From NCBI GenBank assembly GCA_051002895.1, contig JBPCLW010000047.1, positions 2,273-66,272 on the forward strand: a stretch of 64,000 bases of DNA, given 5' to 3'. Position numbers and translations under genes: made by a program. Each line of letters opens with the position of its first letter. Positions within the stretch are counted from its first letter, which is position 1. This document shows, piece after piece, positions 1 through 64,000 of the stretch. Under the pieces are notes generated by a model, which did no database searches, was not told where the DNA came from, and saw only the letters and a list, made by a program, of their open reading frames with translations. The stretch is from Candidatus Dormibacteria bacterium. GTDB lineage: Bacteria; Chloroflexota; Dormibacteria; Aeolococcales; Aeolococcaceae.

Positions 1-29
1 GAGGTACCAGCGAGTCATCCCAAATTCAA

Positions 30-560
30 CTAACCGGCCGCCTCCCAGTCCGTCTTGAGGATTTCGTATTCCACGTCACCGAACTCCGTTCCATCGATGG
101 CCTCCGGCCACTCGAGATGGAAAAGGCGTACATAGCGCAGTCCGCAATGCTCCATCACACGGCGTGAGGCGGTATTGACCGTCATCGTCTGCGCCCAGAC
201 ACGGTGCGCGCCCAGATCCCGGAACGCAACTGCAATGAGGGCGCGCGCGCCCTCTGTCGCCAATCCTTTGCCCCAATGGCTGCGCCGTAGGCGATAGCCA
301 AGCTCTCGGTCATGGGTTCCTTTGTCGGAAAAGGGTATCCCGAACCAGCCAATAAACTCTCCACTGGACTGATGGAAAGCGAGCCACCGATGGCCTCGCT
401 GCTGTCGAACGATCTCCTCCATCGCGATCCGGGACGTCGACTTGCCTCCATTGATGTAGCGCATCACGGCAGGATCCCCGTCGAGTTTGACCAGGATGTC
501 GACATCGTCGAGAGCCAGGGCTCGCATTGCCATCCGCGCGGTTTCAATGTGCTCAATCAT
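30..560 (-). CDS. GNAT family N-acetyltransferase (RimJ/RimL-like)
   Basis: 176-aa ORF with the GNAT fold signature (HWGKGLATEGARALIAVAF acetyl-CoA-binding motif A) at the usual position. Confidence 0.7.
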   Translation of the reverse strand: MIEHIETARMAMRALALDDVDILVKLDGDPAVMRYINGGKSTSRIAMEEIVRQQRGHRWLAFHQSSGEFIGWFGIPFSDKGTHDRELGYRLRRSHWGKGLATEGARALIAVAFRDLGAHRVWAQTMTVNTASRRVMEHCGLRYVRLFHLEWPEAIDGTEFGDVEYEILKTDWEAAG

Positions 561-597
561 CGCTGAGAATATCGACGGTGCGAGAACGATGCCTCGA

Positions 598-954
598 CTA
601 CCCGATTCCTTGGACGCCGTGGCGCTGGTTCATGGTCACAAGATCGTAGTCTTTGCTCAGGACAGTCGCCGTCTCAGGGCCCAGGGTCGCATTCTCGACA
701 AATGCCCACCCACACTGCTCGTAAAAGGCGACTGCGCGCCCGCCCGTCAGTACGCGTACCGTTTCGATAGCCGCGCGTTGGATCCAGTCGTCGAGGGCGG
801 CAATCAAGAGGTGCCCAACACCCTGGCCACGTAGGTCGCTGTACACGATCATGCCGGTCAGCCAGGGAGACCATTCACTTCGTCCCGGAAGGTCTTCTTC
901 GGCCTCGGCGAGTGCCACACCGCCCAGCACACGGTCGTGTCCATCCACCGCCAT
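598..954 (-). CDS. GNAT-like acetyltransferase, N-terminally short (possible truncated gene or pseudogene)
   Basis: 118 aa containing RGQGVGHLL motif A and a C-terminal GNAT core. Motif A sits only ~40 aa from the start, where ~80 is normal, so the N-terminal beta1-alpha2 region appears to be missing. Confidence 0.45.
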   Translation of the reverse strand: MAVDGHDRVLGGVALAEAEEDLPGRSEWSPWLTGMIVYSDLRGQGVGHLLIAALDDWIQRAAIETVRVLTGGRAVAFYEQCGWAFVENATLGPETATVLSKDYDLVTMNQRHGVQGIG

Positions 955-1163
955 GAAACCGACTGGGATCGTGCGGCGCCGATTTGCCGCAGCGGCCGCT
1001 GCGAGCCAAAAAGCAAGTTGTTCACGTCCGGGTTCGTCACCCCACTCTTGCCCCGGAACCTTCGCCCGTCGGGGGCAGTCCCCTCGGGTCCGATTTTGGC
1101 TGAGGGAACGTCCGCCTGATGTCCGCTTGCCCTTCGTATGGTGACCGCGAGGAGATTGCTCAG

Positions 1164-1985
1164 ATGCGCACCATCGACGACACCATCCGCTCCGTCCGGG
1201 AAGCCATGGGCCCCCGACTCGACGCCTTCAAGGAGGCGATGAGCGCGGCCTACCACCTCGCATATGACCAGCACGATCCCGAAGCAGCGGCAGGGCGCCT
1301 GGTGATCGCCATCAACATCGGCACCGCCCCGCAGGCCACTGAGGCGTGCTTGGCCGGAGCGGTCATCTTCCGCGGCGTCGGCAACAACGCGGCTGCGATT
1401 GCCTGGGCGTCGCAGGCTCTCCAGTGGGCGGCGCGCTCCGGTGATCGCGCTCTCGTCGCCAGGGCCACCGACGAGAAGCGCCTCGACGACCACCTCTTCC
1501 ACAGCGCCGAGTGGGAGACGCGCGACACGCCGCGGCTGGCGGCGATGCGAGGCGCGGAGTCCCGGCGTGCCGACGGCGTCACCTTTTCGGAGTTGATGGA
1601 GGGCATGGGCGAGCTGCACGGCAGCCGCGACCACCATGAGCGGCGCCTCTTCGACGAGCTGAACCGCCCCCAGGACGTGGCGGTCGCTGTCACCGGGACC
1701 CTGGTACAGGACCGGCGCGGCCGCTTCGGCGTCCGCGATGAGACCACCGGCCGGACCACGGTCCTCAATGTCGGCGGCGAGACCCGCTCCGCGGATCGCC
1801 TGCGGGCCGACCTGGGAAGCACGGTGCGGGTGGAGGGCACAGCGTCCCTCTGGAACGAGGGCAAGCAGATGGCCGTGGATCAGTACATCCCGGGCATGCC
1901 CAGGGCATCCGCGCGGCAGGGATTCCGCATCCTCGACCAAGGAGCCCAGCGGGCGGTGGATCTTGGTGGGCGCGGCCTGCGCTGA
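1164..1985 (+). CDS. hypothetical protein
   Basis: ORF track 1119..1985. An internal ATG at 1164 is preceded by GAGGAG 7 nt upstream. Coding-like GC3, but I recognise no family. Confidence 0.45.
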   Translation: MRTIDDTIRSVREAMGPRLDAFKEAMSAAYHLAYDQHDPEAAAGRLVIAINIGTAPQATEACLAGAVIFRGVGNNAAAIAWASQALQWAARSGDRALVARATDEKRLDDHLFHSAEWETRDTPRLAAMRGAESRRADGVTFSELMEGMGELHGSRDHHERRLFDELNRPQDVAVAVTGTLVQDRRGRFGVRDETTGRTTVLNVGGETRSADRLRADLGSTVRVEGTASLWNEGKQMAVDQYIPGMPRASARQGFRILDQGAQRAVDLGGRGLR

Positions 1986-2109
1986 TCTCCTTCTGGCGAG
2001 TTTTGGAGCGCGCAGGTACTAGGCAACACCGAGGCCTTCGTAGCGGCGGCCAGGCTTGGGGTAGCTCGCAGTTTTTCTCCACGGAGAGCTATACCAAACG
2101 GTCCTTTTT

Positions 2110-2439
2110 GTGAACTGTCACGAGACTGGCACGATGACCGCATGGATGCACTGTCGCCGCGCTGACCCGGTGAACGGGCAACTGCCGGTCAGGCCGTGTG
2201 CGCTCAAGCCGGAATGGCGCATCGAGCGCCAGGGTGACGATCTTCTGGTTATCGGCGGACCCGACGCGCTCTACACGATCCCAGATGTCGCCGAGCCTAC
2301 ATGGAGCGAGCTCGTCGCCGGAGCCGGGTGCTGGGATATTGATGCGGGTAGAGATTCGTTCTCACGGCCGGCAGCCGATGCGGCTGCGCGACATAGGAAC
2401 CGACGATTTGGTGATTGCTGGCACGCAGGTGACAACTGA
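2110..2439 (+). CDS. hypothetical small protein, weakly PqqD-like (RRE-type peptide chaperone)
   Basis: 109 aa. The segment EWRIERQGDDLLVIGGPDALYTIPDVAEPTWSELVAG follows the PqqD/RRE pattern W-R...hydrophobic..G...LN-like...W/I.ELLDG. Similarity is weak and the start is uncertain (alternative ATGs near 2134/2143). Confidence 0.3.
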   Translation: MNCHETGTMTAWMHCRRADPVNGQLPVRPCALKPEWRIERQGDDLLVIGGPDALYTIPDVAEPTWSELVAGAGCWDIDAGRDSFSRPAADAAARHRNRRFGDCWHAGDN

Positions 2440-2505
2440 CGGGGACGTTGGTGCTACGTCGTATGCAGCGCTACAAGCCTCCCTGGCAGGAGAGGCGGAC
2501 TGAGC

Positions 2506-2646
2506 ATGACGCCTACGAGGCGCTTGCCAAGGTGGCGACCAACCGATATTGACCAACGCCTCGGGCTCGACGTGGCGGTCGTGGTTGGCTCCGTGATCCT
2601 CGCGCTCATCCTCGGGGCCCTGACCCTGAGACGGCGGACCGCGTAG
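2506..2646 (+). CDS. 46-aa small basic/TM peptide (MTPTRRLPRWRPTDIDQRLGLDVAVVVGSVILALILGALTLRRRTA)
   Basis: Absent from the ORF track (below its 60-aa floor). ATG at 2506 is preceded by GGAGAGG 8-9 nt upstream. It has one predicted TM helix flanked by Arg-rich ends and lies between the PqqD-like ORF and the Nif3-like gene. Confidence 0.3.
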   Translation: MTPTRRLPRWRPTDIDQRLGLDVAVVVGSVILALILGALTLRRRTA

Positions 2647-2701
2647 GCCATCGCAAGAGCAAGGATGTTTCCCCATCGACCGGTGCACTAGCATCGGACG
2701 C

Positions 2702-3550
2702 ATGCGCTGTCAGGACATCCTCGAGTGGTCGGCCAGGCTGGCGGGCTGCCGCGAGGTCCCCGCCGACTCTCAGGTGTACGTGGAATCCACGGCGGACCTG
2801 CGGCGTGTGCTCTTTGGTGTCGACATCGAGATCGGCGAGATCCTCTGGGCCCAACGGGAAGGGTTCGATGCGGTGATCGCCCATCATCCCCTCGGCGACC
2901 GCGCCCGGCTCGACTTCGCCAGCGTGGTGGCGCGTCAGGTCGAGCAGATGTGTGGCGAAGGCATCGCCGAAGCGGTCGCCCAGGCGGCGCTTGAGAAGCG
3001 GCTCGAGCGTATTCATCGTGCAACCCACATGAGCAACGTCAACCACCTCGTGGACACGGCGCGGCTCGTGGGAATGCCCCTCTGCAATGTCCACCTCGCC
3101 TGCGACATCATTGGCCGGCAGACAATCATCGACCTGCTGCAGAGGAGAGCCAGCGACGCCACCACCGTGGGCGACGTCATCTCCTGGCTCGGAGAGATCC
3201 CCGAGATCGCCGCCGCGCCACTGCCCCCAGAGGCGTGGCTGGGGCGGTGGGGGAACCGCCTGGGTCGCTGGACCGTGGCCATGGCGGGGGGGACGAACGG
3301 CGGACACCCGGTGTTTCGGGAGTACTACCGCGTTGGCGTCGACAGCATCCTCGCCATGCACATCGCCGAGGACGACCTCGCTCGCTTGGGCGATGAAGTC
3401 AAGGATGGCCAGAACCTGATCATCACCGGGCACATGGGGACGGATTCCATCGGGATCAACCGGGTTGTCGAAGGCCTTGAGGAACAGGGGATCAAGGTCG
3501 TACGCACCAGCGGGATCGTGGGAGGGGCTGCGGGAGCCTTACCCCGGTGA
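2702..3550 (+). CDS. Nif3-like dinuclear metal centre protein (YqfO/YbgI family)
   Basis: N-terminal ...GFDAVIAHHPL resembles the Nif3 A-D-L-I-I-T-H-H-P motif, and C-terminal IITGHMGTDSIG resembles the Nif3 GHY(A/E) metal-binding motif; 282 aa. Confidence 0.5.
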   Translation: MRCQDILEWSARLAGCREVPADSQVYVESTADLRRVLFGVDIEIGEILWAQREGFDAVIAHHPLGDRARLDFASVVARQVEQMCGEGIAEAVAQAALEKRLERIHRATHMSNVNHLVDTARLVGMPLCNVHLACDIIGRQTIIDLLQRRASDATTVGDVISWLGEIPEIAAAPLPPEAWLGRWGNRLGRWTVAMAGGTNGGHPVFREYYRVGVDSILAMHIAEDDLARLGDEVKDGQNLIITGHMGTDSIGINRVVEGLEEQGIKVVRTSGIVGGAAGALPR

Positions 3551-5424
3551 GACGTTGGCGCGGACTTGCACTTTCGTTGCTCCTTCTCACCGCTTGCTCC
3601 TCGGGGTCGCCTGCGTCACCCCCAAGCACGTCGGCCGTCTCCCATCCCAACGGCTTGGTAGCCTCCGCGACCGAGCTCGCCGCCGCACAGGGGTTGATGT
3701 TCGCCAACCGCTACGGAGCGGCAACGCAGGCATACATGGCTCTGCTGCGGGCGCATCCCGCTGACGCCACTCTCCACGCGGAACACGCGCTCCTCCTCAA
3801 CTACAGTCGCGACTTTCCCGCCGCGTACCGGGAGGCCGAGGCGGCCAGGGCGCTGGCGCCGGCCGATCCTCACGTCGCCGCCATCCGCTGCCGCGTCGAC
3901 GATTGGGCTGGTCGCCTGACTGCCGGCCTGCGGGAGTGCCGCTCAGCGGTCGCGGTGGCGCCCCGGGATGCCCTGGGCCGCCTCTTTCTTGCCGAGGCCC
4001 TGGCGGACAGTGGGGATCGGAGCGGCTTCGACGTTGCCATCACCACGGCGCGCACCCTCATTCCGGCGAGTGCTCCCGAGTATCTGCGCGCCGAGCTCCA
4101 TCGCGAGATCGCCAATGCGGCCCATGATCACGGAGATCTTGGCGGCCAGATCCAGGAGTTGCTCGCCGCCCGGGACGCTCAACCCCGCTGGATCGAGCGC
4201 AGCAGTGAACTCGTGGAGGCCTACAACGCGGCGGGAGACGTCGGCGGTGCCCGTGCGGCTCTCGACGCTCTCCTGCCACTGATGCCCGATGATGTGTCGA
4301 CTCTCAGTGCCCTCGGGGCCCAGGCAATCGCCGACAGCGACTTCACCGCGGCTCGCGTCCTCTACGACCACGCCGGGTCGTTGGCGCCACGCGACCCAGC
4401 GGTGCTCATTGCCCGAGCCGAGTGTGCCCTCACCCTCGATCACGACATCGGTGCGGCGGAGACCCTGCTGGTTGCGGCTCTCCACGACGATCCGCAGAGT
4501 TCCCAAGCGGCGGCCTATCTGCTCGCGGTTGACCGCTATCTCCTCGGCGATGATGGCCGGGCCCGAGCGACCATCGCTCAGGCATGGCGCGGTGGCGACA
4601 ACAAGGGCCTACGGGGCCGCACGCCTCCGGACCCCGATGCTCGCCAGGTGGCCGCTGGGCAGTCTGCCCTGGACGCGGTCAATCGATCCCGCAAGCAGGC
4701 CGGTCTTCCCGCGGTCACCCTCGATGCGCACCTCAGCGAGAGCGCCCAGCGGCACTCGGCGTACTGGCTCTTCAACAATGCCGATCCCACCACCGTCGGC
4801 TTGGGAATTCACCGCGAGAGCCAGGGCTTGCTCGGGTTCCGTGGCACCACCGCCGGCGCGCGGGCGCTGGCCGCCGGGTATGGCAACGGACGCATCGGCG
4901 AAGACATCACCCATCGAGGGGGTCCCACCGACGCCGTGGCGGACTGGGTGAACAGCGTGTATCACCGCTTCGCCATCGTTCGGCCCGACCTCGTCTCCAT
5001 TGGGTATGGCGAGCTCTCCGTGGGGCCCCTCCCCATGGAGGATATGGAGTTCGGTTTCGCCGTCGCTCAGCCGGCGACGGCGGTGGTGTTTCCCGGGGCC
5101 GACGTCACGGGGACACCCACTTTCTTTGTCGACAACGAGCTTCCCGACCCGGTACCGGCGGGGCAGCCGCGTACGACTGGATATCCCGTGACCGTCACCT
5201 TTGCTGCCAACGACGATGTGCAGGTGACTGGTTTCTCGCTCGCCGACCCGGCTGGAGTCAGAGTGGACGCCTATCGGCTTGACCCGTCGGTGATCACAGA
5301 GAACTCAGCGTCGCTGCTCCCCGTGGTGCCGCTGCACGGCGGCACGCGCTACACCGCGACCATCACCGCCACCGTCAACGGCGTTCCCTCCAACCGCACC
5401 TGGAGATTCACCACCGGCGGTTGA
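3547..5424 (+). CDS. secreted lipoprotein with TPR repeats and a C-terminal CAP (SCP/PR-1, YkwD-like) domain
   Basis: Lipobox signal (LLLLTACSSG); an Ala/Leu-rich TPR-like region; a CAP-domain-like block (HSAYW...GENI...VADWVNSVYHRFAIVRP); start overlaps the upstream stop. Confidence 0.55.
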   Translation: MRRWRGLALSLLLLTACSSGSPASPPSTSAVSHPNGLVASATELAAAQGLMFANRYGAATQAYMALLRAHPADATLHAEHALLLNYSRDFPAAYREAEAARALAPADPHVAAIRCRVDDWAGRLTAGLRECRSAVAVAPRDALGRLFLAEALADSGDRSGFDVAITTARTLIPASAPEYLRAELHREIANAAHDHGDLGGQIQELLAARDAQPRWIERSSELVEAYNAAGDVGGARAALDALLPLMPDDVSTLSALGAQAIADSDFTAARVLYDHAGSLAPRDPAVLIARAECALTLDHDIGAAETLLVAALHDDPQSSQAAAYLLAVDRYLLGDDGRARATIAQAWRGGDNKGLRGRTPPDPDARQVAAGQSALDAVNRSRKQAGLPAVTLDAHLSESAQRHSAYWLFNNADPTTVGLGIHRESQGLLGFRGTTAGARALAAGYGNGRIGEDITHRGGPTDAVADWVNSVYHRFAIVRPDLVSIGYGELSVGPLPMEDMEFGFAVAQPATAVVFPGADVTGTPTFFVDNELPDPVPAGQPRTTGYPVTVTFAANDDVQVTGFSLADPAGVRVDAYRLDPSVITENSASLLPVVPLHGGTRYTATITATVNGVPSNRTWRFTTGG

Positions 5425-5505
5425 CCACGCTGGTCCAAGATGTCGGCTTCCCTCGAGGTTAACCGGCGGGCGGCGAGGATGGATCCCGGCTCCCCTCCCG
5501 GGTGA

Positions 5506-5532
5506 CCGGCGGGGTACGCTAGCCGGCTTTTT
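5506..5532 (+). terminator. putative intrinsic terminator after the lipoprotein gene
   Basis: CCGGC-ggggtacgcta-GCCGG stem followed by CTTTTT; a second GC hairpin (cccgg...ccggg) lies at ~5485-5502. Confidence 0.35.
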
Positions 5533-5550
5533 CACACCGACCTTGGGGGG

Positions 5551-6447
5551 TTGGCCATGCAGACATTTTGCGCATTCGATCTCGAGACAACGGGTTTCTC
5601 CGGTCGGGGTAACGAGATCCTCCAACTGGCGGCGGTGCGTCTCGGCCCCGACGGGAGGGTGCTCGACAAGCTCCAGATGTATGTGCACCCGACATCGCGA
5701 ATCCCCGTCATGGTGACCCGGATCACCGGCATCCGCGACACGGATGTGCACTGGGCCCGTCCGGCCAATGAGGCGGTGGCGATCTTCAAGGAGTTTTGTG
5801 CCGGCGACATCCTGGTCGGGCACAACGCGGAAGCCTTCGACAGCACCTTCATCGCCGCCGTCGACCCCACATTCAAGGGTCGACTGATCATCGATACCCT
5901 CAAGGTGGCCCGTCGGCTCATCCCCGGAAAGGGAGTGGGTCGCAAACTCACCGACCTCAGCGCGCGCTTTGGCATCAATCACACCCAGGCTCACCAGGCC
6001 TGGAGCGATGCTGAGGCCACCGGCGTCCTCTTCTGCCACCTCGTCGCCATGGCCCGCAACCTGAAACCCACGGAGCTGGCGGCTCTCGCCGATGATCCCA
6101 AGGCCCAGAGCCCATCGATGCAGGCGTTCTTTCGCGACATCGTTCCCGACCGCCGGCGCATGCCCCTGAACGTACCGTTGGCATCCGCGAAGCTCGACAG
6201 TGGCGGTTCCGAGGGGACATCGGCGGCTCCCGCCACCCTTCAGGGAACGAGCGCGCCCGTCTCCCTTGCCGGGCGAACTCCCAAGCTTCAGCTCTACCGC
6301 CGTGGCGGCGTCGAGCTCGCTGGTCGCTCCAACGGGGACTCGGCACTCGGTCGGACGATGGAGACGGTGAGAGTCCAGAGCGTCATCAATGACGCGGCGG
6401 TGCCCGGACACCAGGCCGCCGCCCAGGGCTACTCGCTGGCAAGCTGA
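5551..6447 (+). CDS. DnaQ-like 3'-5' exonuclease (DEDDh, DNA Pol III epsilon-like) with a C-terminal extension
   Basis: N-terminal FDLETTG (Exo I), VGHNAEAFD (Exo II) and HQAWSDAEAT (Exo III, YxxxD-like with His) motifs. Confidence 0.7.
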   Translation: MAMQTFCAFDLETTGFSGRGNEILQLAAVRLGPDGRVLDKLQMYVHPTSRIPVMVTRITGIRDTDVHWARPANEAVAIFKEFCAGDILVGHNAEAFDSTFIAAVDPTFKGRLIIDTLKVARRLIPGKGVGRKLTDLSARFGINHTQAHQAWSDAEATGVLFCHLVAMARNLKPTELAALADDPKAQSPSMQAFFRDIVPDRRRMPLNVPLASAKLDSGGSEGTSAAPATLQGTSAPVSLAGRTPKLQLYRRGGVELAGRSNGDSALGRTMETVRVQSVINDAAVPGHQAAAQGYSLAS

Positions 6448-6569
6448 CCCCGACCTGGCGGTACGCCCGGAGGTGAGCATCCGCTCGACCCCCAGGCGTG
6501 CCGTTCACAACCAGCGAAGCTGCGAGACGCCGGTGTCCCGAGCGGGACGTCCTCACCCTGGAGTCAGCA

Positions 6570-8093
6570 TCAGTGCCGGAAGTGACGCTCCCCCGCAAAT
6601 ACCACGGCCATGCTCAGCGCATCCGCGGCTGCGGTCACCTTCTCGTCGTTCTTGCTTCCGCCAGGATGGATCACCGCGGTGACTCCGGCTTTGCCGAGCG
6701 TCTCGATGCCGTCGGCCATGGGAAAGAAAGCATCACTGGCGGCAACCGTTCCGCGCGCATGGTCCCCGGCGCGCCGTACAGCGAGCTCGGCCGCCTCGAC
6801 CCGCGACATCTGCCCCGCACCCACTCCCACAGCCATTCCGTCGTGGACGAGGACGATGGCGTTCGACTTCACGTGCGGGGAGACACGCCAGGCAACCAGT
6901 AGGTCGCGCCACTCCGCGTCGTTCGGCTGGCGCTGCGAGGCCACCCGCATCGTTACCCGATCCGTGCTGACGCGATCCACGTTCTGAACCAGCAGTCCAC
7001 CGGAGATGCTACGCACGTCAACAGCGGCCGCACATCCCGGAGCACCGACGACCAGGACGCGGAGCCGCTCCTTGCTCGCCAGGTGTTCGGCGGCGTCATC
7101 GTCGAGAGCAGTGCAAATCACCACCTCGAGGAAGGTCTTGGTCAACTCGCGCGCGGTGGCGAGATCGAGTCGGCCGTTGAGGCCGACGATCCCGCCGTAG
7201 GCGGAGCGCGGATCGCATTCCAGAGCCCGCAGATAGGCATCATGACGGTCGCCGCCGGTGGCGAAGCCGCACGGGTTGGTGTGCTTGATGATCGCGGCTG
7301 CGGGCTCGCTGAACTCGCTGACGAGGGAGAGGGCGGCGTCACTGTCGAGCCAGTTGGTGAAGCTCAGCGCCGGTCCCTGGCGACGTTTGGCATGGGCCAC
7401 GCCGCCGGGAACGCCGGGGACGGCATACAGAGCGCCGCGCTGATGCGGGTTCTCGCCGTAGCGCAATTCCTCGAGGCGCTGGCCACCGCTGGTGAGATGG
7501 GCGGGCATACCCTCGTCAGGAAGCTGCCCGGCAAGCCACGCGGCCACCTGGGTGTCGTAGGCGGCGACGTGGGCAAATGCCTCTGCGGCAAGACGTTTGC
7601 GGGTCACCCCTGACACGGTGTTGGCGCTGCGAATCTCGTCGAGAACCTGCGGGTATTGCGAGGGAGACACCACCACGGCAACGGCGTCGGAGTTCTTCGC
7701 CGCGGCCCGGATCATGGTTGGACCACCGATGTCGATGTTCTCGATGATCGTGTCGGAGTCGGCGCCGGCGGCGAGCGTTGCCGCGAACGGGTACAGATTC
7801 ACCGCGACGAGATCGATCTCCACAAACCCGGCGTCGGCGAGCTGACGCATGTCATCGGGGTGGTCACGGCGGGCGAGAATGCCGGCGTGGACACCAGGAT
7901 GGAGTGTCTTCACCCGGCCATCCATCATCTCCGGCGCCCCGGTGACTTCGGCCACCTCGCGCACTGCGACACCGGCATCGCGAAGCGCCCTGGCGGTGCC
8001 GCCGGTGGCGATGAGGTCGACCCCGGCGGCGCTGAGGCCGCGCGCGAAGTCGACAAGTCCGCTCTTGTCACTGACCCCGAGCAGCGCCCTCAT
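6570..8093 (-). CDS. purH: bifunctional AICAR transformylase / IMP cyclohydrolase
   Basis: MRALLGVSDKSGLVDFARGL...VKTLHPGVHAGIL is the MGS-like domain, followed by the AICARFT domain. ORF track starts at 8195, but the conserved start is the ATG at 8093, immediately after the purN stop. Confidence 0.9.
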   Translation of the reverse strand: MRALLGVSDKSGLVDFARGLSAAGVDLIATGGTARALRDAGVAVREVAEVTGAPEMMDGRVKTLHPGVHAGILARRDHPDDMRQLADAGFVEIDLVAVNLYPFAATLAAGADSDTIIENIDIGGPTMIRAAAKNSDAVAVVVSPSQYPQVLDEIRSANTVSGVTRKRLAAEAFAHVAAYDTQVAAWLAGQLPDEGMPAHLTSGGQRLEELRYGENPHQRGALYAVPGVPGGVAHAKRRQGPALSFTNWLDSDAALSLVSEFSEPAAAIIKHTNPCGFATGGDRHDAYLRALECDPRSAYGGIVGLNGRLDLATARELTKTFLEVVICTALDDDAAEHLASKERLRVLVVGAPGCAAAVDVRSISGGLLVQNVDRVSTDRVTMRVASQRQPNDAEWRDLLVAWRVSPHVKSNAIVLVHDGMAVGVGAGQMSRVEAAELAVRRAGDHARGTVAASDAFFPMADGIETLGKAGVTAVIHPGGSKNDEKVTAAADALSMAVVFAGERHFRH

Positions 8094-8734
8094 CGAGCAG
8101 CGGGCGTCGCCGGTGCGGTGACGCGGACCACCCGGCCGTCGCGCTGGATGCGGCCCTGGCACCAGAGCTGCACCGCCTCGGGGAGCAGGCGCCACTCCTG
8201 CTCGTGGATTTTCTGCAGCAGCGAGTCGCGATCGTCATCCGCCTCGACGCGCACTGCGGACTGGCTGATGATAGGGCCGCCGTCGGGAATCCCCGGCTCC
8301 AGGAGTTGCACTGTGCAACCGGTGATATGTACTCCGTAGGCGAGCGCGTCCTCCACGGCGTGCATGCCGCCCCCGAAAGCGGGCAGCAGGGAGGGGTGGA
8401 TGTTGATGATGGCGTCACAGAATGCGTCGAGAAACTCGTCGGAGAGTACGCGGTTGTAGCCGGCACAGACGATGAGTTCGACGCCGGCGCCACGGAAGCG
8501 GTCGCGCATGGCGCGGTCGCGGGCTCGGGTGTCATCGTCGTAGTCGGAGACCGGCATGGCGTCGGCGGGAATGTGCCAGCTTCGGGCCACTCCGAGGGCC
8601 CCGGCGTCGCGGCGATTGCTCAGCACCAGGGCGATCTCGCCCGGGAAGTCCGAGCGCTTGGCCGCCTCACAGAGAGCGCCCAGATTGCTGCCCCGGCCAC
8701 TGACCAGGACGCCGATGCGCACCCGCTTGGTCAT
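8090..8734 (-). CDS. purN: phosphoribosylglycinamide formyltransferase
   Basis: RIGVLVSGRGSNL...INIHPSLLPAFGG..HAVEDAL formyltransferase motifs; 4-nt overlap with purM. Confidence 0.9.
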   Translation of the reverse strand: MTKRVRIGVLVSGRGSNLGALCEAAKRSDFPGEIALVLSNRRDAGALGVARSWHIPADAMPVSDYDDDTRARDRAMRDRFRGAGVELIVCAGYNRVLSDEFLDAFCDAIINIHPSLLPAFGGGMHAVEDALAYGVHITGCTVQLLEPGIPDGGPIISQSAVRVEADDDRDSLLQKIHEQEWRLLPEAVQLWCQGRIQRDGRVVRVTAPATPAAR

Positions 8735-9756
8735 CGCAGCACCACCCTCGGCCCCCCGTTAGTCTGGGCGATCTCGCCGATCCGCCACACCGGCAGACCC
8801 GCCGCCTCGCTGATTCCCGCAGCCTCGGCCGGGGGAACGACGACCACCATGCCGATCCCCATGTTGAAGGTGCGCCACATCTCGTCGTCGTTGATCCCGC
8901 CAACTTCCCCGATTGCTCTGAAGAGTGCCGGAACATGCCAGTTCTTGCGGTCGACATGCGCTGCCAAATGGGGCGCAAAAACACGGGGCAGGTTCTCGAT
9001 GAGGCCGCCGCCGGTGATGTGCGAGAGAGCGCGCACGTCAACGCGCCCGCGCAGGTCGCGGACCGCGTCGAGGTAACAGCGATGCGGCTCCAGGAGCAGG
9101 TCGGCAAGCGGCGCGTCGGTGCCGGGAAGTGGCGCTTCCCAGGCGAGCTCGCGTTCCGCGACGATGTGGCGCACCAGGGAGTAGCCGTTGGTGTGGAGGC
9201 CACTGCTGGGCAGGGCGAGGAGGACGTCGCCGGGGGACACGCGCGCGCCGTCGATGACTCGGTCGCGCTCGGTGGCGCCGACAATGAACCCGGCGATGTC
9301 GTAGTCCCCAAGGGCGTACACACCGGGCATCTCCGCGGTCTCGCCGCCGAGGAGCGCGGTGCCGGTGGCCCGGCAGCTGTCGGCGACGCCGGCGACGACC
9401 TCGGCGACCTGTTCGGCGGAGAGCCGACCGGTGGCGTAATAGTCGAGGAAGAAGAGCGGCTCGGCACCGCAACAGAGGATGTCGTTGACGCAGTGGTTGA
9501 CGAGATCGATGCCGATGCCCCGGTGACGGTTCACCGCAATGGCGACCTTCACCTTGGTGCCGACCGAATCGGTGCTCGCTACCAGGACGGGGTCGCGGAA
9601 GCGGCCGGTGTCGAAGCGGAAGAGGCCTCCGAAGGCGCCGAGTCCCCCCAGGACGTCGGGGGTGTGTGTGGAGGCGACACTCTCGGAGATCAGTCCGACA
9701 GCACGGTTGCCCTCGTCGATGTTGACGCCGGCATCAGCGTAGCGGAGGTCACCCAC
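8731..9756 (-). CDS. purM: phosphoribosylformylglycinamidine cyclo-ligase (AIR synthetase)
   Basis: YADAGVNIDEGN...DGVGTK...GGETAEMPG; canonical PurM. Confidence 0.9.
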   Translation of the reverse strand: MGDLRYADAGVNIDEGNRAVGLISESVASTHTPDVLGGLGAFGGLFRFDTGRFRDPVLVASTDSVGTKVKVAIAVNRHRGIGIDLVNHCVNDILCCGAEPLFFLDYYATGRLSAEQVAEVVAGVADSCRATGTALLGGETAEMPGVYALGDYDIAGFIVGATERDRVIDGARVSPGDVLLALPSSGLHTNGYSLVRHIVAERELAWEAPLPGTDAPLADLLLEPHRCYLDAVRDLRGRVDVRALSHITGGGLIENLPRVFAPHLAAHVDRKNWHVPALFRAIGEVGGINDDEMWRTFNMGIGMVVVVPPAEAAGISEAAGLPVWRIGEIAQTNGGPRVVLR

Positions 9757-9809
9757 GCCCGAAGTGTATCGGGGGCCCGGTGGCCAGCGCAGCGGCTATT
9801 GTCCCCGCC

Positions 9810-10481
9810 ATGACGTACATCGACGGCGCCATCCTGCTCATCCTGGTTCTCGCCCTGGTCCATGGGTTCTTCCGCGGCCTGATCGTTCCTCTGATCTGCT
9901 GGGCTTTCATCATCGTCGGGGTGGTGGTGGCCTTTTTCCACCCCGGGCTGGCCGCCAAACTGGCCCCCTCACCCATCCTCCGGCCCGTCATCGGCAGCGT
10001 CATCGTGGTCGCCTTCGGGTTCATCGGGCGGCTCGTCGCGCGGGTGGTGGCGCCGCCGATTTACTCGAAGATCCCCCTGCCGCGGAGCTTGGACAAGGTC
10101 GGGGGCGTCGCCGTCGGCGTGTTCGCGTCCAGTCTCAGCATCTTCATGCTGCTCAACAGCATGGTCACCGTTGACCGGGCGCTGACCCCCCTGACCCGGA
10201 GCGATCAGACTTCGGCGGTACAGATCGCGGAGATCCGGCAGACGCTGGCCGAGCATCCCGAACTGGCGAGCATCCTCCCGCCCGACGACCTCGCTGCCGT
10301 TGGGCAGAAACCCGGCCAGAGTGCGGTTCCCAGCAACCAGATCGGTCAGATCAGCTCTGCCCTCGGCACCTGGCAGCAGATCCACAACCAGATGGCGGCG
10401 AGCCGCATCGCCCCGGCCATCTGCGCCATCTTCGATCACATGCCCTTCATCGGTCAGGGGGCGACCTGGCCGGCTCCCTGA
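9810..10481 (+). CDS. cvpA: CvpA family membrane protein (colicin V production protein-like)
   Basis: Four predicted TM helices with a C-terminal soluble tail. ORF track gives 9780; the likely start is the MTYIDGAILL Met at 9810. cvpA is classically linked to purF. Confidence 0.55.
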   Translation: MTYIDGAILLILVLALVHGFFRGLIVPLICWAFIIVGVVVAFFHPGLAAKLAPSPILRPVIGSVIVVAFGFIGRLVARVVAPPIYSKIPLPRSLDKVGGVAVGVFASSLSIFMLLNSMVTVDRALTPLTRSDQTSAVQIAEIRQTLAEHPELASILPPDDLAAVGQKPGQSAVPSNQIGQISSALGTWQQIHNQMAASRIAPAICAIFDHMPFIGQGATWPAP

Positions 10482-10566
10482 TGCTGCACCGGTGGCACTA
10501 TTGGGCGCTGGGTGTCCGTGTCGATCTTCTAGGGTTTGCTCTTGAATCCGAGGGAGGGGTTCGAGT

Positions 10567-11241
10567 GTGAACAATGCTGCCGTCTGGCTACGGACGCTGG
10601 ATTCCATCCTTGCGAAAGAGAGGCCGACCATTGCGGATGTGCCTCTCCCCATGCTGGTCGACGCCGCCGACCGCTTGCAGCGGGCAGCTCTGGCAGCCCG
10701 CGTCGCCGCTGCATCAGCGTGGAAAGCCTGGTGTGACCACGTTGACCTGCCCTACGAGGTGCGCGATGAGAACGTGATGCGCACAGCCGTCGCCGATCTT
10801 CCCGTTTCTCAGCGTGCGGCCGAGCTCGATCTCCGCCAGAAGTTCGCGGTGCACCAGGGGGATTGGCGGGAGCTGGGAGGGAAGACCTCGCACTACTGGA
10901 ACCATTGGAGCGGTACCCGCGGCACGGAGTTGGAGTCTTTCCCCAGCGATGCCGACCTCAATGGCGCGCCGATCGTCACCGACCCGGTCGACATCCCCGA
11001 GTCGCCCGGCCGTCCGGCACACCGCGCGCGCATGAAGTACGCAGCGCATCCTGACGGACTGGTGCTTCAGGTCCAGGGTCTGGGTGCGGACGGTTGGGTC
11101 CCCACCGGGCCGGCGCGGATCATCCCCTCCGCAACTGAACTGCAGCGACCGGTAACCGGCATGCTCCAGTTGGCGGCTCCGGCGTGGCGAGAGTTGGCGG
11201 CACAGTCGTCCCCCCCCGACCACCGGCTGGGAGTGGCGTGA
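10567..11241 (+). CDS. hypothetical protein
   Basis: 224 aa, GTG start per the ORF track, high GC3; no recognisable family. Confidence 0.4.
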   Translation: MNNAAVWLRTLDSILAKERPTIADVPLPMLVDAADRLQRAALAARVAAASAWKAWCDHVDLPYEVRDENVMRTAVADLPVSQRAAELDLRQKFAVHQGDWRELGGKTSHYWNHWSGTRGTELESFPSDADLNGAPIVTDPVDIPESPGRPAHRARMKYAAHPDGLVLQVQGLGADGWVPTGPARIIPSATELQRPVTGMLQLAAPAWRELAAQSSPPDHRLGVA

Positions 11242-11285
11242 TCAGATCAGAGCGGCGGTAGCCTGCTCGCGACGCCTGACTTCCC

Positions 11286-11981
11286 CTACTGCCACTGCTG
11301 GGGAGGCGGTGGTCCCTGGTTGGGATAGTCGGGCTGCTGAGGCGCGCCGTAGCCCGGCGGCGCCTGGGGCGGGTAGCCAGGCTGCTGTGGATAGCCCTGC
11401 TGGGGCGCGCCGTAGCTGCCGCTTCCTGGGGGCAGGGTGCCTGGCGGTGGCGCGCCATACATCATCGGAGTCCCGGCCATGTTTGCGCCGGAGGCCCGAC
11501 CCCTGAAGGCGGCGCGGGCGGCGGCGTCGATGGCCCAGCTGTAGATGATCAGCGCGTTGAGCGCGATCAGGATGATCCCGAAGACGAGGCTACTTCCCCC
11601 CGACGAACTCGTCGTGGTGTAGCCGTTGACGTCGGTCTCGGACGTCACGTGACCGTTTCCAAAGAGGCTGAGGACGCCGAGGATGAGACCGAGGCTGCAG
11701 AGGACGATCCCGGTGATTCTCGGGCCGGCGGTCAACTTGCCGATGGCGACGCCACTCCAGATTCCCAGTACAGCGAGCGCCAGGATGACGAGGGCGACGA
11801 TGATGAACACCGAGGTGACACCGCTGGCAAAGTTGCCTGCGCCGGGAAAGCTGTTTCCCAGGCTGCCAACAAACGCCCCGGCGAGGGCGAGGAGGACGGC
11901 GAGGAGAGCCCAGAGGGCACCCTCGACAATGATGAGAACGCGTCCGACGGTCACCCATGTGGGAACGGGTGGCTGGTACAT
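11286..11981 (-). CDS. polytopic membrane protein with a Pro/Gln/Tyr-rich C-terminal tail
   Basis: 4-5 predicted TM helices, then GAPQQGYPQQPGYPPQAPPGYGAPQQPDYPNQGPPPPQQWQ. ORF track extends to 12008; the likely start is MYQPP at 11981. Confidence 0.5.
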   Translation of the reverse strand: MYQPPVPTWVTVGRVLIIVEGALWALLAVLLALAGAFVGSLGNSFPGAGNFASGVTSVFIIVALVILALAVLGIWSGVAIGKLTAGPRITGIVLCSLGLILGVLSLFGNGHVTSETDVNGYTTTSSSGGSSLVFGIILIALNALIIYSWAIDAAARAAFRGRASGANMAGTPMMYGAPPPGTLPPGSGSYGAPQQGYPQQPGYPPQAPPGYGAPQQPDYPNQGPPPPQQWQ

Positions 11982-12111
11982 AAGTCGACTCTCCCTCAGT
12001 GACGGCAATCGCCGATGTGCGGCGAACTATACGTCGGGAACGGAGCCCGCGACCAAGCCGGCCAAGGCCGGTCACCGACCGATCAGCCGATTCGATTGGT
12101 GCCGCTAGCCG

Positions 12112-12966
12112 TCAGGGCGTGCCCGTGGCCGGCGGGGGGGTTCGCAGCGGCGGAGAGGCCGTTGCCGCGGGAGGAGGCGGAGTCTTGGGCGGGATCGTGG
12201 TCGGTGGGGGCTGGGTATTCGGCCGCGCGGTGGGAGTGGGAGTGGGCGTGGGAGTGGGAGTGGGGCTGGAACTGGGCGTTGGTGATGCCGAACTGGGGTG
12301 GCCCTGGTCGATCACACCGCAGCCGATCCGGCGCCCGGAACCACCGGCAGGATCGGTCCTCTCATCGTCGGCATCGGCGTTAATGATCAAACTCGTGCCC
12401 AGCTCGGTGCCACGCAACGAATTGGGCTTCCCGGAGTCGAGAGTGACCAGATTGGTATCGAAATCGACGGTGGCCCGGCCGTTAGTGCCTACCGGAAGGC
12501 TGGGGAGATCGCCCGCATGCGGTCCCTGAGGATTGGCGAAGCCGTGACGGCGATCGCCGGGATTGAAATGGGCACCAGCGCTGGTGAACTCCGGACCGTC
12601 ACAACGACCCGCGGCATGGATATGGAATCCGTGCACTCCCGGGGGGAGAGCGACAACCTCAGCGTGGACGTGGACGCCGCTGGTGGTCGACGACGAGCCC
12701 GATGACGGCGACCCCGTGCCTGCGCCGCTCGGCGCGGTCGAGGTCGAGGTGGCCGAGCTGGTTCCGGGGCTGAAGCTGGCAGCTGGGCTGGGAGTGAGAG
12801 TGACCCGCGCCACCACGGCTGCAGAGGCATCCTTGATCTCCACAACCGCCTGATTGGATGGTGTACTCGGCGCGGAGGTTGTGGACTGGGTCTGGCCGCA
12901 GCCCGCAACGCCCAGACACGCCAGCGCCGCCAGCGGCAGGAATCTGGCCAGTCGAGCGTTCTTCAT
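12112..12966 (-). CDS. sodC: Cu/Zn superoxide dismutase lipoprotein with Ser/Thr/Pro-rich linker and C-terminal PT-repeat tail
   Basis: Lipobox LGVAGC; Cu/Zn-SOD metal ligands (HVHA, FHIHAAGRCDG, HFNPGDRRHG, HAGDLPSL, GTSLIINADADDERTDPAGGSG, GCGVI). Confidence 0.8.
   Translation of the reverse strand: MKNARLARFLPLAALACLGVAGCGQTQSTTSAPSTPSNQAVVEIKDASAAVVARVTLTPSPAASFSPGTSSATSTSTAPSGAGTGSPSSGSSSTTSGVHVHAEVVALPPGVHGFHIHAAGRCDGPEFTSAGAHFNPGDRRHGFANPQGPHAGDLPSLPVGTNGRATVDFDTNLVTLDSGKPNSLRGTELGTSLIINADADDERTDPAGGSGRRIGCGVIDQGHPSSASPTPSSSPTPTPTPTPTPTARPNTQPPPTTIPPKTPPPPAATASPPLRTPPPATGTP
12230..12265. repeat. (GTGGGA)x6 hexanucleotide microsatellite, encoding PTPTPT on the minus strand inside sodC
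   Basis: Read directly: gtgggagtgggagtgggcgtgggagtgggagtgggg. Confidence 0.8.
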
Positions 12967-13010
12967 GGCTGTGGCCCTTACATACGGCGGTGAGGAAAGC
13001 TGGCAGCAGG

Positions 13011-13016
13011 ATTATA
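13011..13016 (-). promoter_or_regulatory. candidate sigma-70-type -10 hexamer (TATAAT on the minus strand) for sodC
   Basis: Plus strand reads attata, so the minus strand reads a perfect TATAAT ~45 nt upstream of the sodC ATG, which is rare in a 70% GC context. No clear -35 was found. Confidence 0.3.
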
Positions 13017-13047
13017 ACTAGAAAAACCTGCGTGGCGCCACATGACC

Positions 13048-13073
13048 GGCCAGCGGTTCCCGCGCCGCTGGCC
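13048..13073 (-). terminator. GC-rich 9-bp hairpin just downstream of the purF stop (possible terminator or processing site)
   Basis: ggccagcgg-ttcccgcg-ccgctggcc inverted repeat; the T-run (TTTTTC) lies ~20 nt further on rather than adjacent, so not a canonical terminator. Confidence 0.3.
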
Positions 13074-13077
13074 TCGG

Positions 13078-14637
13078 TCAGTGTGTCAGCGGGGTAGCCG
13101 GAGCCCTCTCCATCGCCAACTTGTCCATCTCCCCGAGTTCGGGAACCGCGACTGGGTAGTCCCCGGTGAAGCAGGCAAAGCAGAAGCCGGCACCGCTCGG
13201 CTCACCCATGGAGCGACGGAGGCCACCGATGGAGAGGTAGCGGAGAGAATCGGCACCAACGAGTCTGCCGACCTGGGCCTCGTCGTTCTCCGCGGCGATG
13301 AGCTCGTTGCGTGAGGCGATATCGATGCCCATGAAGCAGGGCCACATGATCGGCGGCGAGGCGATGCGCATGTGAACCTCGGTGGCCCCGGCCCGACGCA
13401 GCTCATCGACGATGCGCTTGCTTGTCGTGCCCCGCACGATGGAATCGTCGACAAGAACAACACGCTTGCCCTCGAGGACGTGGCGCATGGGATTGAACTT
13501 CAGGCGAATGCCGGACTCGCGGAGGCGTTGCGAGGGCTGAATGAAGGTGCGAGTGATGTAGCGCGACTTGATCATGCCCTCGGCAAACGCGGTTCCCGCC
13601 TGATCGGCGAATCCGATTGCCGCCGGCGTCCCCGAGTCCGGCAGGGTGATCACGATGTCGGCATCGACCGGCGACTCCCGGGCGAGCTCGCGTCCCATCT
13701 GGCGGCGAGCCTCATAGAGGGACCGACCCTTCATCACCGAGTCCGGCCGGGCGAAGTAAATGAACTCGAACGAGCACATCGCCCGCGGCTTCTCCTGATG
13801 GGGAATGCACGAACTGCGCATACCGTCCCTGTCGACCGTGATGATCTCGCCGGGTTCGATCTCGGTGATGTAGTTGGCACCGATGACATCCAACGCGCAA
13901 CTCTCGCTGGCGATGACGTAGCCGTTGCCACCGGGGGCGTCGGCATCGCCGTAGCGTCCCAGGCAGAGCGGGCGTATGCCAAGGGGGTCGCGCGCCGCCA
14001 CCAGCGAATCGCGGGTGAGGAACATCAGGCAGTAGGCGCCCTCGACCTGGGGGAGCGCCTTCTGAAGGATCTCCTCCAGAGTGTCGCCAGGTGTGCGGAT
14101 GAGGAGGCGACCGAGCACCTCGGTGTCGCTCGTGGACTCGAAATCGACGTGCTGCTCAACCAGAGCGCTGCGCACCTGCGATGCGTTGACGAGGTTGCCG
14201 TTGTGGGCGAGGACGATGGGCCCGACCTGGGGATGGTCGAAGTGCATTGGCTGAGCATTGGGAAGGCGCGGCGAGCCGGTGGTGCTGTAGCGGGTGTGAC
14301 CGATGGCGACATCGCCGACGAGATCGCCCAGGTTCTCAGCATCGAACACCTGGGAGACGAGGCCCATCTCCTTGTGCATGTGGACGGCCTCGCCATCGCT
14401 CACCGCGATGCCGGCGGACTCCTGGCCCCGGTGCTGGAGGGCATAGAGTCCGAAGTACGTCAGGTTGGCGACGTCCTCGCCGGGAGCGAAGACCCCGAAG
14501 ACGCCGCACTCCTCGTGGAGGGCATCGGCACTGGGATCCCGGCGCGCCCCAGCGTGCCGGCGCACGGCGGACTCCAGATCGGTCTCGGGGCGTAGGGGCA
14601 GAGCTTGGAGAGGTCGGCGCGAGGGCCGATCACTCAT
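13078..14637 (-). CDS. purF: amidophosphoribosyltransferase
   Basis: Short propeptide then CGVFGV (catalytic Cys1), Ntn glutamine amidotransferase and PRTase domains. ORF track extends to 14832; the real ATG (MSDRPSRR) is at 14637, 4 nt after the purL stop. Confidence 0.9.
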
Positions 14638-16864
14638 GGGCGATGAGCGCCGAGTTGTGGGCGCGGCGCGCGTCATCGAGGCGCAACGCGAACGCACCGT
14701 CGACGGTGATGGTGTCGCCGCCGGTGGCACCCAGGCGTCGCAGGGGGACATTGTGGCGGAGGGCCAGTGTCTGGAGTTCCGGCAACACTCTCCTCTCGAC
14801 GCTGATGAGGAACCGTGATTGGCTCTCTCCAAAGAGTATACCGGTCATCTCTTTTTTCTCGAACACGGACATCGATGCCTCACCGAAGGCCTCCTTTCCC
14901 ACCTGGACCCCGCAGTCGCCAAGGAGGGCGCTCTCCACCAGCGCGACGGCCAGACCACCGTCGGCCACGTCGTGGGCGGAGTGGACGAGGCCGGCCTCGA
15001 TGGCCTCGAGGACGCACGTCTGCACTCGCCCCTCCAGGTCGAGGTCGAGGAGCGGCCGAGGGCCGCGATTGGTGCCGGCGGCGAGGCGCTGGTATTCGCT
15101 GCCACCCAGTTCGGAGCCCAGCGGTCCGATGAGGAGGACGTCATCGCCATCCGCCACGAAGCCGGCGAGGGTCCGGTATGCAAGGTCACGACAGTGCCCC
15201 ACCATGCCGATCACCGGCGTCGGCGCGATGCTGATGCCCTCGCTGTCGTTGTAGAGGCTGACATTGCCACTCACGACCGGCACCCCCAGCGCCACGCAGG
15301 CCTCACTCATGCCCGCGATGGCTTCAGCGAGCTGCCAGAACACCTCGGGCTTCTCGGGATTGCCGAAGTTCAGGCAGTTGGTCACCGCCAGCGGTCTCGC
15401 CCCGGTGGCGACGACGTTGCGCGCTGCCTCGGCAACCGCGATTGCCGCACCGCGGCGAGGGTCAAGGACGCCGTGACGGGCGTTACCGTCGGTGCACAGC
15501 GCGATGCCGCCCTGGGTGCCGCGGACGCGCAGCAGGGCGGCGTCACCTCCGGGGAGGACCACGGTGTCATCGCCGACCTGATGGTCGTAGCGTTGGATGA
15601 TCGGCGTGCGACTGCCAATGTTGGGGCTGGCGAGAAGCCGCAGCAGCGCCTCACCATGATTCCAGTCAGCAATGTCGTCCCCGGGATCGGCGGCGAGGAG
15701 CCCATCGATCTCCGCGGGCCGACGTTGTTCTGGATGACGCAGCGGCACCTCGTCGACGAGCATGGCCAGCGGTAGGTCGGAGGCGACATGGTCACCGTCG
15801 CGGACCACCATGCGACCGGTATCAGTGATGCTGCCGATGACGTCGGAGTGCAATCCCCAGCGGTCGAATTCGGCGCGAATCGACGCCCCGTCCTCGGGCC
15901 TGACGACGAGCAGCATGCGCTCCTGCGACTCGCTGAGCATGACCTCGTAGGCGCTCATTCCCGTCTCCCGACGCGACACCCGCTGCACGTCGATGTCGAT
16001 GCCGCAGCCGCCGCGATGGGCGAGCTCCGCGGTGGAGCTCGTGAGCCCGGCAGCACCGAGGTCCTGCATGGCGACCACCCGGGGATCGCCGGCGAGGGCG
16101 ATGCACACCTCCATGAGGCACTTCTCCAGGAAGGGATTGCCCACCTGCACCGCGGGGCGACGCTCGGCACTGGCCTCGGTGAGCTCGACGCTGGCGAAGG
16201 TGGCGCCGTGGATGCCATCGCGCCCGGTGTCGGCGCCAACGAGGAGGACGAGGTTGCCGGAGCCGGCGGCGACAGCGCGGGTGAGCTTGTCGTGCTCGAT
16301 GATGCCAACACACATGGCGTTGACCAGGCAGTTGTATCGGTACGCGCTGTCGAAGTACACCTCGCCACCGACGGTGGGCACGCCGATGCAGTTACCGTAC
16401 CCGCCGATGCCGGCAACGACCCCGTCGAGAAGGCGGCGCTGATTGGCCTCCTCAAAGGGGCCGAAGCGCAGCGAGTCCAGCAACGCCACGGGGCGTGCGC
16501 CCATGGTGAAGACGTCGCGAAGGATGCCGCCGACCCCGGTCGCCGCCCCCTGGTAGGGCTCGATGGCGCTGGGATGGTTGTGAGACTCGATCTTGAACAC
16601 CACGGCGAGCCCGTGACCGATGTCGACGGCGCCGGCATTCTCGCCGGGGCCCTGGAGGACGGACTCGCCACTGGTCGGTAGGCCCTGCAAGAGCGGCTTG
16701 CTCGTCTTGTAGCCGCAGTGTTCGCTCCAGAGCGCGCCGATGATGCCGAGCTCGACGTCGTTTGGCGACCGCTGCAGCATCTCGGCGGCGAGGTCGTACT
16801 CCACACGGGTCAGGGCCACCTCTGCAAGCTGCGCGTCGGAGACCCCCACCGTCGCCGCGTTCAC
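14630..16864 (-). CDS. purL: phosphoribosylformylglycinamidine synthase subunit II
   Basis: 744 aa, PurM-like tandem domains (HNHPSAIEP..., GGVGGI). Confidence 0.9.
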
Positions 16865-17565
16865 GCGAGAGCGCCCTCGCGGTCCAGTGCCCGAGCCACG
16901 CTGGTGAACATGTCCAGGCCGTCAGAACTGCCGAGCAGCGCTTCGCAGGCGCGCTCGGGGTGGGGCATCATGCCGAGCACGTTGCGCTCGGCGTTGACGA
17001 TGCCGGCGATGTCGCGCAGGGAACCGTTGGGGGTGGCGTTGCCAACGGCCCCACCGTCAGCGGACACGTAGCGCAAGAGCACGCGCTTGCCACGCTCCAA
17101 CTCGTCCAGGGTTGGCTCGTCAGCGACGTAGCGACCCTCGCCATGAGACACGGGGATACGCAGGATCTCACCCACGCCGATGCCGCGGGTATAGGCGCTC
17201 TCACTGGTCTCCACGCGGAGATACGCGGTCGCGCAGCGGAACTCCAACGATGCGTTGCGGGTGAGGGCCCCAGGGAGGAGGTGCGCCTCGCAGAGGACCT
17301 GGAATCCGTTGCAGATTCCCCAGACCAGCCCGCCACGCTGGGCGAACTCGACGACCGATGCCATGAGCGGGGAGAAGCGCGCAATGGCGCCGCAACGGAG
17401 ATGGTCGCCGTAGGAGAAACCACCGGGGAGCAGCACACAGTCGACGCCCTGAAGGTCGGTGTCTCGATGCCAGAGGTAGACGCTCTCCTGTCCCGCGCAC
17501 TCCACTGCCCAGGCGCAGTCGCGATCCGACCATGTTCCCGGGAAGACGGCAATGCCAAACCTCAC
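16861..17565 (-). CDS. purQ: phosphoribosylformylglycinamidine synthase subunit I (glutaminase)
   Basis: [11 protein letters not shown]...GGFSYGD...ICNGFQ...HGEGR class-I glutamine amidotransferase motifs; GTG start at 17565 overlapping the purS stop (GTGA). The ORF-track extension to 18384 is spurious. Confidence 0.85.
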
Positions 17566-17825
17566 GCTGTCTCCAGCGCGGCGATGGTGATGCGGTAGTC
17601 CTCGATAACCGGGTTGCGCAGCAGTAGCTCGCACATCTCGGTGATGCGCGCCTGGGCGTGGCCCTCGGACTCCGCGTCGATCTCGACGGCGATGTGTTTG
17701 CCGACACGGACGTCGCCCACCTTGGAGAAGCCGAGATGATGCAGTCCGCCGCGCACGACCAGCCCCTGGGGATCGTTCACCACCGGCTTCAGCGAGACCA
17801 CGACCTCGGCGAGAAAACGGCTCAC
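17562..17825 (-). CDS. purS: phosphoribosylformylglycinamidine synthase subunit PurS
   Basis: 87 aa with the PurS fold signature; 4-nt overlaps with both neighbours. Confidence 0.85.
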   Translation of the reverse strand: MSRFLAEVVVSLKPVVNDPQGLVVRGGLHHLGFSKVGDVRVGKHIAVEIDAESEGHAQARITEMCELLLRNPVIEDYRITIAALETA

Positions 17826-18715
17826 CCACTGTCTCCCAGTTCCAGGCCACAGATTCGCTGGGCGGCCTCGCGGTAACGCTGGGTGGTGGCGGACGCGACA
17901 TCATCGGGCAACGCCGGCCCCGGCTCCTGCTTGTTCCAGTCCAGCGTCTCCAGGTAGTCGCGGACGGGCTGCTTGTCGAGCGACACCGCGGTCTCGCCCT
18001 CTCGCCATTGCCTCGCGTCCCAGAAGCGCGAGGAGTCCGGGGTGAAAATCTCATCGATGAGGGTGAGTTGACCATCGATGAGACCGAACTCGAACTTGGT
18101 GTCGGCGAGGAGTATCTCCCGCGCTGTGCAGTGCCGGCTGGCATGGTGGAAGAGTTGCAGCGATACCGCCTCCAGTTGAGTGGCGAGTTGGGAGCCGTAG
18201 AGATCGGCCAGCGCGGCACGGCTGATGTTGACGTCGTGACCGTCGTCGCTCTTTGTTGCCGGGGTGAAGCGGAACTCCGGCAGCCGCGACGACTCCCGGA
18301 GTCCGGGTGGCAGGGCCTCACCGGCGAGGGTACCCTTCTGCTGATACTCCTTCCATCCCGATCCGGCGAGGTAGCCGCGGACAACGCACTCGATGTCGAT
18401 GCGCTGGGCGCGCCGGCAACGCATCGAGCGCTCGCGCAGTTCCGCCCATGCTTGCGCAGGGATCACGTCATCGCGGTCGGGGAGAAGGTGGTTGGGGCAG
18501 ATCTCCTCGGTTTCTGCGAACCACCACCGGGAGATCTGGGTGAGCACGCGGCCCTTGTCGGGAATCGGTGTGGGCAGCACCACATCGAAGGCTGACAGCC
18601 GGTCGGTCGCCACCATGAGAAGTGCGCCGTCCTCGAGCACAAAAGTGTCGCGGACCTTGCCGCGGCGGAACAATTGGAGTCCCTCGAGGTTTGCCTGCAC
18701 CAGTGTCGTGGTCAT
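17822..18715 (-). CDS. purC: SAICAR synthetase
   Basis: LFRRGKVRDTF...ATDRLSAFD...ADTKFEFG motifs. Confidence 0.9.
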   Translation of the reverse strand: MTTTLVQANLEGLQLFRRGKVRDTFVLEDGALLMVATDRLSAFDVVLPTPIPDKGRVLTQISRWWFAETEEICPNHLLPDRDDVIPAQAWAELRERSMRCRRAQRIDIECVVRGYLAGSGWKEYQQKGTLAGEALPPGLRESSRLPEFRFTPATKSDDGHDVNISRAALADLYGSQLATQLEAVSLQLFHHASRHCTAREILLADTKFEFGLIDGQLTLIDEIFTPDSSRFWDARQWREGETAVSLDKQPVRDYLETLDWNKQEPGPALPDDVASATTQRYREAAQRICGLELGDSG

Positions 18716-20094
18716 GCCATGGTCCCTCCCCCGATACCCGCCTCCACCGCCAGGGTGGGACGATCGTCGGACTCTGTTGTGGCGGCAGCCGCGTGCAGCG
18801 GCAGACCGAGGCGCCGGTAGGTGTCATCGATGTTGTTGAGGTAGGGCGCGATATCGAAGCAGATGTCGAGATGATGGGCGCTCAGCACGGCGACGATGTC
18901 AGGGTCGGCGCGGACGAGCTCCTCGAAGCCCGCCTCACCGCTACGCGCCCGCTCCGCGTGGCGCTGCACCGCCCGGTAGGCATCCTCGCGACTCTGGCGA
19001 CCCTCGACGATCAGAGCGTCGAGCACTCGTGGTGAGCAGGTGATCTTGCCAAGATGCTCGATGTCCCGCCGCATCTTGGCGGTGTCGACGCGTAGCCCCG
19101 CGACCACGCGGGTGCTGAGCTGGAGCATGTAGTCGATGAGCGCACACGCGTCGGGGAGGACGACCCGCTCGGCGGACGAGTGGGAGATGTCGCGTTCGTG
19201 CCAGAGTGCCACCGACTCGAGGCCGACGACTGCATGGCCGCGGAGGATCCGCGCCATCCCGCAGACGCGCTCGCTGAGCACGGGATTGTGCTTGTGGGGC
19301 ATGGCCGAACTGCCCTTCTGGCGTTGGGCGAAGGGTTCCTCGAGCTCGGAGATCTCGGTCTGTTGGAGCAACCGAACCATGGTGGCTACACGCTCGAGGA
19401 CACCCCCAAGAATCGCGATGGCGCAGAGGAACGAGGCGTGACGGTCGCGGGCCAGCACCTGCGTCGCAGTTGCGGCAACCTCGAGTCCGAGGCCACGGCA
19501 GACGTGTTCCTCCACCGCACCGGGCACCGAGGTGTGCGTTCCCACCGGCCCGGTGATCTGTCCCACCGCCACCTCGGCGGCGGCGGCGGCGAGCCGGGTG
19601 CGGCTACGCCGCACCTCGTCGTAGTGGTTGGCGAATTTCACGCCCAGGCTCAGCGGCTCGGCATGGACACCGTGCGTGCGCCCCGGCATGAGGGTCTGGC
19701 GATGCTTGACCGCCAGGCGCTCCAGGGTGTCCTCGAGCGCCCTGGCATCCCCATCGATGAGCGCGGCGGCGTCGCGGAGTTGGGTGGCCAGTGCTGTGTC
19801 GACGATGTCCGACGACGTCAATCCGAGGTGGAGGTGACGCGCCTCCTCGCCGGCGGATTCCTGGATCTGCGAGACGAATGCGGCAACATCGTGCCCCTGC
19901 TCTGCCTCCAGTTCGGCGATCCGCTCGGCATCGAGGCGAATCCGGGCGCGCAGCGCCGGCGCGGCGGTGGTGGGGATCCGCCCGATCGCGCCCCAACCCT
20001 CGACGGCGAGAAGTTCGACCTCGAGCCAGCGCTGCAACCGCGACGCGTCGCTGAAGATCGCGGCTATCGCTGCCGGGGTGTAGCGCGAGATCAC
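18712..20094 (-). CDS. purB: adenylosuccinate lyase
   Basis: ISRYTP...SSAMPHKHNP fumarate-lyase signature. GTG start at 20094 (VISRYT); the ORF-track extension up to 21093 is antisense to the GDPD gene and is rejected. Confidence 0.85.
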   Translation of the reverse strand: MISRYTPAAIAAIFSDASRLQRWLEVELLAVEGWGAIGRIPTTAAPALRARIRLDAERIAELEAEQGHDVAAFVSQIQESAGEEARHLHLGLTSSDIVDTALATQLRDAAALIDGDARALEDTLERLAVKHRQTLMPGRTHGVHAEPLSLGVKFANHYDEVRRSRTRLAAAAAEVAVGQITGPVGTHTSVPGAVEEHVCRGLGLEVAATATQVLARDRHASFLCAIAILGGVLERVATMVRLLQQTEISELEEPFAQRQKGSSAMPHKHNPVLSERVCGMARILRGHAVVGLESVALWHERDISHSSAERVVLPDACALIDYMLQLSTRVVAGLRVDTAKMRRDIEHLGKITCSPRVLDALIVEGRQSREDAYRAVQRHAERARSGEAGFEELVRADPDIVAVLSAHHLDICFDIAPYLNNIDDTYRRLGLPLHAAAATTESDDRPTLAVEAGIGGGTMA

Positions 20095-20187
20095 GTCCTC
20101 GTATTCTAGCGATCGCCGCCTGGCGACCCGACCACAAGCCACCCACCGACCGGCTAGGCTCGCGTGGCGCGAGAGGGACTGCAGCCA

Positions 20188-20919
20188 ATGGCATTCATCA
20201 CCGCCCACCGGGGCGTCTACGACCGGGGATTCCGCCCGCAGGTGCGGGAGAACACGCCGGCATCCATCGAGCGGGCCATCGCCCACGGCGCCGACATGGT
20301 CGAGATCGACGTGCGGCGGACTCTCGACGGCGAGTTGGTACTCAGTCACGACGAGTACATCCACGGTGTCCCCATCGGCCGGCTGACCTACGCGGCACTT
20401 CATCACCGTGCCCGTCATCAGCGAGTTCCCTGGCCGCGTCTTGGCGATGTAGTCCAGCAGTGTGCGGGCCGCATCAAGCTCGATGTCGAGCTCAAAGAGC
20501 CGGGGATCGAGCGCGAGGTCGGCACCGTCCTGCTCGAGACGTTGGCGCCGTCGGAGTTGGTGACGTCGTTCCGGGACGACGTCATCGCCGCCATGAAGCG
20601 TGCCCATCCAGAGATTCGCGCTGGCCTTCTTCTGGGCAGTTCCCGCGCCACCGCGCGGGCTCAGTTCTCTGAACTCTTTCCATTTGGTCGCGTGGAGCGC
20701 TGCCGGGCCGACTTCATCGTTCCCCACGCGTCGATCGCGGATTTCCTGGTGCGTCGCGCTCACGATCGCGGCATCGGGGTCATGGTCTGGACCATGAGAC
20801 GGGAGAATCACCTCGCCCGTCTCATCCTCGATCCTCGGGTGGAGGCGGTGATCACCGACCGCGTCGCCGACGCGCGCAGACTGCGTGGCGACGGCGTGGG
20901 CGTCGCCATCGGCGCCTGA
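20188..20919 (+). CDS. glycerophosphodiester phosphodiesterase (GDPD) family protein
   Basis: FITAHRG...ENT...EIDVRRTLDGELVLSHD GDPD motifs; the ATG at 20188 is preceded by GAGAGGGA (ORF track: GTG at 20164). Confidence 0.7.
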   Translation: MAFITAHRGVYDRGFRPQVRENTPASIERAIAHGADMVEIDVRRTLDGELVLSHDEYIHGVPIGRLTYAALHHRARHQRVPWPRLGDVVQQCAGRIKLDVELKEPGIEREVGTVLLETLAPSELVTSFRDDVIAAMKRAHPEIRAGLLLGSSRATARAQFSELFPFGRVERCRADFIVPHASIADFLVRRAHDRGIGVMVWTMRRENHLARLILDPRVEAVITDRVADARRLRGDGVGVAIGA

Positions 20920-20938
20920 CCGGCGGGACGGCCTTCCT

Positions 20939-20976
20939 ATACTCCGGCGAGTGACCGATACTCCGGCGAGTGACCG
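20939..20976. repeat. 19-bp tandem direct repeat x2 (atactccggcgagtgaccg) plus a partial third unit, upstream of the ECF sigma gene
   Basis: Read directly in the GDPD-sigma intergenic region. Confidence 0.75.
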
Positions 20977-21106
20977 AGAGTGACGTTGATTCCCACCTGT
21001 CGCGTCAGTGTGGGCCCCGGTCACCGTCTTCCTGCCCCGTGGGCAACCCCGTAACCGTGCGTAGGAAGCGTCCGTTTCCCGACTACGAACCACACGAGCG
21101 CGTCAG

Positions 21107-21676
21107 ATGACGCTGCCACGTGGGTATGAGGATCAACTCATCGAGCGGGCCAAGGCGGACGCCGACGCATTCGGAGAACTCTACGACCACTACTTCGGCC
21201 AGATCTACCGATTCGTCTATAGCCGAATCCGGGATCAGGACGCTGCCGAGGACGTCACCAGCGAGGTGTTCTTCAAAGCACTGCGCGCCATTGGCCGCTA
21301 CAAGCCCTCCGGTCACCCCTTCTCCGCCTGGCTCTATCAGATCAGCGTGAATGCAATTGCCGACCATTACCGAGCCCAGAAGCCGCAATCGAACATCGAT
21401 GACGCCATCGCTGTTGCTGACCCCTCGCGGGCGGTCATCGACCGCGTCGTCGAGTCCGAGGAGGCCGCACGCGTGTGGGCGGCAATCGACACCCTGCCCG
21501 ACCAGCAGAGGACGGCGATGACCCTGAAGCTTGGCGAGGACCTCAAGCTGGCTCAGATCGGCGAGATCATGGGCAAGAGTGAGGGCGCCATCAAGCTGCT
21601 CATCCATCGCGGCATGATCGGCATCCGTCAGCGTCTCGGCATCAGCGGCGGCGTCGCCGTCGAGGAGGCCGGCTGA
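21107..21676 (+). CDS. ECF (group IV) RNA polymerase sigma-70 factor
   Basis: Region 2 (YDHYFGQIYRFVYSRIRDQDAAEDVTSEVF) and region 4 (LPDQQRTAMTLKLGEDLKLAQIGEIMGKSEGAIKLLIHRG) helix-turn-helix. Confidence 0.8.
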   Translation: MTLPRGYEDQLIERAKADADAFGELYDHYFGQIYRFVYSRIRDQDAAEDVTSEVFFKALRAIGRYKPSGHPFSAWLYQISVNAIADHYRAQKPQSNIDDAIAVADPSRAVIDRVVESEEAARVWAAIDTLPDQQRTAMTLKLGEDLKLAQIGEIMGKSEGAIKLLIHRGMIGIRQRLGISGGVAVEEAG

Positions 21677-23970
21677 TGGCCCACTCTCCCAGCGACGAGG
21701 AACTCGACGCCCTCTTCGGCAACGACACCGAACTCCTCAACACCGCCCATCGGCTGCGCGCCGCGCGACCCCAGCCCCTCCTCGACCCCCGATTCCCGTC
21801 GGTTCTTCGCGCCCAACTCATGCGCGAGGCGAGCACCGTGCTCGCCCCGCGGCGGCGGCGCTGGTTGGCACCAGGGATGGGCCACATCGCCTGGGGGAGC
21901 GGTGCTCTCGGCTTGGCCATGGTGGTGGCTCTCGTCGTCACCCTGAACCGGCCGCTGGGGCCCGACCAGACGACGCTGCCCCAGGCGATGTCGAACGTGT
22001 CCGCGCAGAAGGCGGTGAGCACCACCGGGGCGATAACCCTCAGATTCAACCAGCCGATGGACGAGAATGCCGTCGTCGCCGGACTTCACATCGAGCCGGC
22101 CACGCAGGCGACGTACGCCTGGTCTGATGCCAAAACACTGCAGGTCACCCCGGCCCGCCCGCTCGCCGGGAACACCCCGTACGTGGTGACCATCGATCAT
22201 GCCGCCGCTCGTAGCGCGGCAGGCACGAGCGCTCCCGCGGACATTCACATCAGCTTCGGCACCGAACCAACGCCGACACCGGTGCCGCCGCCCTTGGTGA
22301 CGCCGCCCTCCCTTCAGATCAGCGTGGTCAACGCCGCAGACCCTGCGGCAGCGACCGGCTTCAGTCCCGATGGAGACCCGGTGACCAATAGCGCCACCCT
22401 GCCCCCGGCGTCAGCGGCTCCGACGCCGACACCCTCAACCCCGTCGCTGCTGCCCTCGTTGCCGGTGAACCTTCCCAGCCTGGGGCCCAGCCCGGCGCCG
22501 TCACCGAGTGCCGCCGTGGGGCCGGGTGGGACGACGGCCGCCTTTCCGGCGGCCGGTCCCACGCGCCTGGGCGTGGCATCCCACGCCTTCGCCTTTTCGC
22601 CCGATGGCCGTCAACTCGTGCTCGCCATCCCCTCCGCGCAGGGCGGTGACGACATCGTCGTCAGCCAGGCCGACGGCGGCAGCCCCACCGCCCTGACAAC
22701 GCTGAGCGGATCCGCGACCGGGATCACCTGGTCGGATCGATCCACCGTCGTTGTCGCCCAGAGCGGTTCAGTAGAAAGCGTCGACCTCCAGCACCGTGTC
22801 GTCCCCCTCCTCACCCAGCCGGGCTCCATCCGCCTCGCCCCGGGCGGCCGTTCCGCCTTGGTGCTGCCTCCCGCTGTCACATCGCAGCCGACCGGCAACC
22901 CCGGAGCAACCCCGAGTGCTCCCGACGGTGTCCTCTACGGCCTCGACACCCAGACTCAGCGCACTCTCGCCGGCAGCTCGAGCGGAGTGTTCGCCTTCAG
23001 CGGCGACGGTGCCAGCGTGGCGTGGGTCGACAGGTCACAGGCGACCCGCCGTCTCCTCATCAGCGCGGTGGCCAGCGACACCACGCGGCAGATCCCCTCG
23101 ACGAATCAGCGCGGTGACCGCGTCAGCGAGGTTGACCTCAGTCGCGACGCCAAGAGCGTTGCGTACATCGTCGTCCGGCCCTCCGCTACGCCGACGCTGG
23201 TCATCGCCCGCAGCGATGGTGGCGCTATCGTCGGCGAACTCAGCACCCCGGTCCACGACGTCAGCTTCTCTCCCACCGCGGACCGGATCGCGATGGTAGG
23301 CCCTGGTGGCCTGACCATGGCGCCGCTCCCTGGCGGCGCCATCTCGATTCCGCTCACCCCAAGCATTCCCGCTGAGGCCCAGCAAACCCTCGACGCACTC
23401 GTGGCCGCACAGGTGGCCCACGACGCGGCGGCGCTGCACGGTCTCGGCACCGGTCCTCTCGATCTCACTGCCCTCACCCCGCCGGGGCTCACCCGCGGCT
23501 ACGTCATCAGCGCGATGCAGAGCGATGGCGGCACGGTCGTGGCGACGGCGCGTCTCCTCATCGATCCCGCGACGGGAGCCGCGGCCACCCAGCTGACCAC
23601 TGAGATGGTGACGCTCACCCTGACCGGCGGGAGCTGGAAGGTGTCGGGGCTCAGCGCTCCCCGCCTGACGACCGAGCCTCCAGGACCGCACGTCACCCGG
23701 GTCAGCAGCTCGAGTGACCAGCGCAACACCGTCGTCACTGTCACCTTCGACTCTGACCTGCAGTCGGGCAGCGCCGCTCAGGCGATCTCGCTGGCGCGCG
23801 GAGGCCGGCCCATAGACGGCGCCAAGGTCTCCTACGACGATTCGACCCACACCGCGACCATCACGTACCCAAGCCCGACTCCGGGAAGCGTCACGCTCAC
23901 CGTGGGTACCGGCCTCACTGACGTCGCTGGGCAGCACATGGCCACGGCCTACACGACGTCGCTCGGCTAA
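21676..23970 (+). CDS. membrane-anchored anti-sigma-factor-like protein with Ig-like (SbsA/BIG-type) and TolB-like beta-propeller extracytoplasmic domains
   Basis: Start overlaps the sigma stop (TGATG). Cytoplasmic N-terminus, one TM helix (ALGLAMVVALVVTL), PT-rich linkers, and repeated FSPDG/FSGDG/FSPTAD propeller blades. Confidence 0.55.
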   Translation: MAHSPSDEELDALFGNDTELLNTAHRLRAARPQPLLDPRFPSVLRAQLMREASTVLAPRRRRWLAPGMGHIAWGSGALGLAMVVALVVTLNRPLGPDQTTLPQAMSNVSAQKAVSTTGAITLRFNQPMDENAVVAGLHIEPATQATYAWSDAKTLQVTPARPLAGNTPYVVTIDHAAARSAAGTSAPADIHISFGTEPTPTPVPPPLVTPPSLQISVVNAADPAAATGFSPDGDPVTNSATLPPASAAPTPTPSTPSLLPSLPVNLPSLGPSPAPSPSAAVGPGGTTAAFPAAGPTRLGVASHAFAFSPDGRQLVLAIPSAQGGDDIVVSQADGGSPTALTTLSGSATGITWSDRSTVVVAQSGSVESVDLQHRVVPLLTQPGSIRLAPGGRSALVLPPAVTSQPTGNPGATPSAPDGVLYGLDTQTQRTLAGSSSGVFAFSGDGASVAWVDRSQATRRLLISAVASDTTRQIPSTNQRGDRVSEVDLSRDAKSVAYIVVRPSATPTLVIARSDGGAIVGELSTPVHDVSFSPTADRIAMVGPGGLTMAPLPGGAISIPLTPSIPAEAQQTLDALVAAQVAHDAAALHGLGTGPLDLTALTPPGLTRGYVISAMQSDGGTVVATARLLIDPATGAAATQLTTEMVTLTLTGGSWKVSGLSAPRLTTEPPGPHVTRVSSSSDQRNTVVTVTFDSDLQSGSAAQAISLARGGRPIDGAKVSYDDSTHTATITYPSPTPGSVTLTVGTGLTDVAGQHMATAYTTSLG

Positions 23971-23986
23971 CCGGTTCCGCTGACCA

Positions 23987-24658
23987 TTGCGTCTCCCTGG
24001 TGCGCCTCAGCGCACTCGTCTGCAGCAACTGATCGCGGTCTGGTTGCGCTGGAGTTTCCTGGCGGCGATGTGGTTGCGCCTGTGGGGGCGCGTTCGCATC
24101 AGTGGTCGCGAGTGCATGCCCCGTGAGGGCGGCGTTCTGGTGGTGTCGAATCATCTGGGTGCGGGTGATCCGGAGATCCTCTGGGCCATCTTTCCCCGGC
24201 AGCTGTGGTTCATGGCCCTCGACACATTGTTCGACCTTCCTGTCATCGGCTTCCTCATGCAATGTGCGGGGGCGTTCCCGGTGCATCGCGGCCGGGTGAA
24301 CCGCCGCGCCGTGCAGACCGCGCTATGGCTGCTGCGGGCAGGAGAGTCCGTAGCGATGTATCCGGAAGGAGAGCGGACCGTGCGCGCTGACCTCGAGCGG
24401 CCCCATGCGGGAGTGGGCTACCTCGCGCTGCTGGCGGGCGTACCGATTCTTCCCGTCGGTCTGGCCGGAAGTGAGCGGATCTTTCCCCGAGTCCGGCTAC
24501 CACCAAAGCAGCGCGGAATCGACGTGCACATTGGGCCGGCCTTCATGCTGCCGGAGGAGATTCAGGATCGGCATGTGGCCTCCGAGTACATCATGCAGCG
24601 GGTCGCCGATCTCTTGCCGACGCAGTATCGCGGGTACCTGCGTGACCACGAGCGGTGA
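23987..24658 (+). CDS. 1-acyl-sn-glycerol-3-phosphate acyltransferase (PlsC/LPLAT family)
   Basis: VVSNHLGAGDPEIL (HX4D-type variant block I) and YPEGERT (block III). Confidence 0.7.
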   Translation: MRLPGAPQRTRLQQLIAVWLRWSFLAAMWLRLWGRVRISGRECMPREGGVLVVSNHLGAGDPEILWAIFPRQLWFMALDTLFDLPVIGFLMQCAGAFPVHRGRVNRRAVQTALWLLRAGESVAMYPEGERTVRADLERPHAGVGYLALLAGVPILPVGLAGSERIFPRVRLPPKQRGIDVHIGPAFMLPEEIQDRHVASEYIMQRVADLLPTQYRGYLRDHER

Positions 24659-24721
24659 GGCCAGTCGTCGCCTCCCACCGTCACCGGGCGCAGGGCACTT
24701 CCGGTGTGCTTTGCTCAATAG

Positions 24722-26320
24722 GTGAGTGACACTGACAACCCCGACCCGGGGAATCCAGACACCCTGCGCGATCTCCTGGAAAGCGTCACTCGGCGGCACT
24801 CCGAGCGTCGTGCAATCACCCTACCCGAGGTCGGACTCCGCTACGCGGATGTCAATGAGCTGGCCAATCGCGGCGGCAATCTCCTTCTGGGATCTGGCTG
24901 TGGCGAGGGCGACATCGTTATGGCCCGGTGCCACAACAGCCTGACAATGCTGGCGACGTGGTTGGGCTGCGCCAAAATCGGGGCGGTGTTCATGCCAGTC
25001 AACAGTTTGCTGACAGGTGAGCCGCTGCACGGAGTGGTATCCCACGCAGGCGGCAAGATCATGATCTGCGATTCAGATCTCGCGCCGGAGGTTGTGGCGC
25101 TGCGCGGCCGGCTACCTGGGCTACGCGACCTCCTGGTGGCGGGACCGCCGCCGCCGGCCGGGGGTCGGAACTTCGATACGCTCCTGCGGGCAGCATCGAG
25201 TTCGGCCCCGCCGCCTCTACGGCACGGCTCTGACGCACCGGCGAAATTGATGTACACGAGTGGCACCACCGGTCGGCCCAAGGGCGCGATGTGGAGCCGT
25301 CACGCGGAGGCGCTGCACGTTGTGTGCTACGGGGACGAGTTGGTCCGCGTTGATCCCGGCGAAAACACCTATGCGTGTTTGCCGCTGTTCCACGCCACCT
25401 GTCAGGGCACGGCATTGGGAACACTCTGGCGTGGGGGCCACATCGCCATCGACCGCTCGTTCGATCCATTCCGCTTCTGGTCGCGGATCCGGGAGTCGGA
25501 CGCGGTGTTCTTTCCGTACGTCGGCACCATCCTCAGCGTGCTCGCCAAACGATCGGGTCGTCGTGAGGACGGCGATAACCCGGTGCGCCGGGTGATGGGC
25601 AGTGCAGCGCCGCAGGACCTTTGGCCCCTCATCGAGGAGCGCTTCGGTTTGGTCATCGAGGACGTGTGGGGACAGACCGAGCTGGCATCCTGCTGGACCC
25701 GCCCCGTGGGTGAGCGACAGCGCCCCGGTACCGTCGGCGCGCCGACCGACCGGTTTGTGGCCCGGATTGCCAACGTGGACGGTGGCGAGGCGCCGCGTGG
25801 CACACCCGGAGAGATGTGGATCCGGCCGCACCGCCGTAACGACGTTTTCGACCGCTACTACCACGACGACGAGGGGACTTCAGGGATGTGGACGGCGGAC
25901 GGTTGGTATCGCACCGGCGACCAGATGCTCCAGGATGACGAGGGAGACTTTGTGTTTCTCGGACGCATGCGCGACGCCATCCGGCGCCGCGGCGAGATGA
26001 TCACACCCGGTGACATCGAGCAGGCGGCACTGCTCCACCCACTGGTAATGGAGGCGGCGGCGGTGGCGGTCCCGGCTCCCCACGGCGTGGAGGATGAGGT
26101 CAAGCTCTGTGTGGTGGCGCGGGACGGTGCGGACCTGGACTGTCGAGCGTTGCGGGACTTCCTGCAGGAACGGCTGCCCGCCTTCATGGTCCCGCGATAC
26201 ATTCAGCCCTACAGCACCTTTCCCAAGACACTCACCACCCGCATCCAGAAATATCAACTGCGCGACGACGGTGTCGGGGGCGCCTGGGATGCGCGATCGG
26301 CAATCCTGCCGGCGCCGTGA
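24722..26320 (+). CDS. AMP-dependent synthetase/ligase (acyl-CoA synthetase family)
   Basis: LMYTSGTTGRPKGAM AMP-binding motif; Y(R)TGD; GTG start at 24722. Confidence 0.75.
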   Translation: MSDTDNPDPGNPDTLRDLLESVTRRHSERRAITLPEVGLRYADVNELANRGGNLLLGSGCGEGDIVMARCHNSLTMLATWLGCAKIGAVFMPVNSLLTGEPLHGVVSHAGGKIMICDSDLAPEVVALRGRLPGLRDLLVAGPPPPAGGRNFDTLLRAASSSAPPPLRHGSDAPAKLMYTSGTTGRPKGAMWSRHAEALHVVCYGDELVRVDPGENTYACLPLFHATCQGTALGTLWRGGHIAIDRSFDPFRFWSRIRESDAVFFPYVGTILSVLAKRSGRREDGDNPVRRVMGSAAPQDLWPLIEERFGLVIEDVWGQTELASCWTRPVGERQRPGTVGAPTDRFVARIANVDGGEAPRGTPGEMWIRPHRRNDVFDRYYHDDEGTSGMWTADGWYRTGDQMLQDDEGDFVFLGRMRDAIRRRGEMITPGDIEQAALLHPLVMEAAAVAVPAPHGVEDEVKLCVVARDGADLDCRALRDFLQERLPAFMVPRYIQPYSTFPKTLTTRIQKYQLRDDGVGGAWDARSAILPAP

Positions 26321-26670
26321 CCGACCCGACTGATGATCGGGAATCGCTCGCCCTGGCCGGCCTGACGACTCTTGTTCCCGGGACTGAATGGCCGAAGGCC
26401 ATGCCCGGGATCGTAGATCGCGCCCGGTGCGAAGGTGTGCACCGAGACCGCACCGGTGGGCAAGCCGGCGAACGCGTACGTGCCCGATGGTCCGGTGATA
26501 ACCGCTCGACGCGTCGCTCCCTCTCCGACGACCACCACCGCGTTGGCGAACGCGTGGCCGGACGAGTCCGTGATGCGTCCCGACACAGAGGCGCTATCGG
26601 CAGATGAGGTTGACCCGCAGGCCGCTAGGGCAACCGCGAGAAGCGCCAGGCACCACGGGCGGCACGACAC
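26254..26670 (-). CDS. lipoprotein with a carboxypeptidase-regulatory-like (CarbopepD_reg) beta-sandwich domain
   Basis: Lipobox LAACGS; GRITDSSGHAFANAVVVV...GTYAFAGLPTGAVSV; the 3' end overlaps the convergent ligase gene by ~67 nt. Confidence 0.45.
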   Translation of the reverse strand: MSCRPWCLALLAVALAACGSTSSADSASVSGRITDSSGHAFANAVVVVGEGATRRAVITGPSGTYAFAGLPTGAVSVHTFAPGAIYDPGHGLRPFSPGNKSRQAGQGERFPIISRVGHGAGRIADRASQAPPTPSSRS

Positions 26671-26734
26671 CTTGCCGGGAGAGCACGTCCTTGCCTCAGA
26701 CCTCGGCTGTGGGAATCGCTGCCCTGTCGTCTCC

Positions 26735-27547
26735 TCAGTCCTTGGCGCGATGGTTGAATCCGCGGAGGCCGAGGCTCCCGAAGACGGTGATGGCGACGAT
26801 CAGAGCGATCGGCGTCACCCACGTGGTCATGTGAGGAACGTCGGGGATCAGGGCGGAACGAATCCCCTCACTCATGTAGGTCATGGGATTCAGGAGGGTG
26901 ACCGCCTGGAACCAGGGCAGCTTGCTGAGCAGGGGCCAGGGGTACTGCGAGCAGCCCGTGAAGATCAGCGGCGTCAGCACCAGGGCGAACACGATGTTGA
27001 TCTTCCCCGCTGCCACAATGGTCCCCAGGGAGAGGCCCATGGCGCCGCCGGCAATGGATCCCAGCACCATAACAGCGAGGAGCAGCGGCAGATTCGCAGG
27101 CACGAACGGGACCATGCCAAGAACCAGAATCCCCACCGGAAACATGACAATTCCGGCGATGAGCGCGCGTCCCGCCGCGAACACGATTTTCTCCACCGCG
27201 ACCCAGGCCGTCGGCAGCGGTGCCATCAGCCGGTCCTCGATCTCGCGGGTGAAGGAGAACTCGATCACCATCGGCAGGGCAACGCTCTGCAGGGCGGTGA
27301 GCATGATGGTCATGGCGACGATGCCGGGAAAGAGTTGGGTGGCATAGCCATTGCGGGTAAAGCCGAGGTCACTGAGCACGCGACCGAAAACAAAGAGCAG
27401 CCCCAGCGGCTGGACCAATACCTGAGCGAGAAACACCGGGAACTGCCGGAGGGTGACGACGACGTCTCGGCGGAGGATGGCCACGAAGGCGCGCCCCGCA
27501 CCGCCCCTCTGGCTGACGTGCGCGTCGAGCACCGCCGCGTCTCTCAT
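26735..27547 (-). CDS. ABC-2 type transporter permease
   Basis: Six predicted TM helices and ABC-2 family topology; 4-nt overlap with the ATPase gene. Confidence 0.75.
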   Translation of the reverse strand: MRDAAVLDAHVSQRGGAGRAFVAILRRDVVVTLRQFPVFLAQVLVQPLGLLFVFGRVLSDLGFTRNGYATQLFPGIVAMTIMLTALQSVALPMVIEFSFTREIEDRLMAPLPTAWVAVEKIVFAAGRALIAGIVMFPVGILVLGMVPFVPANLPLLLAVMVLGSIAGGAMGLSLGTIVAAGKINIVFALVLTPLIFTGCSQYPWPLLSKLPWFQAVTLLNPMTYMSEGIRSALIPDVPHMTTWVTPIALIVAITVFGSLGLRGFNHRAKD

Positions 27548-28545
27548 CGCAGGGCCCGCCCGGTGAGTGCAATGAAGACGTCCTCGAGGCTTAGCTTGGC
27601 GAAGGAGAGGTCAGCGAGTTCAGCACCAGCCTCCACGACGGCGCGCGCGATCGGAGCCAGCAGGGTGGTTGCGTCGATGGTGGCGTGCACGCGATAGCGT
27701 CGCCGGCCGCTGTCCAGGGGCTTCTCATCCACCCGCTCGACCCGCTCGACTCCGCCGAGTCCCACCAGGGTGACCAGCAGTCCCTCCGCGTCAGCGTCAT
27801 GGAGTTCGACAACAACTCCCAGCGAGTTCCTCCCTGGCAACGTGGCGGTGAGCGCGGCGGGAGTGTCGAGCGCCAGCAGATGGCCGCGGTCCATGATTCC
27901 GACACGCTCGCAGAGGGTCGTGGCCTCCTCCATGTCGTGGGTGGTCAGTACGATGGTGACTCCGCGGCTGCGCAGGTCGCGGACGCGCTCCCAGACGAAC
28001 CGCCGAGCTTGGGGATCGAGGCCCGTGGTGGGTTCGTCGAGAAAGAGCACTTCGGGGCGGTGCATCAGAGCGCGCGCAATCATGATCCGCTGTGACTGGC
28101 CGCCGGAGAAAAAGTCAACCTTGTCGTCGGCCCGGTCGGTGAGGCCGAACTCCTCGAGTAGGGCGACGGCTCGGGTCCGGCGCTCAGCCGCCGGCATGCC
28201 GAAGTAGGCAGCGTGGAAGAGCAGGTTCTGACGCGCCGAGAGCGCGCGATCGAGATTGGATCGCTGAGGAACCACCGCCAGACGTCGCTTCGCCGCGACC
28301 GGATCGGCGACGACGTCGACACCGGAGATGAAGGCACGCCCTCCGGTTGGCCGCACCCGCGTGGTGAGAACGCCCATGGTCGTCGTCTTGCCGGCACCGT
28401 TGGGCCCGAGGAGTCCGAAGACCTCGCCGTGGCGGACACTGAAGCTCACCCCGTCGACCGCATTCACCGGCCGCTTGGGGTAGCGCTTCACCAGATCGAT
28501 CACTTCCACTGACGGCGGGAACGACTCCTCCAAGGGTTGGGCCAC
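27544..28545 (-). CDS. ABC transporter ATP-binding protein (DrrA-like) with a C-terminal extension
   Basis: Walker A GPNGAGKTT, signature FSGGQSQR, Walker B LFLDEPTTGLD, H-loop; GTG start. Confidence 0.85.
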   Translation of the reverse strand: MAQPLEESFPPSVEVIDLVKRYPKRPVNAVDGVSFSVRHGEVFGLLGPNGAGKTTTMGVLTTRVRPTGGRAFISGVDVVADPVAAKRRLAVVPQRSNLDRALSARQNLLFHAAYFGMPAAERRTRAVALLEEFGLTDRADDKVDFFSGGQSQRIMIARALMHRPEVLFLDEPTTGLDPQARRFVWERVRDLRSRGVTIVLTTHDMEEATTLCERVGIMDRGHLLALDTPAALTATLPGRNSLGVVVELHDADAEGLLVTLVGLGGVERVERVDEKPLDSGRRRYRVHATIDATTLLAPIARAVVEAGAELADLSFAKLSLEDVFIALTGRALR

Positions 28546-28556
28546 GATTCGCGAGT

Positions 28557-28760
28557 CTAGTGTCCTGCTTCAGAGGTTCGTGCCAGAGATCGTGGCAGGC
28601 AGCCGGAAGGCGGCCGGTCTGGGCGTTGAGGCCAAGGAAGGGGTGGATCGAGGAGGCGTGCATCTGAATGATGCATGACGACGAAGGGCCGGGACCCCTG
28701 ACGCCGGCATCGACGTCCAGAGCCGCGATACATCCATGAACCTCTGAAGCAGGACACTAG
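28557..28760. repeat. 23-bp perfect inverted repeat pair (ctagtgtcctgcttcagaggttc / gaacctctgaagcaggacactag) with a ~158-bp spacer
   Basis: Read directly. Fills the intergenic space between the ABC ATPase start and the stop of the MTase-like gene. A third copy of agcaggacactagg lies at 29458-29471. Confidence 0.8.
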
Positions 28761-29455
28761 GACACGGCAGCGGCACCACGGAGCAACACCGCCGTCACCG
28801 GGATGCGCAGGGTGTCGTCGGCGGCCAGGTGAGGACGCAGGGAGCGAGCGACTGACGCCTGCAGCGCGGCCACGGTGTCAGCGTCGAGACCTTGCAGGTC
28901 AGCGGCGAGCTCGCGTTGTACCACCATCGTGTTCCAGTAGTGCGCCGGTCCGTCGAAGCGGGCGACGTCACGAACCGACTCCGCGGTGAATTCATCCTCG
29001 CGGGCAGCGTCCAGCAGGTCCTCCGGCAGCAGTTGGTCGTAGAAGGGCGAGGGGACCCCATGCTCGCGCAGTGCGTCGAGGAGCGGAGCTTCCTGCGCTG
29101 GCGGATGCGAGGCGTCATAGACCAGCGCGGCGACAGCGCCAGGTCGTCGCGCCACCCGGCGCATCTCCGCGAGCAACGGCGGAGCGTTGCCGAATCCGAG
29201 TGTCAGCAATGAGAAAACGGCGTCCGCCGATGCATCGTCAAGCGGCAGCCGCTCGCGAACCGTTCCCGGTTCCACGATGATGAGGCGCCCTTGCGGTCCC
29301 AGACGCGTCTGCAGAGCGCGGGAAAGGACGCCATCAGCGAGGACGTCGACCACTGACGCGTCAGCGGCAACCGGTACGGCGGAGAGGAGGTGTTCAGTGA
29401 GCGCCTCACCGAGGGCCCGATCGTGGCCGAGGCCAAAGAGGATCGGCGATGTCAC
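28757..29455 (-). CDS. class-I methyltransferase-fold protein with a degenerate SAM motif I (hypothetical)
   Basis: Motif-like blocks VVDVLADG (motif I without GxGxG), RLIIVEP, DAVFSLLTL, RRPGAVAALVYD; GTG start. Confidence 0.45.
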   Translation of the reverse strand: MTSPILFGLGHDRALGEALTEHLLSAVPVAADASVVDVLADGVLSRALQTRLGPQGRLIIVEPGTVRERLPLDDASADAVFSLLTLGFGNAPPLLAEMRRVARRPGAVAALVYDASHPPAQEAPLLDALREHGVPSPFYDQLLPEDLLDAAREDEFTAESVRDVARFDGPAHYWNTMVVQRELAADLQGLDADTVAALQASVARSLRPHLAADDTLRIPVTAVLLRGAAAVS

Positions 29456-29465
29456 TAGCAGGACA

Positions 29466-30905
29466 CTAGGTCACTGCAACAGCTGCAGCGATGGCGGCGA
29501 CATGCGCGGGATCGCGCAGCAGCCGAAGGAACGGCTGCTGCCGCTCCTTCCATGAGTCGGCCGCCGCAATCAGCTCGGGGTGTTCCTCGATGAAGGCGGT
29601 GGTGTAGTGGCCGCTGCGGAAGGTTGCGTGCTCGAGGATGGCAAGGTGATAGGGGATGTTCGTGCGGATCCCGGTGATGCAGTACTCGATGAGCGCCCGC
29701 TGCATGCGGGTGATGGCGAGCTCACGTGTCGGCCCCCACACGATGAGCTTGGCGATCATCGGGTCGTAATTCGGCGACACCATCCCCGGACCGGCGAGAG
29801 AGGAGTCGACCCGCACCCCGGGCCCGCTGGGCTCGCGGTAGCCGGTGACCTGCCCTGGCGAGGGCATGAAGTTCTTCTGGTAGTTCTCGGCGTTGACGCG
29901 GCATTCGATGGCGTGACCCACGGGAACGAGGTCCTCCTGGCGCAGCGAGAGTGGCTCGCCGGCAGCGACGCGCAACTGCTCCACAACGAGGTCGACGCCG
30001 TAGACGCACTCGGTGACGGGATGCTCCACCTGGAGCCGGGTGTTCATCTCCAGGAAGAAGAACTCCCCGTTGGAGTAGATGAACTCAACAGTGCCCGCGT
30101 TGACGTAGCCGACAGCGCGCGCCGCGGTCACGGCCGCCTCTCCCATCTGCCGCCGTGTCTGAGGAGTGATGACCGAACTGGGCGACTCCTCGAGGATCTT
30201 CTGGTGCCGCCGCTGGATCGAGCACTCCCGCTCGCCAAGGTGCATGACATTGCCGTGAGAGTCAGCAATGACCTGGATCTCGATGTGCCGGGGCTCCTCG
30301 ACGTAACGCTCCAGGAAGACGGTGGCGTTGCCGAAGGCGCGCAGAGCGGTGGACTGCGCCGTCTCCAGACCGCTGCGCAGATCCGCCTCATCGCGGGCCA
30401 CCCGCATGCCGATACCGCCGCCACCAGCGCTCGCCTTGATCAGCACTGGATAGCCGATGTCCGCGGCGACGCCGACCGCCTCGTCGGGATTCTCGATGGC
30501 CCCGCTGCCGGGCACGATGGGCACGCCGGACGCGCGCATGCGCTCGCGGGCCGGCACCTTCTCGCCCATCGCCGCCATGGCCTCCGGGGGGGGGCCGATG
30601 AAGGTGATGCCGCGTTCCCCGCAGGCACGGGCAAACTCCTGATTCTCGCTGAGGAATCCATAGCCGGGATGGATTGCGTCTGCGTTGGTGAGCGTCGCCA
30701 CCTCGAGGATGCGCGCGATATTCAGGTATGACTGCGCCGGCGCCGCCGCGCCGATCTCATGAGCCTCGTCCGCGAGCAGGGTGAACGCCGCATTGCGGTC
30801 GGCCTCGCTGTACACGGCGACAGAGCGAAGCCCCAGGTCGCGACATGCGCGGATGACGCGGATGGCGATCTCTCCGCGGTTGGCCACGAGCACCGTGCTG
30901 AACAT
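29466..30905 (-). CDS. biotin carboxylase subunit (acetyl-CoA/pyruvate carboxylase subunit A type)
   Basis: 479 aa; ATP-grasp and biotin carboxylase motifs (NRGEIAIR, HPGYGFLSEN, GGGGIGMR, EMNTRLQVEHPVTE). Confidence 0.85.
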   Translation of the reverse strand: MFSTVLVANRGEIAIRVIRACRDLGLRSVAVYSEADRNAAFTLLADEAHEIGAAAPAQSYLNIARILEVATLTNADAIHPGYGFLSENQEFARACGERGITFIGPPPEAMAAMGEKVPARERMRASGVPIVPGSGAIENPDEAVGVAADIGYPVLIKASAGGGGIGMRVARDEADLRSGLETAQSTALRAFGNATVFLERYVEEPRHIEIQVIADSHGNVMHLGERECSIQRRHQKILEESPSSVITPQTRRQMGEAAVTAARAVGYVNAGTVEFIYSNGEFFFLEMNTRLQVEHPVTECVYGVDLVVEQLRVAAGEPLSLRQEDLVPVGHAIECRVNAENYQKNFMPSPGQVTGYREPSGPGVRVDSSLAGPGMVSPNYDPMIAKLIVWGPTRELAITRMQRALIEYCITGIRTNIPYHLAILEHATFRSGHYTTAFIEEHPELIAAADSWKERQQPFLRLLRDPAHVAAIAAAVAVT

Positions 30906-30939
30906 TGATGTTCTCCTGCGTCTACGCGCCCGACTGCCG

Positions 30940-32721
30940 TCAGCTCACCGCGACGATGGGATCCTTGGGACCGACGATGTCACCCTCCTGGACGTACACG
31001 GCGGAGACCGTGCCGGCGCGCGTGGCGGTGACGTCGTTCTGCATCTTCATGGCCTCGAGCACGGCGACGAGGTCGCCGACACTAACGCTGTCTCCCTTCT
31101 TCACCGCCACCTTGAGAATGAGCCCCTGCATGGGCGCGGTGATGGCGCCCGCCGCGATGACCGGCGCCGACGACGCTCCGGCGCCCTCTCCGCTCTTGCC
31201 CCCACTCCTGCTGAGGCCCTGTCCAAACACGCGGACAGCGTACGTCTGGCCGTCGACCTCGACCCGGAGTTCGCGCACCTCCTCGGCGGGCGCGGGCTGC
31301 AGGTCCGGCGCGCTCTCCACAGTTGGGGGCGCATGCTCGGCAATCTCGGGGATCTCGGGACCGATTTCGTCGCCGAGCAGCTCGACCTCGGCGGCGCCGT
31401 GGAGCAGGGCGAGGGTCTCGTCGGGGAAAAGGGCGTGAAGCAGAGCCGCGCCCCCGTCGTCGCGCACGCCTTCGCGCTTCAGATCGCGCCGCGAGCGATC
31501 CATCTGAGGCTCGAGGAGATCGGCCGGACGGCAGGTGATGGGTTCCTCGCGGCCGTTGACGAGGCGGCGCACGTCGCCATCAATGGCCACGGGCGGCTGC
31601 CCGAACAGGCCCAGACAGTAGTCTTTCACCTCCTGGCTGACGGTGGCATAGCGGTCACCATCGGTGACGTTGTAGACGGCCTGGCTGGAGAGGATCTCCG
31701 GAAAGGGGCTGACCAGAGGCGGGTGACCGAGGTCGGCGCGCACTTGGGCGATCTCGCTCTCCACCTCAGGGAGACGGTCAAGGGCGTTGCGCTCGCGGAG
31801 TTCGGCGAGGCCGTGACCCATGAGCGAGACAGGGAGCTGGCCGCGGAGTGCCGCGGTGTCGAGACGCCACGCCCCGGGATCGGCAAGGTCGACGTACAGC
31901 GGGGCGATCGCCTCGAAGAACTCGCTGACCGCAAGGATGGCGTTGAGGTCGAGTTCGGGATCGGCGTCGGTGCCGCTGAGTCCGTTCACCACCGCCTCAG
32001 CTGCCGGGTAGGCAGCTCCGCCGCCCAGCGCGGCAACGCAGACGTCCGCACGGCTGACGACACCGGCGATGGCGCCCGCCTGGTAGGCGTAGCCGGCCTG
32101 ACCGGCCTGTGCGGTCAGGCTGAGGCCAACGGGAAGGCCACCACTTGCCTCCCCGATCTCCCGGGCCAGATCGACAGCACGACGGGCTGCGAGCGACCCC
32201 AGGGGGTCATGTAGGGTCAGGCGATCCGCCCCCATCGCTGCGAACCGCGCTGCCAGGTCGGTGAGCCGTCCCGCCGGGGTGTCGGTGTGGACGATGACCC
32301 CGTCGACCTGGCGGCCGGCGTCCTTCACCGCTGCAATCGAGCGCTCGAGGTTCGCGGCGTCGTTCAGCGGGTCGTGAAGGCGGAAGAGGTCGATCCCCGA
32401 CTCCACCGCGTGGCGGATGAAGGCATCGACAACATCGTCCGGGTACTGACGATGCCCGACCAGAGCCTGACCGGCGAGGCTTGCCGCCAGGGTCGTCCGG
32501 GGAGCCGCCTCGCGGATGGCGCGGAGCCGCTGGAAGGGATCCTCGCCAAGGAATCGCAGCTGCGACTCGAAGGAGGGACCGCCGAGGACCTCGAGGGCGG
32601 CGAACCCGCAGACGTCGAGCAGGGCAGCGGCGCGAACAGCATGACGCTGGCGCAGGCGGCTGAGCAGAAGCGCCTGCTGCCCGTGGCGGAGAGACGCCTC
32701 CACCAATTCCAGGCGGGGCAT
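30940..32721 (-). CDS. carboxyltransferase (5S) subunit with C-terminal biotinyl carrier domain (pyruvate carboxylase subunit B / oxaloacetate decarboxylase alpha-like)
   Basis: N-terminal TIM-barrel HMGL-like domain (LRHGQQALL); C-terminal biotinyl domain with the EAMKM biotinylation motif. ORF track extends to 32952; the likely start is MPRLELVEASLRHG at 32721. Confidence 0.8.
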   Translation of the reverse strand: MPRLELVEASLRHGQQALLLSRLRQRHAVRAAALLDVCGFAALEVLGGPSFESQLRFLGEDPFQRLRAIREAAPRTTLAASLAGQALVGHRQYPDDVVDAFIRHAVESGIDLFRLHDPLNDAANLERSIAAVKDAGRQVDGVIVHTDTPAGRLTDLAARFAAMGADRLTLHDPLGSLAARRAVDLAREIGEASGGLPVGLSLTAQAGQAGYAYQAGAIAGVVSRADVCVAALGGGAAYPAAEAVVNGLSGTDADPELDLNAILAVSEFFEAIAPLYVDLADPGAWRLDTAALRGQLPVSLMGHGLAELRERNALDRLPEVESEIAQVRADLGHPPLVSPFPEILSSQAVYNVTDGDRYATVSQEVKDYCLGLFGQPPVAIDGDVRRLVNGREEPITCRPADLLEPQMDRSRRDLKREGVRDDGGAALLHALFPDETLALLHGAAEVELLGDEIGPEIPEIAEHAPPTVESAPDLQPAPAEEVRELRVEVDGQTYAVRVFGQGLSRSGGKSGEGAGASSAPVIAAGAITAPMQGLILKVAVKKGDSVSVGDLVAVLEAMKMQNDVTATRAGTVSAVYVQEGDIVGPKDPIVAVS

Positions 32722-32959
32722 GACCGGAGATTGTATTGGCGACTGGGTGTCCGATGTCCGTCCTACCTGGCCACACTGGTCGCAGGATCTACTCAGGGCA
32801 GTAACGTGAGCGCCTCGACGTGCCGGGGACGAACGATCGAAAAGTGACGGCGGTCGAGAGTGGCAGCGGCGGCGCGCAGCGCCCGCTTGCCCCAGGTCGC
32901 CCTCCACCGCTACCAGGGCTGACGGCTCACCGCGCGCCTCGTCGCCGCACATGCGCCGC

Positions 32960-34528
32960 TCAGCCGGATGGCGAGGTGCGCCCGTCCTCCGCAGCGAGGA
33001 CTGCCCGCGCGGCGTTGTGGCCGGGGATGCCGCTCACGCCACCACCGCGCCGGGCGCCGGCTCCGCACAACCATAGGTTGGGATATGCTGTTTCCACACC
33101 CCAGGTCCCCACCTCATCCTCGGATTCGGCGTAGGGCCAGGCGAGATCCCGGTGGAAGATGTTGCCGCCGGGCAGACCGAGTTCCGCCTCCAGTTCGATC
33201 GGAGTGCGCGCTTCCAGACAGGGTGTCCCGTCGCCGGCGAGCCACAGGCAGTCTTCGATCGGTTCGGCGAGCACGGCGTTCAGAGAACGCATGGTTGCGG
33301 CGACCGCACTGGCCTTGGCGGCGGCATGGTCACCGCGGAACAGCCGCGCCGGCATGTGCAACCCGAAGAGCGTGAGGGTCTGCGCTGCGGCCCGGCGCAA
33401 ATCCGGTCCGAGGATGCTGGGGTCGCTCAGAGAGTGGCAGTAGGTTTCACACGGCGGCAGGGTGGGGATCCGACCGCCAGCCGCCTGCTGATAGGCCTGC
33501 TGCAGTTGGGCATAGCCCTCGTTGACGTGGAACGTACCGGCGAAAGCCTGGCTGGGCTCCACGCTGCGATCGCGGATGCGGGGTAGGCGCGTCAGCAGCA
33601 TGTTGATCTTCAGCTGAGACCCCTCTGGAGAGGGCTGCTCAGTCAGCCGGCCGAGAAGCTCATCGAGGACGGCTGGCGCCACGTTGGCGAGGACGTGGCC
33701 CGCTTCCACCACGGTTCCATCCGCACACGTCACTTCGGCGCGAGTTCCGTCGGTGGCGATCTTCTGTACCTCGGAATCGACGCAGAGCACGGCCCCGGCG
33801 CCCCGCGCGCGGTCGGCCAGGGCGCCGGTCAGCGCGCCCATGCCGCCAACAGGAATATCCCAGTCGCCGGTGCCGTTGCCGATGACGTGATAGAGAAAGC
33901 ACCGATTTTGCCGCAGCCCCGGATCATCGGCGGGCGCGAACGTTCCGATGGTGGCGTCGGTGAGCACCACGCCACGCACCAAGTCGTCGGCGAAGGTCTC
34001 CTCCAGAGTTGTAGCCAGAGGTGTCTCGAACAACCCGGACCAGGCGTCGTCGTCGTCGACGAGCCGGCGCATGTCGGCTCGTGAGCACAGCGGCTGGGTG
34101 AGGGTGGGAAAGACTCGCGCGGCGACCGCAGCGGTCATGGCGTGGAACCGCCGCCAGGTCTCATACGCTCCCGAGTCACCAGTGAGGTCAGACATCGACG
34201 CTCGACTGCGCTCCTCGTTGTCCTCGATAAGAAGTCCGCTCAGATCGCAAGGGGTGTAGGAGGAGACGCGTCGGCGCCGAATCTCCACGGTGATATCCAG
34301 TTCCCTGAGCAGGGCTTTGGGGAACAAGCTCACCAGGTAGGAGTATCGAGAGAGCCGCGCGTCGACGCCGGCAAATGGCAATTCGGACACCGCAGCGCCG
34401 CCCAGATGATGCCGACGTTCCAAGACCAGCACCGACCTGCCGGCCCGGCTCAGAAGGATGGCGGCAACCAGGCCGTTGTGTCCGCCACCGACGATTACGG
34501 CATCGTAGAAACCGACGCTGGCGGTCAT
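32960..34528 (-). CDS. NAD(P)/FAD-dependent oxidoreductase, phytoene-desaturase (CrtI)-related family
   Basis: N-terminal YDAVIVGGGHNGLVAAILLSRAG...LERR dinucleotide-binding motif; 522 aa. Confidence 0.7.
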   Translation of the reverse strand: MTASVGFYDAVIVGGGHNGLVAAILLSRAGRSVLVLERRHHLGGAAVSELPFAGVDARLSRYSYLVSLFPKALLRELDITVEIRRRRVSSYTPCDLSGLLIEDNEERSRASMSDLTGDSGAYETWRRFHAMTAAVAARVFPTLTQPLCSRADMRRLVDDDDAWSGLFETPLATTLEETFADDLVRGVVLTDATIGTFAPADDPGLRQNRCFLYHVIGNGTGDWDIPVGGMGALTGALADRARGAGAVLCVDSEVQKIATDGTRAEVTCADGTVVEAGHVLANVAPAVLDELLGRLTEQPSPEGSQLKINMLLTRLPRIRDRSVEPSQAFAGTFHVNEGYAQLQQAYQQAAGGRIPTLPPCETYCHSLSDPSILGPDLRRAAAQTLTLFGLHMPARLFRGDHAAAKASAVAATMRSLNAVLAEPIEDCLWLAGDGTPCLEARTPIELEAELGLPGGNIFHRDLAWPYAESEDEVGTWGVETAYPNLWLCGAGARRGGGVSGIPGHNAARAVLAAEDGRTSPSG

Positions 34529-34980
34529 GCCAAGCCATGGTACTCAGGTTCGGAACCGTCACCAGAAGAACCCGGCTTTGGCCGCTTCTCCGGCTGTACC
34601 GACGATCAGGGGATGTCCTTTGGCCTCCATTAGTTACCGAGCGCGTGAGTTGTGGTGCGTCTCTTCACCGGGACCCAGGGGCTCGATGACGCCTTGATCC
34701 AGCCCTACAGCGGCCACGCCAGCCGAGAAAGTCCCTGGAGGAGCCCTTCCGGGCGCTGTAGGGGCTGCCCAGCGGCGTACAGGCGTCTTGGCATCCAGTG
34801 ACTCGGCAGAGACCACCATGCCGGCGCACGGGGGTGGGCTAGGGTCATGACTAATGCCAGCGTTGCCCCCGCCAAGCGAACCGGCTTCCATATGTTTGAC
34901 CCTCCCACTCATGCCCAACTCGGGCCAGATCAGCGATCGAGAATGACAGGCGCTCTGACGAGGTCGGGCGGCCCTTCCGA

Positions 34981-35481
34981 TCAAGCCTCCGGCGAGAATC
35001 CCGGTGGAAGTTCCACGGTGTCAGCCATCTTGGCCCGCTGCGCACGCACCGCGGTGGCCACGGCGGGATCGGTGAGGGCGAGGATCTCGGCGGCCAGGTG
35101 GGCGGCGTTGCGGGCCCCCATGTCACCCACCGCCACGGTTGCCACCGGGATTCCCGGTGGCATCTGCACGATGCTGAGCAGCGAGTCGAAGCCCGCCAGC
35201 GGGGTGGCCGCGAGCGGCACACCGATGACCGGCAGCGTCGTGAGCGATGCGAGCACGCCGGGCAGGTGAGCGGCGGCTCCGGCAGCGGCGATGAGGACAC
35301 GGAGACCTCGGCCCTCGGCCTGGGCTCCATAACTGCGCACCACCGCGCCGGCCCGGTGCGCCGACATGACCCCGATCTCCCAGCCGATGGCGTAGTCGTC
35401 GAGAACGGCTCCGCACTTCTGCATGACGGGGAGATCGGACGCACTCCCCACGATGATGCCGACGCGCGGTGTCGCGTTCAT
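34981..35481 (-). CDS. purE: N5-carboxyaminoimidazole ribonucleotide mutase
   Basis: [14 protein letters not shown]...[24 protein letters not shown] PurE signature. Confidence 0.9.
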
Positions 35482-36758
35482 GATGGGACGCCAGCGACCG
35501 CATTGGCGGCGATGTCCTCGCGGATCCGCATGCCGTCGAACTGGACACGACCGACGTTTGCGTAGGCATGGCTCCGCGCCGCAGCCAGATCATCGCCGCG
35601 ACCGACAACAGTGAGCACGCGACCCCCGGCGGTCACCAGCTCTCCGGCGGCGTTGTGCGCCGTTCCCGCCTGGAAGCAGAGAGCCCGAGCGTCGATGTCG
35701 TCGATGCCGGTGATGGCATCGCCGACATGCGGGGGTGCCGGATATCCGGCGGCGCAGGCAACCACGCCGACCGCGGCCCCGCTCGCCGGTGTCGCAGGTG
35801 TGTCGGCGAGAGTGCCCCGCGCCACCCCGTCGAGGAGATCGAGTACGCCCTCGCCGAGGAGCGGCAGGATCACCTGGGTTTCTGGATCACCGAGGCGGGC
35901 GTTGAACTCGAGTACGCGGATGCCATCGCGGGTGAGCATGAGTCCGGCATAGAGGCAGCCGACGAACGGTGAGCCCCCATCCGCGAGCGCGTCGATGACC
36001 GGTTCGATAACCTGGCGCTGCACCTCGTCGAGAAGCGTGCCATCGGTTGTCCCAGGCGCGTACGCGCCCATCCCTCCGGTGTTGGGGCCGACATCGCCAT
36101 CGAGCGCGCGCTTGTAATCGCGCGCCGACGCCAGCATGCGGACGTCACGACCGTCGCTGAGCGCGAAGACGGAGAGCTCCTCACCTTCGAGGAACTCCTC
36201 GACAACGACGACGTCCCCCGCGTCGCCGAAGCGGCGCTCGTTGAGGCAGGTGGCGAGGGCAGCGGTGGCATCCTCGCGGTCCTCGCAGATGGCCACGCCC
36301 TTGCCGAGAGCGAGGCCGTCCGCCTTGACGACACAGCGACCGTTGAGATCAATGACGAAGTCGAAGAGGTCGGCGCGGGCCTCGCGACCTCCGGAGCGCC
36401 ACCGTGCGGTGGGCACGCCGGCCTTGCCCATGAGTTCCTTGGCAAAGCTCTTGCTTGACTCGATGCGTGCCGCCGCTGCGTCGGGGCCGAAAACCGCAAT
36501 CCCCGCTGCCCGGCAGGCGTCGCCCGCGCCGGCGGCGAGGGCAGCGTCAGGACCGAGGACGACGAGATCGATCTCCCGCTGCCGCGCCAGTTGAGCGATG
36601 GCGGCTCCGTCGGTGACGCGCAGCGGGATGTTCTCGGCAACCAGGGCGGTCCCGGGGTTGCCCGGAGCGCACAGCACTTCCGGCCGGCTGGCGTCGCGGG
36701 CGCAGGCCCAGGCCAGAGCGTGTTCGCGGCCGCCGGATCCAACGATGAGGACTCGCAT
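35478..36758 (-). CDS. purD: phosphoribosylamine--glycine ligase
   Basis: MRVLIVGSGGREHALAW...; ATP-grasp; 4-nt overlap with purE. Confidence 0.9.
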   Translation of the reverse strand: MRVLIVGSGGREHALAWACARDASRPEVLCAPGNPGTALVAENIPLRVTDGAAIAQLARQREIDLVVLGPDAALAAGAGDACRAAGIAVFGPDAAAARIESSKSFAKELMGKAGVPTARWRSGGREARADLFDFVIDLNGRCVVKADGLALGKGVAICEDREDATAALATCLNERRFGDAGDVVVVEEFLEGEELSVFALSDGRDVRMLASARDYKRALDGDVGPNTGGMGAYAPGTTDGTLLDEVQRQVIEPVIDALADGGSPFVGCLYAGLMLTRDGIRVLEFNARLGDPETQVILPLLGEGVLDLLDGVARGTLADTPATPASGAAVGVVACAAGYPAPPHVGDAITGIDDIDARALCFQAGTAHNAAGELVTAGGRVLTVVGRGDDLAAARSHAYANVGRVQFDGMRIREDIAANAVAGVPS

Positions 36759-36892
36759 CGGCCCGATTGTGTGGGATTGGACGCGATTCCGGCTCTGGGG
36801 TCCTGAGATCGGGCTATGGCGGGGTTATACTCGCGATGCGATTCATCCGGGGGGTGTGACGCAGCTGCTGCGCACGGAGGCTGGCCAGGGGC

Positions 36893-37876
36893 ATGTGGCG
36901 CTACATCGTCAAGCGACTTCTCCTCGGTGTCGTCACCGTCTTCATCATCTCGGCGGTCATCTATCTCCTCATCGAGCAGTTGCCCGGCTCGTACATCGAC
37001 AGCCTGCTGCATCAACCGCGTCAGAGTGAAGCCCAGCGGGCCGCCCTGGCGCATTACTACGGCCGCGACAGACCGGTCATCGTGCGTTACTTCAACTGGT
37101 TGGTCGATGCCGTCCACGGCGACCTGGGATTCTCGTTCAGCCGCAACCAGACGGTCCTCGAGGCGATCAGCCAGCGGATCCTGCCCACGGCCATCCTCAT
37201 GGGCGTCTCCTACATCATCACCCTGCTCATCGCCGTCCCCATCGGCATCATCAGCGCGGTCAAGCAGTACAGCAAGTTGGACACCGGGGTAACTGCCTTC
37301 TCGTTCTTCGGATACGCGCTTCCCAACTACTGGTTCGGCGCCATCCTCATCTTCGTCTTCGCCATTCCCCATGGAGGCCACGCTGGAGTCCTTCCGGTAG
37401 GTGGCATCCTCAGCAACAGCAGCACCGACTACGTCGGCAATCTTGGCGATCTGGCGGTGCATCTCATCATGCCCACCATCGTTCTCACGGTGCAGTCGGT
37501 GGCGGTGTACTCCCGCTATGTCCGTAGCACGATGATGGAGACGCTCCGGCAGGACTACATCAGGACCGCGCGCGCTAAGGGACTGACACCGAGGACCATC
37601 ATCCTCCGTCACGGGTTTCGCAATTCACTGCTGCCGCTCATCACCCTCGTCGCCCTGGATCTGCCGCAGCTCTTCGTTGGGGCAGTCATCACCGAGTTCG
37701 TCTTCAACTGGCCGGGGATGGGCCAGCTCTTCGTCCGCGCCGCCGGCGACAAGGACACGGCGCTGCTGGTGGGAGTCCTCCTCATCCTGGCCACCTTCGT
37801 GGTCGTCTTCAACCTCCTCGCCGACCTGCTGTACAGCGTGGCCGACCCGCGCATCTCCTATGAGGGTGCCCACTGA
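36893..37876 (+). CDS. ABC transporter permease, DppB/OppB type
   Basis: MWRYIVKRLL N-terminus, six TM helices, EAA-like loop. Confidence 0.8.
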   Translation: MWRYIVKRLLLGVVTVFIISAVIYLLIEQLPGSYIDSLLHQPRQSEAQRAALAHYYGRDRPVIVRYFNWLVDAVHGDLGFSFSRNQTVLEAISQRILPTAILMGVSYIITLLIAVPIGIISAVKQYSKLDTGVTAFSFFGYALPNYWFGAILIFVFAIPHGGHAGVLPVGGILSNSSTDYVGNLGDLAVHLIMPTIVLTVQSVAVYSRYVRSTMMETLRQDYIRTARAKGLTPRTIILRHGFRNSLLPLITLVALDLPQLFVGAVITEFVFNWPGMGQLFVRAAGDKDTALLVGVLLILATFVVVFNLLADLLYSVADPRISYEGAH

Positions 37877-38787
37877 TGGCGACGACCGCCGCGGCTCCCC
37901 TGGCGGCCACCAGCGGCATCGACTTCGAGACCACCAAGGAGATCGGCTATTACCGGCTGGTCTGGCGCCGCTTCAAGTCCCGCCGCATCGCGCTGGTCGC
38001 TGCGGGCGTCCTTGCCTTTGTTGTGGCAGCCTGCGTGGTCATCCCCTTCTTCCTGCCCGCCGACACCGCCCGGCCGGGGCAGCTCTTCCTCGGCCTCTCC
38101 GCCGAGCATCCCTTCGGCACCGATGAATCCGGCCGCGATCTCTTCACCCGCGTCCTCCTCGGCGGCCGGACGTCACTGCTGGTGGGCCTTCTCGCCATGC
38201 TGGCGACCATCTTCATCGCCACCCTGGTGGGCGCGCTGGGCGGCTTCTTCGGCGGCATCACCGACAGCCTGCTCTCGGCACTGACCAACGCCTTCCTCTC
38301 GATGCCGGCGCTGCTGGTCCTCGTCATCTATGCGCAGGTGCTCAACCACAAGGATGTCTTCACCGTCGTCACCGGCATCGCGCTCGTCGCCTGGACGACG
38401 ACCGCCCGCATCGTGCGCTCGGTGGTGCTCTCCCTACGGGAAAAGGAGTACGTCGAGGCGGTGCGTGCTCTGGGGACGTCCCGCCCCCGCATCATCCTCC
38501 GCCACATTCTCCCCAACGCGCTGGGCACCATCATCGTGTCGGCGTCGCTCACCATCGCCGCCGCCATCCTCCTCGAGTCGGCCCTGTCGTTTCTCGGTGT
38601 CGGCATTGGCGAGCCGCTGGCGAGTTGGGGCTCCCTTCTGTCCAAGGGCGACGACGCCATCACCAGTCAGGGCGACTTCCTGTACGCACTTTGGCCGGGG
38701 CTGGCCATCCTCACCGTTGTGCTCTGCTTCAGCTACCTCGGCGACGCCCTCAACGATGCCTTCGATCCCAGGGCCCTGGAGCGTTGA
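37876..38787 (+). CDS. ABC transporter permease, DppC/OppC type
   Basis: Start overlaps the upstream stop (ATGA); typical OppC topology. Confidence 0.8.
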   Translation: MATTAAAPLAATSGIDFETTKEIGYYRLVWRRFKSRRIALVAAGVLAFVVAACVVIPFFLPADTARPGQLFLGLSAEHPFGTDESGRDLFTRVLLGGRTSLLVGLLAMLATIFIATLVGALGGFFGGITDSLLSALTNAFLSMPALLVLVIYAQVLNHKDVFTVVTGIALVAWTTTARIVRSVVLSLREKEYVEAVRALGTSRPRIILRHILPNALGTIIVSASLTIAAAILLESALSFLGVGIGEPLASWGSLLSKGDDAITSQGDFLYALWPGLAILTVVLCFSYLGDALNDAFDPRALER

Positions 38788-39935
38788 CCCAACTCTCCGA
38801 CGCTCTGCCCCAGGCGAGGGTACGCGCGCTGAGCGCCGTCCCCCGCAAACCGATCAGCTTTCTCGACACCGACACGCAGATCCAGGCCGGTGATGTCGTG
38901 CTCGAGGTGAGCGGTCTGCGATCCCACTTCTTCACCAATGACGGCATCGTCAAGGCGGTGGATGGGGTCGATTTCCGGGTCCGGGCGGGCGAAACATTGG
39001 GCATCGTCGGTGAGTCCGGCTGCGGGAAGAGCCAGACGTCGCTCTCGATCATGCGGCTCCTGACCCGGCCGGGGCGCACTGTGGCGGGACGCATCAATTT
39101 CCGCGGCCACAACCTCCTCGAGCTCACCGACCGGCAGATGTTCGAACTCCGCGGCTCCGAGATCGCCATGATCTTTCAGGAACCGATGACGGCGCTGAAC
39201 CCGGTGTTCCGGGTCGGCGACCAGATTACCGAGGTGCTCCGCCAGCACACTTCTCTACGCGGTGACGCCTCGCGCAAGCGGGTCATCGAGCTCTTCGACA
39301 AGGTGCGCATTCCCTCGCCGGCGCAGCGCATCAGGGAGTACCCACACCAACTCTCCGGAGGCATGCGCCAGCGGGTGATGATCGCCATGGCGCTCGCCTG
39401 CAACCCCCGGTTGCTCATCGCTGACGAGCCCACCACCGCGCTCGACGTCACCATCCAGGCACAGATCCTCGCGCTGATCGAGGATCTCAAGCGCACCGAG
39501 AACATGGCGGTGGTGCTCATCACCCACGACCTTGGAGTCATCGCCGAGGCGGCCGATGACGTCACCGTGATGTACGCCGGCAAGGTGGTGGAGAGCGCCC
39601 CCGTCAAGGAACTCTTTGCCAGTCCCGAGCACCCCTACACCCAGGGGCTGCTCCGCTCCATCCCCACTCCCGAGCGGTTGGGGACGCGTCTCGACGCCAT
39701 CGCCGGAGTCGTACCCCATCCTCTCAACCTTCCGCCGGGATGCAGCTTTGCTCCGCGCTGTTCAAAGAAGTTCGAGCCCTGTGACAGCGCCTTTCCGCTG
39801 CTTGACCACACGTCACCGTCGCACCGCGTGGCCTGCTACCTGTACACCGATGAGCAATCGGAGCGGCGGTCTGACGGTGGTCCCGAGATCGATCCCAGCA
39901 GCCCGCTCGCCGAAGAGGTCGGCGCCACCGAATGA
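38784..39935 (+). CDS. ABC transporter ATP-binding protein, DppD/OppD type
   Basis: GESGCGKS Walker A, LSGGMRQR signature, C-terminal oligopeptide-ABC (Cys-cluster) region. Putative TTG start at 38784 overlapping the permease stop (ORF track places an earlier Met at 38625). Confidence 0.7.
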
Positions 39936-41407
39936 CGGAGCCGGTCATTTCCACCGCCCACACGCCCGACGTCCGTACTCGGCCGCCACTGCCGGCGGAG
40001 ATTCGTGCCATCCCCGCCTTCCTCGTCGCGCTCGTGGTCGTCGACCTGCTGCGCGATTTTGTGGGGCCGAGCCTCACCAACGGTGAAGTGCTGGCGGTGG
40101 GAGTAGCGATCATGGCAGTTCTCGTCAGTACAGGCTTCCTTACCTACACCCGCGGGATTCGGATGACGGTGAGAGTCCTCCTATTTGTCAACATCTTCCT
40201 GCTCTTCGCCAACCCGCTGGTGGGCCAGGGCCACTTTCAACTCACCTCGATTGCCGCACTGTTGCTCTCCGTCATTGTCCTCTACCTGCTGAGTGCCCAG
40301 AGCACCAAGGAGGCGTTCCGTCTCGCCGCCTCGGGCGGAGCACCCATCCGCATCAGAGTCGAACCGCAGCTGCCGCAAGGAGGTGCTTCGGCACAGCGTG
40401 AGGTCCTGTACAGCGTCCGCGGTCTCACCAAGCACTTCCCGGTCAAGGGCGGTCTGCTGGGCACCACGGTCAACGAGGTCCAGGCTGTCACTGACATCAG
40501 CTTCGACATCTACCGCGGCGAAACCATCGGTCTGGTCGGCGAGTCCGGCTGCGGCAAGACCACCACCGGCCGTCTGCTCCTTCGGCTCCTCGAGGCCACG
40601 CGTGGGCAACTCATCTTCGACGGCCGCGACATCCGTCGGCTCACCCACCTGGAGCTGAAGCCCTACCGCGCCAAGATGCAGATCATCTTCCAGGACCCCT
40701 ATGCATCGCTGAATCCGCGGCTCCCTGTCGGCGACATCATCGGAGAGGGGTTGTACAACTTTGGCGTGCGCAGCGCCGCAGAGCGAGAGCGCCGCGTCGC
40801 CGCGATGCTCGACATCGTGGGGCTGCGAAAGTACTACATCAACCGCTATCCCCACGAGTTCAGCGGCGGTCAGCGCCAGCGCATCGGCATCGCTCGTGCG
40901 CTCATCCTCAAGCCCTCGTTCGTCATCGCCGACGAGCCGGTATCGGCTCTCGACGTCTCCATCCAGGCGCAGGTTCTCAACCTCCTCAAGGACCTGCAGG
41001 ACGAGTTCAAGCTGACCTACGTCTTCATCTCTCACAACCTCTCGGTCGTGCAGCATGTCAGCGACCGCGTTGGCGTCATGTACCTCGGCAAGCTGGCGGA
41101 ACTCGCCGATTCCACCGAGCTATACGCGCATCCCAAGCACCCCTATACCCAAGCGCTGCTCAGTGCCATCCCCATCCCCGATCCACAGCTTCGCCGCGAG
41201 CGCATCCTCCTCGACGGTGATGTGCCCTCGCCGATCGATCCGCCCAGCGGGTGCAGGTTCCACACCCGCTGCCCGATTGCCCAAGCTGAGTGCACGTCAG
41301 CGGAGCCGGTCTTCGAGGCCAAGGGGGGAAACCCCCGACACCTGGCGGCCTGCCACTTCGCTGAGAGCAGCGCCGCGAGGGAGCTAGAGGCCAAGACCGC
41401 CCTCTAG
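39932..41407 (+). CDS. ABC transporter ATP-binding protein, DppF/OppF type, with a ~160-aa N-terminal polytopic membrane extension
   Basis: ATG overlaps the upstream TGA (ATGA). Four predicted TM helices precede the NBD ([26 protein letters not shown]). No in-frame start lies near the NBD, so the fusion appears genuine. Confidence 0.65.
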
Positions 41408-41410
41408 GCA

Positions 41411-43192
41411 ATGCACGATTCCCCCGTGCCGACACGACGATCACTGATCGGGCCGGCAGCCGCCATCGTCGCCTACGAGAATGTCGTCACCGTGATCACC
41501 GGTGGAGAGCTCTTCACCTCGGGGTTGGCGGCTCTGACGATCTCGGCGGTGCTGATCGTGGCGATGATTTTCTGGTCGAGTCGCTGCCGTCTCACATTGG
41601 CCGAGATTGGAATCAGCCGAAATGGTGCCCTGCGTGGTGCGGCAATCGGCGTGGGAGTGGGAGCTCTGATGGCGATTCCTGTGCTCCTCCTCTCGCACAG
41701 CAATTCTCTGACTCCCAGATCCGTTCGATCGCGCACAATCCACCGTGTGCACGACCTCATCGACCGTGTCCTCGACCTCGCCAACGGCTCGGGTGCCGGC
41801 TACGCGGACTGCCGGGTGGTGGAACGAACCGTACAGCACTGCGCCGTCAAGGACGGTGCCGTTGCCGAGGTGAACAGCTTCGAGGACAGCGGTGTCGGAG
41901 TGCGCGTCGTTGTCGATGGTGGCTGGGGCTTCGCCAGCACCGACCGCGTCGATGCCGCCGGCGTCACCGCGATGGTTGTGAGCGCCGTGCGTATCGCCCG
42001 AGCCTCGGCCCGGGTGCGGCACGAGCCGGTGCGTCTCGCTCCCACGCCCGTTGTCCAGGGGCGCTACGAAACGCCTGTGAACCGCGACCCTTTCAGCGTG
42101 AGCATCGGCGACAAGCTTGGCCTGCTCATGGACTGCGACGCGGCCATGTCCGGGATCACCGGTATCAGCACTCGTCAGGCGAGCGTGGAGTGCGTCCGCG
42201 AGACGCGCTACTTCGGTAATTCCGAGGGAACTCGCACCGAGCAGGTCATCATCGAATCGGGAGGCGGCCTCGACGCCACCGCCACCAGCACTGACGAGGT
42301 GCAGACACGGAGTTACCCCAACAGCTTCGGGCGCCATCAGCTCTGCGCTGGCTGGGAGGCCGTCGAGGCCATGGCACTCGCTGAGAACGCCGAGGCGATC
42401 GCCCACGAGGCGGTGGCCCTGCTCACTGCAGAACCGTGTCCCACGGGAAGGATGACGCTCATCCTCGACCCCACCCAGGCCGCTCTGCAGGTGCACGAGA
42501 GCTGCGGTCATCCCACCGAGCTCGACCGAGCCCTCGGCGATGAGGCCGCTTACGCGGGCACCTCATTCCTGGAACCACCGATGCTGGACTCCTTCCGCTA
42601 CGGCAGTGAGGCCGTGACCATCACCGCCGACGCCACGCGGGCCACCGGGCTGGGCACCTTCGGATGGGACGACGAGGGCGTGGCGGCCCAGCGCACCACG
42701 CTTGTTGATCGTGGACTGTTCACCGGCTATATGACCTCGCGAGAGACGGCGGCACGATTCGAGCAGCCCTCCAACGGCACCATGCGCGCCGAGGCATGGA
42801 ACCGCATTCCCCTGATTCGCATGACCAACGTCAACCTCGAGGCAGGCGACTCCTCTCTCGAGGAGATGGTCGCCAGCACCGAGCGGGGCGTGTATCTGCA
42901 GACCAACCGCTCCTGGTCGATCGACGATCGTCGCCTCAACTTCCAGTTCGGCACCCAGAATGGCTGGGAAATCCGCGATGGCAAGCGCGTGCGCTTGGTC
43001 AAGAACGCCCTCTACAGCGGCCGGACCCCGGACTTCTGGAACAGTTGCGACGCCGTCGCCGGTCCCGCCGAATGGTCGATGTGGGGGGTGGTGAACTGCG
43101 GCAAGGGCCAACCCGGTCAGGTCCTCCATGTCGGCCACGGCGCGGCATCCTGCCGCTTCCAGAACGTGGCTATCACCGGCGCTCGCGGATGA
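41411..43192 (+). CDS. tldD: TldD family metalloprotease, with a hydrophobic ~100-aa N-terminal region
   Basis: HESCGH motif and TldD/PmbA fold. The ATG is 3 nt after the upstream stop; an alternative GTG start lies at ~41747. Confidence 0.75.
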   Translation: MHDSPVPTRRSLIGPAAAIVAYENVVTVITGGELFTSGLAALTISAVLIVAMIFWSSRCRLTLAEIGISRNGALRGAAIGVGVGALMAIPVLLLSHSNSLTPRSVRSRTIHRVHDLIDRVLDLANGSGAGYADCRVVERTVQHCAVKDGAVAEVNSFEDSGVGVRVVVDGGWGFASTDRVDAAGVTAMVVSAVRIARASARVRHEPVRLAPTPVVQGRYETPVNRDPFSVSIGDKLGLLMDCDAAMSGITGISTRQASVECVRETRYFGNSEGTRTEQVIIESGGGLDATATSTDEVQTRSYPNSFGRHQLCAGWEAVEAMALAENAEAIAHEAVALLTAEPCPTGRMTLILDPTQAALQVHESCGHPTELDRALGDEAAYAGTSFLEPPMLDSFRYGSEAVTITADATRATGLGTFGWDDEGVAAQRTTLVDRGLFTGYMTSRETAARFEQPSNGTMRAEAWNRIPLIRMTNVNLEAGDSSLEEMVASTERGVYLQTNRSWSIDDRRLNFQFGTQNGWEIRDGKRVRLVKNALYSGRTPDFWNSCDAVAGPAEWSMWGVVNCGKGQPGQVLHVGHGAASCRFQNVAITGARG

Positions 43193-44508
43193 GTGCCGAT
43201 GTCGACGAGCTCCTCTCACTCGCCGATCGCCTTCTCCTCGAGGCGGGTGCTGAGGGCGCGGAGGTTCGCGCCGTCGCCCACCGCAGTGGGCTCACTCGCT
43301 TCGCCCGTAACCAGATTCATCAGAACGTTGCCGAGGAGCAGGTGTCGCTGCGCCTGCGTCTGGTGCGCGATGGCCGGGTGGGGGTTGCTGCGACACGCGG
43401 GCAGACCGACATCGCTCGCCTGGTGGAGGCGGCCGACGCGGCACGGCTGCGCTCTCCCGCGGCCGAGGTGGCCCCGCTACCGTCCCCGCAGGAAGAGACC
43501 CCCGTCGCTGCGGCGTTCGCGGACTCCACCGCCGCAGCAACGCCGGAATGGCGAGCCGATCAGGTTGCGGTGATTGCCGCTGCGGCATCGGCTGCGGGCA
43601 TCGAGTCCTTCGGCGCCCTGGAGACAGCCGCCACCGCCACCTGCGTGGTGAACGGTCGGGGACTGCGCCGCCATGCCCGCACCACGTCAGTACGGCTCTC
43701 CACCGTGTGTCGCGGTGCTGACGGCGGGGGCTATGCCGATCGCTGCGCAGCGGACATCGAGAACATTGATTCCGCCGGTTGCGCCGGGGAGGTTGTGACA
43801 ACGACCCTGCGCAACCAGGCCGCGATGTCGCTCGAGCCAGGCATTCTTCCGGTGGTGCTCGCGCCGTATGCAATCGCTGAATTGGTCGGGCACCTCTCCG
43901 ACATGGGCTTCAGTGCTCTCGCTGCGCAGGAGCAGCGCAGCTTCATGCGTCCCGGAGAACGCCTCGTCGCGATCCCCATCAGCATCAGCGACGACGCCAC
44001 CGCGAGCGAGGGCATGCCCTTTCCCTTCGACGACGAGGGGGTGACGGCACGACCGGTCACCTGCATCGAGAGGGGGGTCTGTCGGGACCACCTCCACGAT
44101 AGCGCCACCGCGCTGCGTGCCGGGGTTGGCTCGACCGGCCATGCACTCCCGATGCCGAATACCTGGGGGCCATATGGCCGCCACTTGGTGATGGCTCCAG
44201 GGACGGCGAGCCTCGAGGAGATGATCTCCTCGTGCGAGCGCGGGCTTCTCGTCACCCGGTTCTGGTACGTGCGCAATGTGCACGTCCTCCGCACCACAAT
44301 CACCGGCATGACCCGCGAGGGCACCTTCCTCATCGAGAACGGCCGCATCGTCCGACCGGTGCGCGACCTCCGTTTCACCCAGAGCATCATCGACGCACTG
44401 AACGACGTCCGCGCGGTGGGACGCGAGCGGTCACTGCATGTCGAGGAGGGCGGCCGCGCGCTTCTCGTGCCCGCTCTGCATCTCGGGCACTTCGAGTTCA
44501 CTTCCTGA
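43189..44508 (+). CDS. pmbA: TldE/PmbA family protein (TldD partner)
   Basis: ATG overlaps the tldD TGA; 439 aa with PmbA-like C-terminal fold. The ORF-track entry 42796..44508 includes an out-of-frame 5' extension. Confidence 0.75.
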   Translation: MSADVDELLSLADRLLLEAGAEGAEVRAVAHRSGLTRFARNQIHQNVAEEQVSLRLRLVRDGRVGVAATRGQTDIARLVEAADAARLRSPAAEVAPLPSPQEETPVAAAFADSTAAATPEWRADQVAVIAAAASAAGIESFGALETAATATCVVNGRGLRRHARTTSVRLSTVCRGADGGGYADRCAADIENIDSAGCAGEVVTTTLRNQAAMSLEPGILPVVLAPYAIAELVGHLSDMGFSALAAQEQRSFMRPGERLVAIPISISDDATASEGMPFPFDDEGVTARPVTCIERGVCRDHLHDSATALRAGVGSTGHALPMPNTWGPYGRHLVMAPGTASLEEMISSCERGLLVTRFWYVRNVHVLRTTITGMTREGTFLIENGRIVRPVRDLRFTQSIIDALNDVRAVGRERSLHVEEGGRALLVPALHLGHFEFTS

Positions 44509-44600
44509 GCGAGGAGCGGGAGAGGAAAATCCCCGAACGGGTGTACCGGATGCGTCGACGACGTCGTTCTCCCCGCTGCTATGGTGGACGGGGATCGGCC

Positions 44601-45785
44601 ATGGAGCACAGGACAGAGATGCAGGACGTCGTCATCGTTGAAGCGGTACGCACCCCTCTGGGGCGCGGCAACCAGAAGAACGGAGATCTGCGGGACGTGC
44701 ATCCCGTGGTCATCGGAGCCCACGTCCTGCGTGAGGTGACTGGGCGGGTGAACCTCGACCCAGCCCTGGTGGATGACGTCATCTTTGGCTGCGTTTCGCA
44801 GACTGGTGAGCAATCCATCAACATCGCCCGCCAGGCGACACTCCTTGCAGGGTTCCCCGTCGAGGTCCCCGCCACCACTGTTGACCGGCAGTGCGGGAGC
44901 TCCCAGCAGGCGATTCACTTCGCTGCCAACCTCATCCAGAGCGGTGTATGCGACATCACCGTCGCCGCCGGTGTGGAGTCGATGAGCCGTATCCCCATGG
45001 GAAGCACCGTCTTCCAGGGCCCCGGCGCGCCGTTCCCGCCGGAGTTGCTCGAGCACTACAACCTGGTGTCGCAGGGAGTAGCCTGCGAGATGATTGCTGA
45101 GCAGTGGAAGATCAGTCGCGAGGAGGCCGACGAGTTCGCCGCCGAGTCGCAGCGCCGGGCGGCCCAGGCGCAGTCCGAGGGACGCTTCGATCGCGAGATC
45201 GCACCCATCGTCGTCGGTGACAACGGTGACGGTCGCGTGGTCTCGCAGGACCAGGGAATCCGGCCGGGTACCACCATGGAGTCGCTCGGTGGGCTGCAGC
45301 CGTCGTTCAAGGCCGACGGTGTTCTCCATGCGGGGAACAGTTCCCAGATCACCGACGGCGCCGCAGCCGTGCTCCTCATGTCGCGTCAGAAGGCCGCCGA
45401 ACTAGGTCTCTGCGCCCGCGCCGTCATTCGCGCCCAGGCGGTTGTCGGCGTGGACCCCGTGACCATGCTCACCGGTCCGATCCCCGCCACCACCAAGGTG
45501 CTGAAGCAGGCCGGTATCATTCTCTCCGACGTCGACCGCGTCGAGATCAACGAAGCGTTCGCGCCCGTCGTACTCGCCTGGAAGCGCGAGCACAACCCGG
45601 ACATGGAGCGCGTCAACGTCAACGGTGGTGCCATTGCCCTCGGTCACCCCCTCGGCGCATCGGGTGCTCGTCTCATGGCCACGCTGCTCCATGAGCTGGA
45701 AAGGAGCGACCGCCAGATCGGTCTCCAGACCATGTGCTGCGGTGGCGGTCTGGGAACTGCAACGGTCATCGACCGCACCGTCTGA
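44601..45785 (+). CDS. acetyl-CoA C-acetyltransferase (thiolase)
   Basis: DVVIVEAVRTPLGR...CGSSQQAI (active-site Cys)...NVNGGAIALGHPLGASGARL...CGGGG thiolase signatures. ATG at 44601 (GGGGA upstream); the ORF-track extension from 44232 is rejected. Confidence 0.85.
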   Translation: MEHRTEMQDVVIVEAVRTPLGRGNQKNGDLRDVHPVVIGAHVLREVTGRVNLDPALVDDVIFGCVSQTGEQSINIARQATLLAGFPVEVPATTVDRQCGSSQQAIHFAANLIQSGVCDITVAAGVESMSRIPMGSTVFQGPGAPFPPELLEHYNLVSQGVACEMIAEQWKISREEADEFAAESQRRAAQAQSEGRFDREIAPIVVGDNGDGRVVSQDQGIRPGTTMESLGGLQPSFKADGVLHAGNSSQITDGAAAVLLMSRQKAAELGLCARAVIRAQAVVGVDPVTMLTGPIPATTKVLKQAGIILSDVDRVEINEAFAPVVLAWKREHNPDMERVNVNGGAIALGHPLGASGARLMATLLHELERSDRQIGLQTMCCGGGLGTATVIDRTV

Positions 45786-48700
45786 TCAGCCGACCGGCTC
45801 GGGTTCCGGTGCACCCCGCAACTCCGCCATCATCTCGTCGAACCGACCGGAGTACACCGCGAAGTAGCGCGCCTCGGGGTGGTGGAGCGTGATCGCGGCG
45901 GTGGACTGCTCGGGGACGAGCTGAAAGCCCTCGGTGAGCTCGACACCAATGCGGTCGGCAGGGACGATCTGAAAGAACGTCTCGTGGTCCTCAAGGTCGG
46001 GGCACGCGGGGTATCCCCACGAGTAGCGCCGGCCCTGGTCGGGACCGAGCTTCAGTTCGCGGCGGATGTGCGTATGGATGTACTCCGCCGTCGCCTCCGC
46101 CATCTGCGTGGCGAAGCCGTGAACCCGGAGCATGTCGTCGTACGCGCCCTCGCGCTGCAGCCGATTGCTCAGTTCACTTGCATGCGGTCCGGCCGTCACC
46201 ACCTGCAGAGCGATGACGTCGCGCTCGCCGGCTGCGACCTCGGTGCGGGGACGTATGTAGTCGGCGAGGCAGAGACGGTTCTGCTCGGTCTGGCGCGGGA
46301 AGCGGAAGCGCCCAATCTCGCGATCGTGATCCTCGGGGTTGAAGACGACGATGTCGTTACCCTCGGCCAGCGCCGGCCAGTAGCCATATACCGCCTGGAG
46401 GTCGAGCCAGCGGTCGCGCTGTGCCTCGCGCATGGAGCGTTCCAGTCGTGGTTCGAGCTCGGTAGCGACAAGCTCTTCCCATCGGGTCTTGTCGTGGACT
46501 CCTTTGAACTGCCACGACATCTTGAAGAGTGAATTGCGGTCAATGTGGGAATACACGGCCTGGGGACTGATGCCACTCACCACCTGGGCGCCCCAGAACG
46601 GCGGTTGCGGGATGGACACATCAGTGCGGGTGTCGCTGCGCGCAGGTGGTGAGACAGCGTCGCCACCTGACGTGGCGGCGGCAGATGCGGCGGCCTTCTC
46701 CTGCTCCCGCTCTTGGTGGAGCCGCCCCTCGCTGCGGATGCGCTCAACCAGGGGGTTGCGACGCTGCGGGTCGACGAGTTGGTCGCAGGTGTCCAGACCC
46801 TCGAACGCATCCTTGCAGTAGAAGACGCCGGGGTCATAGGGATTCTCGGCGTCAATGAAGAGGATGCGGCGCCCGAAGCCGCGATTGATTGCGGCACCGC
46901 CGATGATGACCGGGTAGCGCAACCGACGACGCTCCAACTCCTGGAGCATGAGTGGCATCTGCTTGCTCGTCGACACCAGCAATGCAGAGAGCCCGATGAC
47001 GTCGGCCTCCACCTCGATGGCCTTCTCGATGATGGTGGTGAGGGGCACCTGCTTGCCGAGGTCGTGGACCGTGTAGCCATTGTTGGTGAGGATCGTGTTC
47101 ACCAGGTTCTTGCCGATGTCGTGCACGTCACCAAAGACCGTGGCGAGGACCACACGCCCCTTGGTCTGACCATCCTTCTTCTCGAGGAACTGCTCCACGT
47201 GGGCGACGGCGCGCTTCATCACCTCGGCGGACTGGAGCACGTACGGCAGGATCAGTTCGCCGGCCCCAAAGCGATCGCCGACATCTTTCATGGCCGGGAG
47301 CAGAACCTCGTTGAGGACAGCGACCGGGGTGCGCTCGAGCAGGACGAGGTCGATCTGTTCCTCGATGCCGTCCTTCTTGCGCAGGAGGATCTGCTGGTGA
47401 ATGCGCTGTGCGGGGTCGAGGCCGGCCAAGGGATCCTCGCGCTGGGCAACGCCGATCTCTCCCGTCCGCCCCTCGAAGTGCTCGATGAGCGCGGTGAGTG
47501 CGTTCTCGCCGCGGTTGAAGATGAGGTCCTCGGTGAGGTCGCGTTCTGCCTGGGGGATCTCGGCATACGGCGCCACGTGGACGGGGTTGATGATCGCGGT
47601 GTCGAGCCCCGCCTCGACGCAGTGATGGAGGAAGACGGAGTTGATGACCGCCCGCGCGTGCGGTTTGAGTCCGAAGCTGACATTGCTGACACCCAGGCAG
47701 GTGTGCACGCCGGGCAGCTCCTGCTTGATAAGGCGGATGCCCTCGATGGTCTCCACCGCGGAATCGATCCACTCCTTGTCGCCGGTGGCGAGAGTGAACG
47801 TCAGCGCGTCGAAGAGGATCTGCTCCGGCCGCACGCCGAATTCGTCGGCGATGGCTACGATGCGACGGGCGATCTCCAGCTTGCGCTCGCGCGTCTTCGC
47901 CATCCCCGCCTCGTCGATGGTGAGCGCGATGACCGTCTGGCCATGGTCGCGCACCAGGGGGAGAACCGCCTCGCAACGGGTGCGGCCATTCTCCAGGTTG
48001 ACGGAGTTGACGATCCCCCGCCCGGGATAGCTCTCCAGCGCCTCGCGGACGACATCGGCGTCGGTGGAGTCGAAGACGAGCGGGGTGTCGACGCTCATCT
48101 GCAGGGTCTTGACGACGTGGTGCATCTGCTCGGCCTCATCGACCCGCTCGGTGAGAGCGACACAGACGTCGAGGGCGTGGGCACCACCCTCGACCTGGTG
48201 GCGACCAACGCCGAGGATGCCCTGATAGTCGTCGTTGAGGAGGAACTCCTTGATCCTGCGCGATCCCTGCGAGTTGACCCGCTCGCCGATCAGCAATGGC
48301 GCCGGCTGCTGCTCGAGGTCGACAGCGCGCATGCTGCTCGCCAGCCGCGGACGCAGGTCGGGGCGCCGTGGCAGCGGCGCGCGGATGCCAATGCGCTCGC
48401 GCAGCGCGGTGATGTGCGCCGGGGTGGTGCCGCAGCAACCACCGACGATTCCCACACCGAACTCGGCGACGAACTCGAGGAGCTGGTCCGCCATGGGATT
48501 GGGCTCAAGCGGGAAGTGGGCGCGGCCCCCGACGTTCAGAGGCAACCCGGCGTTGGGAATGCAGGCAATCGGCACCGGAGAGTTCTCACCGAGGTAGCGG
48601 ATGGCGTCGCGCATGTGCTCGGGACCGGTGGAGCAATTCAGCCCGATGATGTCGACGCGCAGTCCGTCGAGCGTGGCTGTGACCGCCCCGATCTCGGTGC

Positions 48701-49343
48701 CGAGAAGCATGCGCCCGCTGACATCGAGCGATACCTGCGCCTGGATGGGAACCCAGCGGCCGGTGATGTCGATGGCCCTCCGGGCCCCGAAGATCGCCGC
48801 CTTGGTCTCCAAGAGATCCTGCTGGGTCTCGATGACGAGCACGTCGCTGCCTCCCTCGATGAGGCCCTGACACTGCTCGGCAAAGGCATCGACGAGGGCA
48901 GGGAAACGGATGCGCCCGAGTGAGGGATCGCTCGACGCCGGGAGATTGCCGGTGGGACCAATGGATCCGGCCACGAATCGCGGTTGCTCTGCTGTGGAGA
49001 CGGTGTCACAGGCCTCTCGGGCAATCTCCGCGCCCCGGCGGTTGAGCTCGAGGGTGCGATCAGCCTGACCCCACTCCTCGAGGCGCAGCCGGGTGGCCTG
49101 GAAGGTGCAGGTCTCCACGGCGTCAGCCCCGGCACTGAGCATCGTTCGATGGATCTCCCGGACGATGTCCGGGCTGTGGAGGACGAGTCCGTCGATCCAC
49201 CCGTCGAGGGACGTGCCGCCGAACTGGTGGGAGTTGGGCTCCAAGCTTTGGACGCTCGTTCCCATGGCGCCATCGAAGACGAGGACGCGCTCTCGCAGAG
49301 CCTCCAGATAGGCGGATCCGGTGTCGGATGTGGTTCGACCCAT
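45786..49343 (-). CDS. metH: cobalamin-dependent methionine synthase
   Basis: Hcy-binding, pterin-binding, B12-binding (DVHDIGKN) and AdoMet activation domains. Start at the ATG at 49343 ([29 protein letters not shown]); the ORF-track extension to 49610 is rejected. Confidence 0.9.
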
Positions 49344-49566
49344 GCTTCTCACTTCTCTCTCGCTGCCGCCCATTCCGGGCTCGGATCCGGGCCTGCGTGC
49401 TACTCTCGGCAGCCGGCAGCGAGTACGGAATCCCGTTGCAGACACTATAGAGGAGAACCCCTTGGCGCGACGTCCACCTCGTCCCGGCGGTCGTCGCCGC
49501 CCGCCCACACGACGGGCACCGAGTGACGACTCCACCAAGGTTGCCGTCAAGGAAGAGACCATCGAA

Positions 49567-49761
49567 ATGGACGCCGTCGTCGTCGAGCCGCTCCCCAACG
49601 CGATGTTCAAGGTGAAGCTCCAGACCGGCCAGGATGTCCTCGCCTACACCTCGGGAAAGATGCGCAAGTTCTACATCCGCATCCTCATTGGTGACCGTGT
49701 TCGAGTGGAACTCAGCCCCTACGACCTTTCCCGCGGGCGCATCACCTTTCGCTACAAGTAG
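49567..49761 (+). CDS. infA: translation initiation factor IF-1
   Basis: [60 protein letters not shown] closely matches bacterial IF-1; the ATG is preceded by AAGGAAGAG. Confidence 0.75.
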
Positions 49762-49794
49762 CGTGCGGCCTGGCGGGAGGCCATGATCTGAGCC

Positions 49795-50253
49795 GTGGCG
49801 GTCTACATCTTCGTCTTCGTCGTCTTCATCCTCATTCTCTTCGGGGCGTATCGCAGTCTGGGAATAGCGGCGACGGCGGTCGCCAGTCCGGAGCGGGTTC
49901 TTCTCGCCATCTCGCGCGAGCTGCGGAGCAATGTCGAGGCCATGCGCATCGCCACCGAGAACGTGGCGTCCGCGGCCAAGGAGGGGAGGCGCACCGCGAC
50001 CGGCGCGGCGCAGCAGCTCTCCCAGATCGAGGAAGGGGACGATGATCGCCGGTCTGCGGTCGAACTGCTTGGTGCTGCCGCGGAGAGCTGCGGCTGGGCC
50101 GGCAGACTCATGGAGAGCGAGGCATACCCAGCGAATCCCGGACTCCAGGAGGCCGCCTCAGGACTCTTGGATCACGCGGCGCAATGCCTCGCTGCGGTCG
50201 TCATCGATAGCGCGGAGAACTCGCCGAGCGACACCGAGCAGCCGGTCAGCTGA
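49795..50253 (+). CDS. hypothetical membrane-anchored protein
   Basis: N-terminal TM helix (VYIFVFVVFILILFGAY) followed by an Ala/Glu-rich soluble region. Confidence 0.4.
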   Translation: MAVYIFVFVVFILILFGAYRSLGIAATAVASPERVLLAISRELRSNVEAMRIATENVASAAKEGRRTATGAAQQLSQIEEGDDDRRSAVELLGAAAESCGWAGRLMESEAYPANPGLQEAASGLLDHAAQCLAAVVIDSAENSPSDTEQPVS

Positions 50254-51181
50254 CCTCTGCGTTGCCCAGCCGGCTGCGGAAGAACTCGACAGTGCGCGGC
50301 AACCCGTCATCGAGTGCCACCTGGGGCGTCCAACCGAGCCGCTGCCGCGCCAGCGCGATGTCCAGGCAGGATCCGCGCTGCTCCCCCGGCCGCCCCGCTG
50401 CCATCTCGGCTGTAGCTGTGCTCTCGCAGGCGGTGGCAAGGCGGCGATGCAGCTGGTTGACGTCGCACGTTTCCCCTGTCCCGACGTTGTAGGCTCCCGG
50501 CGGACCGCTCATGGCGGCGACGTTGGCGGCGACAACGTCATCGACGTACACGAAGTCACGAGTCTGAGAACCATCCCCAAAGATGCGCGTGGGCTGGCCG
50601 CGGATAAGTCGTTCCGAGAAGATGGCGACGACCCCCGCCTCACCATGGGGATCCTGGCGAGGACCGTAGACGTTGCTGTAGCGCAGCGCCACGAACTCGA
50701 GGTCATTGAGCTGGGCAAAGACACCACCATAGATCTCGCCACAGAGCTTGGCGGCGCCGTACTGCGAAGCCGGCCTCGTGGGGTGCGACTCTGGCGTTGG
50801 CAGCACCTCGGTGTCGCCGTAGAGGGCACCACCGCTGGAGGCGAAGATGAAACGTCGGGCGCCAACACGCGCGGCGGCAGCGAGCAGGTTGACGGTGCCG
50901 AGGACGTTGATGTGGGTGTCGAGCTGAGGCTCGCTCACCGAGCGACGCACATCGATCTGCGCTGCCTCGTGGAAGACGGTCTCGGGGCGGAAGCGCTGCA
51001 GGACAGAGTCCATGTCCCCGTTGATGTCGAGTTCGACGAATTCCGCGACGGCATCGTTGACCTGCTCGCGGCGGCCCCGAGAGAGATCGTCAACGACGCA
51101 GACATCGTGTCCGTCGCGGATCAGCCGGTCGACCAGCGTGGACCCGATGAAGCCTGCGCCGCCGGTCACGAGGCATCTCAT
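50246..51181 (-). CDS. NAD-dependent epimerase/dehydratase (UDP-glucose 4-epimerase-like extended SDR)
   Basis: TGGAGFIGS Rossmann motif, YxxxK (YGAAK), 311 aa. Confidence 0.8.
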   Translation of the reverse strand: MRCLVTGGAGFIGSTLVDRLIRDGHDVCVVDDLSRGRREQVNDAVAEFVELDINGDMDSVLQRFRPETVFHEAAQIDVRRSVSEPQLDTHINVLGTVNLLAAAARVGARRFIFASSGGALYGDTEVLPTPESHPTRPASQYGAAKLCGEIYGGVFAQLNDLEFVALRYSNVYGPRQDPHGEAGVVAIFSERLIRGQPTRIFGDGSQTRDFVYVDDVVAANVAAMSGPPGAYNVGTGETCDVNQLHRRLATACESTATAEMAAGRPGEQRGSCLDIALARQRLGWTPQVALDDGLPRTVEFFRSRLGNAEVS

Positions 51182-52248
51182 CCGGTCTGCTCTCCGGGGT
51201 GCCGCGCCGGATGGGGCGAGACGTGGAGGTGGGTGATGGCGAAGACAACGAATCCGAGAAGTACCAGACTGCCGTAAGAGATGCTGCGATCGAGCAGAGC
51301 GATGGAGAGGGCGTCGTTGTTGCTGATGCCGGCAACCAGCGTCAGCACCCCGACCATGCCGGCCTCGACGAGTCCGATGCCCCCGGGGAGGAAGGGAACC
51401 GTGGTGAGCAGAGCGGCGACCAGGGCGATGAGGAGGAACTGCGAGGGACCAACCTCTCGGGTGAAGCCCAGCGCTCCGACAACGAAGCCGAGCCGAGCTG
51501 CCTCGAGTCCCCAGACGAGGACGGTGAGGGAGAGAAGCAGAGGCAGCCGTTTCAGCGACTCCACGGCGCCGATCCGAAAGCCCTGATAGCGATGGAAGAT
51601 GGCCTCCGGCATGAGGCGGAGGATTCGCTGACCGCGGCCGGCCCGCATCACCAGAATGACAGCGATGCCGAGTGAACTCACCGTGAGACCGGCAATGACA
51701 TAGGGGACCAGCGCTCCGGGGGCGCGTCGATGAAAGGTGTAGGCTCCGGCGATCAGCAGCAGGCCCATGAGGACGACCAGGTCCATGAGGCGCTCGGCAA
51801 TGATCGTTCCCAGGGCCTTGGTGCCCGAGATGTGTTGGCGCAGTCGGCCGAGGTACGCCCGGTAGACATCGCCCATCTTGGCCGGCACCACGCAGTTCAC
51901 AAAAAACGACGTCACCAGGATCAGCGTCAGGGGTCGCGTCGGCCGTTCCTCTCCGGCGTTGGCAAGGAGAAGTTTCCAGCGATAGCCACGCACCAGGAAG
52001 GAGGCGTAGTAGGCGGCGAGGCCGAGAGCGTAAAGCTTGGGATCAGCGTGGCTGATGCGCGTCCACGCATCCCCCCAGTTGATCGGAGCGCGCCAGATGG
52101 CGATGGCGACGATGATGATCGCGCTGCCGATCGACAGCAGTGTTCGTCGGGTGAGGAAGCGGCTGGCTAGAACTGGCGCCGTCTCGGGCGCTGGCTCCTC
52201 GACTGCCGCGAGTGGGGAGCTGGACACGATTGCAGGCAACAGTACCAC
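51178..52248 (-). CDS. flippase-like / lysylphosphatidylglycerol-synthase TM-region family membrane protein (UPF0104)
   Basis: ~8 predicted TM helices; 4-nt overlap with the epimerase. Start placed at the GTG at 52248 (GGAG upstream) to avoid overlap with the next gene; ORF track gives 52380. Confidence 0.55.
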   Translation of the reverse strand: MVLLPAIVSSSPLAAVEEPAPETAPVLASRFLTRRTLLSIGSAIIIVAIAIWRAPINWGDAWTRISHADPKLYALGLAAYYASFLVRGYRWKLLLANAGEERPTRPLTLILVTSFFVNCVVPAKMGDVYRAYLGRLRQHISGTKALGTIIAERLMDLVVLMGLLLIAGAYTFHRRAPGALVPYVIAGLTVSSLGIAVILVMRAGRGQRILRLMPEAIFHRYQGFRIGAVESLKRLPLLLSLTVLVWGLEAARLGFVVGALGFTREVGPSQFLLIALVAALLTTVPFLPGGIGLVEAGMVGVLTLVAGISNNDALSIALLDRSISYGSLVLLGFVVFAITHLHVSPHPARHPGEQTG

Positions 52249-52282
52249 GCGATCCTGGAGGCTCCATGAACGGGGGCGCCAG

Positions 52283-52801
52283 TCAGCTGCGGGAACGCCG
52301 CACCCGGCTGATGAGCGGTTGTCGCCGCGGTGTGACCTCGGCACCTTCGCGTTCGGCGAGCACCTGGGCGAGACGATCAATGTGCGTGGTGCCGCTCCGT
52401 GCGTTGGGGGGTCGGCTGTCCCACTGGCGAACCTGGAAGACGCCCTTCAAGGCCGTGTAGGGGATCCCCAGAATGCGGACCTCTGTGCTGCCGGGTTCGA
52501 GCATCTGCCAGATGCCGCCGTAGCGGCCGAGCATGGCGTCGGGCGCGATCGATGCGCGCAGCACCTGCCCGTCGGCGAAGTGGAATGCCGCCCGATCCCA
52601 GTCGGCCACCTCCTCGGCGTTCGGGCCTGGGGCGGTGCCGAGGATGAGTTGACGGATGGCCGAGAGGGGGAACAGAGCCCGCTCGTTGTTGGGATCGACG
52701 CCGCGCACCTCGGCCTCGAGGAGGGGGTGCTCGAAGGTCAACTCGCTGATCTCAGCATGGAGGATCTCGCCGTCGACAAAGCTGATGAGAATCTCGTCCA
52801 T
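52283..52801 (-). CDS. hypothetical protein (172 aa)
   Basis: Starts at the ATG at 52801 (MDEILISFVDGEILHAEISELTF...). The ORF-track extension to 53458 is antisense to ltaE and rejected. Confidence 0.4.
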   Translation of the reverse strand: MDEILISFVDGEILHAEISELTFEHPLLEAEVRGVDPNNERALFPLSAIRQLILGTAPGPNAEEVADWDRAAFHFADGQVLRASIAPDAMLGRYGGIWQMLEPGSTEVRILGIPYTALKGVFQVRQWDSRPPNARSGTTHIDRLAQVLAEREGAEVTPRRQPLISRVRRSRS

Positions 52802-52903
52802 GAGGGCAGCGTAGGGCACCCAACGTCGCCGGCGTCGGTCGTGAGTGAGAAGATCTCGGCGTCCAGGCCGCCCTACAGCGCGCCGGCACCTCGAGGAGGA
52901 CGC

Positions 52904-53977
52904 ATGGAGTCGCGCGAGCCCATCGATCTGCGCAGTGACACCTTCACCGTGCCGAACGCAGCGATGCGCCGGGCCATGGCCGATGCCGAGGTGGGGGACG
53001 ATGTGTGGGGCGAGGATCCCACCGTTGCGCGGCTCGAGGAGCGAACCGCTGAAATTCTCGGCAAGGAGGCCGGGCTCTATGTCGTCAGCGGCACCATGGG
53101 CAATCTCATCGCCGTCGCCGCGCAGACGCGGCCCGGTGACGAGGTCATCGCCGACAGTGAGTCCCACATCGCCATCTACGAGGTGGCGGGCGCCGCCGTC
53201 GTGAGCGGCGTCCAGCTGCGTTTGCTGGAGTCCTTCGAGGGCTGCCCCGCACCGGACGCGATCATCGCCGCCATACGCAGCGAGGACATCCATGTGCCCA
53301 TCTCCCGGCTGCTCTGCCTCGAGAACACTCATAACCGCCGCGGCGGCGCGGCGGTGGCGATCGACCGTATCGGGGCCGCCGCCGACACCGCGCGCAGCAA
53401 CGGGCTCCGGGTGCACTGCGACGGGGCCCGACTGATGAACGCGGCCGTGGCGCTGCAACCGACCGACCCGCTTCGTGCCGCGGCGGAGCTTGTTCGTTCC
53501 TGCGACACCGTCTCCATCTGCCTCAGCAAGGGACTCGGCGCACCAGTGGGATCTGTCCTATGTGGCGATGCCGACGTCATCGCCGCTGCCAGGCGGTGGC
53601 GCAAGAGGCTCGGAGGCGGCATGCGTCAGGCAGGCATCATCGCCGCAGCAGGCATTTGGGCGTTGGAGCAGAACGTCTCTCGCATTGCCCACGATCACGC
53701 GCGAGCGTCCCGCCTCGCCGAGGCCCTCAGGGACGTCGCCGAGCTGGTGCTTCCCGCCGTGGCGACGAACATTGTCCTCGTCCGGGTCGTTCCGGATGCC
53801 GGCGAGGTCGCCGCTCGCTGCGCTGCGGAGGGCGTGAAGGTGACGGTGATGGGTCCGCGAATGATCCGCTGCATGACCTATCTGGGAGTCGAGGACGCAG
53901 ACATCGCGCGGGCCATCGATGTCCTCTGCACCGTGCTGGGATCCACCGAACCACGGACAGCGACCCTGGCCTCATAA
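52904..53977 (+). CDS. ltaE: low-specificity L-threonine aldolase
   Basis: IDLRSDTFTVPN...GTMGNLIA...SICLSKGLGAPVGS (PLP Lys) motifs; the ATG at 52904 is preceded by GAGGAGGA. Confidence 0.8.
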   Translation: MESREPIDLRSDTFTVPNAAMRRAMADAEVGDDVWGEDPTVARLEERTAEILGKEAGLYVVSGTMGNLIAVAAQTRPGDEVIADSESHIAIYEVAGAAVVSGVQLRLLESFEGCPAPDAIIAAIRSEDIHVPISRLLCLENTHNRRGGAAVAIDRIGAAADTARSNGLRVHCDGARLMNAAVALQPTDPLRAAAELVRSCDTVSICLSKGLGAPVGSVLCGDADVIAAARRWRKRLGGGMRQAGIIAAAGIWALEQNVSRIAHDHARASRLAEALRDVAELVLPAVATNIVLVRVVPDAGEVAARCAAEGVKVTVMGPRMIRCMTYLGVEDADIARAIDVLCTVLGSTEPRTATLAS

Positions 53978-53980
53978 AAA

Positions 53981-54008
53981 GAGGGGCCCCGATCTCTCGG
54001 AGCCCCTC
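53981..54008. terminator. bidirectional GC hairpin between convergent ltaE and the basic-protein gene
   Basis: GAGGGGC-cccgatctctcgga-GCCCCTC immediately after the ltaE TAA, with an AAAA tract on the 5' side. Confidence 0.45.
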
Positions 54009-54027
54009 CACCGGATGCGTGGGTCAG

Positions 54028-54672
54028 CTAGCTCCCGGGTGCTGCTGCGGGGGTCGTCGCAGCTGCCGTGGTGCGACGCGTGCTGGTGCGACGCGCCGTG
54101 CCGCGTTTCGCAGTGGCGCGCTTCACACCCGTGCGCTTGGCGGTCGTCCGCTTGGCCGTCGTCCGCTTCGCGGTGGTGCGCTTGACACCGGTGCGCTTGG
54201 CGGTCGTCCGCTTGGCGCCGGTCGTGCGCTTGGCGGTGGTGCGCTTCGCGGTGCGGCGGACGGTACGCTTGGCCGCCCCGGTGGCACGCTTCACGGCGCG
54301 CTTGGCACCCGTCGCGCGCTTCGCGGCGGTGCGACGCCCGTTGGTGCTCTTGGCACGGGTGCCCCGCTTCGCAGTGCGCTTGGCACCGGTCGCGCGCTTC
54401 GCGGTGGTGCGCTTGGCTCTGCCGGTAACTGCCGTACCGACACGCGATGCGGCCTTTCGGATCTCTGCCTCAAGCTTGACGACGGACTTTTCGAGTCCGG
54501 CGAGACGCTTCTCCAGCTCGTTGACGGGGAGGGCACGAACAAGTCCCTGCACCGCCTTGATGAGGTCGTTTCCGCCTCCACTGACGCGACGGCTCGTCGT
54601 CGACGTTGCACGGCGCACCGTGCGTTTGACGGCGCGCTTTGCGCCTGTCGTGCTTCGCCTTGTCCTGGCCAT
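54028..54672 (-). CDS. highly basic histone-like / nucleoid-associated protein with an N-terminal coiled coil and a TAKR(T)-type pentapeptide repeat tail
   Basis: 214 aa, ~35% Arg+Lys. NELEKRLAGLEKSVVKLEAEIRKAA coiled coil, then (A/T)AKRTT-type repeats x>15. Confidence 0.6.
   Translation of the reverse strand: MARTRRSTTGAKRAVKRTVRRATSTTSRRVSGGGNDLIKAVQGLVRALPVNELEKRLAGLEKSVVKLEAEIRKAASRVGTAVTGRAKRTTAKRATGAKRTAKRGTRAKSTNGRRTAAKRATGAKRAVKRATGAAKRTVRRTAKRTTAKRTTGAKRTTAKRTGVKRTTAKRTTAKRTTAKRTGVKRATAKRGTARRTSTRRTTAAATTPAAAPGS
54100..54420. repeat. imperfect 15/30-bp tandem repeats (cgcttggcggtcgtccgcttggc-type) underlying the TAKR peptide repeats
   Basis: Read directly in the DNA. Confidence 0.75.
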
Positions 54673-55089
54673 ATTGGATGGGCCTCCGTTGGTGACAGTC
54701 GGCGTCTGTTGCCGCCTGTCTGGTCCTACGTTTTGGACAGGGAGAGGACTATCCCCCCGCCGGAATCGTGCATAGCATGCTGCTTACATACACGGTTGTC
54801 AATGTCAACCGCGCGTGCGTGTCACGCTGCACGACTCTGCGAGAGGTTATCGACGTCGCTGTGACCGTGCACAGCGACATGGCAGCGGCAACTCGTTCCT
54901 GTGATTTTCCTGCCAGGAGCGCCGGGTACATGGGGCGCGAAACGGCACTGCGATCGGGTCGTGAGGAGAAGCGTATAGTCGGCTCGCTGAATACGAAATC
55001 AGGAACTTTCGGAGGTGACGCGCGTTGTCTGCGCACCGGATCAGGAAGTCCGCGAACCGCCATCAGCGACTCACCGGAGAGGCGCGAGC

Positions 55090-56355
55090 GTGACCCAGGC
55101 GGCTAGCGCGGGTTCGCACCTGCCGTCGGCAACGGCATGCCAGCTCTTCGACCTCGCGGCTGACCGCCTCGGCCTCGATGAGTCGCTGCGCTGCGTGCTG
55201 CGGGGGATCAAGCGCGAGTTCGTCGTCCATTTCCCGGTGGAGATGGATGACGGCACCTTCGAGGTGTTCACCGGGTTCCGGGTGCAGCACAACATCGTCC
55301 GTGGTCCCGCCAAGGGTGGGATCCGCTACCACCCCGCCATGACCCTTGACGATGCCCGCGCGCTGGCCATGTACATGACGTGGAAGTCAGCGGTTGTGGA
55401 CCTTCCCTTCGGCGGCGCCAAGGGCGGTGTCATCTGCGATCCCAAGCGGCTCAGCGCTGCCGAACTCGAGCGTCTCACCCGCCGCTTCACCACGGAGATC
55501 TCGCTGCTGGTGGGTCCCGAGAAGGACATTCCCGCGCCCGACCTGGGGACTAATCCGCAGGTGATGGCTTGGATGATGGACACGCTGTCGATGCACGCCG
55601 GCTACTCCATTCCGGCATCGGTCACCGGCAAGCCGGCGGCGATCGGCGGATCCGAGGGTCGATACAGCGCCACCGGCCGCAGCGTGGCCATCGTCGCGGT
55701 GCAGGCTCTTCGTGACCGCGGCATCGACCCGGCCGGCGCAACCGCGGCGGTGCAGGGTTTCGGGCAGGTTGGATCCATCGCCGCCGACCACCTGGCGGCG
55801 CACGGAATGCGGGTTGTTGCGGTCAGTGACAGCGGAGGGGGAGCCCATCGTGGCGACGGCCTCGACCTCGTCGCGATCCGCTCACTGAAGGAAGAGGGCG
55901 GAGCCATCGCCGACGCCGCCGGCACGGAGCCACTGACGAACGCGGAACTCCTCACGCTCGACGTTGACATTCTCGTGCCCGCCGCTATGGAGTCGGCAAT
56001 CTCGCCGGAGAATGCCGACGCGGTTCATGCCCGAGTGATCGCAGAAGGCGCCAACGCTGCCATCGAGCCGGCCGCCGACGAGATCCTCGCCGCCAACGGC
56101 ATCATCGTGGTCCCCGATATCCTCGCCAACTCCGGTGGTGTGGTGGTCTCGTACTTCGAGTGGGTCCACGATCTTCAGGCGTACTTCTGGGCCGCCGGCG
56201 AGGTGAACACGCGACTCAAGGAGATCGTCCTGCGCAGTTATGACCAGGTGCGGGTTCGGGCAGAGCAGGAGGATGTCACCCTGCGCACTGCGGCCTGGGA
56301 GATCGCCGTGGAACGCGTCGCCGCTGCCACCAAGGTGCGGGGCATCTACCCCTGA
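55090..56355 (+). CDS. gdh: Glu/Leu/Phe/Val dehydrogenase family (glutamate dehydrogenase)
   Basis: KGGIRYHP...LPFGGAKGG (catalytic Lys), Rossmann GFGQVG. GTG start at 55090 with GGAGAGG upstream (ORF track gives 55015). Confidence 0.85.
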   Translation: MTQAASAGSHLPSATACQLFDLAADRLGLDESLRCVLRGIKREFVVHFPVEMDDGTFEVFTGFRVQHNIVRGPAKGGIRYHPAMTLDDARALAMYMTWKSAVVDLPFGGAKGGVICDPKRLSAAELERLTRRFTTEISLLVGPEKDIPAPDLGTNPQVMAWMMDTLSMHAGYSIPASVTGKPAAIGGSEGRYSATGRSVAIVAVQALRDRGIDPAGATAAVQGFGQVGSIAADHLAAHGMRVVAVSDSGGGAHRGDGLDLVAIRSLKEEGGAIADAAGTEPLTNAELLTLDVDILVPAAMESAISPENADAVHARVIAEGANAAIEPAADEILAANGIIVVPDILANSGGVVVSYFEWVHDLQAYFWAAGEVNTRLKEIVLRSYDQVRVRAEQEDVTLRTAAWEIAVERVAAATKVRGIYP

Positions 56356-56463
56356 GGGCCCTCGAGAAAGGCGCAGGGCGCCGGTGCGGTTGGGCTTGGT
56401 AGGACGGACATAGTCGCGCCCGGCCCTCTGCGCCTTACCATGAACCAGGATCGTGAAGGAGGG

Positions 56464-57573
56464 ATGACGGTGGCACCGAAACGGGTTCTCATCACCGGCG
56501 TCTCGCGCTTCTGGGGAGCCGAGCTGGCCGCCCGCCTCGAGGCGGATCCTGATGTCGAGCAGATCGTTGCCATCGACAGTGAGGGTCCGGCCCGCGAGCT
56601 GGCGCGCACCGATGTCATTCGGGCCGACCTGCGGCACCGTCTCATCGGCAAGCTCATCCGCGACCTCGGCATCAACACCGTCATTCACGCGGGTCTCATC
56701 GTTGACCCGCGCGGGGCGTCAGGGCGGCGGATCCACGAGTCGAACGTCATCGGGACCATGAACCTCATGGCCGCCTGCAGCGGGCCCGACTCCCCGGTGC
56801 GACAGCTGGTGGTCAAGTCCAGCACTGCCATCTACGGCAGCGAGCCCGACGATCCCTCGTTCTTCTCCGAGAGCATGCAGCGCCGTTCGCCGGCCCGCGA
56901 CAGCATCACCCGGAGCATCGACGAATTCGAGAACTACATCCGCGACTTCAGTCTCCGTCGGGCCGACACCACCGTCACCGTGCTGCGCTTCGCCAATGTC
57001 CTGGGGATCGAGAATGACACTCCGTTCGCGTCGCTCTTCGACCTCCCAGTCGTGCCCACCGTCTTCGGTTTTGACCCGCGGCTGCAGTTCATCCACGAGG
57101 ACGACGCGGTGGCGGCGATGGAGCATGCAGTGCGTGCCAATCGGCCAGGCGTGTTCAACGTAGGCGGCGACGGCATCGTCGTGCTCAGCCAGGCTGTGGC
57201 GATGCTCGGCAAGGTCAACGCGCCGGTTCTGCCCTTCATCGCTCCCGGCCTGGCGGTGGCGGCGTTGCAGCGACTCGGTCTGGTCGACTTCCCTCCCCAC
57301 CTGGCGCGGCTGCTCCAGTACGGCCGGGTGGTCGACACCACCGCGATGCGCGATGAGCTCGGATTCACGCCGGGGCATACCACCCTGGAGACGGTCGCGG
57401 ACTACGCACGGCGGCTGCGCGTGCGCAACGTCGTGGACCCGGACCCCTATACGTATGAGGCGGACCTCGAGCGCCTGTTGCGCAGCAAGGCGCGTCGCCT
57501 CGCAGGAGCGACCACGAGCAGTCGGGCACGGGCTCCGCGGCGGACGCGCAAGCCCGCGTCGACCGCGTCGTGA
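56464..57573 (+). CDS. NAD-dependent epimerase/dehydratase family protein (atypical SDR)
   Basis: VLITGVSRFWGAEL; the ATG at 56464 is preceded by AAGGAGGG. Confidence 0.7.
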   Translation: MTVAPKRVLITGVSRFWGAELAARLEADPDVEQIVAIDSEGPARELARTDVIRADLRHRLIGKLIRDLGINTVIHAGLIVDPRGASGRRIHESNVIGTMNLMAACSGPDSPVRQLVVKSSTAIYGSEPDDPSFFSESMQRRSPARDSITRSIDEFENYIRDFSLRRADTTVTVLRFANVLGIENDTPFASLFDLPVVPTVFGFDPRLQFIHEDDAVAAMEHAVRANRPGVFNVGGDGIVVLSQAVAMLGKVNAPVLPFIAPGLAVAALQRLGLVDFPPHLARLLQYGRVVDTTAMRDELGFTPGHTTLETVADYARRLRVRNVVDPDPYTYEADLERLLRSKARRLAGATTSSRARAPRRTRKPASTAS

Positions 57574-58643
57574 CCGCGCGGTCTAACGGACACCGCAAGA
57601 CCCGGCTCGACGCGCTCACCGAGGTGGCCTCGGCAGCGCGCAGCGTCGTCGCAGCCATCCCCGCCGGCGGCTCGTTGCCCCGCCTGAGACTGCCAAGTCT
57701 GAGGCGGCTTCAGCGTGATCTTCCCAACCAGGCGATGATGGCGACGGGTCAGCTAGCCATGACCTTGCGCGACCTCACCGGTCGCGACGTCATCGACCTC
57801 GAAACACTGCAGGACGTCATCGGCCTCGCGTACCGGATCCAGATGGTGCGGGGCCAGCATCGCCGCGGCGAATGGACGGTGGACGAATTTGGCTTTGACC
57901 GCGAATGGGCAGAGATCTTCCTTCCCATCTTCCGGCTCATCTACCGAAAGTATTGGCGCGTCGACACCAGCGGATTGCAGCACATCCCGCGGCGTGGAGG
58001 CGCCCTGCTGGTGAGCAACCACGCGGGAGTCCTGCCCCTCGACGGCGCCATGATCAAGGTGGCCGTGCACGAGGCCACCGATCGCCACGCCCGGGCCCTG
58101 ATCGCCACCTTTTTCGGAGGACTCCCCGCCGCGTCCTGGTTTCTCCGCCGCACCGGACAGACCCTCGGCCATCCCGACGATTCCCGGCGCCTCCTCGACA
58201 GCGGTGAGCTCGTTCTCGTCTTTCCTGAGGGCGTCAGGGGAACAGGCAAGCCGTGGAACGAGCGCTATCAACTGCGCCGTTTCGGTCGCGGCGGTTTCGT
58301 TGCCGCGGCGATTCGCTCGCAGGTCCCGATCATCCCCATCTCCGTTGTGGGCAGCGAGGAGACGTACCCCATGCTCGCTGACGTCAAGCCGCTGGCGGAT
58401 CTTCTCGGCATGCCCTACTTCCCGATCACGCCGACCTGGCCGCTGCTCGGTCCGCTTGGTCTCGTCCCCCTGCCGAGCAAGTGGAGCATCCGCTTCCACG
58501 AGCCCGTGCGCACCGATGAGATGTCTCCGGAGCGGGCTCGCGATCCGGCCCACATCATGGCGGTGAGTGACGGGGTTCGCGACGTCATTCGTGACGGCAT
58601 CGCCCGGGGACTCATGGAGCGGGTCAGGCCCTTCCGCGGTTAG
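57570..58643 (+). CDS. lysophospholipid acyltransferase (PlsC/LPLAT family)
   Basis: LLVSNHAGVLPLDG (HX4D-like block), VFPEGVRG (block III). GTG start overlapping the upstream TGA. Confidence 0.7.
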   Translation: MTARSNGHRKTRLDALTEVASAARSVVAAIPAGGSLPRLRLPSLRRLQRDLPNQAMMATGQLAMTLRDLTGRDVIDLETLQDVIGLAYRIQMVRGQHRRGEWTVDEFGFDREWAEIFLPIFRLIYRKYWRVDTSGLQHIPRRGGALLVSNHAGVLPLDGAMIKVAVHEATDRHARALIATFFGGLPAASWFLRRTGQTLGHPDDSRRLLDSGELVLVFPEGVRGTGKPWNERYQLRRFGRGGFVAAAIRSQVPIIPISVVGSEETYPMLADVKPLADLLGMPYFPITPTWPLLGPLGLVPLPSKWSIRFHEPVRTDEMSPERARDPAHIMAVSDGVRDVIRDGIARGLMERVRPFRG

Positions 58644-58664
58644 GAGCGTTTCCCCGCCTCGTGC

Positions 58665-59225
58665 TCAGAGTCCAGTGGGTAGGGGAGCGCTGGCGTGATA
58701 CTCGGGATGGTCGGCGACAACACGCGCGGAGCCGGTTCCCGATCGCACCGCCTCACGCTGTTCGGAGGTGAGTCGAAATCGCAGGAAGTGAACGCTCTCG
58801 GTGACATCGGACGGGCGGGTCTGTGCCGGCCCGGGAATCTCCTCTGCGGTCGCGCGCTGCCCATTGACGTCCAGCGCGATGTGATGCTGGAGGCCCCGCC
58901 AGCGCTGCAAGTGCGTGCGAACGGTGGATTGGTCCTCCAGTTCGACGAGCATGGTGGCAACAAACGATGTGTCATCGGGCAGCAGCCGGGTGTAGGTGTC
59001 GATTTCGCTCTGCGCCTGGGCGGCGTCGCTGATGCCTTCGACGTAGACCATTTCCTGGACCTGGTACCGCAGCGTCTCGGGTGTCTCGAATTCGAGCGCG
59101 AGTGATTCGCCGAGTTGAACGCGGCGATCGCGACGCAACGCGATCATCCGGGCACGCTCGTCAGCCCGGCGTTCCCCGTACGCCGAGCGGTCGAGGATGA
59201 GGTCATCAAGGGTGAGTGCGGTCAT
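58665..59225 (-). CDS. conserved hypothetical protein (resembles the DUF3501 family often paired with rubrerythrin)
   Basis: The ATG at 59225 is preceded by a perfect GGGAGGA SD, 3 nt after the rubrerythrin stop. Confidence 0.55.
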   Translation of the reverse strand: MTALTLDDLILDRSAYGERRADERARMIALRRDRRVQLGESLALEFETPETLRYQVQEMVYVEGISDAAQAQSEIDTYTRLLPDDTSFVATMLVELEDQSTVRTHLQRWRGLQHHIALDVNGQRATAEEIPGPAQTRPSDVTESVHFLRFRLTSEQREAVRSGTGSARVVADHPEYHASAPLPTGL

Positions 59226-59240
59226 CGGTCCTCCCACGAC

Positions 59241-59681
59241 TCACGCGGTGGTGGCCACCTGGTTGCGGACTTCGTCCAGCGACTTCTGGAAGCGGCCGGC
59301 GTGAGTCTTCTCGGCACGGGCGAGAGTGGCGAACCAATCAGCGATCTCCTCGAAGCCCTCTTCCCGCGCGGTCCTGGCAAATCCCGGGTACATCGCGGTG
59401 AACTCGTACGTCTCACCGGCGATCGACGAGGCGAGGTTTTCCTCGGTTGTTCCCATGGGCTCGTCGGTGGCGGGATCGCCGGCCGCCAGCAGGAACTCCG
59501 CGTGCCCGAAGGCGTGTCCGGTCTCCGCGGCGGCGGTGTCCTGGAACATCTCGGCAACGGGGTTATGGCCTTCCTTCTCCGCCTGACGCGCGAAGAAGAG
59601 GTACCGACGATTGGCCATGCTCTCGCCGGCAAAGGCTTCCTTGAGCGCCAGATGTGTCTTGCTTCCCTTGAGTTCGGTCAT
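59241..59681 (-). CDS. rubrerythrin-family ferritin-like diiron protein (no rubredoxin domain)
   Basis: Two ExxH diiron half-sites ([15 protein letters not shown]...AEKEGH and [14 protein letters not shown]...AEKTH). The ATG at 59681 has GAGGGA upstream and overlaps the regulator stop (ATGA). Confidence 0.75.
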
Positions 59682-60151
59682 GTGCTGTTTCCCTCGTGTG
59701 TGGTGATGGTTGGGGGGCTGCCAGCGCAGGTCGGGCAGAGGCCCTGAAATCGTAGGTCGTATCCACTGATCTCGTATCCGGTGCTCATGCTGAGGTCCCG
59801 AAGAATCGTCCGTGGCAGATGGGGTGTGACATCGAGCATCCGATTGCATCCAGTGCAGACGAGGTGGTGATGTTCAGCGATGTTCGCGTCGTACCTGGCA
59901 GCAACTTCGCCCTCGAAGACGAGCTCACGGGCACGGCCCGTCTCGACGAGAAGGCCCAGCGTGCGGTATACCGTGGCCGCGCCGACTCCCGGCATTCGGG
60001 CACGAACGCGCTCGTAGATCTCGGCTGCGTTGGGGTGATCGTCCACTGCACAGAGGGCGTCGAGCACGGCGCGTCGCTGCGGGGTCTCGCGAGCGCCGAG
60101 GTCGCTGCTGATGCTCACCCGGCGGTCCCGTCGGGACGGGCTTCCCACCAT
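59678..60151 (-). CDS. Fur family transcriptional regulator (PerR/FurA-like)
   Basis: Winged-helix N-terminus, HHHLVCTGC and C-terminal CPTC (Cys4 structural Zn site plus His-rich regulatory site). Alternative GTG start at 60118 would overlap the upstream stop as GTGA. Confidence 0.7.
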   Translation of the reverse strand: MVGSPSRRDRRVSISSDLGARETPQRRAVLDALCAVDDHPNAAEIYERVRARMPGVGAATVYRTLGLLVETGRARELVFEGEVAARYDANIAEHHHLVCTGCNRMLDVTPHLPRTILRDLSMSTGYEISGYDLRFQGLCPTCAGSPPTITTHEGNST

Positions 60152-60405
60152 TGGCACCACCAGTTCTCCCCGACGAGGACGCGGAGTTTGGGATGCCAGC
60201 AATAGGCCAGATCCTGGCGCTCGTCGATGTAGAAGAGGCAATTGCCGCAGCGTTCGTCCCCCGATGGGTGGCCGCGCAGCACAGCGTCAGTGGTCAGGTG
60301 CTGAAGCTCGCGGTTGCGCTGTTCGTCGATCTCCTTGGGCTCGGGCAGCACCCCGTCGGTCATGGGTTTCCTCAGCAAGTCGTTGGGATTGAGAATCATT
60401 CTCAC
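60115..60405 (-). CDS. small cytoplasmic HiPIP-like (high-potential iron-sulfur protein-like) Cys/Trp-rich protein
   Basis: 96 aa, GC3 ~80%, no signal peptide. Cys spacing C-x2-C-x12-C-x14-C with flanking aromatics: RCGNCLFY vs HiPIP HCANCQFM, and KLRVLVGENWWCQWW vs HiPIP KLINVNGWCASW. Confidence 0.45.
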   Translation of the reverse strand: MRMILNPNDLLRKPMTDGVLPEPKEIDEQRNRELQHLTTDAVLRGHPSGDERCGNCLFYIDERQDLAYCWHPKLRVLVGENWWCQWWEARPDGTAG

Positions 60406-60568
60406 ACATTCGTCCGCTGCACCCGGCGATCAGGAGCAGGATGCCCATATGTTGTGCCTAGGTCCCGGAGAGGCACAAGATGGCGGCGGTGCGGCTCGAT
60501 GCCTTTGCTACGATTCTTCGATGACAGGCCATGTACGGTCCGACGGGGCCGACCGCTGAGGAGCCGGA

Positions 60569-61729
60569 ATGGAGATTGAGCTGGGTCGATCGAAGCGCGC
60601 CCGTCGTGCCTTTGGGTTCGACGAGGTTGCCCTGGTCCCGGGACGCGTCACCGTCAATCCCGGGGAGATCGACGTCAGCGTCCAGTTGAACGGCACCGAA
60701 CTGAAGATCCCCTTCCTCGCGGCGGCCATGGACGGTGTCGTCGACACCGCCTTCGCCCGGGAGATGGGCCGGCTCGGCGGCCTCGCCGTCCTCAACCTCG
60801 ACGGGGTCCAGACGCGCTACGAGGACCCCGCCGGAGTGCTCGAGGAGATCGCGGCAAGCCCCGTCGAGCAGATCAATGTGCTGCTCCAGAAGCTCTACAC
60901 CCAGCCGGTGCAGGATGGCCTTATCGGCCAGCGCATCGAGGAGATCCGCAGCACCGGGGTGCCGTGTGCGGTGTCAACGATTCCCGCAGCCGCTGAGCGG
61001 CGCGCCGGCATCATCCAGGAGGCGGGAGCCACCGCCCTTGTCGTCCAGGGCACGGTGCTAACCGCCCGCCACATCAGCAAGAGCTACAAGCATCTCTCCT
61101 TCAAGGAGCTCACTGCCCAACTCGACATCCCGGTGATTGCCGGCAACTGCGTCGACTATGCAACAGCTCTGGAACTCATGGATACGGGCATCAGGGGGCT
61201 TCTCGTCGGTGTCGGGCCCGGTGCCGCCTGCACCACGCGCGCCGTGCTCGGGGTGGGGGTGCCCCAGGTCACGGCGACGAGCGACTGCGCCGCGGCGCGG
61301 GAGGACCACCTCCGGCGCAGTGGCGAACGCGTGGCCATCATCACCGACGGCGGGATGCGTCTTGGTGGTGATGTCGCCAAGGCCTTCGCCAGCGGGGCCG
61401 ACGCCGTGATGGTCGGCTCCGTCTTCGCCGCTGCCCGCGAGGCGGCCGGCCACGGCAACCACTGGGGCATGGCGACGCCAGATCCCAATCTCCCACGGGG
61501 GACGCGGATCCGCACCGGCGTCAAGGGCTCTCTCGAAGAGATCCTCTACGGTCCCGCACACGTCGACGATGGATCGATGAATCTTGTCGGGGCACTGAAG
61601 AGCGCCATGGGTGTATGCGGGGCGAGGAACCTTGCCGAGTTCCAGGACACTGAGATGGTCATCGCCCCCTCGATCAAGTCGGAGGGAAAGGTGCAGCAGC
61701 GCGACCAGAAGGTGGGGATGGGGGCCTGA
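60569..61729 (+). CDS. IMP dehydrogenase family protein lacking CBS domains (GuaB3-like)
   Basis: TIM-barrel IMPDH/GMPR fold (FLAAAMDGV..., GVGPGAACTTR, GGMRLGGDVAKA); 386 aa; the ATG is preceded by GGAG. Confidence 0.75.
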   Translation: MEIELGRSKRARRAFGFDEVALVPGRVTVNPGEIDVSVQLNGTELKIPFLAAAMDGVVDTAFAREMGRLGGLAVLNLDGVQTRYEDPAGVLEEIAASPVEQINVLLQKLYTQPVQDGLIGQRIEEIRSTGVPCAVSTIPAAAERRAGIIQEAGATALVVQGTVLTARHISKSYKHLSFKELTAQLDIPVIAGNCVDYATALELMDTGIRGLLVGVGPGAACTTRAVLGVGVPQVTATSDCAAAREDHLRRSGERVAIITDGGMRLGGDVAKAFASGADAVMVGSVFAAAREAAGHGNHWGMATPDPNLPRGTRIRTGVKGSLEEILYGPAHVDDGSMNLVGALKSAMGVCGARNLAEFQDTEMVIAPSIKSEGKVQQRDQKVGMGA

Positions 61730-62026
61730 TCGGGTCGCTCGGGGCCGACCGGGTCCTCGGGACGGACGGGACCATGCCCCTTGCGAGGACCGCCGTCTCG
61801 CAGCTTGCTGCTCGCGGCTCGCTCTCGGCGCGCTTGCATGCGCGCCTCCGAGAGCCCCGCTGCGGGGCACGCACCCCGTCCGTCCCGGTCTCGGGACCCC
61901 TTGTGGACTGTCATATCCCGAAGCGTACGAACCCCCGTTGCGCCCTCCGTCGACGCGCGTTCGCAGCCGTTGGGGCCTCTGTTAGCATCCCGCCATGGAT
62001 GGCCCGGCGGACCCTGGAAAGCGGGG

Positions 62027-63613
62027 ATGAGCACCGCCCTCGACCAATCGGAGACGATGGTCACGCCACCCGCGATCGTCCACGACACCGTTCTCGTCCT
62101 CGACTTCGGCTCGCAGTACAGCCAACTCATCGCTCGGCGTATCCGTGAGGCGAAGGTCTACGCGGAGCTCGTGCCGCCCAGCATCAGTGTCGAGGAGATT
62201 CGCCGCCGGGCACCGCGCGGACTCATCTTTTCGGGCGGACCCATGTCCGTGTACGAGCCGGAGGCACCTCGTCCAGATCCGGCCATCTATGACCTGAACC
62301 TGCCGATCCTGGGAATCTGTTATGGGATGCAGCTCCTTGCTCACCAGCTTGGCGGCGAGGTGCTGGCGGCCCCGCGCAAGGAGTTTGGCGGCGCTCAGCT
62401 CGTCATTGACGATCCCAGCGGCATCTTTGTCGACTTTCCTGTGGAGACTCCGGTGTGGATGTCCCATGGGGACCACGTCGGGCGCCTCCCCGAGGGGTTC
62501 CGCTCCGTAGCCCACTCCCTCAACTCCCCCTGCGCCGCCTTCGTGGGTCCCCACGGCCGCTACGGCATTCAGTTTCATCCCGAGGTGGTGCACACACCGC
62601 AGGGTCGACGCCTGCTGCGCAACTTCCTTCACGACGTCTGCGGTTGCTCCCCCACCTGGGAGGCGTCGTCGTTCATCGAGATGGCGGTGCAGGACATCCG
62701 CAATCGGGTGGGCTCAGGCCGTGTCCTCTGCGCCCTCTCCGGGGGCGTCGACTCTGCGGTGGCGGCAACGCTGGTGCATCGCGCCATCGGTGAGCAACTC
62801 ACCTGCGTCTTCGTCGACAACGGCCTCTTGCGCCGAGATGAGGGGGAGCGCGTCGTTGACGTCATGACCCGCCAGGAACACATCAACCTCGTTCACGTCG
62901 ATGCCGTGGATCAGTTCCTCACTGCCCTCGAGGGAGCCAGCGACCCCGAGACAAAGCGCCGCACCATTGGGCGGACGTTCATCGAGGTCTTCGAGATGGA
63001 GGCGCGCAAGCTCGGTGATATCGACTTCCTCGCCCAGGGCACGCTCTACCCCGACGTCATCGAGTCGACGTCACACGACACCCACAACGCCCAGAAGATC
63101 AAGACTCACCACAACGTTGGCGGCCTGCCTGACGATCTCCGCTTTCAGCTCGTCGAGCCCCTGCGCTACCTCTTCAAGGACGAGGTACGGCAGGTGGGTC
63201 TGACGCTGGGGCTTCCCGAGGACATGGTGTGGCGTCAGCCGTTCCCGGGACCGGGATTGGCCATTCGCTGCATCGGCGAGGTCTCAGCTGAGCGACTCGA
63301 CACCCTCCGCGCCGCCGATTGGATCGTCATCGACGAGATCAAACGCTCCGGCCTCTACCGCAAGGTCTGGCAGAGCTTCGCGATTCTCACACCCATCTCC
63401 AGCGTTGGTGTCATGGGCGACGGTCGGACCTATGCCAATGTCGTCGCCATCCGCGTCGTCGAGTCCGATGACGGTATGACGGCGGACTGGGCCAAGGTCC
63501 CCTATGACGTACTGGAGATCATCAGCCGGCGGATCGTCAACGAGGTTCCCGGGGTCAACCGCGTTGTGTATGACATCTCCAGCAAGCCGCCGTCGACGAT
63601 CGAGTGGGAATAG
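62027..63613 (+). CDS. guaA: GMP synthase (glutamine-hydrolysing)
   Basis: GATase ([26 protein letters not shown]) and ATP-PPase (SGGVDSAV) motifs; C-terminal IEWE. The ORF-track extension from 61781 is rejected. Confidence 0.9.
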
Positions 63614-63622
63614 CAGCAACGC

Positions 63623-64000
63623 ATGACGCAGCCACGGCACGACAGCCCCCCCGCGACAGGCTCTGGCTTGCGCCGAGCTTCGACCGATGAGCTCGACATC
63701 GCCATGGAACTGCTCAGCCTGCAGCGCCGTCGGCAGCGGCGCAACAGGCGCCGCCACTCGATCCTTCGCCACCTCCGAGTGCCTGCAGCGGCGGTAGTGT
63801 CCGCGGTCGCCGCTGCTTCGGCGATCTCCTGGTATCCGCATGCCTCCGACCATGGCGTTGCCAGTGCCTGTCATCACGGCGATCCCCTCGCAGGAGGGGA
63901 CTGGCCGCAGCGGCTGACCATGGTGGAGCCCTGCGGCTTCGTGACCGGCACGGTCGAATGCGTTCGTCCCTCCAATCGGGACGACGGGGACATCACATTC
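63623..64000 (+). CDS. partial ORF running off the window end (hypothetical, Arg-rich N-terminus then a hydrophobic segment)
   Basis: ATG at 63623, no stop before 64000; MTQPRHDSPP...VPAAAVVSAVAAASAISWY. Confidence 0.2.
   Translation, partial: MTQPRHDSPPATGSGLRRASTDELDIAMELLSLQRRRQRRNRRRHSILRHLRVPAAAVVSAVAAASAISWYPHASDHGVASACHHGDPLAGGDWPQRLTMVEPCGFVTGTVECVRPSNRDDGDITF

Follow-up and report, generated by a model that had tools for sequence, protein, structure and literature searches.

A probable CTAG-flanked MITE between a methyltransferase-like gene and ABC transporter genes in Candidatus Dormibacterota

MITEs are common in bacteria and are well understood in outline. The Correia repeat-enclosed elements of Neisseria, together with ERIC, RUP and Nezha, are non-coding units of about 100–300 bp that are bounded by perfect or near-perfect terminal inverted repeats, and Correia elements and other bacterial MITEs use a short palindromic target and often reside between genes of one transcription unit. 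When transcribed, the Correia repeat forms a long stem that is cleaved by RNase III (PMC10969869, PMC2649163). Published elements of the IS481 family insert at CTAG and have inverted repeats that start with TGT, and the genes next to them take their stop codons from the TAG of the duplication (PMC6794481, PMC2516522). Here we describe a unit of similar architecture in a 64-kb stretch of DNA (the window) from an uncultured soil bacterium. The likeness to Correia elements drawn here is one of architecture and does not rest on RNase III processing, promoter creation or IHF binding, and the unit differs from Correia, ERIC, RUP and Nezha elements in having no sequence similarity to them and in its host phylum, Candidatus Dormibacterota.

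All genes at the locus are encoded on the minus strand. The carboxyltransferase/biotin-carrier subunit gene (30940–32952; HMGL-like, PYC_OADA and Biotin_lipoyl domains) is the first of a conserved triad and is followed by the biotin carboxylase gene (29466–30905), the product of which ends in AAIAAAVAVT*, a C-terminus conserved in relatives, and by a methyltransferase (MTase)-like gene of 232 aa (28757–29455) with a weak partial match to Methyltransf_11 and a coding-type GC profile. Beyond it lie the genes for an ABC-2 type transporter ATPase (27544–28545) and an ABC-2 permease (26735–27547). Between the MTase-like and ATPase genes, the original prediction had placed a perfect 23-bp inverted repeat with a 158-bp spacer, and reading of the sequence together with pattern searches confirms both the repeat and its coordinates: CTAGTGTCCTGCTTCAGAGGTTC is located at 28557–28579 and its exact reverse complement at 28738–28760, 158 bp apart. 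Two matches to the 23-mer were seen in none of 100 dinucleotide shuffles, and when the repeat is stretched to 26 nt the arms still agree at 25 of 26 bp (96%). The arm on the side of the MTase-like gene (28738–28760, minus strand) reads CTAGTGTCCTGCTTCAGAGGTTC on the mRNA strand, and its CTAG provides the TAG stop of that gene. The arm on the ABC ATPase side (28557–28579, minus strand) is positioned 11 nt upstream of the GTG start at 28545.

The region 28557–28760 is probably one copy of a 204-bp non-coding MITE that has perfect terminal inverted repeats of 19–23 bp and is flanked by CTAG. The unit comprises CTAG, terminal inverted repeats of the form TGT...ACA, a 158-bp interior (28580–28737) and a second CTAG, its limits being indicated by the inverted repeat as well as by the assembly breaks and simulations described below. 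In addition to the terminal inverted repeats, it has the small size of a MITE (204 bp, below about 500 bp) and no coding capacity. Indeed, the ORFs within the unit have no GC3 bias and no match in Pfam, a tRNA search found none, and Rfam gave no relevant match to the region at E ≤ 1 and none to the window at the gathering score. CTAG is rare, occurring 22 times in the 64-kb window, and abuts both ends of the unit; the tetranucleotide is palindromic, so that its presence there is compatible with a duplication, with its belonging to the repeat, or with a TA within CTAG. Read along the mRNA strand, the two flanks are C-CTAG-T and A-CTAG-A, such that only the 4-bp core is common to both. A MITE is an ordinary kind of feature, whereas the family to which this one would belong is uncatalogued.

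The arms also confer a strong predicted fold, and the hairpin could instead be an RNA element (a processing site, stabiliser or attenuator) that evolved locally, when the sequence flanking the MTase-like gene on its 3' side was duplicated in inverted orientation, and is unique to this locus. Consistent with this, a fold of −113.9 kcal/mol (z = −6.7) is obtained for the 236-nt transcript region, the hairpin sits precisely between two co-directional genes, the second of which starts 11 nt further on, and no other copy was found in any searchable collection. However, the interior by itself has a folding score within the range of shuffled sequence (z = −0.79), so that the score of the whole unit is due to the terminal repeats only and the stem appears to be a by-product of these repeats rather than a dedicated RNA element; moreover, Rfam has no match and no U-tract follows the stem. 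The long stem initially envisaged would thus form if the element is transcribed, but its interior is not structured beyond chance. A locally evolved RNA element is unlikely also because the CTAG/TGT ends fit a known transposon signature, and because contigs break in three assemblies at positions that call for at least 30 nt of each end elsewhere, which a single copy cannot explain.

The three metagenome assemblies with these breaks are independent of one another, were built at k=31 and represent the same organism. Logan k=31 contigs end at window position 28731 in SRR33880236 and SRR33880237 and start at 28586 in SRR33880236, SRR33880237 and SRR24198228, the terminal 31-mer of each broken contig reaching exactly one base beyond the unit and its CTAG. 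The window itself has no branching 31-mers (0). In de Bruijn simulations, the pair 28731/28586 was reproduced solely by a second copy of 28557–28760 in a different context; a copy lacking CTAG shifted the breaks to 28727/28590 and an empty site to 28757/28560. An empty/filled polymorphism was accordingly rejected, as its predicted break points are wrong, and so were fold-back library artefacts, from which the same extra branch as from an inversion would arise. For the breaks to fall at the observed positions, each end must recur elsewhere over 30 nt or more, with 7 nt of the interior among them. Together, the behaviour of the assembly graph, rather than reads, provides indirect evidence that the whole 204-bp unit is also present in another sequence context.

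The same simulations bear on an invertible DNA switch, in which the 23-bp arms would be recombinase sites and the 158-bp segment would carry a promoter for the ABC genes. The layout is typical of invertible promoters, which have arms of 20–30 bp and a segment of about 150–300 bp directly upstream of an operon start, but an inverted allele predicts breaks at 28738 and 28579, as opposed to the observed 28731 and 28586. Neither the two orientations nor the internal promoter and recombinase gene that characterize invertons were found: a single orientation is present in all five of five independent assemblies, no recombinase gene was seen among the window ORFs scanned, and no sigma-70-like promoter site was detected in the segment by a scan that may not suit this phylum. 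We therefore regard a switch as very improbable.

A second copy of the putative MITE was not read directly in any collection searched, because the source genome is in none of the searchable DNA collections. Among 185,579 species-representative genomes none contains the exact 20-mer CCTCTGAAGCAGGACACTAG, the 19-mer TGTCCTGCTTCAGAGGTTC is absent from IMG/VR, and plasmids yielded no blastn match to the element. Likewise, a concatenated six-frame translation, designed to catch copies of the element translated by gene callers, returned nothing at E ≤ 1 from 5.8 billion proteins. In the JGI metagenome contigs TGTCCTGCTTCAGAGGTTC has two matches, which are chance occurrences, both inside unrelated coding sequence and with neither CTAG nor a partner arm. 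No related element was found in 1.4 Mb of Dormibacterota loci, no other CTAG-flanked or TGT-initiated inverted repeat in 1.5 Mb comprising the window and the retrieved, mostly Dormibacterota, loci, and no further copy or transposase inside the 64-kb window.

At the level of sequence, the ends of the element resemble those of the IS481 family, albeit imperfectly. As in ISRe46/TnRErm46 of Rhodococcus equi and ISLxc2 of Leifsonia xyli, CTAG is present at both ends, the repeats have the form TGT...ACA and an A(G/C)GTT box, here displaced by one position, is located about 15 nt inward of the tip; a neighbouring gene that stops at the TAG of the adjoining CTAG has also been reported for TnRErm46, at parB (PMC6794481). 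The end pattern of the family, taken from 12 annotated plasmid elements, is [N CTAG N] TGT N11 A(G/C)GTTG, with CTAG in 11 of the 12 and CTAA in the remaining one. TGT and AGGTT are present in the arms of the element, with the box shifted one position nearer the tip and a final C instead of G. With one gap, the arms score 13.2 and 16.4 bits against the IS481 profile, below the 18.6–30.6 bits of family members, and rank first and third among the 1033 TGT-starting sites of the window. Distinct from the family are the length of 204 bp without a transposase gene and the zero spacer bases between CTAG and TGT. In addition, the CTAG target is shared with the family, whereas the 6-bp direct duplication NCTAGN, visible as a matching 6-mer in the reference elements, is absent.

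A third copy of the motif had been assigned to 29458–29471. The copy exists, but the coordinates were off by one, the exact match being 13 nt (AGCAGGACACTAG) at 29457–29469. On the mRNA strand, the sequence reads CTAG-TGTCCTG-CTAG (29455–29469, minus strand), where the first CTAG contains the TAG stop of the biotin carboxylase gene (29466–29468), as anticipated, and the GTG with which the MTase-like gene starts overlaps the second. The lengths given in the original prediction for this junction (10 nt) and for that preceding the ABC genes (11 nt) are correct. Two further exact 13-nt matches connect the interior of the unit with unrelated sites in the window, and a 13-mer match alone is therefore weak evidence. 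What sets the third copy apart is that it includes the tip of the element and the rare CTAG and has the same stop-codon register 700 bp away, the TAG stops of the biotin carboxylase and MTase-like (28757–28759) genes both falling within the CTAG of the motif.

The presence of three exact copies of AGCAGGACACTAG within 913 bp, at gene junctions, could suggest operators for a transcription factor that governs the carboxylase and transporter genes. Two of these copies are, however, merely the tips of a far longer perfect repeat, and the 13-mer, allowing up to one mismatch, is absent from the orthologous operons in 80 related loci. No regulator gene is adjacent, and the sites are found at stop/start junctions within the operon instead of at a promoter. 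The shared operator, one of the options raised at the outset, also leaves the assembly breaks unexplained, since these require recurring ends of at least 30 nt, and the motif is missing from 1.4 Mb of related loci; we consider it highly unlikely.

The copies at 28748–28760 and 29457–29469 are in direct orientation and could be the termini of an insertion that imported the MTase-like gene, as had also been proposed. Indeed, they belong to a direct repeat that reaches 27 nt at 85% identity (28748–28774 for the copy in the unit) and brackets the gene. This reading is nevertheless barely credible, because in about 40 of 80 Candidatus Dormibacterota loci an MTase-like gene comes directly after the one for biotin carboxylase. 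The relatives share 30–48% identity with it and, where their start can be placed, typically begin 3–9 nt past the biotin carboxylase stop; moreover, the coding composition of the gene is native. The conserved synteny indicates that the adjacency of biotin carboxylase and MTase-like gene is older than the motif, and it refutes the element as a carrier of the gene. The triad with carboxyltransferase is kept in about 40 Dormibacterota loci. Judging from these comparisons, the MTase-like gene is not mobile cargo but an ancestral partner of the two-subunit biotin carboxylase that is conserved in Dormibacterota. The MITE option of the original prediction is therefore supported with respect to a mobile element, but the unit is the 204 bp of 28557–28760 and not the gene-bearing segment bounded by direct copies. 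No empty site was found: identity is just 30–48% in the closest relatives that have an MTase-like gene, none of which has the ABC genes downstream of it.

Nearly precise excision remnants of inverted-repeat transposons have been described for Tn10. Most simply, the 15-bp CTAG-TGTCCTG-CTAG would be such a remnant, left by a second insertion at the CTAG stop of the biotin carboxylase gene that was followed by a nearly precise deletion. Within it, 11 bp (TGTCCTGCTAG) can be interpreted as a terminal-repeat tip together with a CTAG that arose by duplication. As in Tn10-type remnants, both putative copies of the duplication and a few terminal-repeat bases are kept, which is the pattern expected for deletion between short repeats inside a hairpin-forming element; in contrast to Tn10, neither a filled nor an empty allele of this site was seen. 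We note that the junction bearing the putative remnant is 10 nt long and those of relatives are 3–12 nt, so that the comparison does not demand an insertion.

We suggest that the element entered at a CTAG made up of the TAG stop of the MTase-like gene and the base before it, the last of its final sense codon, with CTAG being either the target or a target duplication. Insertion at this position would have preserved the stop codon of the MTase-like gene, while the element would now separate this gene from the ABC transporter genes, which start 11 nt beyond. Given the IS481-like ends, mobilization would most likely have occurred in trans, by an IS481-family transposase whose gene lies elsewhere in the genome. 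In a transcript shared with the operon, the two ends of the element would form a perfect 23-bp RNA stem, which by analogy with Correia elements is a plausible RNase III substrate and could uncouple expression of the transporter from that of the carboxylase.

A broader reading would place the element in a MITE family of Candidatus Dormibacterota that is active but uncatalogued and the transposase of which selects CTAG stop codons, with copies accumulating at the ends of operon genes, the stem acting as a point of processing or insulation, and CTAG-TGTCCTG-CTAG representing an excision footprint. We consider this quite doubtful. The IS481 family is thought to move by copy-and-paste, and a true footprint would imply cut-and-paste loss of an element with IS481-like ends. 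The locus changes no concept and its value is local, in that one insertion and one likely remnant account for an odd repeat pattern. It also provides a pointer to a mobile-element family in a phylum for which metagenomes are almost the sole source, and in which repeats of this kind interrupt short-read assemblies. A stem that is processed would mark where a recently juxtaposed ABC transporter and carboxylase operon are coupled or uncoupled; in relatives, the ABC pair forms a free-standing two-gene operon located elsewhere.

The inverted repeat lies within a run of genes that are all encoded on the minus strand, where it is preceded in transcription order by genes for a flavin oxidoreductase (32960-34528), a carboxyltransferase/biotin-carrier protein (30940-32952), a biotin carboxylase (29466-30905) and a 232-aa methyltransferase (MTase)-like protein with a weak partial Methyltransf_11 match (28757-29455), and is followed by those for an ABC-2 ATPase (27544-28545) and an ABC-2 permease (26735-27547). 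As originally predicted, the arm CTAGTGTCCTGCTTCAGAGGTTC at 28557-28579 faces its exact reverse complement at 28738-28760 across a 158-bp spacer; the arms lengthen to 26 nt at 96% in a repeat finder, and none of 100 shuffles contained two matches to the 23-mer. The predicted third copy is also present, as an exact match to the 13-mer AGCAGGACACTAG, but sits one base further left, at 29457-29469, where it and 28748-28760 form a direct repeat of 27 nt at 85% when extended. Because the interior of the element (28557-28760) contains two further exact 13-nt matches to unrelated window positions, this copy is notable by position and content, not by length alone. Both the biotin carboxylase gene and the MTase-like gene stop at a TAG that falls within the CTAG of the motif, and four of the 22 CTAGs in the 64-kb window lie within motif copies.

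The 158-nt interior is devoid of coding bias, has no match in Pfam or Rfam and folds with no more structure than chance (z = -0.79). The strong fold of the whole repeat region (-113.9 kcal/mol, z = -6.7) is due to the terminal arms only, which argues against the long-stem RNA element proposed for this locus. The anatomy matches a miniature inverted-repeat transposable element (MITE) rather than a dedicated RNA element, and we consider it likely that the inverted-repeat unit itself is such an element, adding a new member to a known kind of mobile element. No transposase or recombinase was detected among the window ORFs scanned, which also include purine-biosynthesis and other housekeeping genes.

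Of the original options, the MITE thus probably holds for the repeat unit, but not for the MTase-like gene that it was supposed to have brought in. The carboxyltransferase gene retrieved 80 loci from species-representative genomes, most of them labelled Candidatus Dormibacterota MAGs, at best-segment identities of 41-63%, with the closer matches at 52-63%. Approximately 40 of these 80 loci keep the genes for the carboxyltransferase, the biotin carboxylase and the MTase-like protein (window 28757-32952) in this order, with the MTase-like start, where placeable, typically 3-9 nt past the biotin carboxylase stop. Together with the shared family boxes RDVVRFDG and AADGTLRIPV and a GC profile of coding type, this conserved order establishes the MTase-like gene as an old, native member of the operon. 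The family carries a variant glycine-rich motif, reading CDLMCDGGTLG in relatives and VVDVLADGVL in the window, and only four word-sharing relatives were found among 5.8 billion proteins; the sequence comparison suggests a dedicated, possibly non-catalytic partner of the two-gene carboxylase.

In relatives, the neighbours directly beyond the MTase-like gene are a Big_5-domain gene, which is convergent, and a gene for an ECF sigma factor; in the window, both are separated from it by a block of ~4.6 kb (23971-28556) encoding an acyltransferase, an AMP-binding enzyme, the ABC permease and the ABC ATPase. The element is located at the MTase-side edge of this lineage-specific block. The ABC pair forms a free-standing operon at another location in relatives, and the named homologues of the ATPase are mostly from Dormibacterota, with a few labelled Actinomycetota.

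Further copies were not read directly in the collections searched. GTDB representatives and IMG/VR lack the 19- and 20-mers of the repeat, whose only matches in JGI contigs are two chance ones; plasmids yielded no match to the element, no translated copy by gene callers was found among the 5.8 billion proteins, and nothing similar occurs in 1.4 Mb of related loci. The lineage is sparsely sampled, as the mere four relatives of the MTase-like protein show. The main evidence for another copy is indirect and comes from contig breaks in independent assemblies of the organism at 100% identity, which comprise three Logan (k=31) run assemblies and one JGI metagenome. The JGI contig passes through the element, whereas all five Logan contigs halt there, the two on the MTase side ending at 28731 and the three on the ABC side beginning at 28586, such that the terminal 31-mer of each extends exactly one base outside 28557-28760. 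Since the window has no branching 31-mers, the breaks require extra sequence in those samples.

Unitig boundaries were simulated for several scenarios, of which one, a further copy of 28557-28760 that includes the CTAGs and lies in another context, reproduced the observed 28731 and 28586 exactly. An inversion switch is excluded as the cause, predicting 28738 and 28579, as is insertion polymorphism, for which the empty site predicts 28757 and 28560; a second copy without the CTAGs gave 28727 and 28590. A stretch of 30 nt or more from either end, made up of the arm and 7 nt of the adjacent interior, therefore probably also adjoins different flanking DNA in each of the three metagenomes, with the shared sequence starting exactly at CTAG. 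A short operator motif, the other function envisaged initially, is likewise excluded as the cause of the breaks by the length of these recurring ends. Break points at the predicted positions indicate that the element is probably multi-copy and mobile.

The CTAG flanks and TGT...ACA ends recall the IS481 family, published members of which target NCTAGN, carry inverted repeats with TGT at the start and generate duplications whose TAG can serve as the stop codon of the adjoining gene (PMC6794481, ISRe46/TnRErm46; PMC2516522, ISLxc2). The pattern [N CTAG N] TGT N11 A(G/C)GTTG(T/G)T is common to the reference ends recovered from TnRErm46 and from 12 plasmid-borne elements annotated as IS481-family. 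With one gap allowed, the arms score 13.2 and 16.4 bits against this profile, ranking first and third of 1033 TGT-starting window sites, yet below the family range of 18.6-30.6 bits. In contrast to the family, the element has no base between CTAG and TGT, its GGTT box is one position nearer the tip and ends in C, and in place of the 6-bp duplication only the 4-bp CTAG is in common. Whether the ends belong to the IS481 family is thus evenly balanced; the element may resemble an IS481-type end pair in its working, with membership putative, and an IS630-type origin, with TA duplicated within CTAG, is possible.

CTAG is strongly depleted in the window (22 versus 443 GATC) and occurs 337 times in 1.5 Mb comprising the window and all loci retrieved, mostly Dormibacterota. 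In this phylum, TAG is the stop of many biotin carboxylase genes, and CTAG targets may be provided in large part by stop codons. The MTase-like gene ends in GTG TCC TAG, almost a repeat of the GTGTCCTG with which the element begins, and the minus strand at 28753-28769, GTGTCCTAGTGTCCTGC, contains the near-tandem GTGTCCT-A-GTGTCCT, which could reflect insertion beside sequences like the element's own end, or chance.

On the mRNA strand, the junction carrying the third copy reads ACC-TAG-TGTCCTG-CTA-GTG, that is, CTAG + TGTCCTG + CTAG, and without 11 bp would read TAGTG, an overlapping stop/start. The simplest account is that the third copy is left over from another insertion, into the CTAG that holds the stop of the biotin carboxylase gene, whose C-terminus AAIAAAVAVT* is ancestral; a deletion between short repeats would then have left 7 nt of the repeat tip and the duplicated CTAG. 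Comparison with relatives does not demand an insertion, because the present 10-nt spacer is within their 3-12 nt range. Upstream of the two CTAGs, 10/14 nt are similar (AAAVS* versus AVAVT*), which may stem from target preference, from a local duplication or, in codons rich in Ala/Val, from chance.

Before insertion of the element, the MTase-like stop would have lain 11 nt from the GTG of the ABC ATPase, a start backed by homologue N-termini; the insertion has lengthened this gap by 200 bp, of which 196 bp are the element and the rest the duplicated CTAG. A transcript of the element would pair into a 23-bp perfect stem, after which there is no U-tract. In Correia elements, the transcribed repeats are cut by RNase III (PMC10969869, PMC2649163), and by analogy the stem could provide a processing point between the carboxylase and transporter genes, although the element may equally be a neutral passenger.

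Spurious shadow ORFs are common in high-GC DNA, and a 420-aa ORF (26435-27697, plus strand) on the opposite strand to the genes for the ABC permease and ATPase, with weaker GC3 (0.69), is probably one of these. The adenylosuccinate-lyase-like ORF (18712-21093, minus strand, 793 aa) has Lyase_1/ADSL_C domains at residues 343-761 only, and its long N-terminus may be an over-call. Antisense to this extension is a 251-aa ORF with good GC3 (20164-20919, plus strand), and the extension is also overlapped by a plus-strand segment (19687-20106) that the sequence of a relative matches.

Follow-up and report, generated by a model that had tools for sequence, protein, structure and literature searches.

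A peptide-type ABC importer operon that continues into tldD-tldE and has no binding-protein gene at its locus in a Dormibacteria genome

Why would the genes of a peptide-type ABC transporter run on directly into those of the TldD/TldE peptidase, and how would the transporter work if no substrate-binding protein (SBP) is encoded beside it? These questions are raised by a locus in the stretch of soil Dormibacteria DNA analysed here (the window, 64 kb). Six ORFs, dppB, dppC, dppD, dppF, tldD and tldE, follow one another on the plus strand and are joined by overlaps or a 3-nt gap. ORF and Pfam analysis bore out the coordinates and identities that a first-pass annotation had given to the six genes. 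Its account of the junctions also stood for dppC/dppD (TTGA), dppD/dppF and tldD/tldE (both ATGA) and the 3-nt gap between dppF and tldD (TAG-gca-ATG), but dppB and dppC share a 1-nt overlap, TGATG, rather than ATGA. No Rfam family or tRNA was found when the window was scanned for them.

The first four genes have the composition of a PepT-family (Opp/Dpp/Nik) transporter. The two membrane subunits are a dppB/oppB-like permease (36893-37876, 327 aa) with BPD_transp_1 (PF00528, 1e-38) and BPD_transp_1_N (PF19300) domains, and a dppC/oppC-like permease (37876-38787, 303 aa) with OppC_N (PF12911) and BPD_transp_1 (PF00528); EAA-type loops are visible in the permease translations. The dppD/oppD-like ATPase (38784-39935, 383 aa, TTG start) and the dppF/oppF-like ATPase (39932-41407, 491 aa including an N-terminal extension) each combine ABC_tran (PF00005) with a C-terminal oligo_HPY domain (PF08352), which in DppF fall at residues 187-337 and 390-454, respectively. 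Walker A, Walker B and signature motifs are intact in both, and IADEP is present in the ATPase translations. Support for the TTG start of dppD comes from its 38-aa N-terminal leader, which is kept in the DppD of the closest relative (L165, below). All four genes of the transporter look intact. The same pairing of two BPD_transp_1 permeases, one with OppC_N, and two ATPases with C-terminal oligo_HPY and canonical Walker and signature motifs is found in DppABCDF and OppABCDF of E. coli and Salmonella (PepT, TC 3.A.1.5). Unlike those systems, the window encodes no SBP in cis, its DppF begins with a hydrophobic four-helix extension, and its operon runs on into tldD-tldE. It also reaches no NCBIfam equivalog cut-off with any transporter gene; the best matches mix Opp, Nik and Dpp models, and DppF scores 407.7 bits where the NCBIfam dipeptide ATPase subfamily requires 408. 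With every equivalog score below its cut-off, these models assign no substrate class; the PepT family covers nickel, opine and glutathione transport besides peptides.

Upstream of dppB lie purD, with GARS domains, and purE on the minus strand, so that purD is divergent from dppB and no SBP gene stands ahead of the permeases, as the first-pass annotation had noted. We found no family-5 SBP gene anywhere in the 64-kb window when four such SBPs of relatives served as tblastn queries. Every related dppBCDF set of the window type has a family-5 SBP gene directly upstream, and the same holds for all metagenomic sets of this type with upstream sequence. For example, the closest relative found, L165 (JGI 3300064040, Ga0604922_0000474; TldD 74% identical), has the order RR-HK (minus strand), SBP (655 aa; 3316-5283 of L165)-dppB (327)-dppC (303)-dppD (383)-dppF (506)-tldD (481)-tldE (443). 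It shares with the window the gene order, identical lengths of dppB, dppC and dppD, the DppF extension and a thiolase gene downstream, and its tldD begins 3 nt past dppF. It differs in that a NarL-type two-component system, divergently oriented, and a lipoprotein SBP are still present upstream, and in that its TldD has no insertion.

The two loci also have in common a promoter-like element ahead of dppB. In the window, this site (36803-36831, plus strand; CTGAGA, a 17-nt spacer and TATACT) lies in the 134-nt purD-dppB intergenic region and is the sole promoter-like match within 36500-45000; it may serve as the promoter of the operon. The segment around it, including TATACTCG, is kept in L165 between the SBP gene and dppB, where it sits downstream of a terminator-like hairpin and T-run that follow the SBP gene. 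Because this region is common to both, a rearrangement breakpoint can be placed just upstream of it. The comparison shows that the absence of the SBP gene from this locus is local and derived; it is most likely the scar of a rearrangement.

The link between transporter genes and tldDE extends well beyond these two loci. Among 41 evaluable Dormibacterota-type species, tldD-tldE comes directly after a co-oriented family-5 SBP gene in 32, and 28 of these have no permease genes nearby (one SBP directly before tldDE in 13 species, two in 15). The other four carry SBP plus dppBCDF before tldDE. In one further species (L026) a two-component system separates the ABC block from tldDE, seven have only a two-component system upstream of tldDE, and one has something else. 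The conservation of the ABC-tldDE linkage in relatives, as a full operon in L165, lends partial support to the first-pass annotation, which had proposed neighbourhood analysis as a check; the coupling is not obligatory, since seven related species have tldDE with no SBP or ABC gene nearby. The SBPs encoded beside tldDE (L007, L010, L013, L020, L033b) align over their full length, at 34-45% identity, with those encoded ahead of window-type dppBCDF in L092 and L089, and in L021, L022 and L024 the same position is taken by an SBP-dppBCDF set that is not orthologous. Clusters of the type SBP-tldD-tldE-peptidase C26 (L010, L034, L037) resemble the window in placing tldD-tldE directly after peptide-ABC genes of the same family and are otherwise its mirror image: they keep one or more SBPs and have no permease or ATPase genes at the locus, whereas the window keeps permeases and ATPases and has neither an SBP nor a C26 gene. 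The pairing was seen at none of 37 loci in other phyla, although the SBP queries all came from this clade and could have missed divergent SBPs. We found no description of an ABC-TldDE operon in the literature.

The N-terminal extension of DppF (39932-40405, plus strand) comprises ~155 aa, and hydropathy analysis predicts four hydrophobic helices at residues 22-40, 53-71, 75-93 and 104-122. Its codon-usage log-likelihood ratio is 0.46, compared with a gene mean of 0.52. A shorter DppF that starts internally was considered and rejected, as no ATG, GTG or TTG occurs in frame from the end of the last hydrophobic helix (TM4) to the ATPase core. Collinear extensions are present in the DppF of L165 (506 aa) and in P0241/L170; the P0241 extension is shorter, with three hydrophobic segments only, and the region is hypervariable with indels. 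DppF of L092 and L033 has no extension. Over the core, DppF identity is 92% to L170 and 70-75% to L088, L089, L092 and L163. A search with the extension alone against 5.8 billion proteins returned no match, a two-sequence profile of it matched only ordinary DppF ATPases over their core, and HMMER, run exhaustively over 1.84 billion representatives, recovered one true relative, P0241, and two spurious low-complexity matches. At E <= 10, Pfam gave sub-threshold noise only for both this extension and the tldD insertion described next, and the two are unrelated to each other, to ~170 loci or to the window.

The tldD ORF (41411-43192, plus strand) opens with an ATG at 41411 and includes an in-frame insertion at its 5' end (41411-41746; 336 nt, 112 codons) predicted to form two hydrophobic helices. 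About 120 TldD homologues are roughly 480 aa long, and their alignments to the window TldD begin at residue 100-134. The start that is homologous to all relatives is the GTG at 41747, 339 nt past the dppF stop; the corresponding distance in relatives is mostly 3-74 nt. The 3-nt dppF/tldD gap is therefore true only if this species-specific insertion is translated, and a distance of 339 nt to the ancestral start could weaken translational coupling. The insertion was seen in one species only, with identical sequence in two independent Logan assemblies and an intermediate codon log-likelihood ratio of 0.22; no homologue was found in ~170 loci, the window or Pfam. TGCACGA flanks it at 41412 and 41748. 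It could not be called as a mobile element, since comparison with plasmids gave no match and the search for terminal inverted repeats gave none that was convincing, only short pairs at chance level.

The last two genes encode a TldD/TldE pair. The TldD core (41747-43192, 481 aa from the ancestral GTG), the catalytic subunit, has PmbA_TldD domains 1 to 3 (PF01523, PF19290, PF19289), and TldE/PmbA (43189-44508, plus strand, 439 aa), its non-catalytic partner, has domains 1 and 3 (PF01523, PF19289). PDB matches include 5NJ5_A, 5NJ5_B and 1VL4, with TldE matching PmbA and PmbA-related chains. TldD/TldE is nearly universal, and its roles known in E. coli are the processing of microcin B17 and CcdA. 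The E. coli tldD and tldE genes are not known to be linked to each other or to lie beside a transporter, whereas those of the window are adjacent, overlapping and distal in an ABC importer operon. The window TldD is distant from that of E. coli (phmmer E = 2.5e-23) and carries the 112-codon insertion at its N-terminus. The predicted peptidase of the window nonetheless resembles the heterodimeric metalloprotease of E. coli in having HExxxH and a C-terminal Cys in TldD and no such motif in the partner: HESCGH of the window TldD aligns with E. coli HEAVGH (His262/His267), its CGK falls at the position of the metal ligand Cys454 in PDB 5NJ5 chain A (PMC5810440), and TldE has AELVGH where HExxxH would be expected.

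These observations are probably best explained by oligopeptide import that depends on an SBP supplied in trans and feeds cytoplasmic degradation by TldD/E, that is, by a unit for peptide uptake and catabolism and not for RiPP maturation. The ancestral Dormibacterota-type operon would have run from a lipoprotein SBP through dppBCDF to tldD-tldE; in relatives, a C26 peptidase gene often comes after it and a NarL-type two-component system, divergently oriented, before it. In the lineage of the window, the two-component system and the SBP would have given way to purE-purD through a rearrangement ahead of the dppB promoter-like region. What is left would be the translocator half (two permeases and two ATPases) of a PepT-family, binding-protein-dependent importer, whose genes may be co-transcribed with those of the predicted heterodimeric metallopeptidase from a promoter of their own. 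The transporter would still dock a family-5 SBP, one whose gene lies elsewhere in the genome. The peptides that it probably imports would be handed on to the 'pencil sharpener' TldD/E, which works processively on unfolded peptides and shows no sequence specificity in breaking them down (PMC5810440). The first-pass annotation had proposed a dedicated peptide transport-and-processing module rather than generic nutrient uptake. The linkage is indeed not accidental, but with the domain architecture of a binding-protein-dependent importer, the simplest reading is that nutrient peptides are taken up and then degraded.

Could the adjacency have no functional meaning, with a housekeeping tldDE merely inherited as a neighbour within one phylum and unrelated to the transporter? 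The seven species in which tldDE has a two-component system alone upstream, the other genes between the ABC block and tldDE in L026 and L092, and the failure to find the pairing outside the clade all fit such a view. We nevertheless regard it as unlikely, though the most serious of the alternatives, because the association holds down to ~59% TldD identity, outlasts varied rearrangements (SBP only, ABC only or both), is kept where a non-orthologous SBP-dppBCDF set has taken the place of the original, and goes with operon-like spacing before tldD. A module for the processing and export of a ribosomal peptide, or for immunity to it, in which TldD/E would act as leader peptidase, is a reading that we consider extremely improbable. 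TldD/E is the leader peptidase of MccB17 and TldD-like proteases are reported from several RiPP clusters (PMC5810440; PMC10885120), and the coupling of tldDE to the genes of a peptide-type ABC system is tight. However, the BPD_transp_1 importer fold of the permeases and the lipoprotein SBPs of relatives indicate import, not export. Within ~10 kb, in the window or the relatives' loci examined, there is no RiPP precursor, cyclodehydratase, radical SAM or other modification gene (Pfam in the window, L165, L166 and L169; tblastn maps of ~80 loci; small precursor ORFs covered in part); the neighbours are purE/purD, thiolase and metH in the window and a two-component system, peptidase C26 and Lon in relatives. 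In view of these missing biosynthetic neighbours we rejected a microcin B17-like maturation cluster, and the RiPP flavour of the earlier annotation with it.

Very unlikely, too, is an importer that needs no SBP, in which the four-helix domain of DppF and the TldD hairpin replace the SBP or tether ATPase and peptidase in a membrane-bound import-degradation machine. Its attractions are that an SBP gene is absent from both the locus and the 64 kb around it, that the DppF extension is coding and kept in three lineages, and that four helices in DppF and two in TldD would leave both catalytic domains in the cytoplasm. L165 speaks against it: the same extension occurs there with a cognate SBP gene directly upstream, which means that it arose in an SBP-dependent system and is no substitute for the SBP. 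Moreover, the shorter P0241 extension has three hydrophobic segments only, in a hypervariable region, the tldD insertion is confined to one species with intermediate codon statistics, and type I importers that naturally lack an SBP are, to our knowledge, exceptional. We likewise give very little credence to the stronger claim that the importer of this lineage has been freed from its binding protein and that, with DppF and TldD both membrane-tethered, peptides pass from translocator to peptidase as in one physical machine. We find no support for the importer without an SBP suggested by the first-pass annotation: every related dppBCDF of this type has an SBP gene directly upstream, the locus lost its own by rearrangement, and unlinked SBP and permease genes are the norm in this phylum (28 species).

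SBP-dependent import followed by TldD/E degradation remains the reading that we prefer. Dormibacterota are an uncultured soil phylum, thought to inhabit nutrient-poor soils. The predicted membrane-anchored DppF variant would be a small structural novelty among type I ABC importers. More broadly, TldD/E is linked at the operon level to oligopeptide ABC uptake genes across the phylum, with a C26 peptidase added in the cluster of relatives, and this provides a testable hypothesis: in Dormibacterota, TldD/E may complete the breakdown of imported oligopeptides.

Six plus-strand open reading frames at 36893-44508 of the window (66% GC, from a Candidatus Dormibacteria MAG) make up the cluster dppB-dppC-dppD-dppF-tldD-tldE. 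Based on Pfam, they encode one OppB-like and one OppC-like permease (BPD_transp_1), two ATPases (ABC_tran and oligo_HPY), a three-domain PmbA_TldD protein (TldD) and a second PmbA_TldD protein (TldE); every component belongs to a known family. The genes meet at TTGA (dppC/dppD), ATGA (dppD/dppF and tldD/tldE) and TAG-gca-ATG (dppF/tldD). The six-gene operon with coupled junctions described in the first-pass annotation is correct, apart from the ATGA placed between dppB and dppC, where the junction is TGATG with a 1-nt overlap. The ATPase motifs and EAA-type permease loops are intact, and codon usage of the operon genes is normal. In an alignment to E. coli TldD (5NJ5_A), HESCGH of the window TldD matches HEAVGH, and its CGK matches the position of the Cys454 ligand; the HExxxH-type motif and Cys454 ligand are the defining TldD residues (PMC5810440). 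TldE lacks the catalytic motif. NCBIfam gave no equivalog-level assignment for the transporter proteins, which leaves their substrate class undefined.

Divergent purD and purE lie upstream of dppB, and a thiolase gene follows tldE after about 110 nt, with metH further on. As had been noted from the sequence alone, no SBP gene stands beside the permeases: tblastn with four family-5 solute-binding proteins (SBPs) from relatives found no match in the 64-kb window. The B12-dependent methionine synthase MetH (1274 aa) is encoded at 45786-49610 on the minus strand, and metH also lies near tldDE in two compared loci, L166 and L169, so downstream synteny was kept and the upstream side rearranged. Neither a cobalamin riboswitch nor another Rfam family was detected within the 64 kb.

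The origin of the missing SBP is suggested by the closest relative found, L165 (JGI 3300064040, Ga0604922_0000474), which carries the best TldD match (P0002, 74% identical) and is sister to the window in a TldD neighbor-joining tree drawn without support values. Its gene order is a minus-strand NarL-type two-component system, an SBP gene (655 aa, with a lipoprotein signal peptide), dppB (327), dppC (303), dppD (383), dppF (506), tldD (481) and tldE (443), with thiolase further on; the dppB, dppC and dppD lengths equal those of the window. A hairpin with a T-run directly follows the SBP gene, and the segment after it, containing TATACTCG, aligns with 36803-36831, the only promoter-like site found in the window region scanned. 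This synteny and the shared dppB promoter-like segment show that the window arrangement is derived. A rearrangement upstream of the promoter-like element most likely swapped the two-component system and SBP for purE-purD.

DppF carries about 155 additional N-terminal residues with four hydrophobic helices (39932-40405). The frame has coding periodicity and normal codon usage, and the stretch from the fourth helix to the ATPase core contains no alternative in-frame start. Collinear extensions occur in L165 DppF and in P0241, a DppF relative on L170 whose core is 92% identical to that of the window and whose extension lacks the fourth helix. Although conserved among these proteins, the region is hypervariable with indels (window and L165 about 28% identical). 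Other DppF/OppF proteins lack it, and only one true match turned up among 1.84 billion representative proteins; we regard it as a new membrane-anchored DppF variant. L165 has an SBP gene as well as the extension, so the extension is not an SBP substitute. SBP independence or membrane tethering was weighed as a rival reading. Two independent Logan assemblies, SRR33880236 and SRR33880237 (L001/L002, L083/L084), both break at 39385-40540, from the dppD 3' half to the dppF core and exactly across the extension, which may reflect strain heterogeneity there. On L170, a 1.7-kb JGI contig, the dppF 3' end (1340-1500) is frameshifted relative to the window, with the correct C-terminus in another frame; the next 220 nt or so past dppF show no resemblance to tldD or to the tldD insertion of the window.

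That insertion (41411-41746) separates the tldD ATG from the ancestral GTG 41747, 336 nt downstream, which lines up with the tldD start in L165 and in most related loci examined. It adds 112 in-frame codons that would encode two hydrophobic helices and have intermediate codon statistics, and a 7-nt repeat, TGCACGA, flanks it, with one copy right behind each candidate start codon. Two independent Logan assemblies carry the identical segment. We found no homologue in related loci, Pfam or plasmids, and this insertion, a new feature, is unique to the window species.

To evaluate the linkage, we scanned TldD across one genome per GTDB species, yielding 80 loci. These were mapped by tblastn; the queries were the window proteins plus SBP, two-component-system, C26 and Lon sequences drawn from the loci themselves. 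Pfam confirmed SBP_bac_5, Peptidase_C26, Response_reg with GerE, and HAMP/HisKA_3/HATPase_c. Pairing of tldD with tldE is universal. Within the clade whose TldD is 58% or more identical (41 loci with usable upstream sequence, mostly titled Dormibacterota, a few with other labels), tldD is immediately preceded by one SBP gene in 13 species and by two in 15; four have SBP-dppBCDF-tldDE (L021, L022, L024, L033), one a two-component system between the ABC block and tldDE (L026), seven a two-component system alone and one another arrangement. Mostly 3-74 nt separate the upstream gene from the homologous TldD start. In most related species (L007, L009-L020, L028-L044) the gene right after tldE encodes a Peptidase_C26 (gamma-glutamyl hydrolase-like), which is absent from the window. 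Of 37 loci outside this phylum (Anaerolineae, Desulfobacterota, others), none has SBP or Dpp genes adjoining tldDE, although divergent SBPs may have been missed there because the queries came from this clade. Synteny without meaning was weighed as another rival reading.

A metagenome scan with DppB recovered the closest ABC relatives, L088, L089, L092 and L163 (DppD and DppF 70-75% identical), with an SBP directly upstream of dppBCDF in the three with upstream sequence (L088, L089, L092). L092 reads SBP-dppBCDF, an msrPQ-like pair, tldDE; the pair, a molybdopterin oxidoreductase and cytochrome b561, occupies 14416-16469 of an otherwise complete locus. SBPs adjoining tldDE (L007, L010, L013, L020, L033b) align full-length with those of L092 and L089 at 34-45% identity and are therefore the cognate family of the window-type translocator. 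In L021, L022, L024 and L026 the same slot, from the two-component system to tldDE, is filled by a non-orthologous SBP-dppBCDF set (DppB about 30% identical to the window type), the L026 block being inverted relative to the two-component system. Solitary dppB-like genes (L085:5623-6600, L086:3195-4172, L087:10001-10978; 58-59% identical to the window DppB), with no dppC, dppD or dppF alongside, neighbor cobalamin-biosynthesis-like (CobQ-like) genes on very high-GC contigs.

The first-pass reading of a dedicated peptide transport-and-processing module is thus partly supported: its observations and the linkage hold, as a persistent pairing in the Dormibacterota-type clade, and the lack of an SBP is most likely a rearrangement scar, not a new transport principle. 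The persistent operonic association between tldDE and peptide-ABC genes throughout a single phylum is new, and we found no published description in the searchable literature. RiPP processing was also considered as a rival. The evidence best supports an oligopeptide importer served by an SBP encoded in trans, with dppBCDF probably co-transcribed with tldD-tldE. Related loci additionally hold a C26 peptidase gene and their own dedicated two-component system. TldD/E is known to shorten unfolded peptides in a processive manner with no sequence specificity (PMC5810440). Imported peptides would be handed to it and degraded in the cytoplasm.

Follow-up and report, generated by a model that had tools for sequence, protein, structure and literature searches.

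Four tightly packed genes on the minus strand of the window (the whole 64-kb stretch of DNA analysed) encode, in 5' to 3' order, a HiPIP-like protein, a PerR-like regulator, a rubredoxin-less rubrerythrin and a DUF3501 protein (Table 1). They may constitute a self-repressed peroxide-stress operon in which the HiPIP-like protein serves as a cytoplasmic one-electron relay to rubrerythrin, a reading considered quite plausible, with slightly more doubt than confidence attached to it. The electron-donor role is suggested by gene context, and cluster binding, peroxide induction and electron transfer to the rubrerythrin are likewise proposed here as properties that the system would have. The initial annotation had given the same genes in the same order; all of the open reading frames are present, and the FUR, Rubrerythrin and DUF3501 assignments were confirmed by Pfam.

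Table 1. Features of the four-gene locus (positions in the window)
Feature	Position	Strand	Remarks
Candidate PerR operator, perfect 7-1-7 inverted repeat TGAGAATGATTCTCA	60390..60404	(-)	
Shine-Dalgarno GAGGA	60369..60373	(-)	Read in sequence; 5 nt 5' of ATG 60363
HiPIP-like protein, 82 aa, signal-less	60115..60363	(-)	Predicted [4Fe-4S] ligands Cys39/42/55/70; Trp-rich WWCQWWE
PerR-like Fur-family regulator	59678..60151	(-)	157 aa from ATG 60151; 146 aa from GTG 60118
'Aerobic-type' (sulerythrin-like) rubrerythrin, 146 aa, without rubredoxin domain	59241..59681	(-)	PF02915, PDB matches
Shine-Dalgarno GGGAGGA of the DUF3501 gene	59229..59235	(-)	Read in sequence
DUF3501 protein, 186 aa, zero cysteines	58665..59225	(-)	PF12007

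Gene starts, junctions and the candidate operator

The stop codon of the regulator, TGA (59680-59678), overlaps the rubrerythrin ATG (59681-59679) as ATGA, while the stop codon of the HiPIP-like gene (60117-60115) overlaps GTG 60118 as GTGA, or lies 34 nt inside the regulator gene if ATG 60151 is used; both junctions agree with the earlier description. Gene callers chose both ATG 60151 and GTG 60118 as the regulator start. At the junction of rubrerythrin and DUF3501 the GGGAGGA Shine-Dalgarno sequence stands. The 3-nt gap formerly given for it does not, since GGGAGGA (59235-59229) lies inside the frame opened by GTG 59237 and the two statements are thus inconsistent with each other. The DUF3501 start is likely ATG 59225, 15 nt past the rubrerythrin stop and 3 nt past the Shine-Dalgarno sequence; among the three contigs with a complete gene, 186 aa were called in two and 187 aa in one.

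The small protein, annotated at first with 96 aa, is better read as 82 aa from ATG 60363. The longer frame begins at GTG 60405, which is the mechanical maximum and sits within the 15-bp palindrome. All of the homologues start at an M-T/S-D equivalent to ATG 60363, which is preceded by GAGGA, and independent gene calls in four near-identical contigs gave 82 aa in three cases and 94 aa in one. The reading frame is not a chance one, because its GC3 (0.82) is similar to that of the neighbouring genes and the protein is conserved at 60-70% identity in Actinomycetota and Myxococcota. An Rfam scan of 58000-61000 gave no match, and a terminator scan at the locus returned two terminator-like matches, neither of which looked meaningful.

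Upstream of the first gene, TGAGAATGATTCTCA is unique in the window at up to one mismatch, the remaining matches needing three. A TGAnAAnnnTTnTCA-type box was found 5' of the HiPIP-like gene in 12 of the 17 syntenic loci compared with 3 of the 63 non-syntenic ones, and relatives lacking the HiPIP-like gene carry near-identical boxes 5' of perR (TGAGAACGGTTCTCA, TGAGAATCGTTCTCA and TGAGACTCGTTCTCA). PerR-type boxes precede whichever gene stands first in the cluster. Acidimicrobiia have one box for the HiPIP-like gene and another for perR, indicating that the HiPIP-like gene belongs to the regulon under two independent architectures. The operator may also overlap a possible extended -10 element, TGTGAGAAT (60406-60398), a suggestion drawn purely from the letters; a sigma-70 consensus scan found no promoter.

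The regulator matched PF01475 (FUR) at E 1.5e-22, and its best PDB match was B. subtilis PerR (2fe3, E 2.4e-20). The best NCBIfam matches were PerR models, at 100.3 and 95.7 bits, below their respective cut-offs of 200 and 180. Ligand numbers are those of the B. subtilis protein, checked against the 2fe3 alignment. Residues H37, D85, H91, H93 and D104, which we take to be the regulatory-site metal ligands of PerR, with Asp rather than Glu, are kept together with the Cys4 site in the regulator and throughout the 44 cluster-linked homologues of the alignment. The CTGC and CPTC motifs of the regulator align with C96/C99/C136/C139, the structural Cys4 zinc site of B. subtilis PerR. With all five metal ligands retained, the earlier assignment as PerR-like is upheld, and sequence comparison supports TGAGAATGATTCTCA as a candidate operator at the regulator's own promoter.

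The small protein and its family

The cysteine pattern of the small protein is C39-x2-C42-x12-C55-x14-C70 (82-aa numbering), and in profile searches all four residues aligned with the cluster-ligand cysteines of 1hpi, 1pih, 2hip and 8z82. At identities as low as about 30% the family still keeps all four, and the aromatic cage residues Y45, W56, W68, W69, W72 and W73 are invariant in it too, so that the HiPIP-type pattern and cage noticed at the outset are borne out. The Pfam HIPIP model (PF01355) was less decisive: the window protein scored 18.5 bits (E 2.5e-3), below the 22-bit gathering threshold, but 50 of 55 relatives matched at E <=0.1 (best 2.6e-5) and two relatives bear a precomputed PF01355 label. 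The structure prediction suggested in the initial annotation yielded a confident AlphaFold model from an alignment including divergent representatives, the 55 close homologues alone having given a pLDDT of 48. HiPIPs were its top structural matches, and the predicted fold is that of a HiPIP, superposing at 1.6-2.6 A over 53-60 residues.

A profile search of the whole library recovered a compact family (160 representatives at 50% identity, hit lengths mostly short), and at E <=1e-3 canonical HiPIPs were not obviously reached. What ties the family to HiPIPs is therefore the outcome of the PDB and Pfam searches, together with the fold. The small protein is thus supported as HiPIP-like by sequence profile and predicted fold, and by its sequence relationships it is placed in a separate, tight family. 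Neither a twin-arginine motif nor a hydrophobic N-terminal segment was seen in the 82-aa protein, the 96-aa frame or the family consensus, in agreement with the earlier statement that a Tat/Sec signal is lacking, and the N-terminus is acidic family-wide (MTDGVLPEPKEIDEQ...). Because it has no Tat signal, the protein is predicted to be cytoplasmic. A WhiB-like protein was rejected, the cysteine spacing and fold matches being of the HiPIP type, and a zinc finger was set aside, its sole support being a CxxC-driven Pfam match at E 0.05.

Members of the family occur in no fewer than 587 species genomes and make up 962 clusters at 90% identity. It is annotated as 'hypothetical protein' with no Pfam assignment, and its recognition would improve hundreds of genome annotations.

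Gene neighbourhoods and the supply of electrons to rubrerythrin

The rubrerythrin matched PF02915 only (E 2.5e-25) and has no rubredoxin domain; its PDB matches were B. pseudomallei rubrerythrin (4di0/9onm, E 3e-54) and sulerythrin (1j30, E 2e-50). Neither a rubredoxin, as previously noted, nor an RFO or second HiPIP-like gene occurs in the 64-kb window. Searched for by CCG and CxxCxxCxxxC motifs, calls validated on RFO-positive loci by Pfam CCG and Fer4 domains, RFO was absent from every open reading frame of the window and from all 17 syntenic genome loci. The DUF3501 protein matched PF12007 (E 4.7e-52), and its profile matches the uncharacterised structure 3fjv (E 4.8e-47). Co-occurrence of the two genes has been described, DUF3501 being a conserved partner of aerobic-type rubrerythrins (PMC5114695). 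In at least one organism an aerobic-type rubrerythrin is important for growth under aerobic conditions (PMC3317640). The electron donor of this type is still treated as open (PMC5114695; bioRxiv 10.1101/2025.06.01.657255), and a 2025 structural study speculates that operon partners fill the role (bioRxiv 10.1101/2025.06.01.657255). For in vitro activity the ferriperoxin of H. thermophilus needs nothing beyond FNR and NADPH (PMC3317640), and a dedicated carrier may therefore not be required.

Of the 80 best genome loci, 17 link the HiPIP-like gene to rubrerythrin and DUF3501, in three architectures. Conservation of the four-gene synteny, as the initial annotation envisaged it, therefore holds as a recurrent linkage but in only about one fifth of the loci. 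In the other 63 the gene stands solo in varied contexts, mostly without a box, and clustering of its neighbours gave lineage-specific synteny only (a GlpD-like FAD oxidoreductase, a phosphoribosyltransferase, an S9 peptidase). One neighbour set alone, rubrerythrin/DUF3501/PerR, recurs between phyla; it occurs in two of them and in three different gene orders. The Acidimicrobiia carry the HiPIP-like gene as a separate unit, with a spacer to perR of about 120-170 nt that holds its own operator. In two Myxococcota loci (L071 and L072) the order is rubrerythrin, HiPIP-like gene, DUF3501 with no adjoining regulator, and the HiPIP-like gene there fills the slot of RFO in Rbr–RFO–DUF3501 clusters. 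Among DUF3501-anchored metagenome loci, the HiPIP-like gene was present in 7 of 19 RFO-less clusters versus none of 15 RFO-containing ones (Fisher p = 0.011, a statistic that ignores phylogenetic non-independence). In the remaining 12 RFO-less clusters, of the type Fur–Rbr–DUF3501, the neighbourhood is free of HiPIP-like genes, from which it follows that the gene is not obligatory in cis. An HMM scan found no divergent HiPIP-like frames in the HiPIP-less loci of this kind, and inspection of three of them revealed no substitute small cysteine protein.

In the proposed mechanism, the Fe(II)-bound PerR-like repressor would sit on 60390-60404, overlapping the likely promoter. Hydrogen peroxide would oxidise its His ligands and release it, and all four genes would then be transcribed on one message. 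The first product, a cytoplasmic HiPIP-fold protein of 82 aa with a buried Cys4 [4Fe-4S] cluster, could relay single electrons to the diiron site of the rubrerythrin peroxidase and so return it to the reduced state, while itself tolerating oxidants. In this role it would replace the fused rubredoxin domain of classical rubrerythrins and stand in for RFO, an Fe-S oxidoreductase and the presumed donor in other aerobic-type clusters, with DUF3501 as a possible docking adaptor. The rubredoxin-like and diiron sites of rubrerythrin have potentials near +200 to +300 mV. HiPIP potentials span about +0.05 to +0.5 V (PMC10654088), a range which covers these values, and the two ranges therefore overlap. 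An 82-aa carrier alone cannot substitute for an oxidoreductase of about 440 aa; a reductase is still needed, and no gene for one is evident in the operon. A broader proposal, made more tentatively, is that an unnamed and widespread cytoplasmic HiPIP family of Actinomycetota and Myxococcota feeds electrons to rubredoxin-less rubrerythrins under PerR, replacing RFO.

The most serious competing explanation, although an unlikely one, is that the HiPIP-like protein is a general oxidant-robust cytoplasmic carrier with partners other than rubrerythrin, for instance replacing oxidant-labile ferredoxins under stress. Some lineages would have recruited its gene into the PerR regulon, and proximity to rubrerythrin would reflect co-regulation rather than a dedicated partnership. 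The 63 solo loci with their diverse, non-recurrent contexts, the wide spread and strong conservation of the family (587 or more species genomes, 962 clusters), which would fit a housekeeping role, and the 12 of 19 RFO-less clusters that manage without the gene in cis all point this way. A general carrier accounts less readily for rubrerythrin/DUF3501/PerR being the sole neighbour set to recur over two phyla and three gene orders, for the occupation of the RFO slot in Myxococcota, and for HiPIP-like gene and RFO never being together in one cluster.

Two further explanations are less probable still. A role in iron or Fe-S handling, or a structural one, is improbable: the protein might store iron or clusters, metallate or repair rubrerythrin or PerR as a chaperone after peroxide damage, or be a zinc-binding Cys4 mini-protein. 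Iron is required by rubrerythrin and PerR alike, and the four invariant cysteines could bind zinc, as the weak CxxC-driven zinc-finger match (E 0.05) would have it. However, the fold, ligand spacing and aromatic cage fit true HiPIPs better than other families, the HiPIP fold is generally known to form around its cluster, and Fe-S assembly genes of known kinds are absent near the HiPIP-like gene. The initial annotation had also offered a redox-sensing partner of PerR, an option that the comparative data now make very improbable. A redox- or iron-sensing protein, its stoichiometry in a repression-modulating complex set by translational coupling, would suit the abutting or overlapping stop and regulator start, seen in the window as in its closest relatives. 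The genes are nevertheless parted by the spacer and separate operator in Acidimicrobiia, the Myxococcota gene has no adjoining regulator, most HiPIP-like copies lie far from any Fur-family gene, and PerR-type regulators of the same kind, with no change in the ligand set, occur in clusters devoid of the HiPIP-like gene.

If the relay to rubrerythrin is real, an antioxidant role in the cytoplasm would be established for HiPIPs for the first time, and the question of what reduces rubredoxin-less aerobic-type rubrerythrin peroxidases would be answered. The locus offers a concrete, easily expressed donor candidate for these widespread enzymes, along with a defined operator, and three gene arrangements occurring in nature can be compared; the donor question is therefore directly testable in vitro.

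Relation to known systems

Literature searches on DUF3501, HiPIP with rubrerythrin, HiPIP-like proteins and cytoplasmic HiPIPs in Actinobacteria returned no description of the family or the arrangement. The initial claim that the arrangement is undescribed stands to that extent, but clear precedents exist (PMC545781; PMC5114695). In the perR-rbr-rdl operon of Desulfovibrio (Nitratidesulfovibrio) vulgaris, PerR, rubrerythrin and a small Fe-Cys4 redox protein are co-transcribed (PMC545781). Both loci thus combine a PerR-type regulator, a rubrerythrin and a small Cys4 protein behind a palindromic PerR box. In D. vulgaris, however, the regulator comes first, the rubrerythrin is a classical one fused to a rubredoxin domain and the small protein resembles rubredoxin, whereas in the window the leading gene encodes a HiPIP-fold protein, the aerobic-type rubrerythrin has no rubredoxin domain and a DUF3501 gene completes the cluster. 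The aerobic-type Rbr–RFO–DUF3501 clusters (Cardenas et al., 2016, PMC5114695; B. pseudomallei and S. tokodaii operons) share the adjoining sulerythrin-like rubrerythrin and DUF3501 genes, often with a PerR-type regulator upstream. The window differs from them in having the HiPIP-like gene instead of RFO, the CCG-domain Fe-S oxidoreductase. A HiPIP-like gene is not mentioned by Cardenas et al. (2016, PMC5114695).

A weaker likeness exists to the HiPIP-fold subunits of benzylsuccinate synthase (TutG/beta) and 4-hydroxyphenylacetate decarboxylase (small subunit). These glycyl-radical accessory subunits are obligate parts of anaerobic radical enzymes, and no such enzyme is encoded at the locus.

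Classical HiPIPs serve photosynthetic and respiratory chains as carriers in the periplasm; they reach it through the Tat pathway, for which they are model substrates. With the HiPIPs of PF01355 (Ectothiorhodospira/Halorhodospira 1hpi, 1pih and 2hip; Rhodothermus marinus 3h31; Allochromatium vinosum 1hip) the window protein shares a size of about 70-85 aa, the order and spacing of C-x2-C...C...C, CxNC and GWC-like motifs and the aromatic cage. The HiPIP spacing runs from C-x2-C over about 12-16 residues to the third cysteine and about 13-14 to the fourth, and that of the window protein agrees with it. Unlike these HiPIPs, the window protein lacks a Tat signal and falls below the Pfam threshold, and its family occurs in Actinomycetota and Myxococcota under a PerR-type box. 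A conserved, signal-less family of this kind in Gram-positive lineages would widen the known roles of the HiPIP fold. The family is further set apart from classical HiPIPs by the WWCQWWE motif and by a conserved additional helix at the N-terminus (PEPKEIDE...LRG).

Operon layout and partner genes

The gene-level findings at this operon are solid. It comprises four consecutive open reading frames on the minus strand (58665-60405). As the initial annotation noted, the ATGA at 59681-59678 is common to the regulator stop and the rubrerythrin (Rbr) start, and the stop of the first, HiPIP-like gene (60117-60115) overlaps a GTG at 60118, lying 34 nt within the regulator if the latter is read from the alternative ATG at 60151. 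The first product had been given as 96 aa, which was not borne out: all of about 40 aligned homologues begin at a Met matching ATG 60363, GAGGA lies 5 nt upstream of this codon, and of four near-identical contigs three carry an 82-aa gene call and one a 94-aa call, all of which indicates a protein of 82 aa. The DUF3501 gene, formerly placed 3 nt from Rbr, most likely starts instead at ATG 59225, 15 nt past the Rbr stop, with GGGAGGA (59235-59229) as its Shine-Dalgarno sequence, since a GTG 59237 start would place GGGAGGA inside the coding sequence; gene callers gave 186 aa on two of the three contigs with the complete gene and 187 aa on the third. GC3 of the first gene (0.82) is comparable to that of its neighbours. 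Divergent genes flank the operon on one side and convergent genes on the other, and the same flanking genes recur on near-identical contigs assembled from the metagenomes of several samples, as would fit an uncultured actinomycete with a GC content of 66.6%.

Features of the operon, its flanks and selected comparison loci (window positions unless a locus is named)
Feature	Position	Strand	Remark
HiPIP-like gene	60115-60363	-	
Regulator		-	Pfam FUR, E 1.5e-22
Rubrerythrin		-	Pfam Rubrerythrin, E 2.5e-25
DUF3501 gene	58665-59225	-	Pfam DUF3501, E 4.7e-52
IMPDH-family gene	60569-61729	+	divergent flank
GMP synthase	61781-63613	+	divergent flank
Acyltransferase	57570-58643	+	convergent flank
NAD-dependent epimerase	56440-57573	+	convergent flank
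Candidate operator palindrome	60390-60404		TGAGAATGATTCTCA
Operator matches, 3 mismatches	2350-2364, 27298-27312, 50565-50579		elsewhere in window
Rbr–HiPIP-like–DUF3501	L071 4283-5577		Sandaracinaceae
Rbr–HiPIP-like–DUF3501	L072 4419-5803		Polyangiaceae
Solo HiPIP-like gene	L032, about 4974-5234		Fur-type box just upstream, TGATAATCGTTCTCA
Solo HiPIP-like gene	L002, about 4600-4900		Fur-type box just upstream, CGACAACGATTGTCA
Acidimicrobiia-type spacer loci	L011, L014-L016, L021, L024, L029, L048, L061, L105, L110		

The regulator proved PerR-like, as proposed: its best solved relative is Bacillus subtilis PerR (2fe3, E 2.4e-20), and its best NCBIfam matches are PerR models, with scores under their cut-offs. 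It has the counterparts of B. subtilis PerR residues H37, D85, H91, H93 and D104 and of its four structural cysteines, as do all 44 Fur-family proteins adjoining related Rbr clusters. The 146-aa Rbr has no rubredoxin domain and, in agreement with the earlier reading, no rubredoxin is encoded in the cluster or the whole 64-kb window. Its closest solved relatives, B. pseudomallei Rbr and Sulfolobus sulerythrin (E about 1e-54 to 1e-50), assign it to the 'aerobic-type' rubrerythrin lineage described by Cardenas et al. (PMC5114695). DUF3501 is a conserved partner of these rubrerythrins, the third usual partner being RFO, a CCG-domain Fe-S oxidoreductase (PMC5114695), of which none was found in the cluster or anywhere in the window. 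The DUF3501 family profile matches a structural-genomics structure (3fjv, 'uncharacterized novel protein', E 4.8e-47). The window copy is cysteine-free and thus cannot itself bind a cluster through Cys; it could conceivably act as an adaptor that links Rbr to its Fe-S partner.

The HiPIP-like family

The small protein matches Pfam HIPIP at E 2.5e-3, but its 18.5 bits fall below the 22-bit cut-off; the same model is matched by 50 of 55 family members and no other model recurs. HiPIPs (1hpi, 8z82) were the top matches in a single-sequence search of PDB sequences, and a profile including divergent members matched Halorhodospira HiPIPs 1pih and 2hip at E 1.7e-5, seven of its eight PDB matches at E <= 1 being HiPIPs. 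C39, C42, C55 and C70 pair with the cluster ligands in every PDB alignment, confirming the HiPIP Cys pattern; they are the most conserved positions of the family and, with V64, are invariant to about 30% identity. The reported lack of an export signal also held, the N-terminus being acidic, with no twin-arginine or hydrophobic segment here or family-wide; classical HiPIPs serve as model substrates of Tat export in the literature. The product is thus predicted to be a divergent, signal-less HiPIP-fold protein in which the four Cys very probably ligate a [4Fe-4S] cluster. The protein would work like a HiPIP but departs from one in Pfam threshold and Tat export, and the most apt description, going by the predicted fold, is a sister family that shares the fold of HiPIPs.

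Judged by sequence, these proteins form a tight family of their own, comprising 962 clusters at 90% identity; among 1.84 billion proteins, clustering at 50% identity leaves only 160 representatives. Every source name seen for its members is 'hypothetical protein', and literature searches found no paper on the family or on the four-gene arrangement, in keeping with the claim that the latter is undescribed. Some members carry two tandem HiPIP-like domains (P0177, 171 aa; P0082/P0083, 153 aa; P0191, 161 aa; P0201, 147 aa), with two matched stretches each in P0177, P0191 and P0201, and P0317 (265 aa) apparently fuses a HiPIP-like N-terminus with a hydrophobic C-terminal region.

Gene neighbourhoods and candidate operators

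The family is encoded in at least 587 genomes (one per GTDB species), and the best 80 loci, all from MAGs, were analysed: 68 from Actinomycetota (including Acidimicrobiia, Mycobacteriales, Frankiaceae and others), 11 Myxococcota-type and one labelled Gammaproteobacteria. Synteny was conserved in part: HiPIP-like–PerR–Rbr–DUF3501 was found in 15 of these 80 loci, but 63 lay in unrelated contexts, among which no other neighbour recurred. The order Rbr–HiPIP-like–DUF3501 was seen in two of the 80, both from Myxococcota, where the HiPIP-like gene occupies exactly the place of RFO in the canonical Rbr–RFO–DUF3501; neither has an adjacent Fur-family gene or a box. In a reverse survey of 80 metagenome loci anchored on DUF3501, with RFO calls confirmed by Pfam (CCG and 4Fe-4S dicluster domains), (PerR)–Rbr–RFO–DUF3501 and PerR–Rbr–DUF3501 were each common. 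Of 19 clusters without RFO whose upstream sequence was long enough, seven had the HiPIP-like gene, compared with none of 15 with RFO (Fisher p = 0.011, uncorrected for relatedness).

A perfect 7-1-7 palindrome lies 26 nt upstream of ATG 60363 and occurs once in the window at up to one mismatch; the 96-aa start, GTG 60405, falls on it. It resembles Fur/PerR boxes, whose consensus sequences are TGATAATNATTATCA and TTATAATNATTATAA. Allowing three mismatches gives five matches where chance predicts 0.75, the operator itself contributing two of them, one on each strand. The overlapping TGTGAGAAT is a possible extended -10 sequence; a consensus promoter scan gave no match. Among syntenic loci, 12 of 17 have a box TGAnAAnnnTTnTCA (up to two mismatches) ahead of the HiPIP-like gene, compared with three of 63 among the non-syntenic loci. 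Close relatives without this gene have near-identical boxes (TGAGAACGGTTCTCA, TGAGAATCGTTCTCA, TGAGACTCGTTCTCA) directly upstream of perR, so the box goes with whichever gene heads the unit. In the window and Mycobacteriales-like relatives the HiPIP-like gene ends right at, or just inside, the start of perR, with a single upstream box; in Acidimicrobiia the two genes are about 120-170 nt apart, with TGACAACGATTGTCA ahead of the HiPIP-like gene and CGACAATCGTTGTCA in the spacer ahead of perR, indicating two operator-controlled units compared with the single unit of the window. Boxes also precede the solo HiPIP-like genes of L032 and L002, where Rbr, DUF3501 and Fur genes are all out of reach, suggesting that some genomes regulate the gene in trans.

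A possible electron relay to rubrerythrin

The operon combines two known themes, sharing PerR, Rbr and a small redox protein with the Desulfovibrio perR-rbr-rdl operon, and Rbr and DUF3501 with the aerobic-type cluster; its new component is the HiPIP-like gene where RFO or rubredoxin would be. We tentatively propose, at somewhat less than even chances for the full mechanism, that the PerR-type regulator represses its own peroxide-stress operon, which peroxide would induce, and that the first product, a cytoplasmic HiPIP-fold protein with a putative [4Fe-4S] cluster, would pass single electrons to the rubredoxin-less Rbr, itself being supplied by a presumed upstream reductant. This is the best-supported reading, resting on the observed sequence, fold prediction, ligand and motif conservation and gene linkage. 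It is favoured because co-regulation holds under two independent architectures, because linkage to Rbr/DUF3501 is seen in three gene orders and two phyla, and because the HiPIP-like gene takes the RFO position and was not found with RFO in cis. A buried, aromatic-caged cluster would also suit a protein made under peroxide stress. Rubrerythrin metal sites have unusually positive potentials. HiPIP potentials, which span about +0.05 to +0.5 V (PMC10654088), overlap these, perR-rbr-rdl offers a precedent (PMC545781), and the literature treats the donor of aerobic-type rubrerythrins as still to be settled (PMC5114695; bioRxiv 10.1101/2025.06.01.657255), each of which further favours the relay. The hypothesis is directly testable.

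The functional claim nevertheless rests on a partial gene context. A relay to Rbr is weakened by most HiPIP-like copies being solo (with no Rbr or DUF3501 beside them) and without a box, by most RFO-less clusters having no such gene in cis, and by the Hydrogenobacter homologue, for which FNR and NADPH suffice in vitro (PMC3317640). The protein might instead be a general stress-robust electron carrier merely recruited to the PerR regulon, which we consider unlikely though worth keeping in view. Iron or Fe-S handling, or Zn binding, appears improbable for a protein whose four Cys align with HiPIP cluster ligands. The second option of the initial annotation, a sensing partner of PerR, is least probable of all and very doubtful, since some architectures have the HiPIP-like gene detached from the regulator.

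It was also observed that in L085 and L092, the closest relatives without a HiPIP-like gene, membrane proteins adjoin PerR–Rbr–DUF3501 downstream of DUF3501; their translated sequences resemble those of subunits or assembly factors of cytochrome oxidase.
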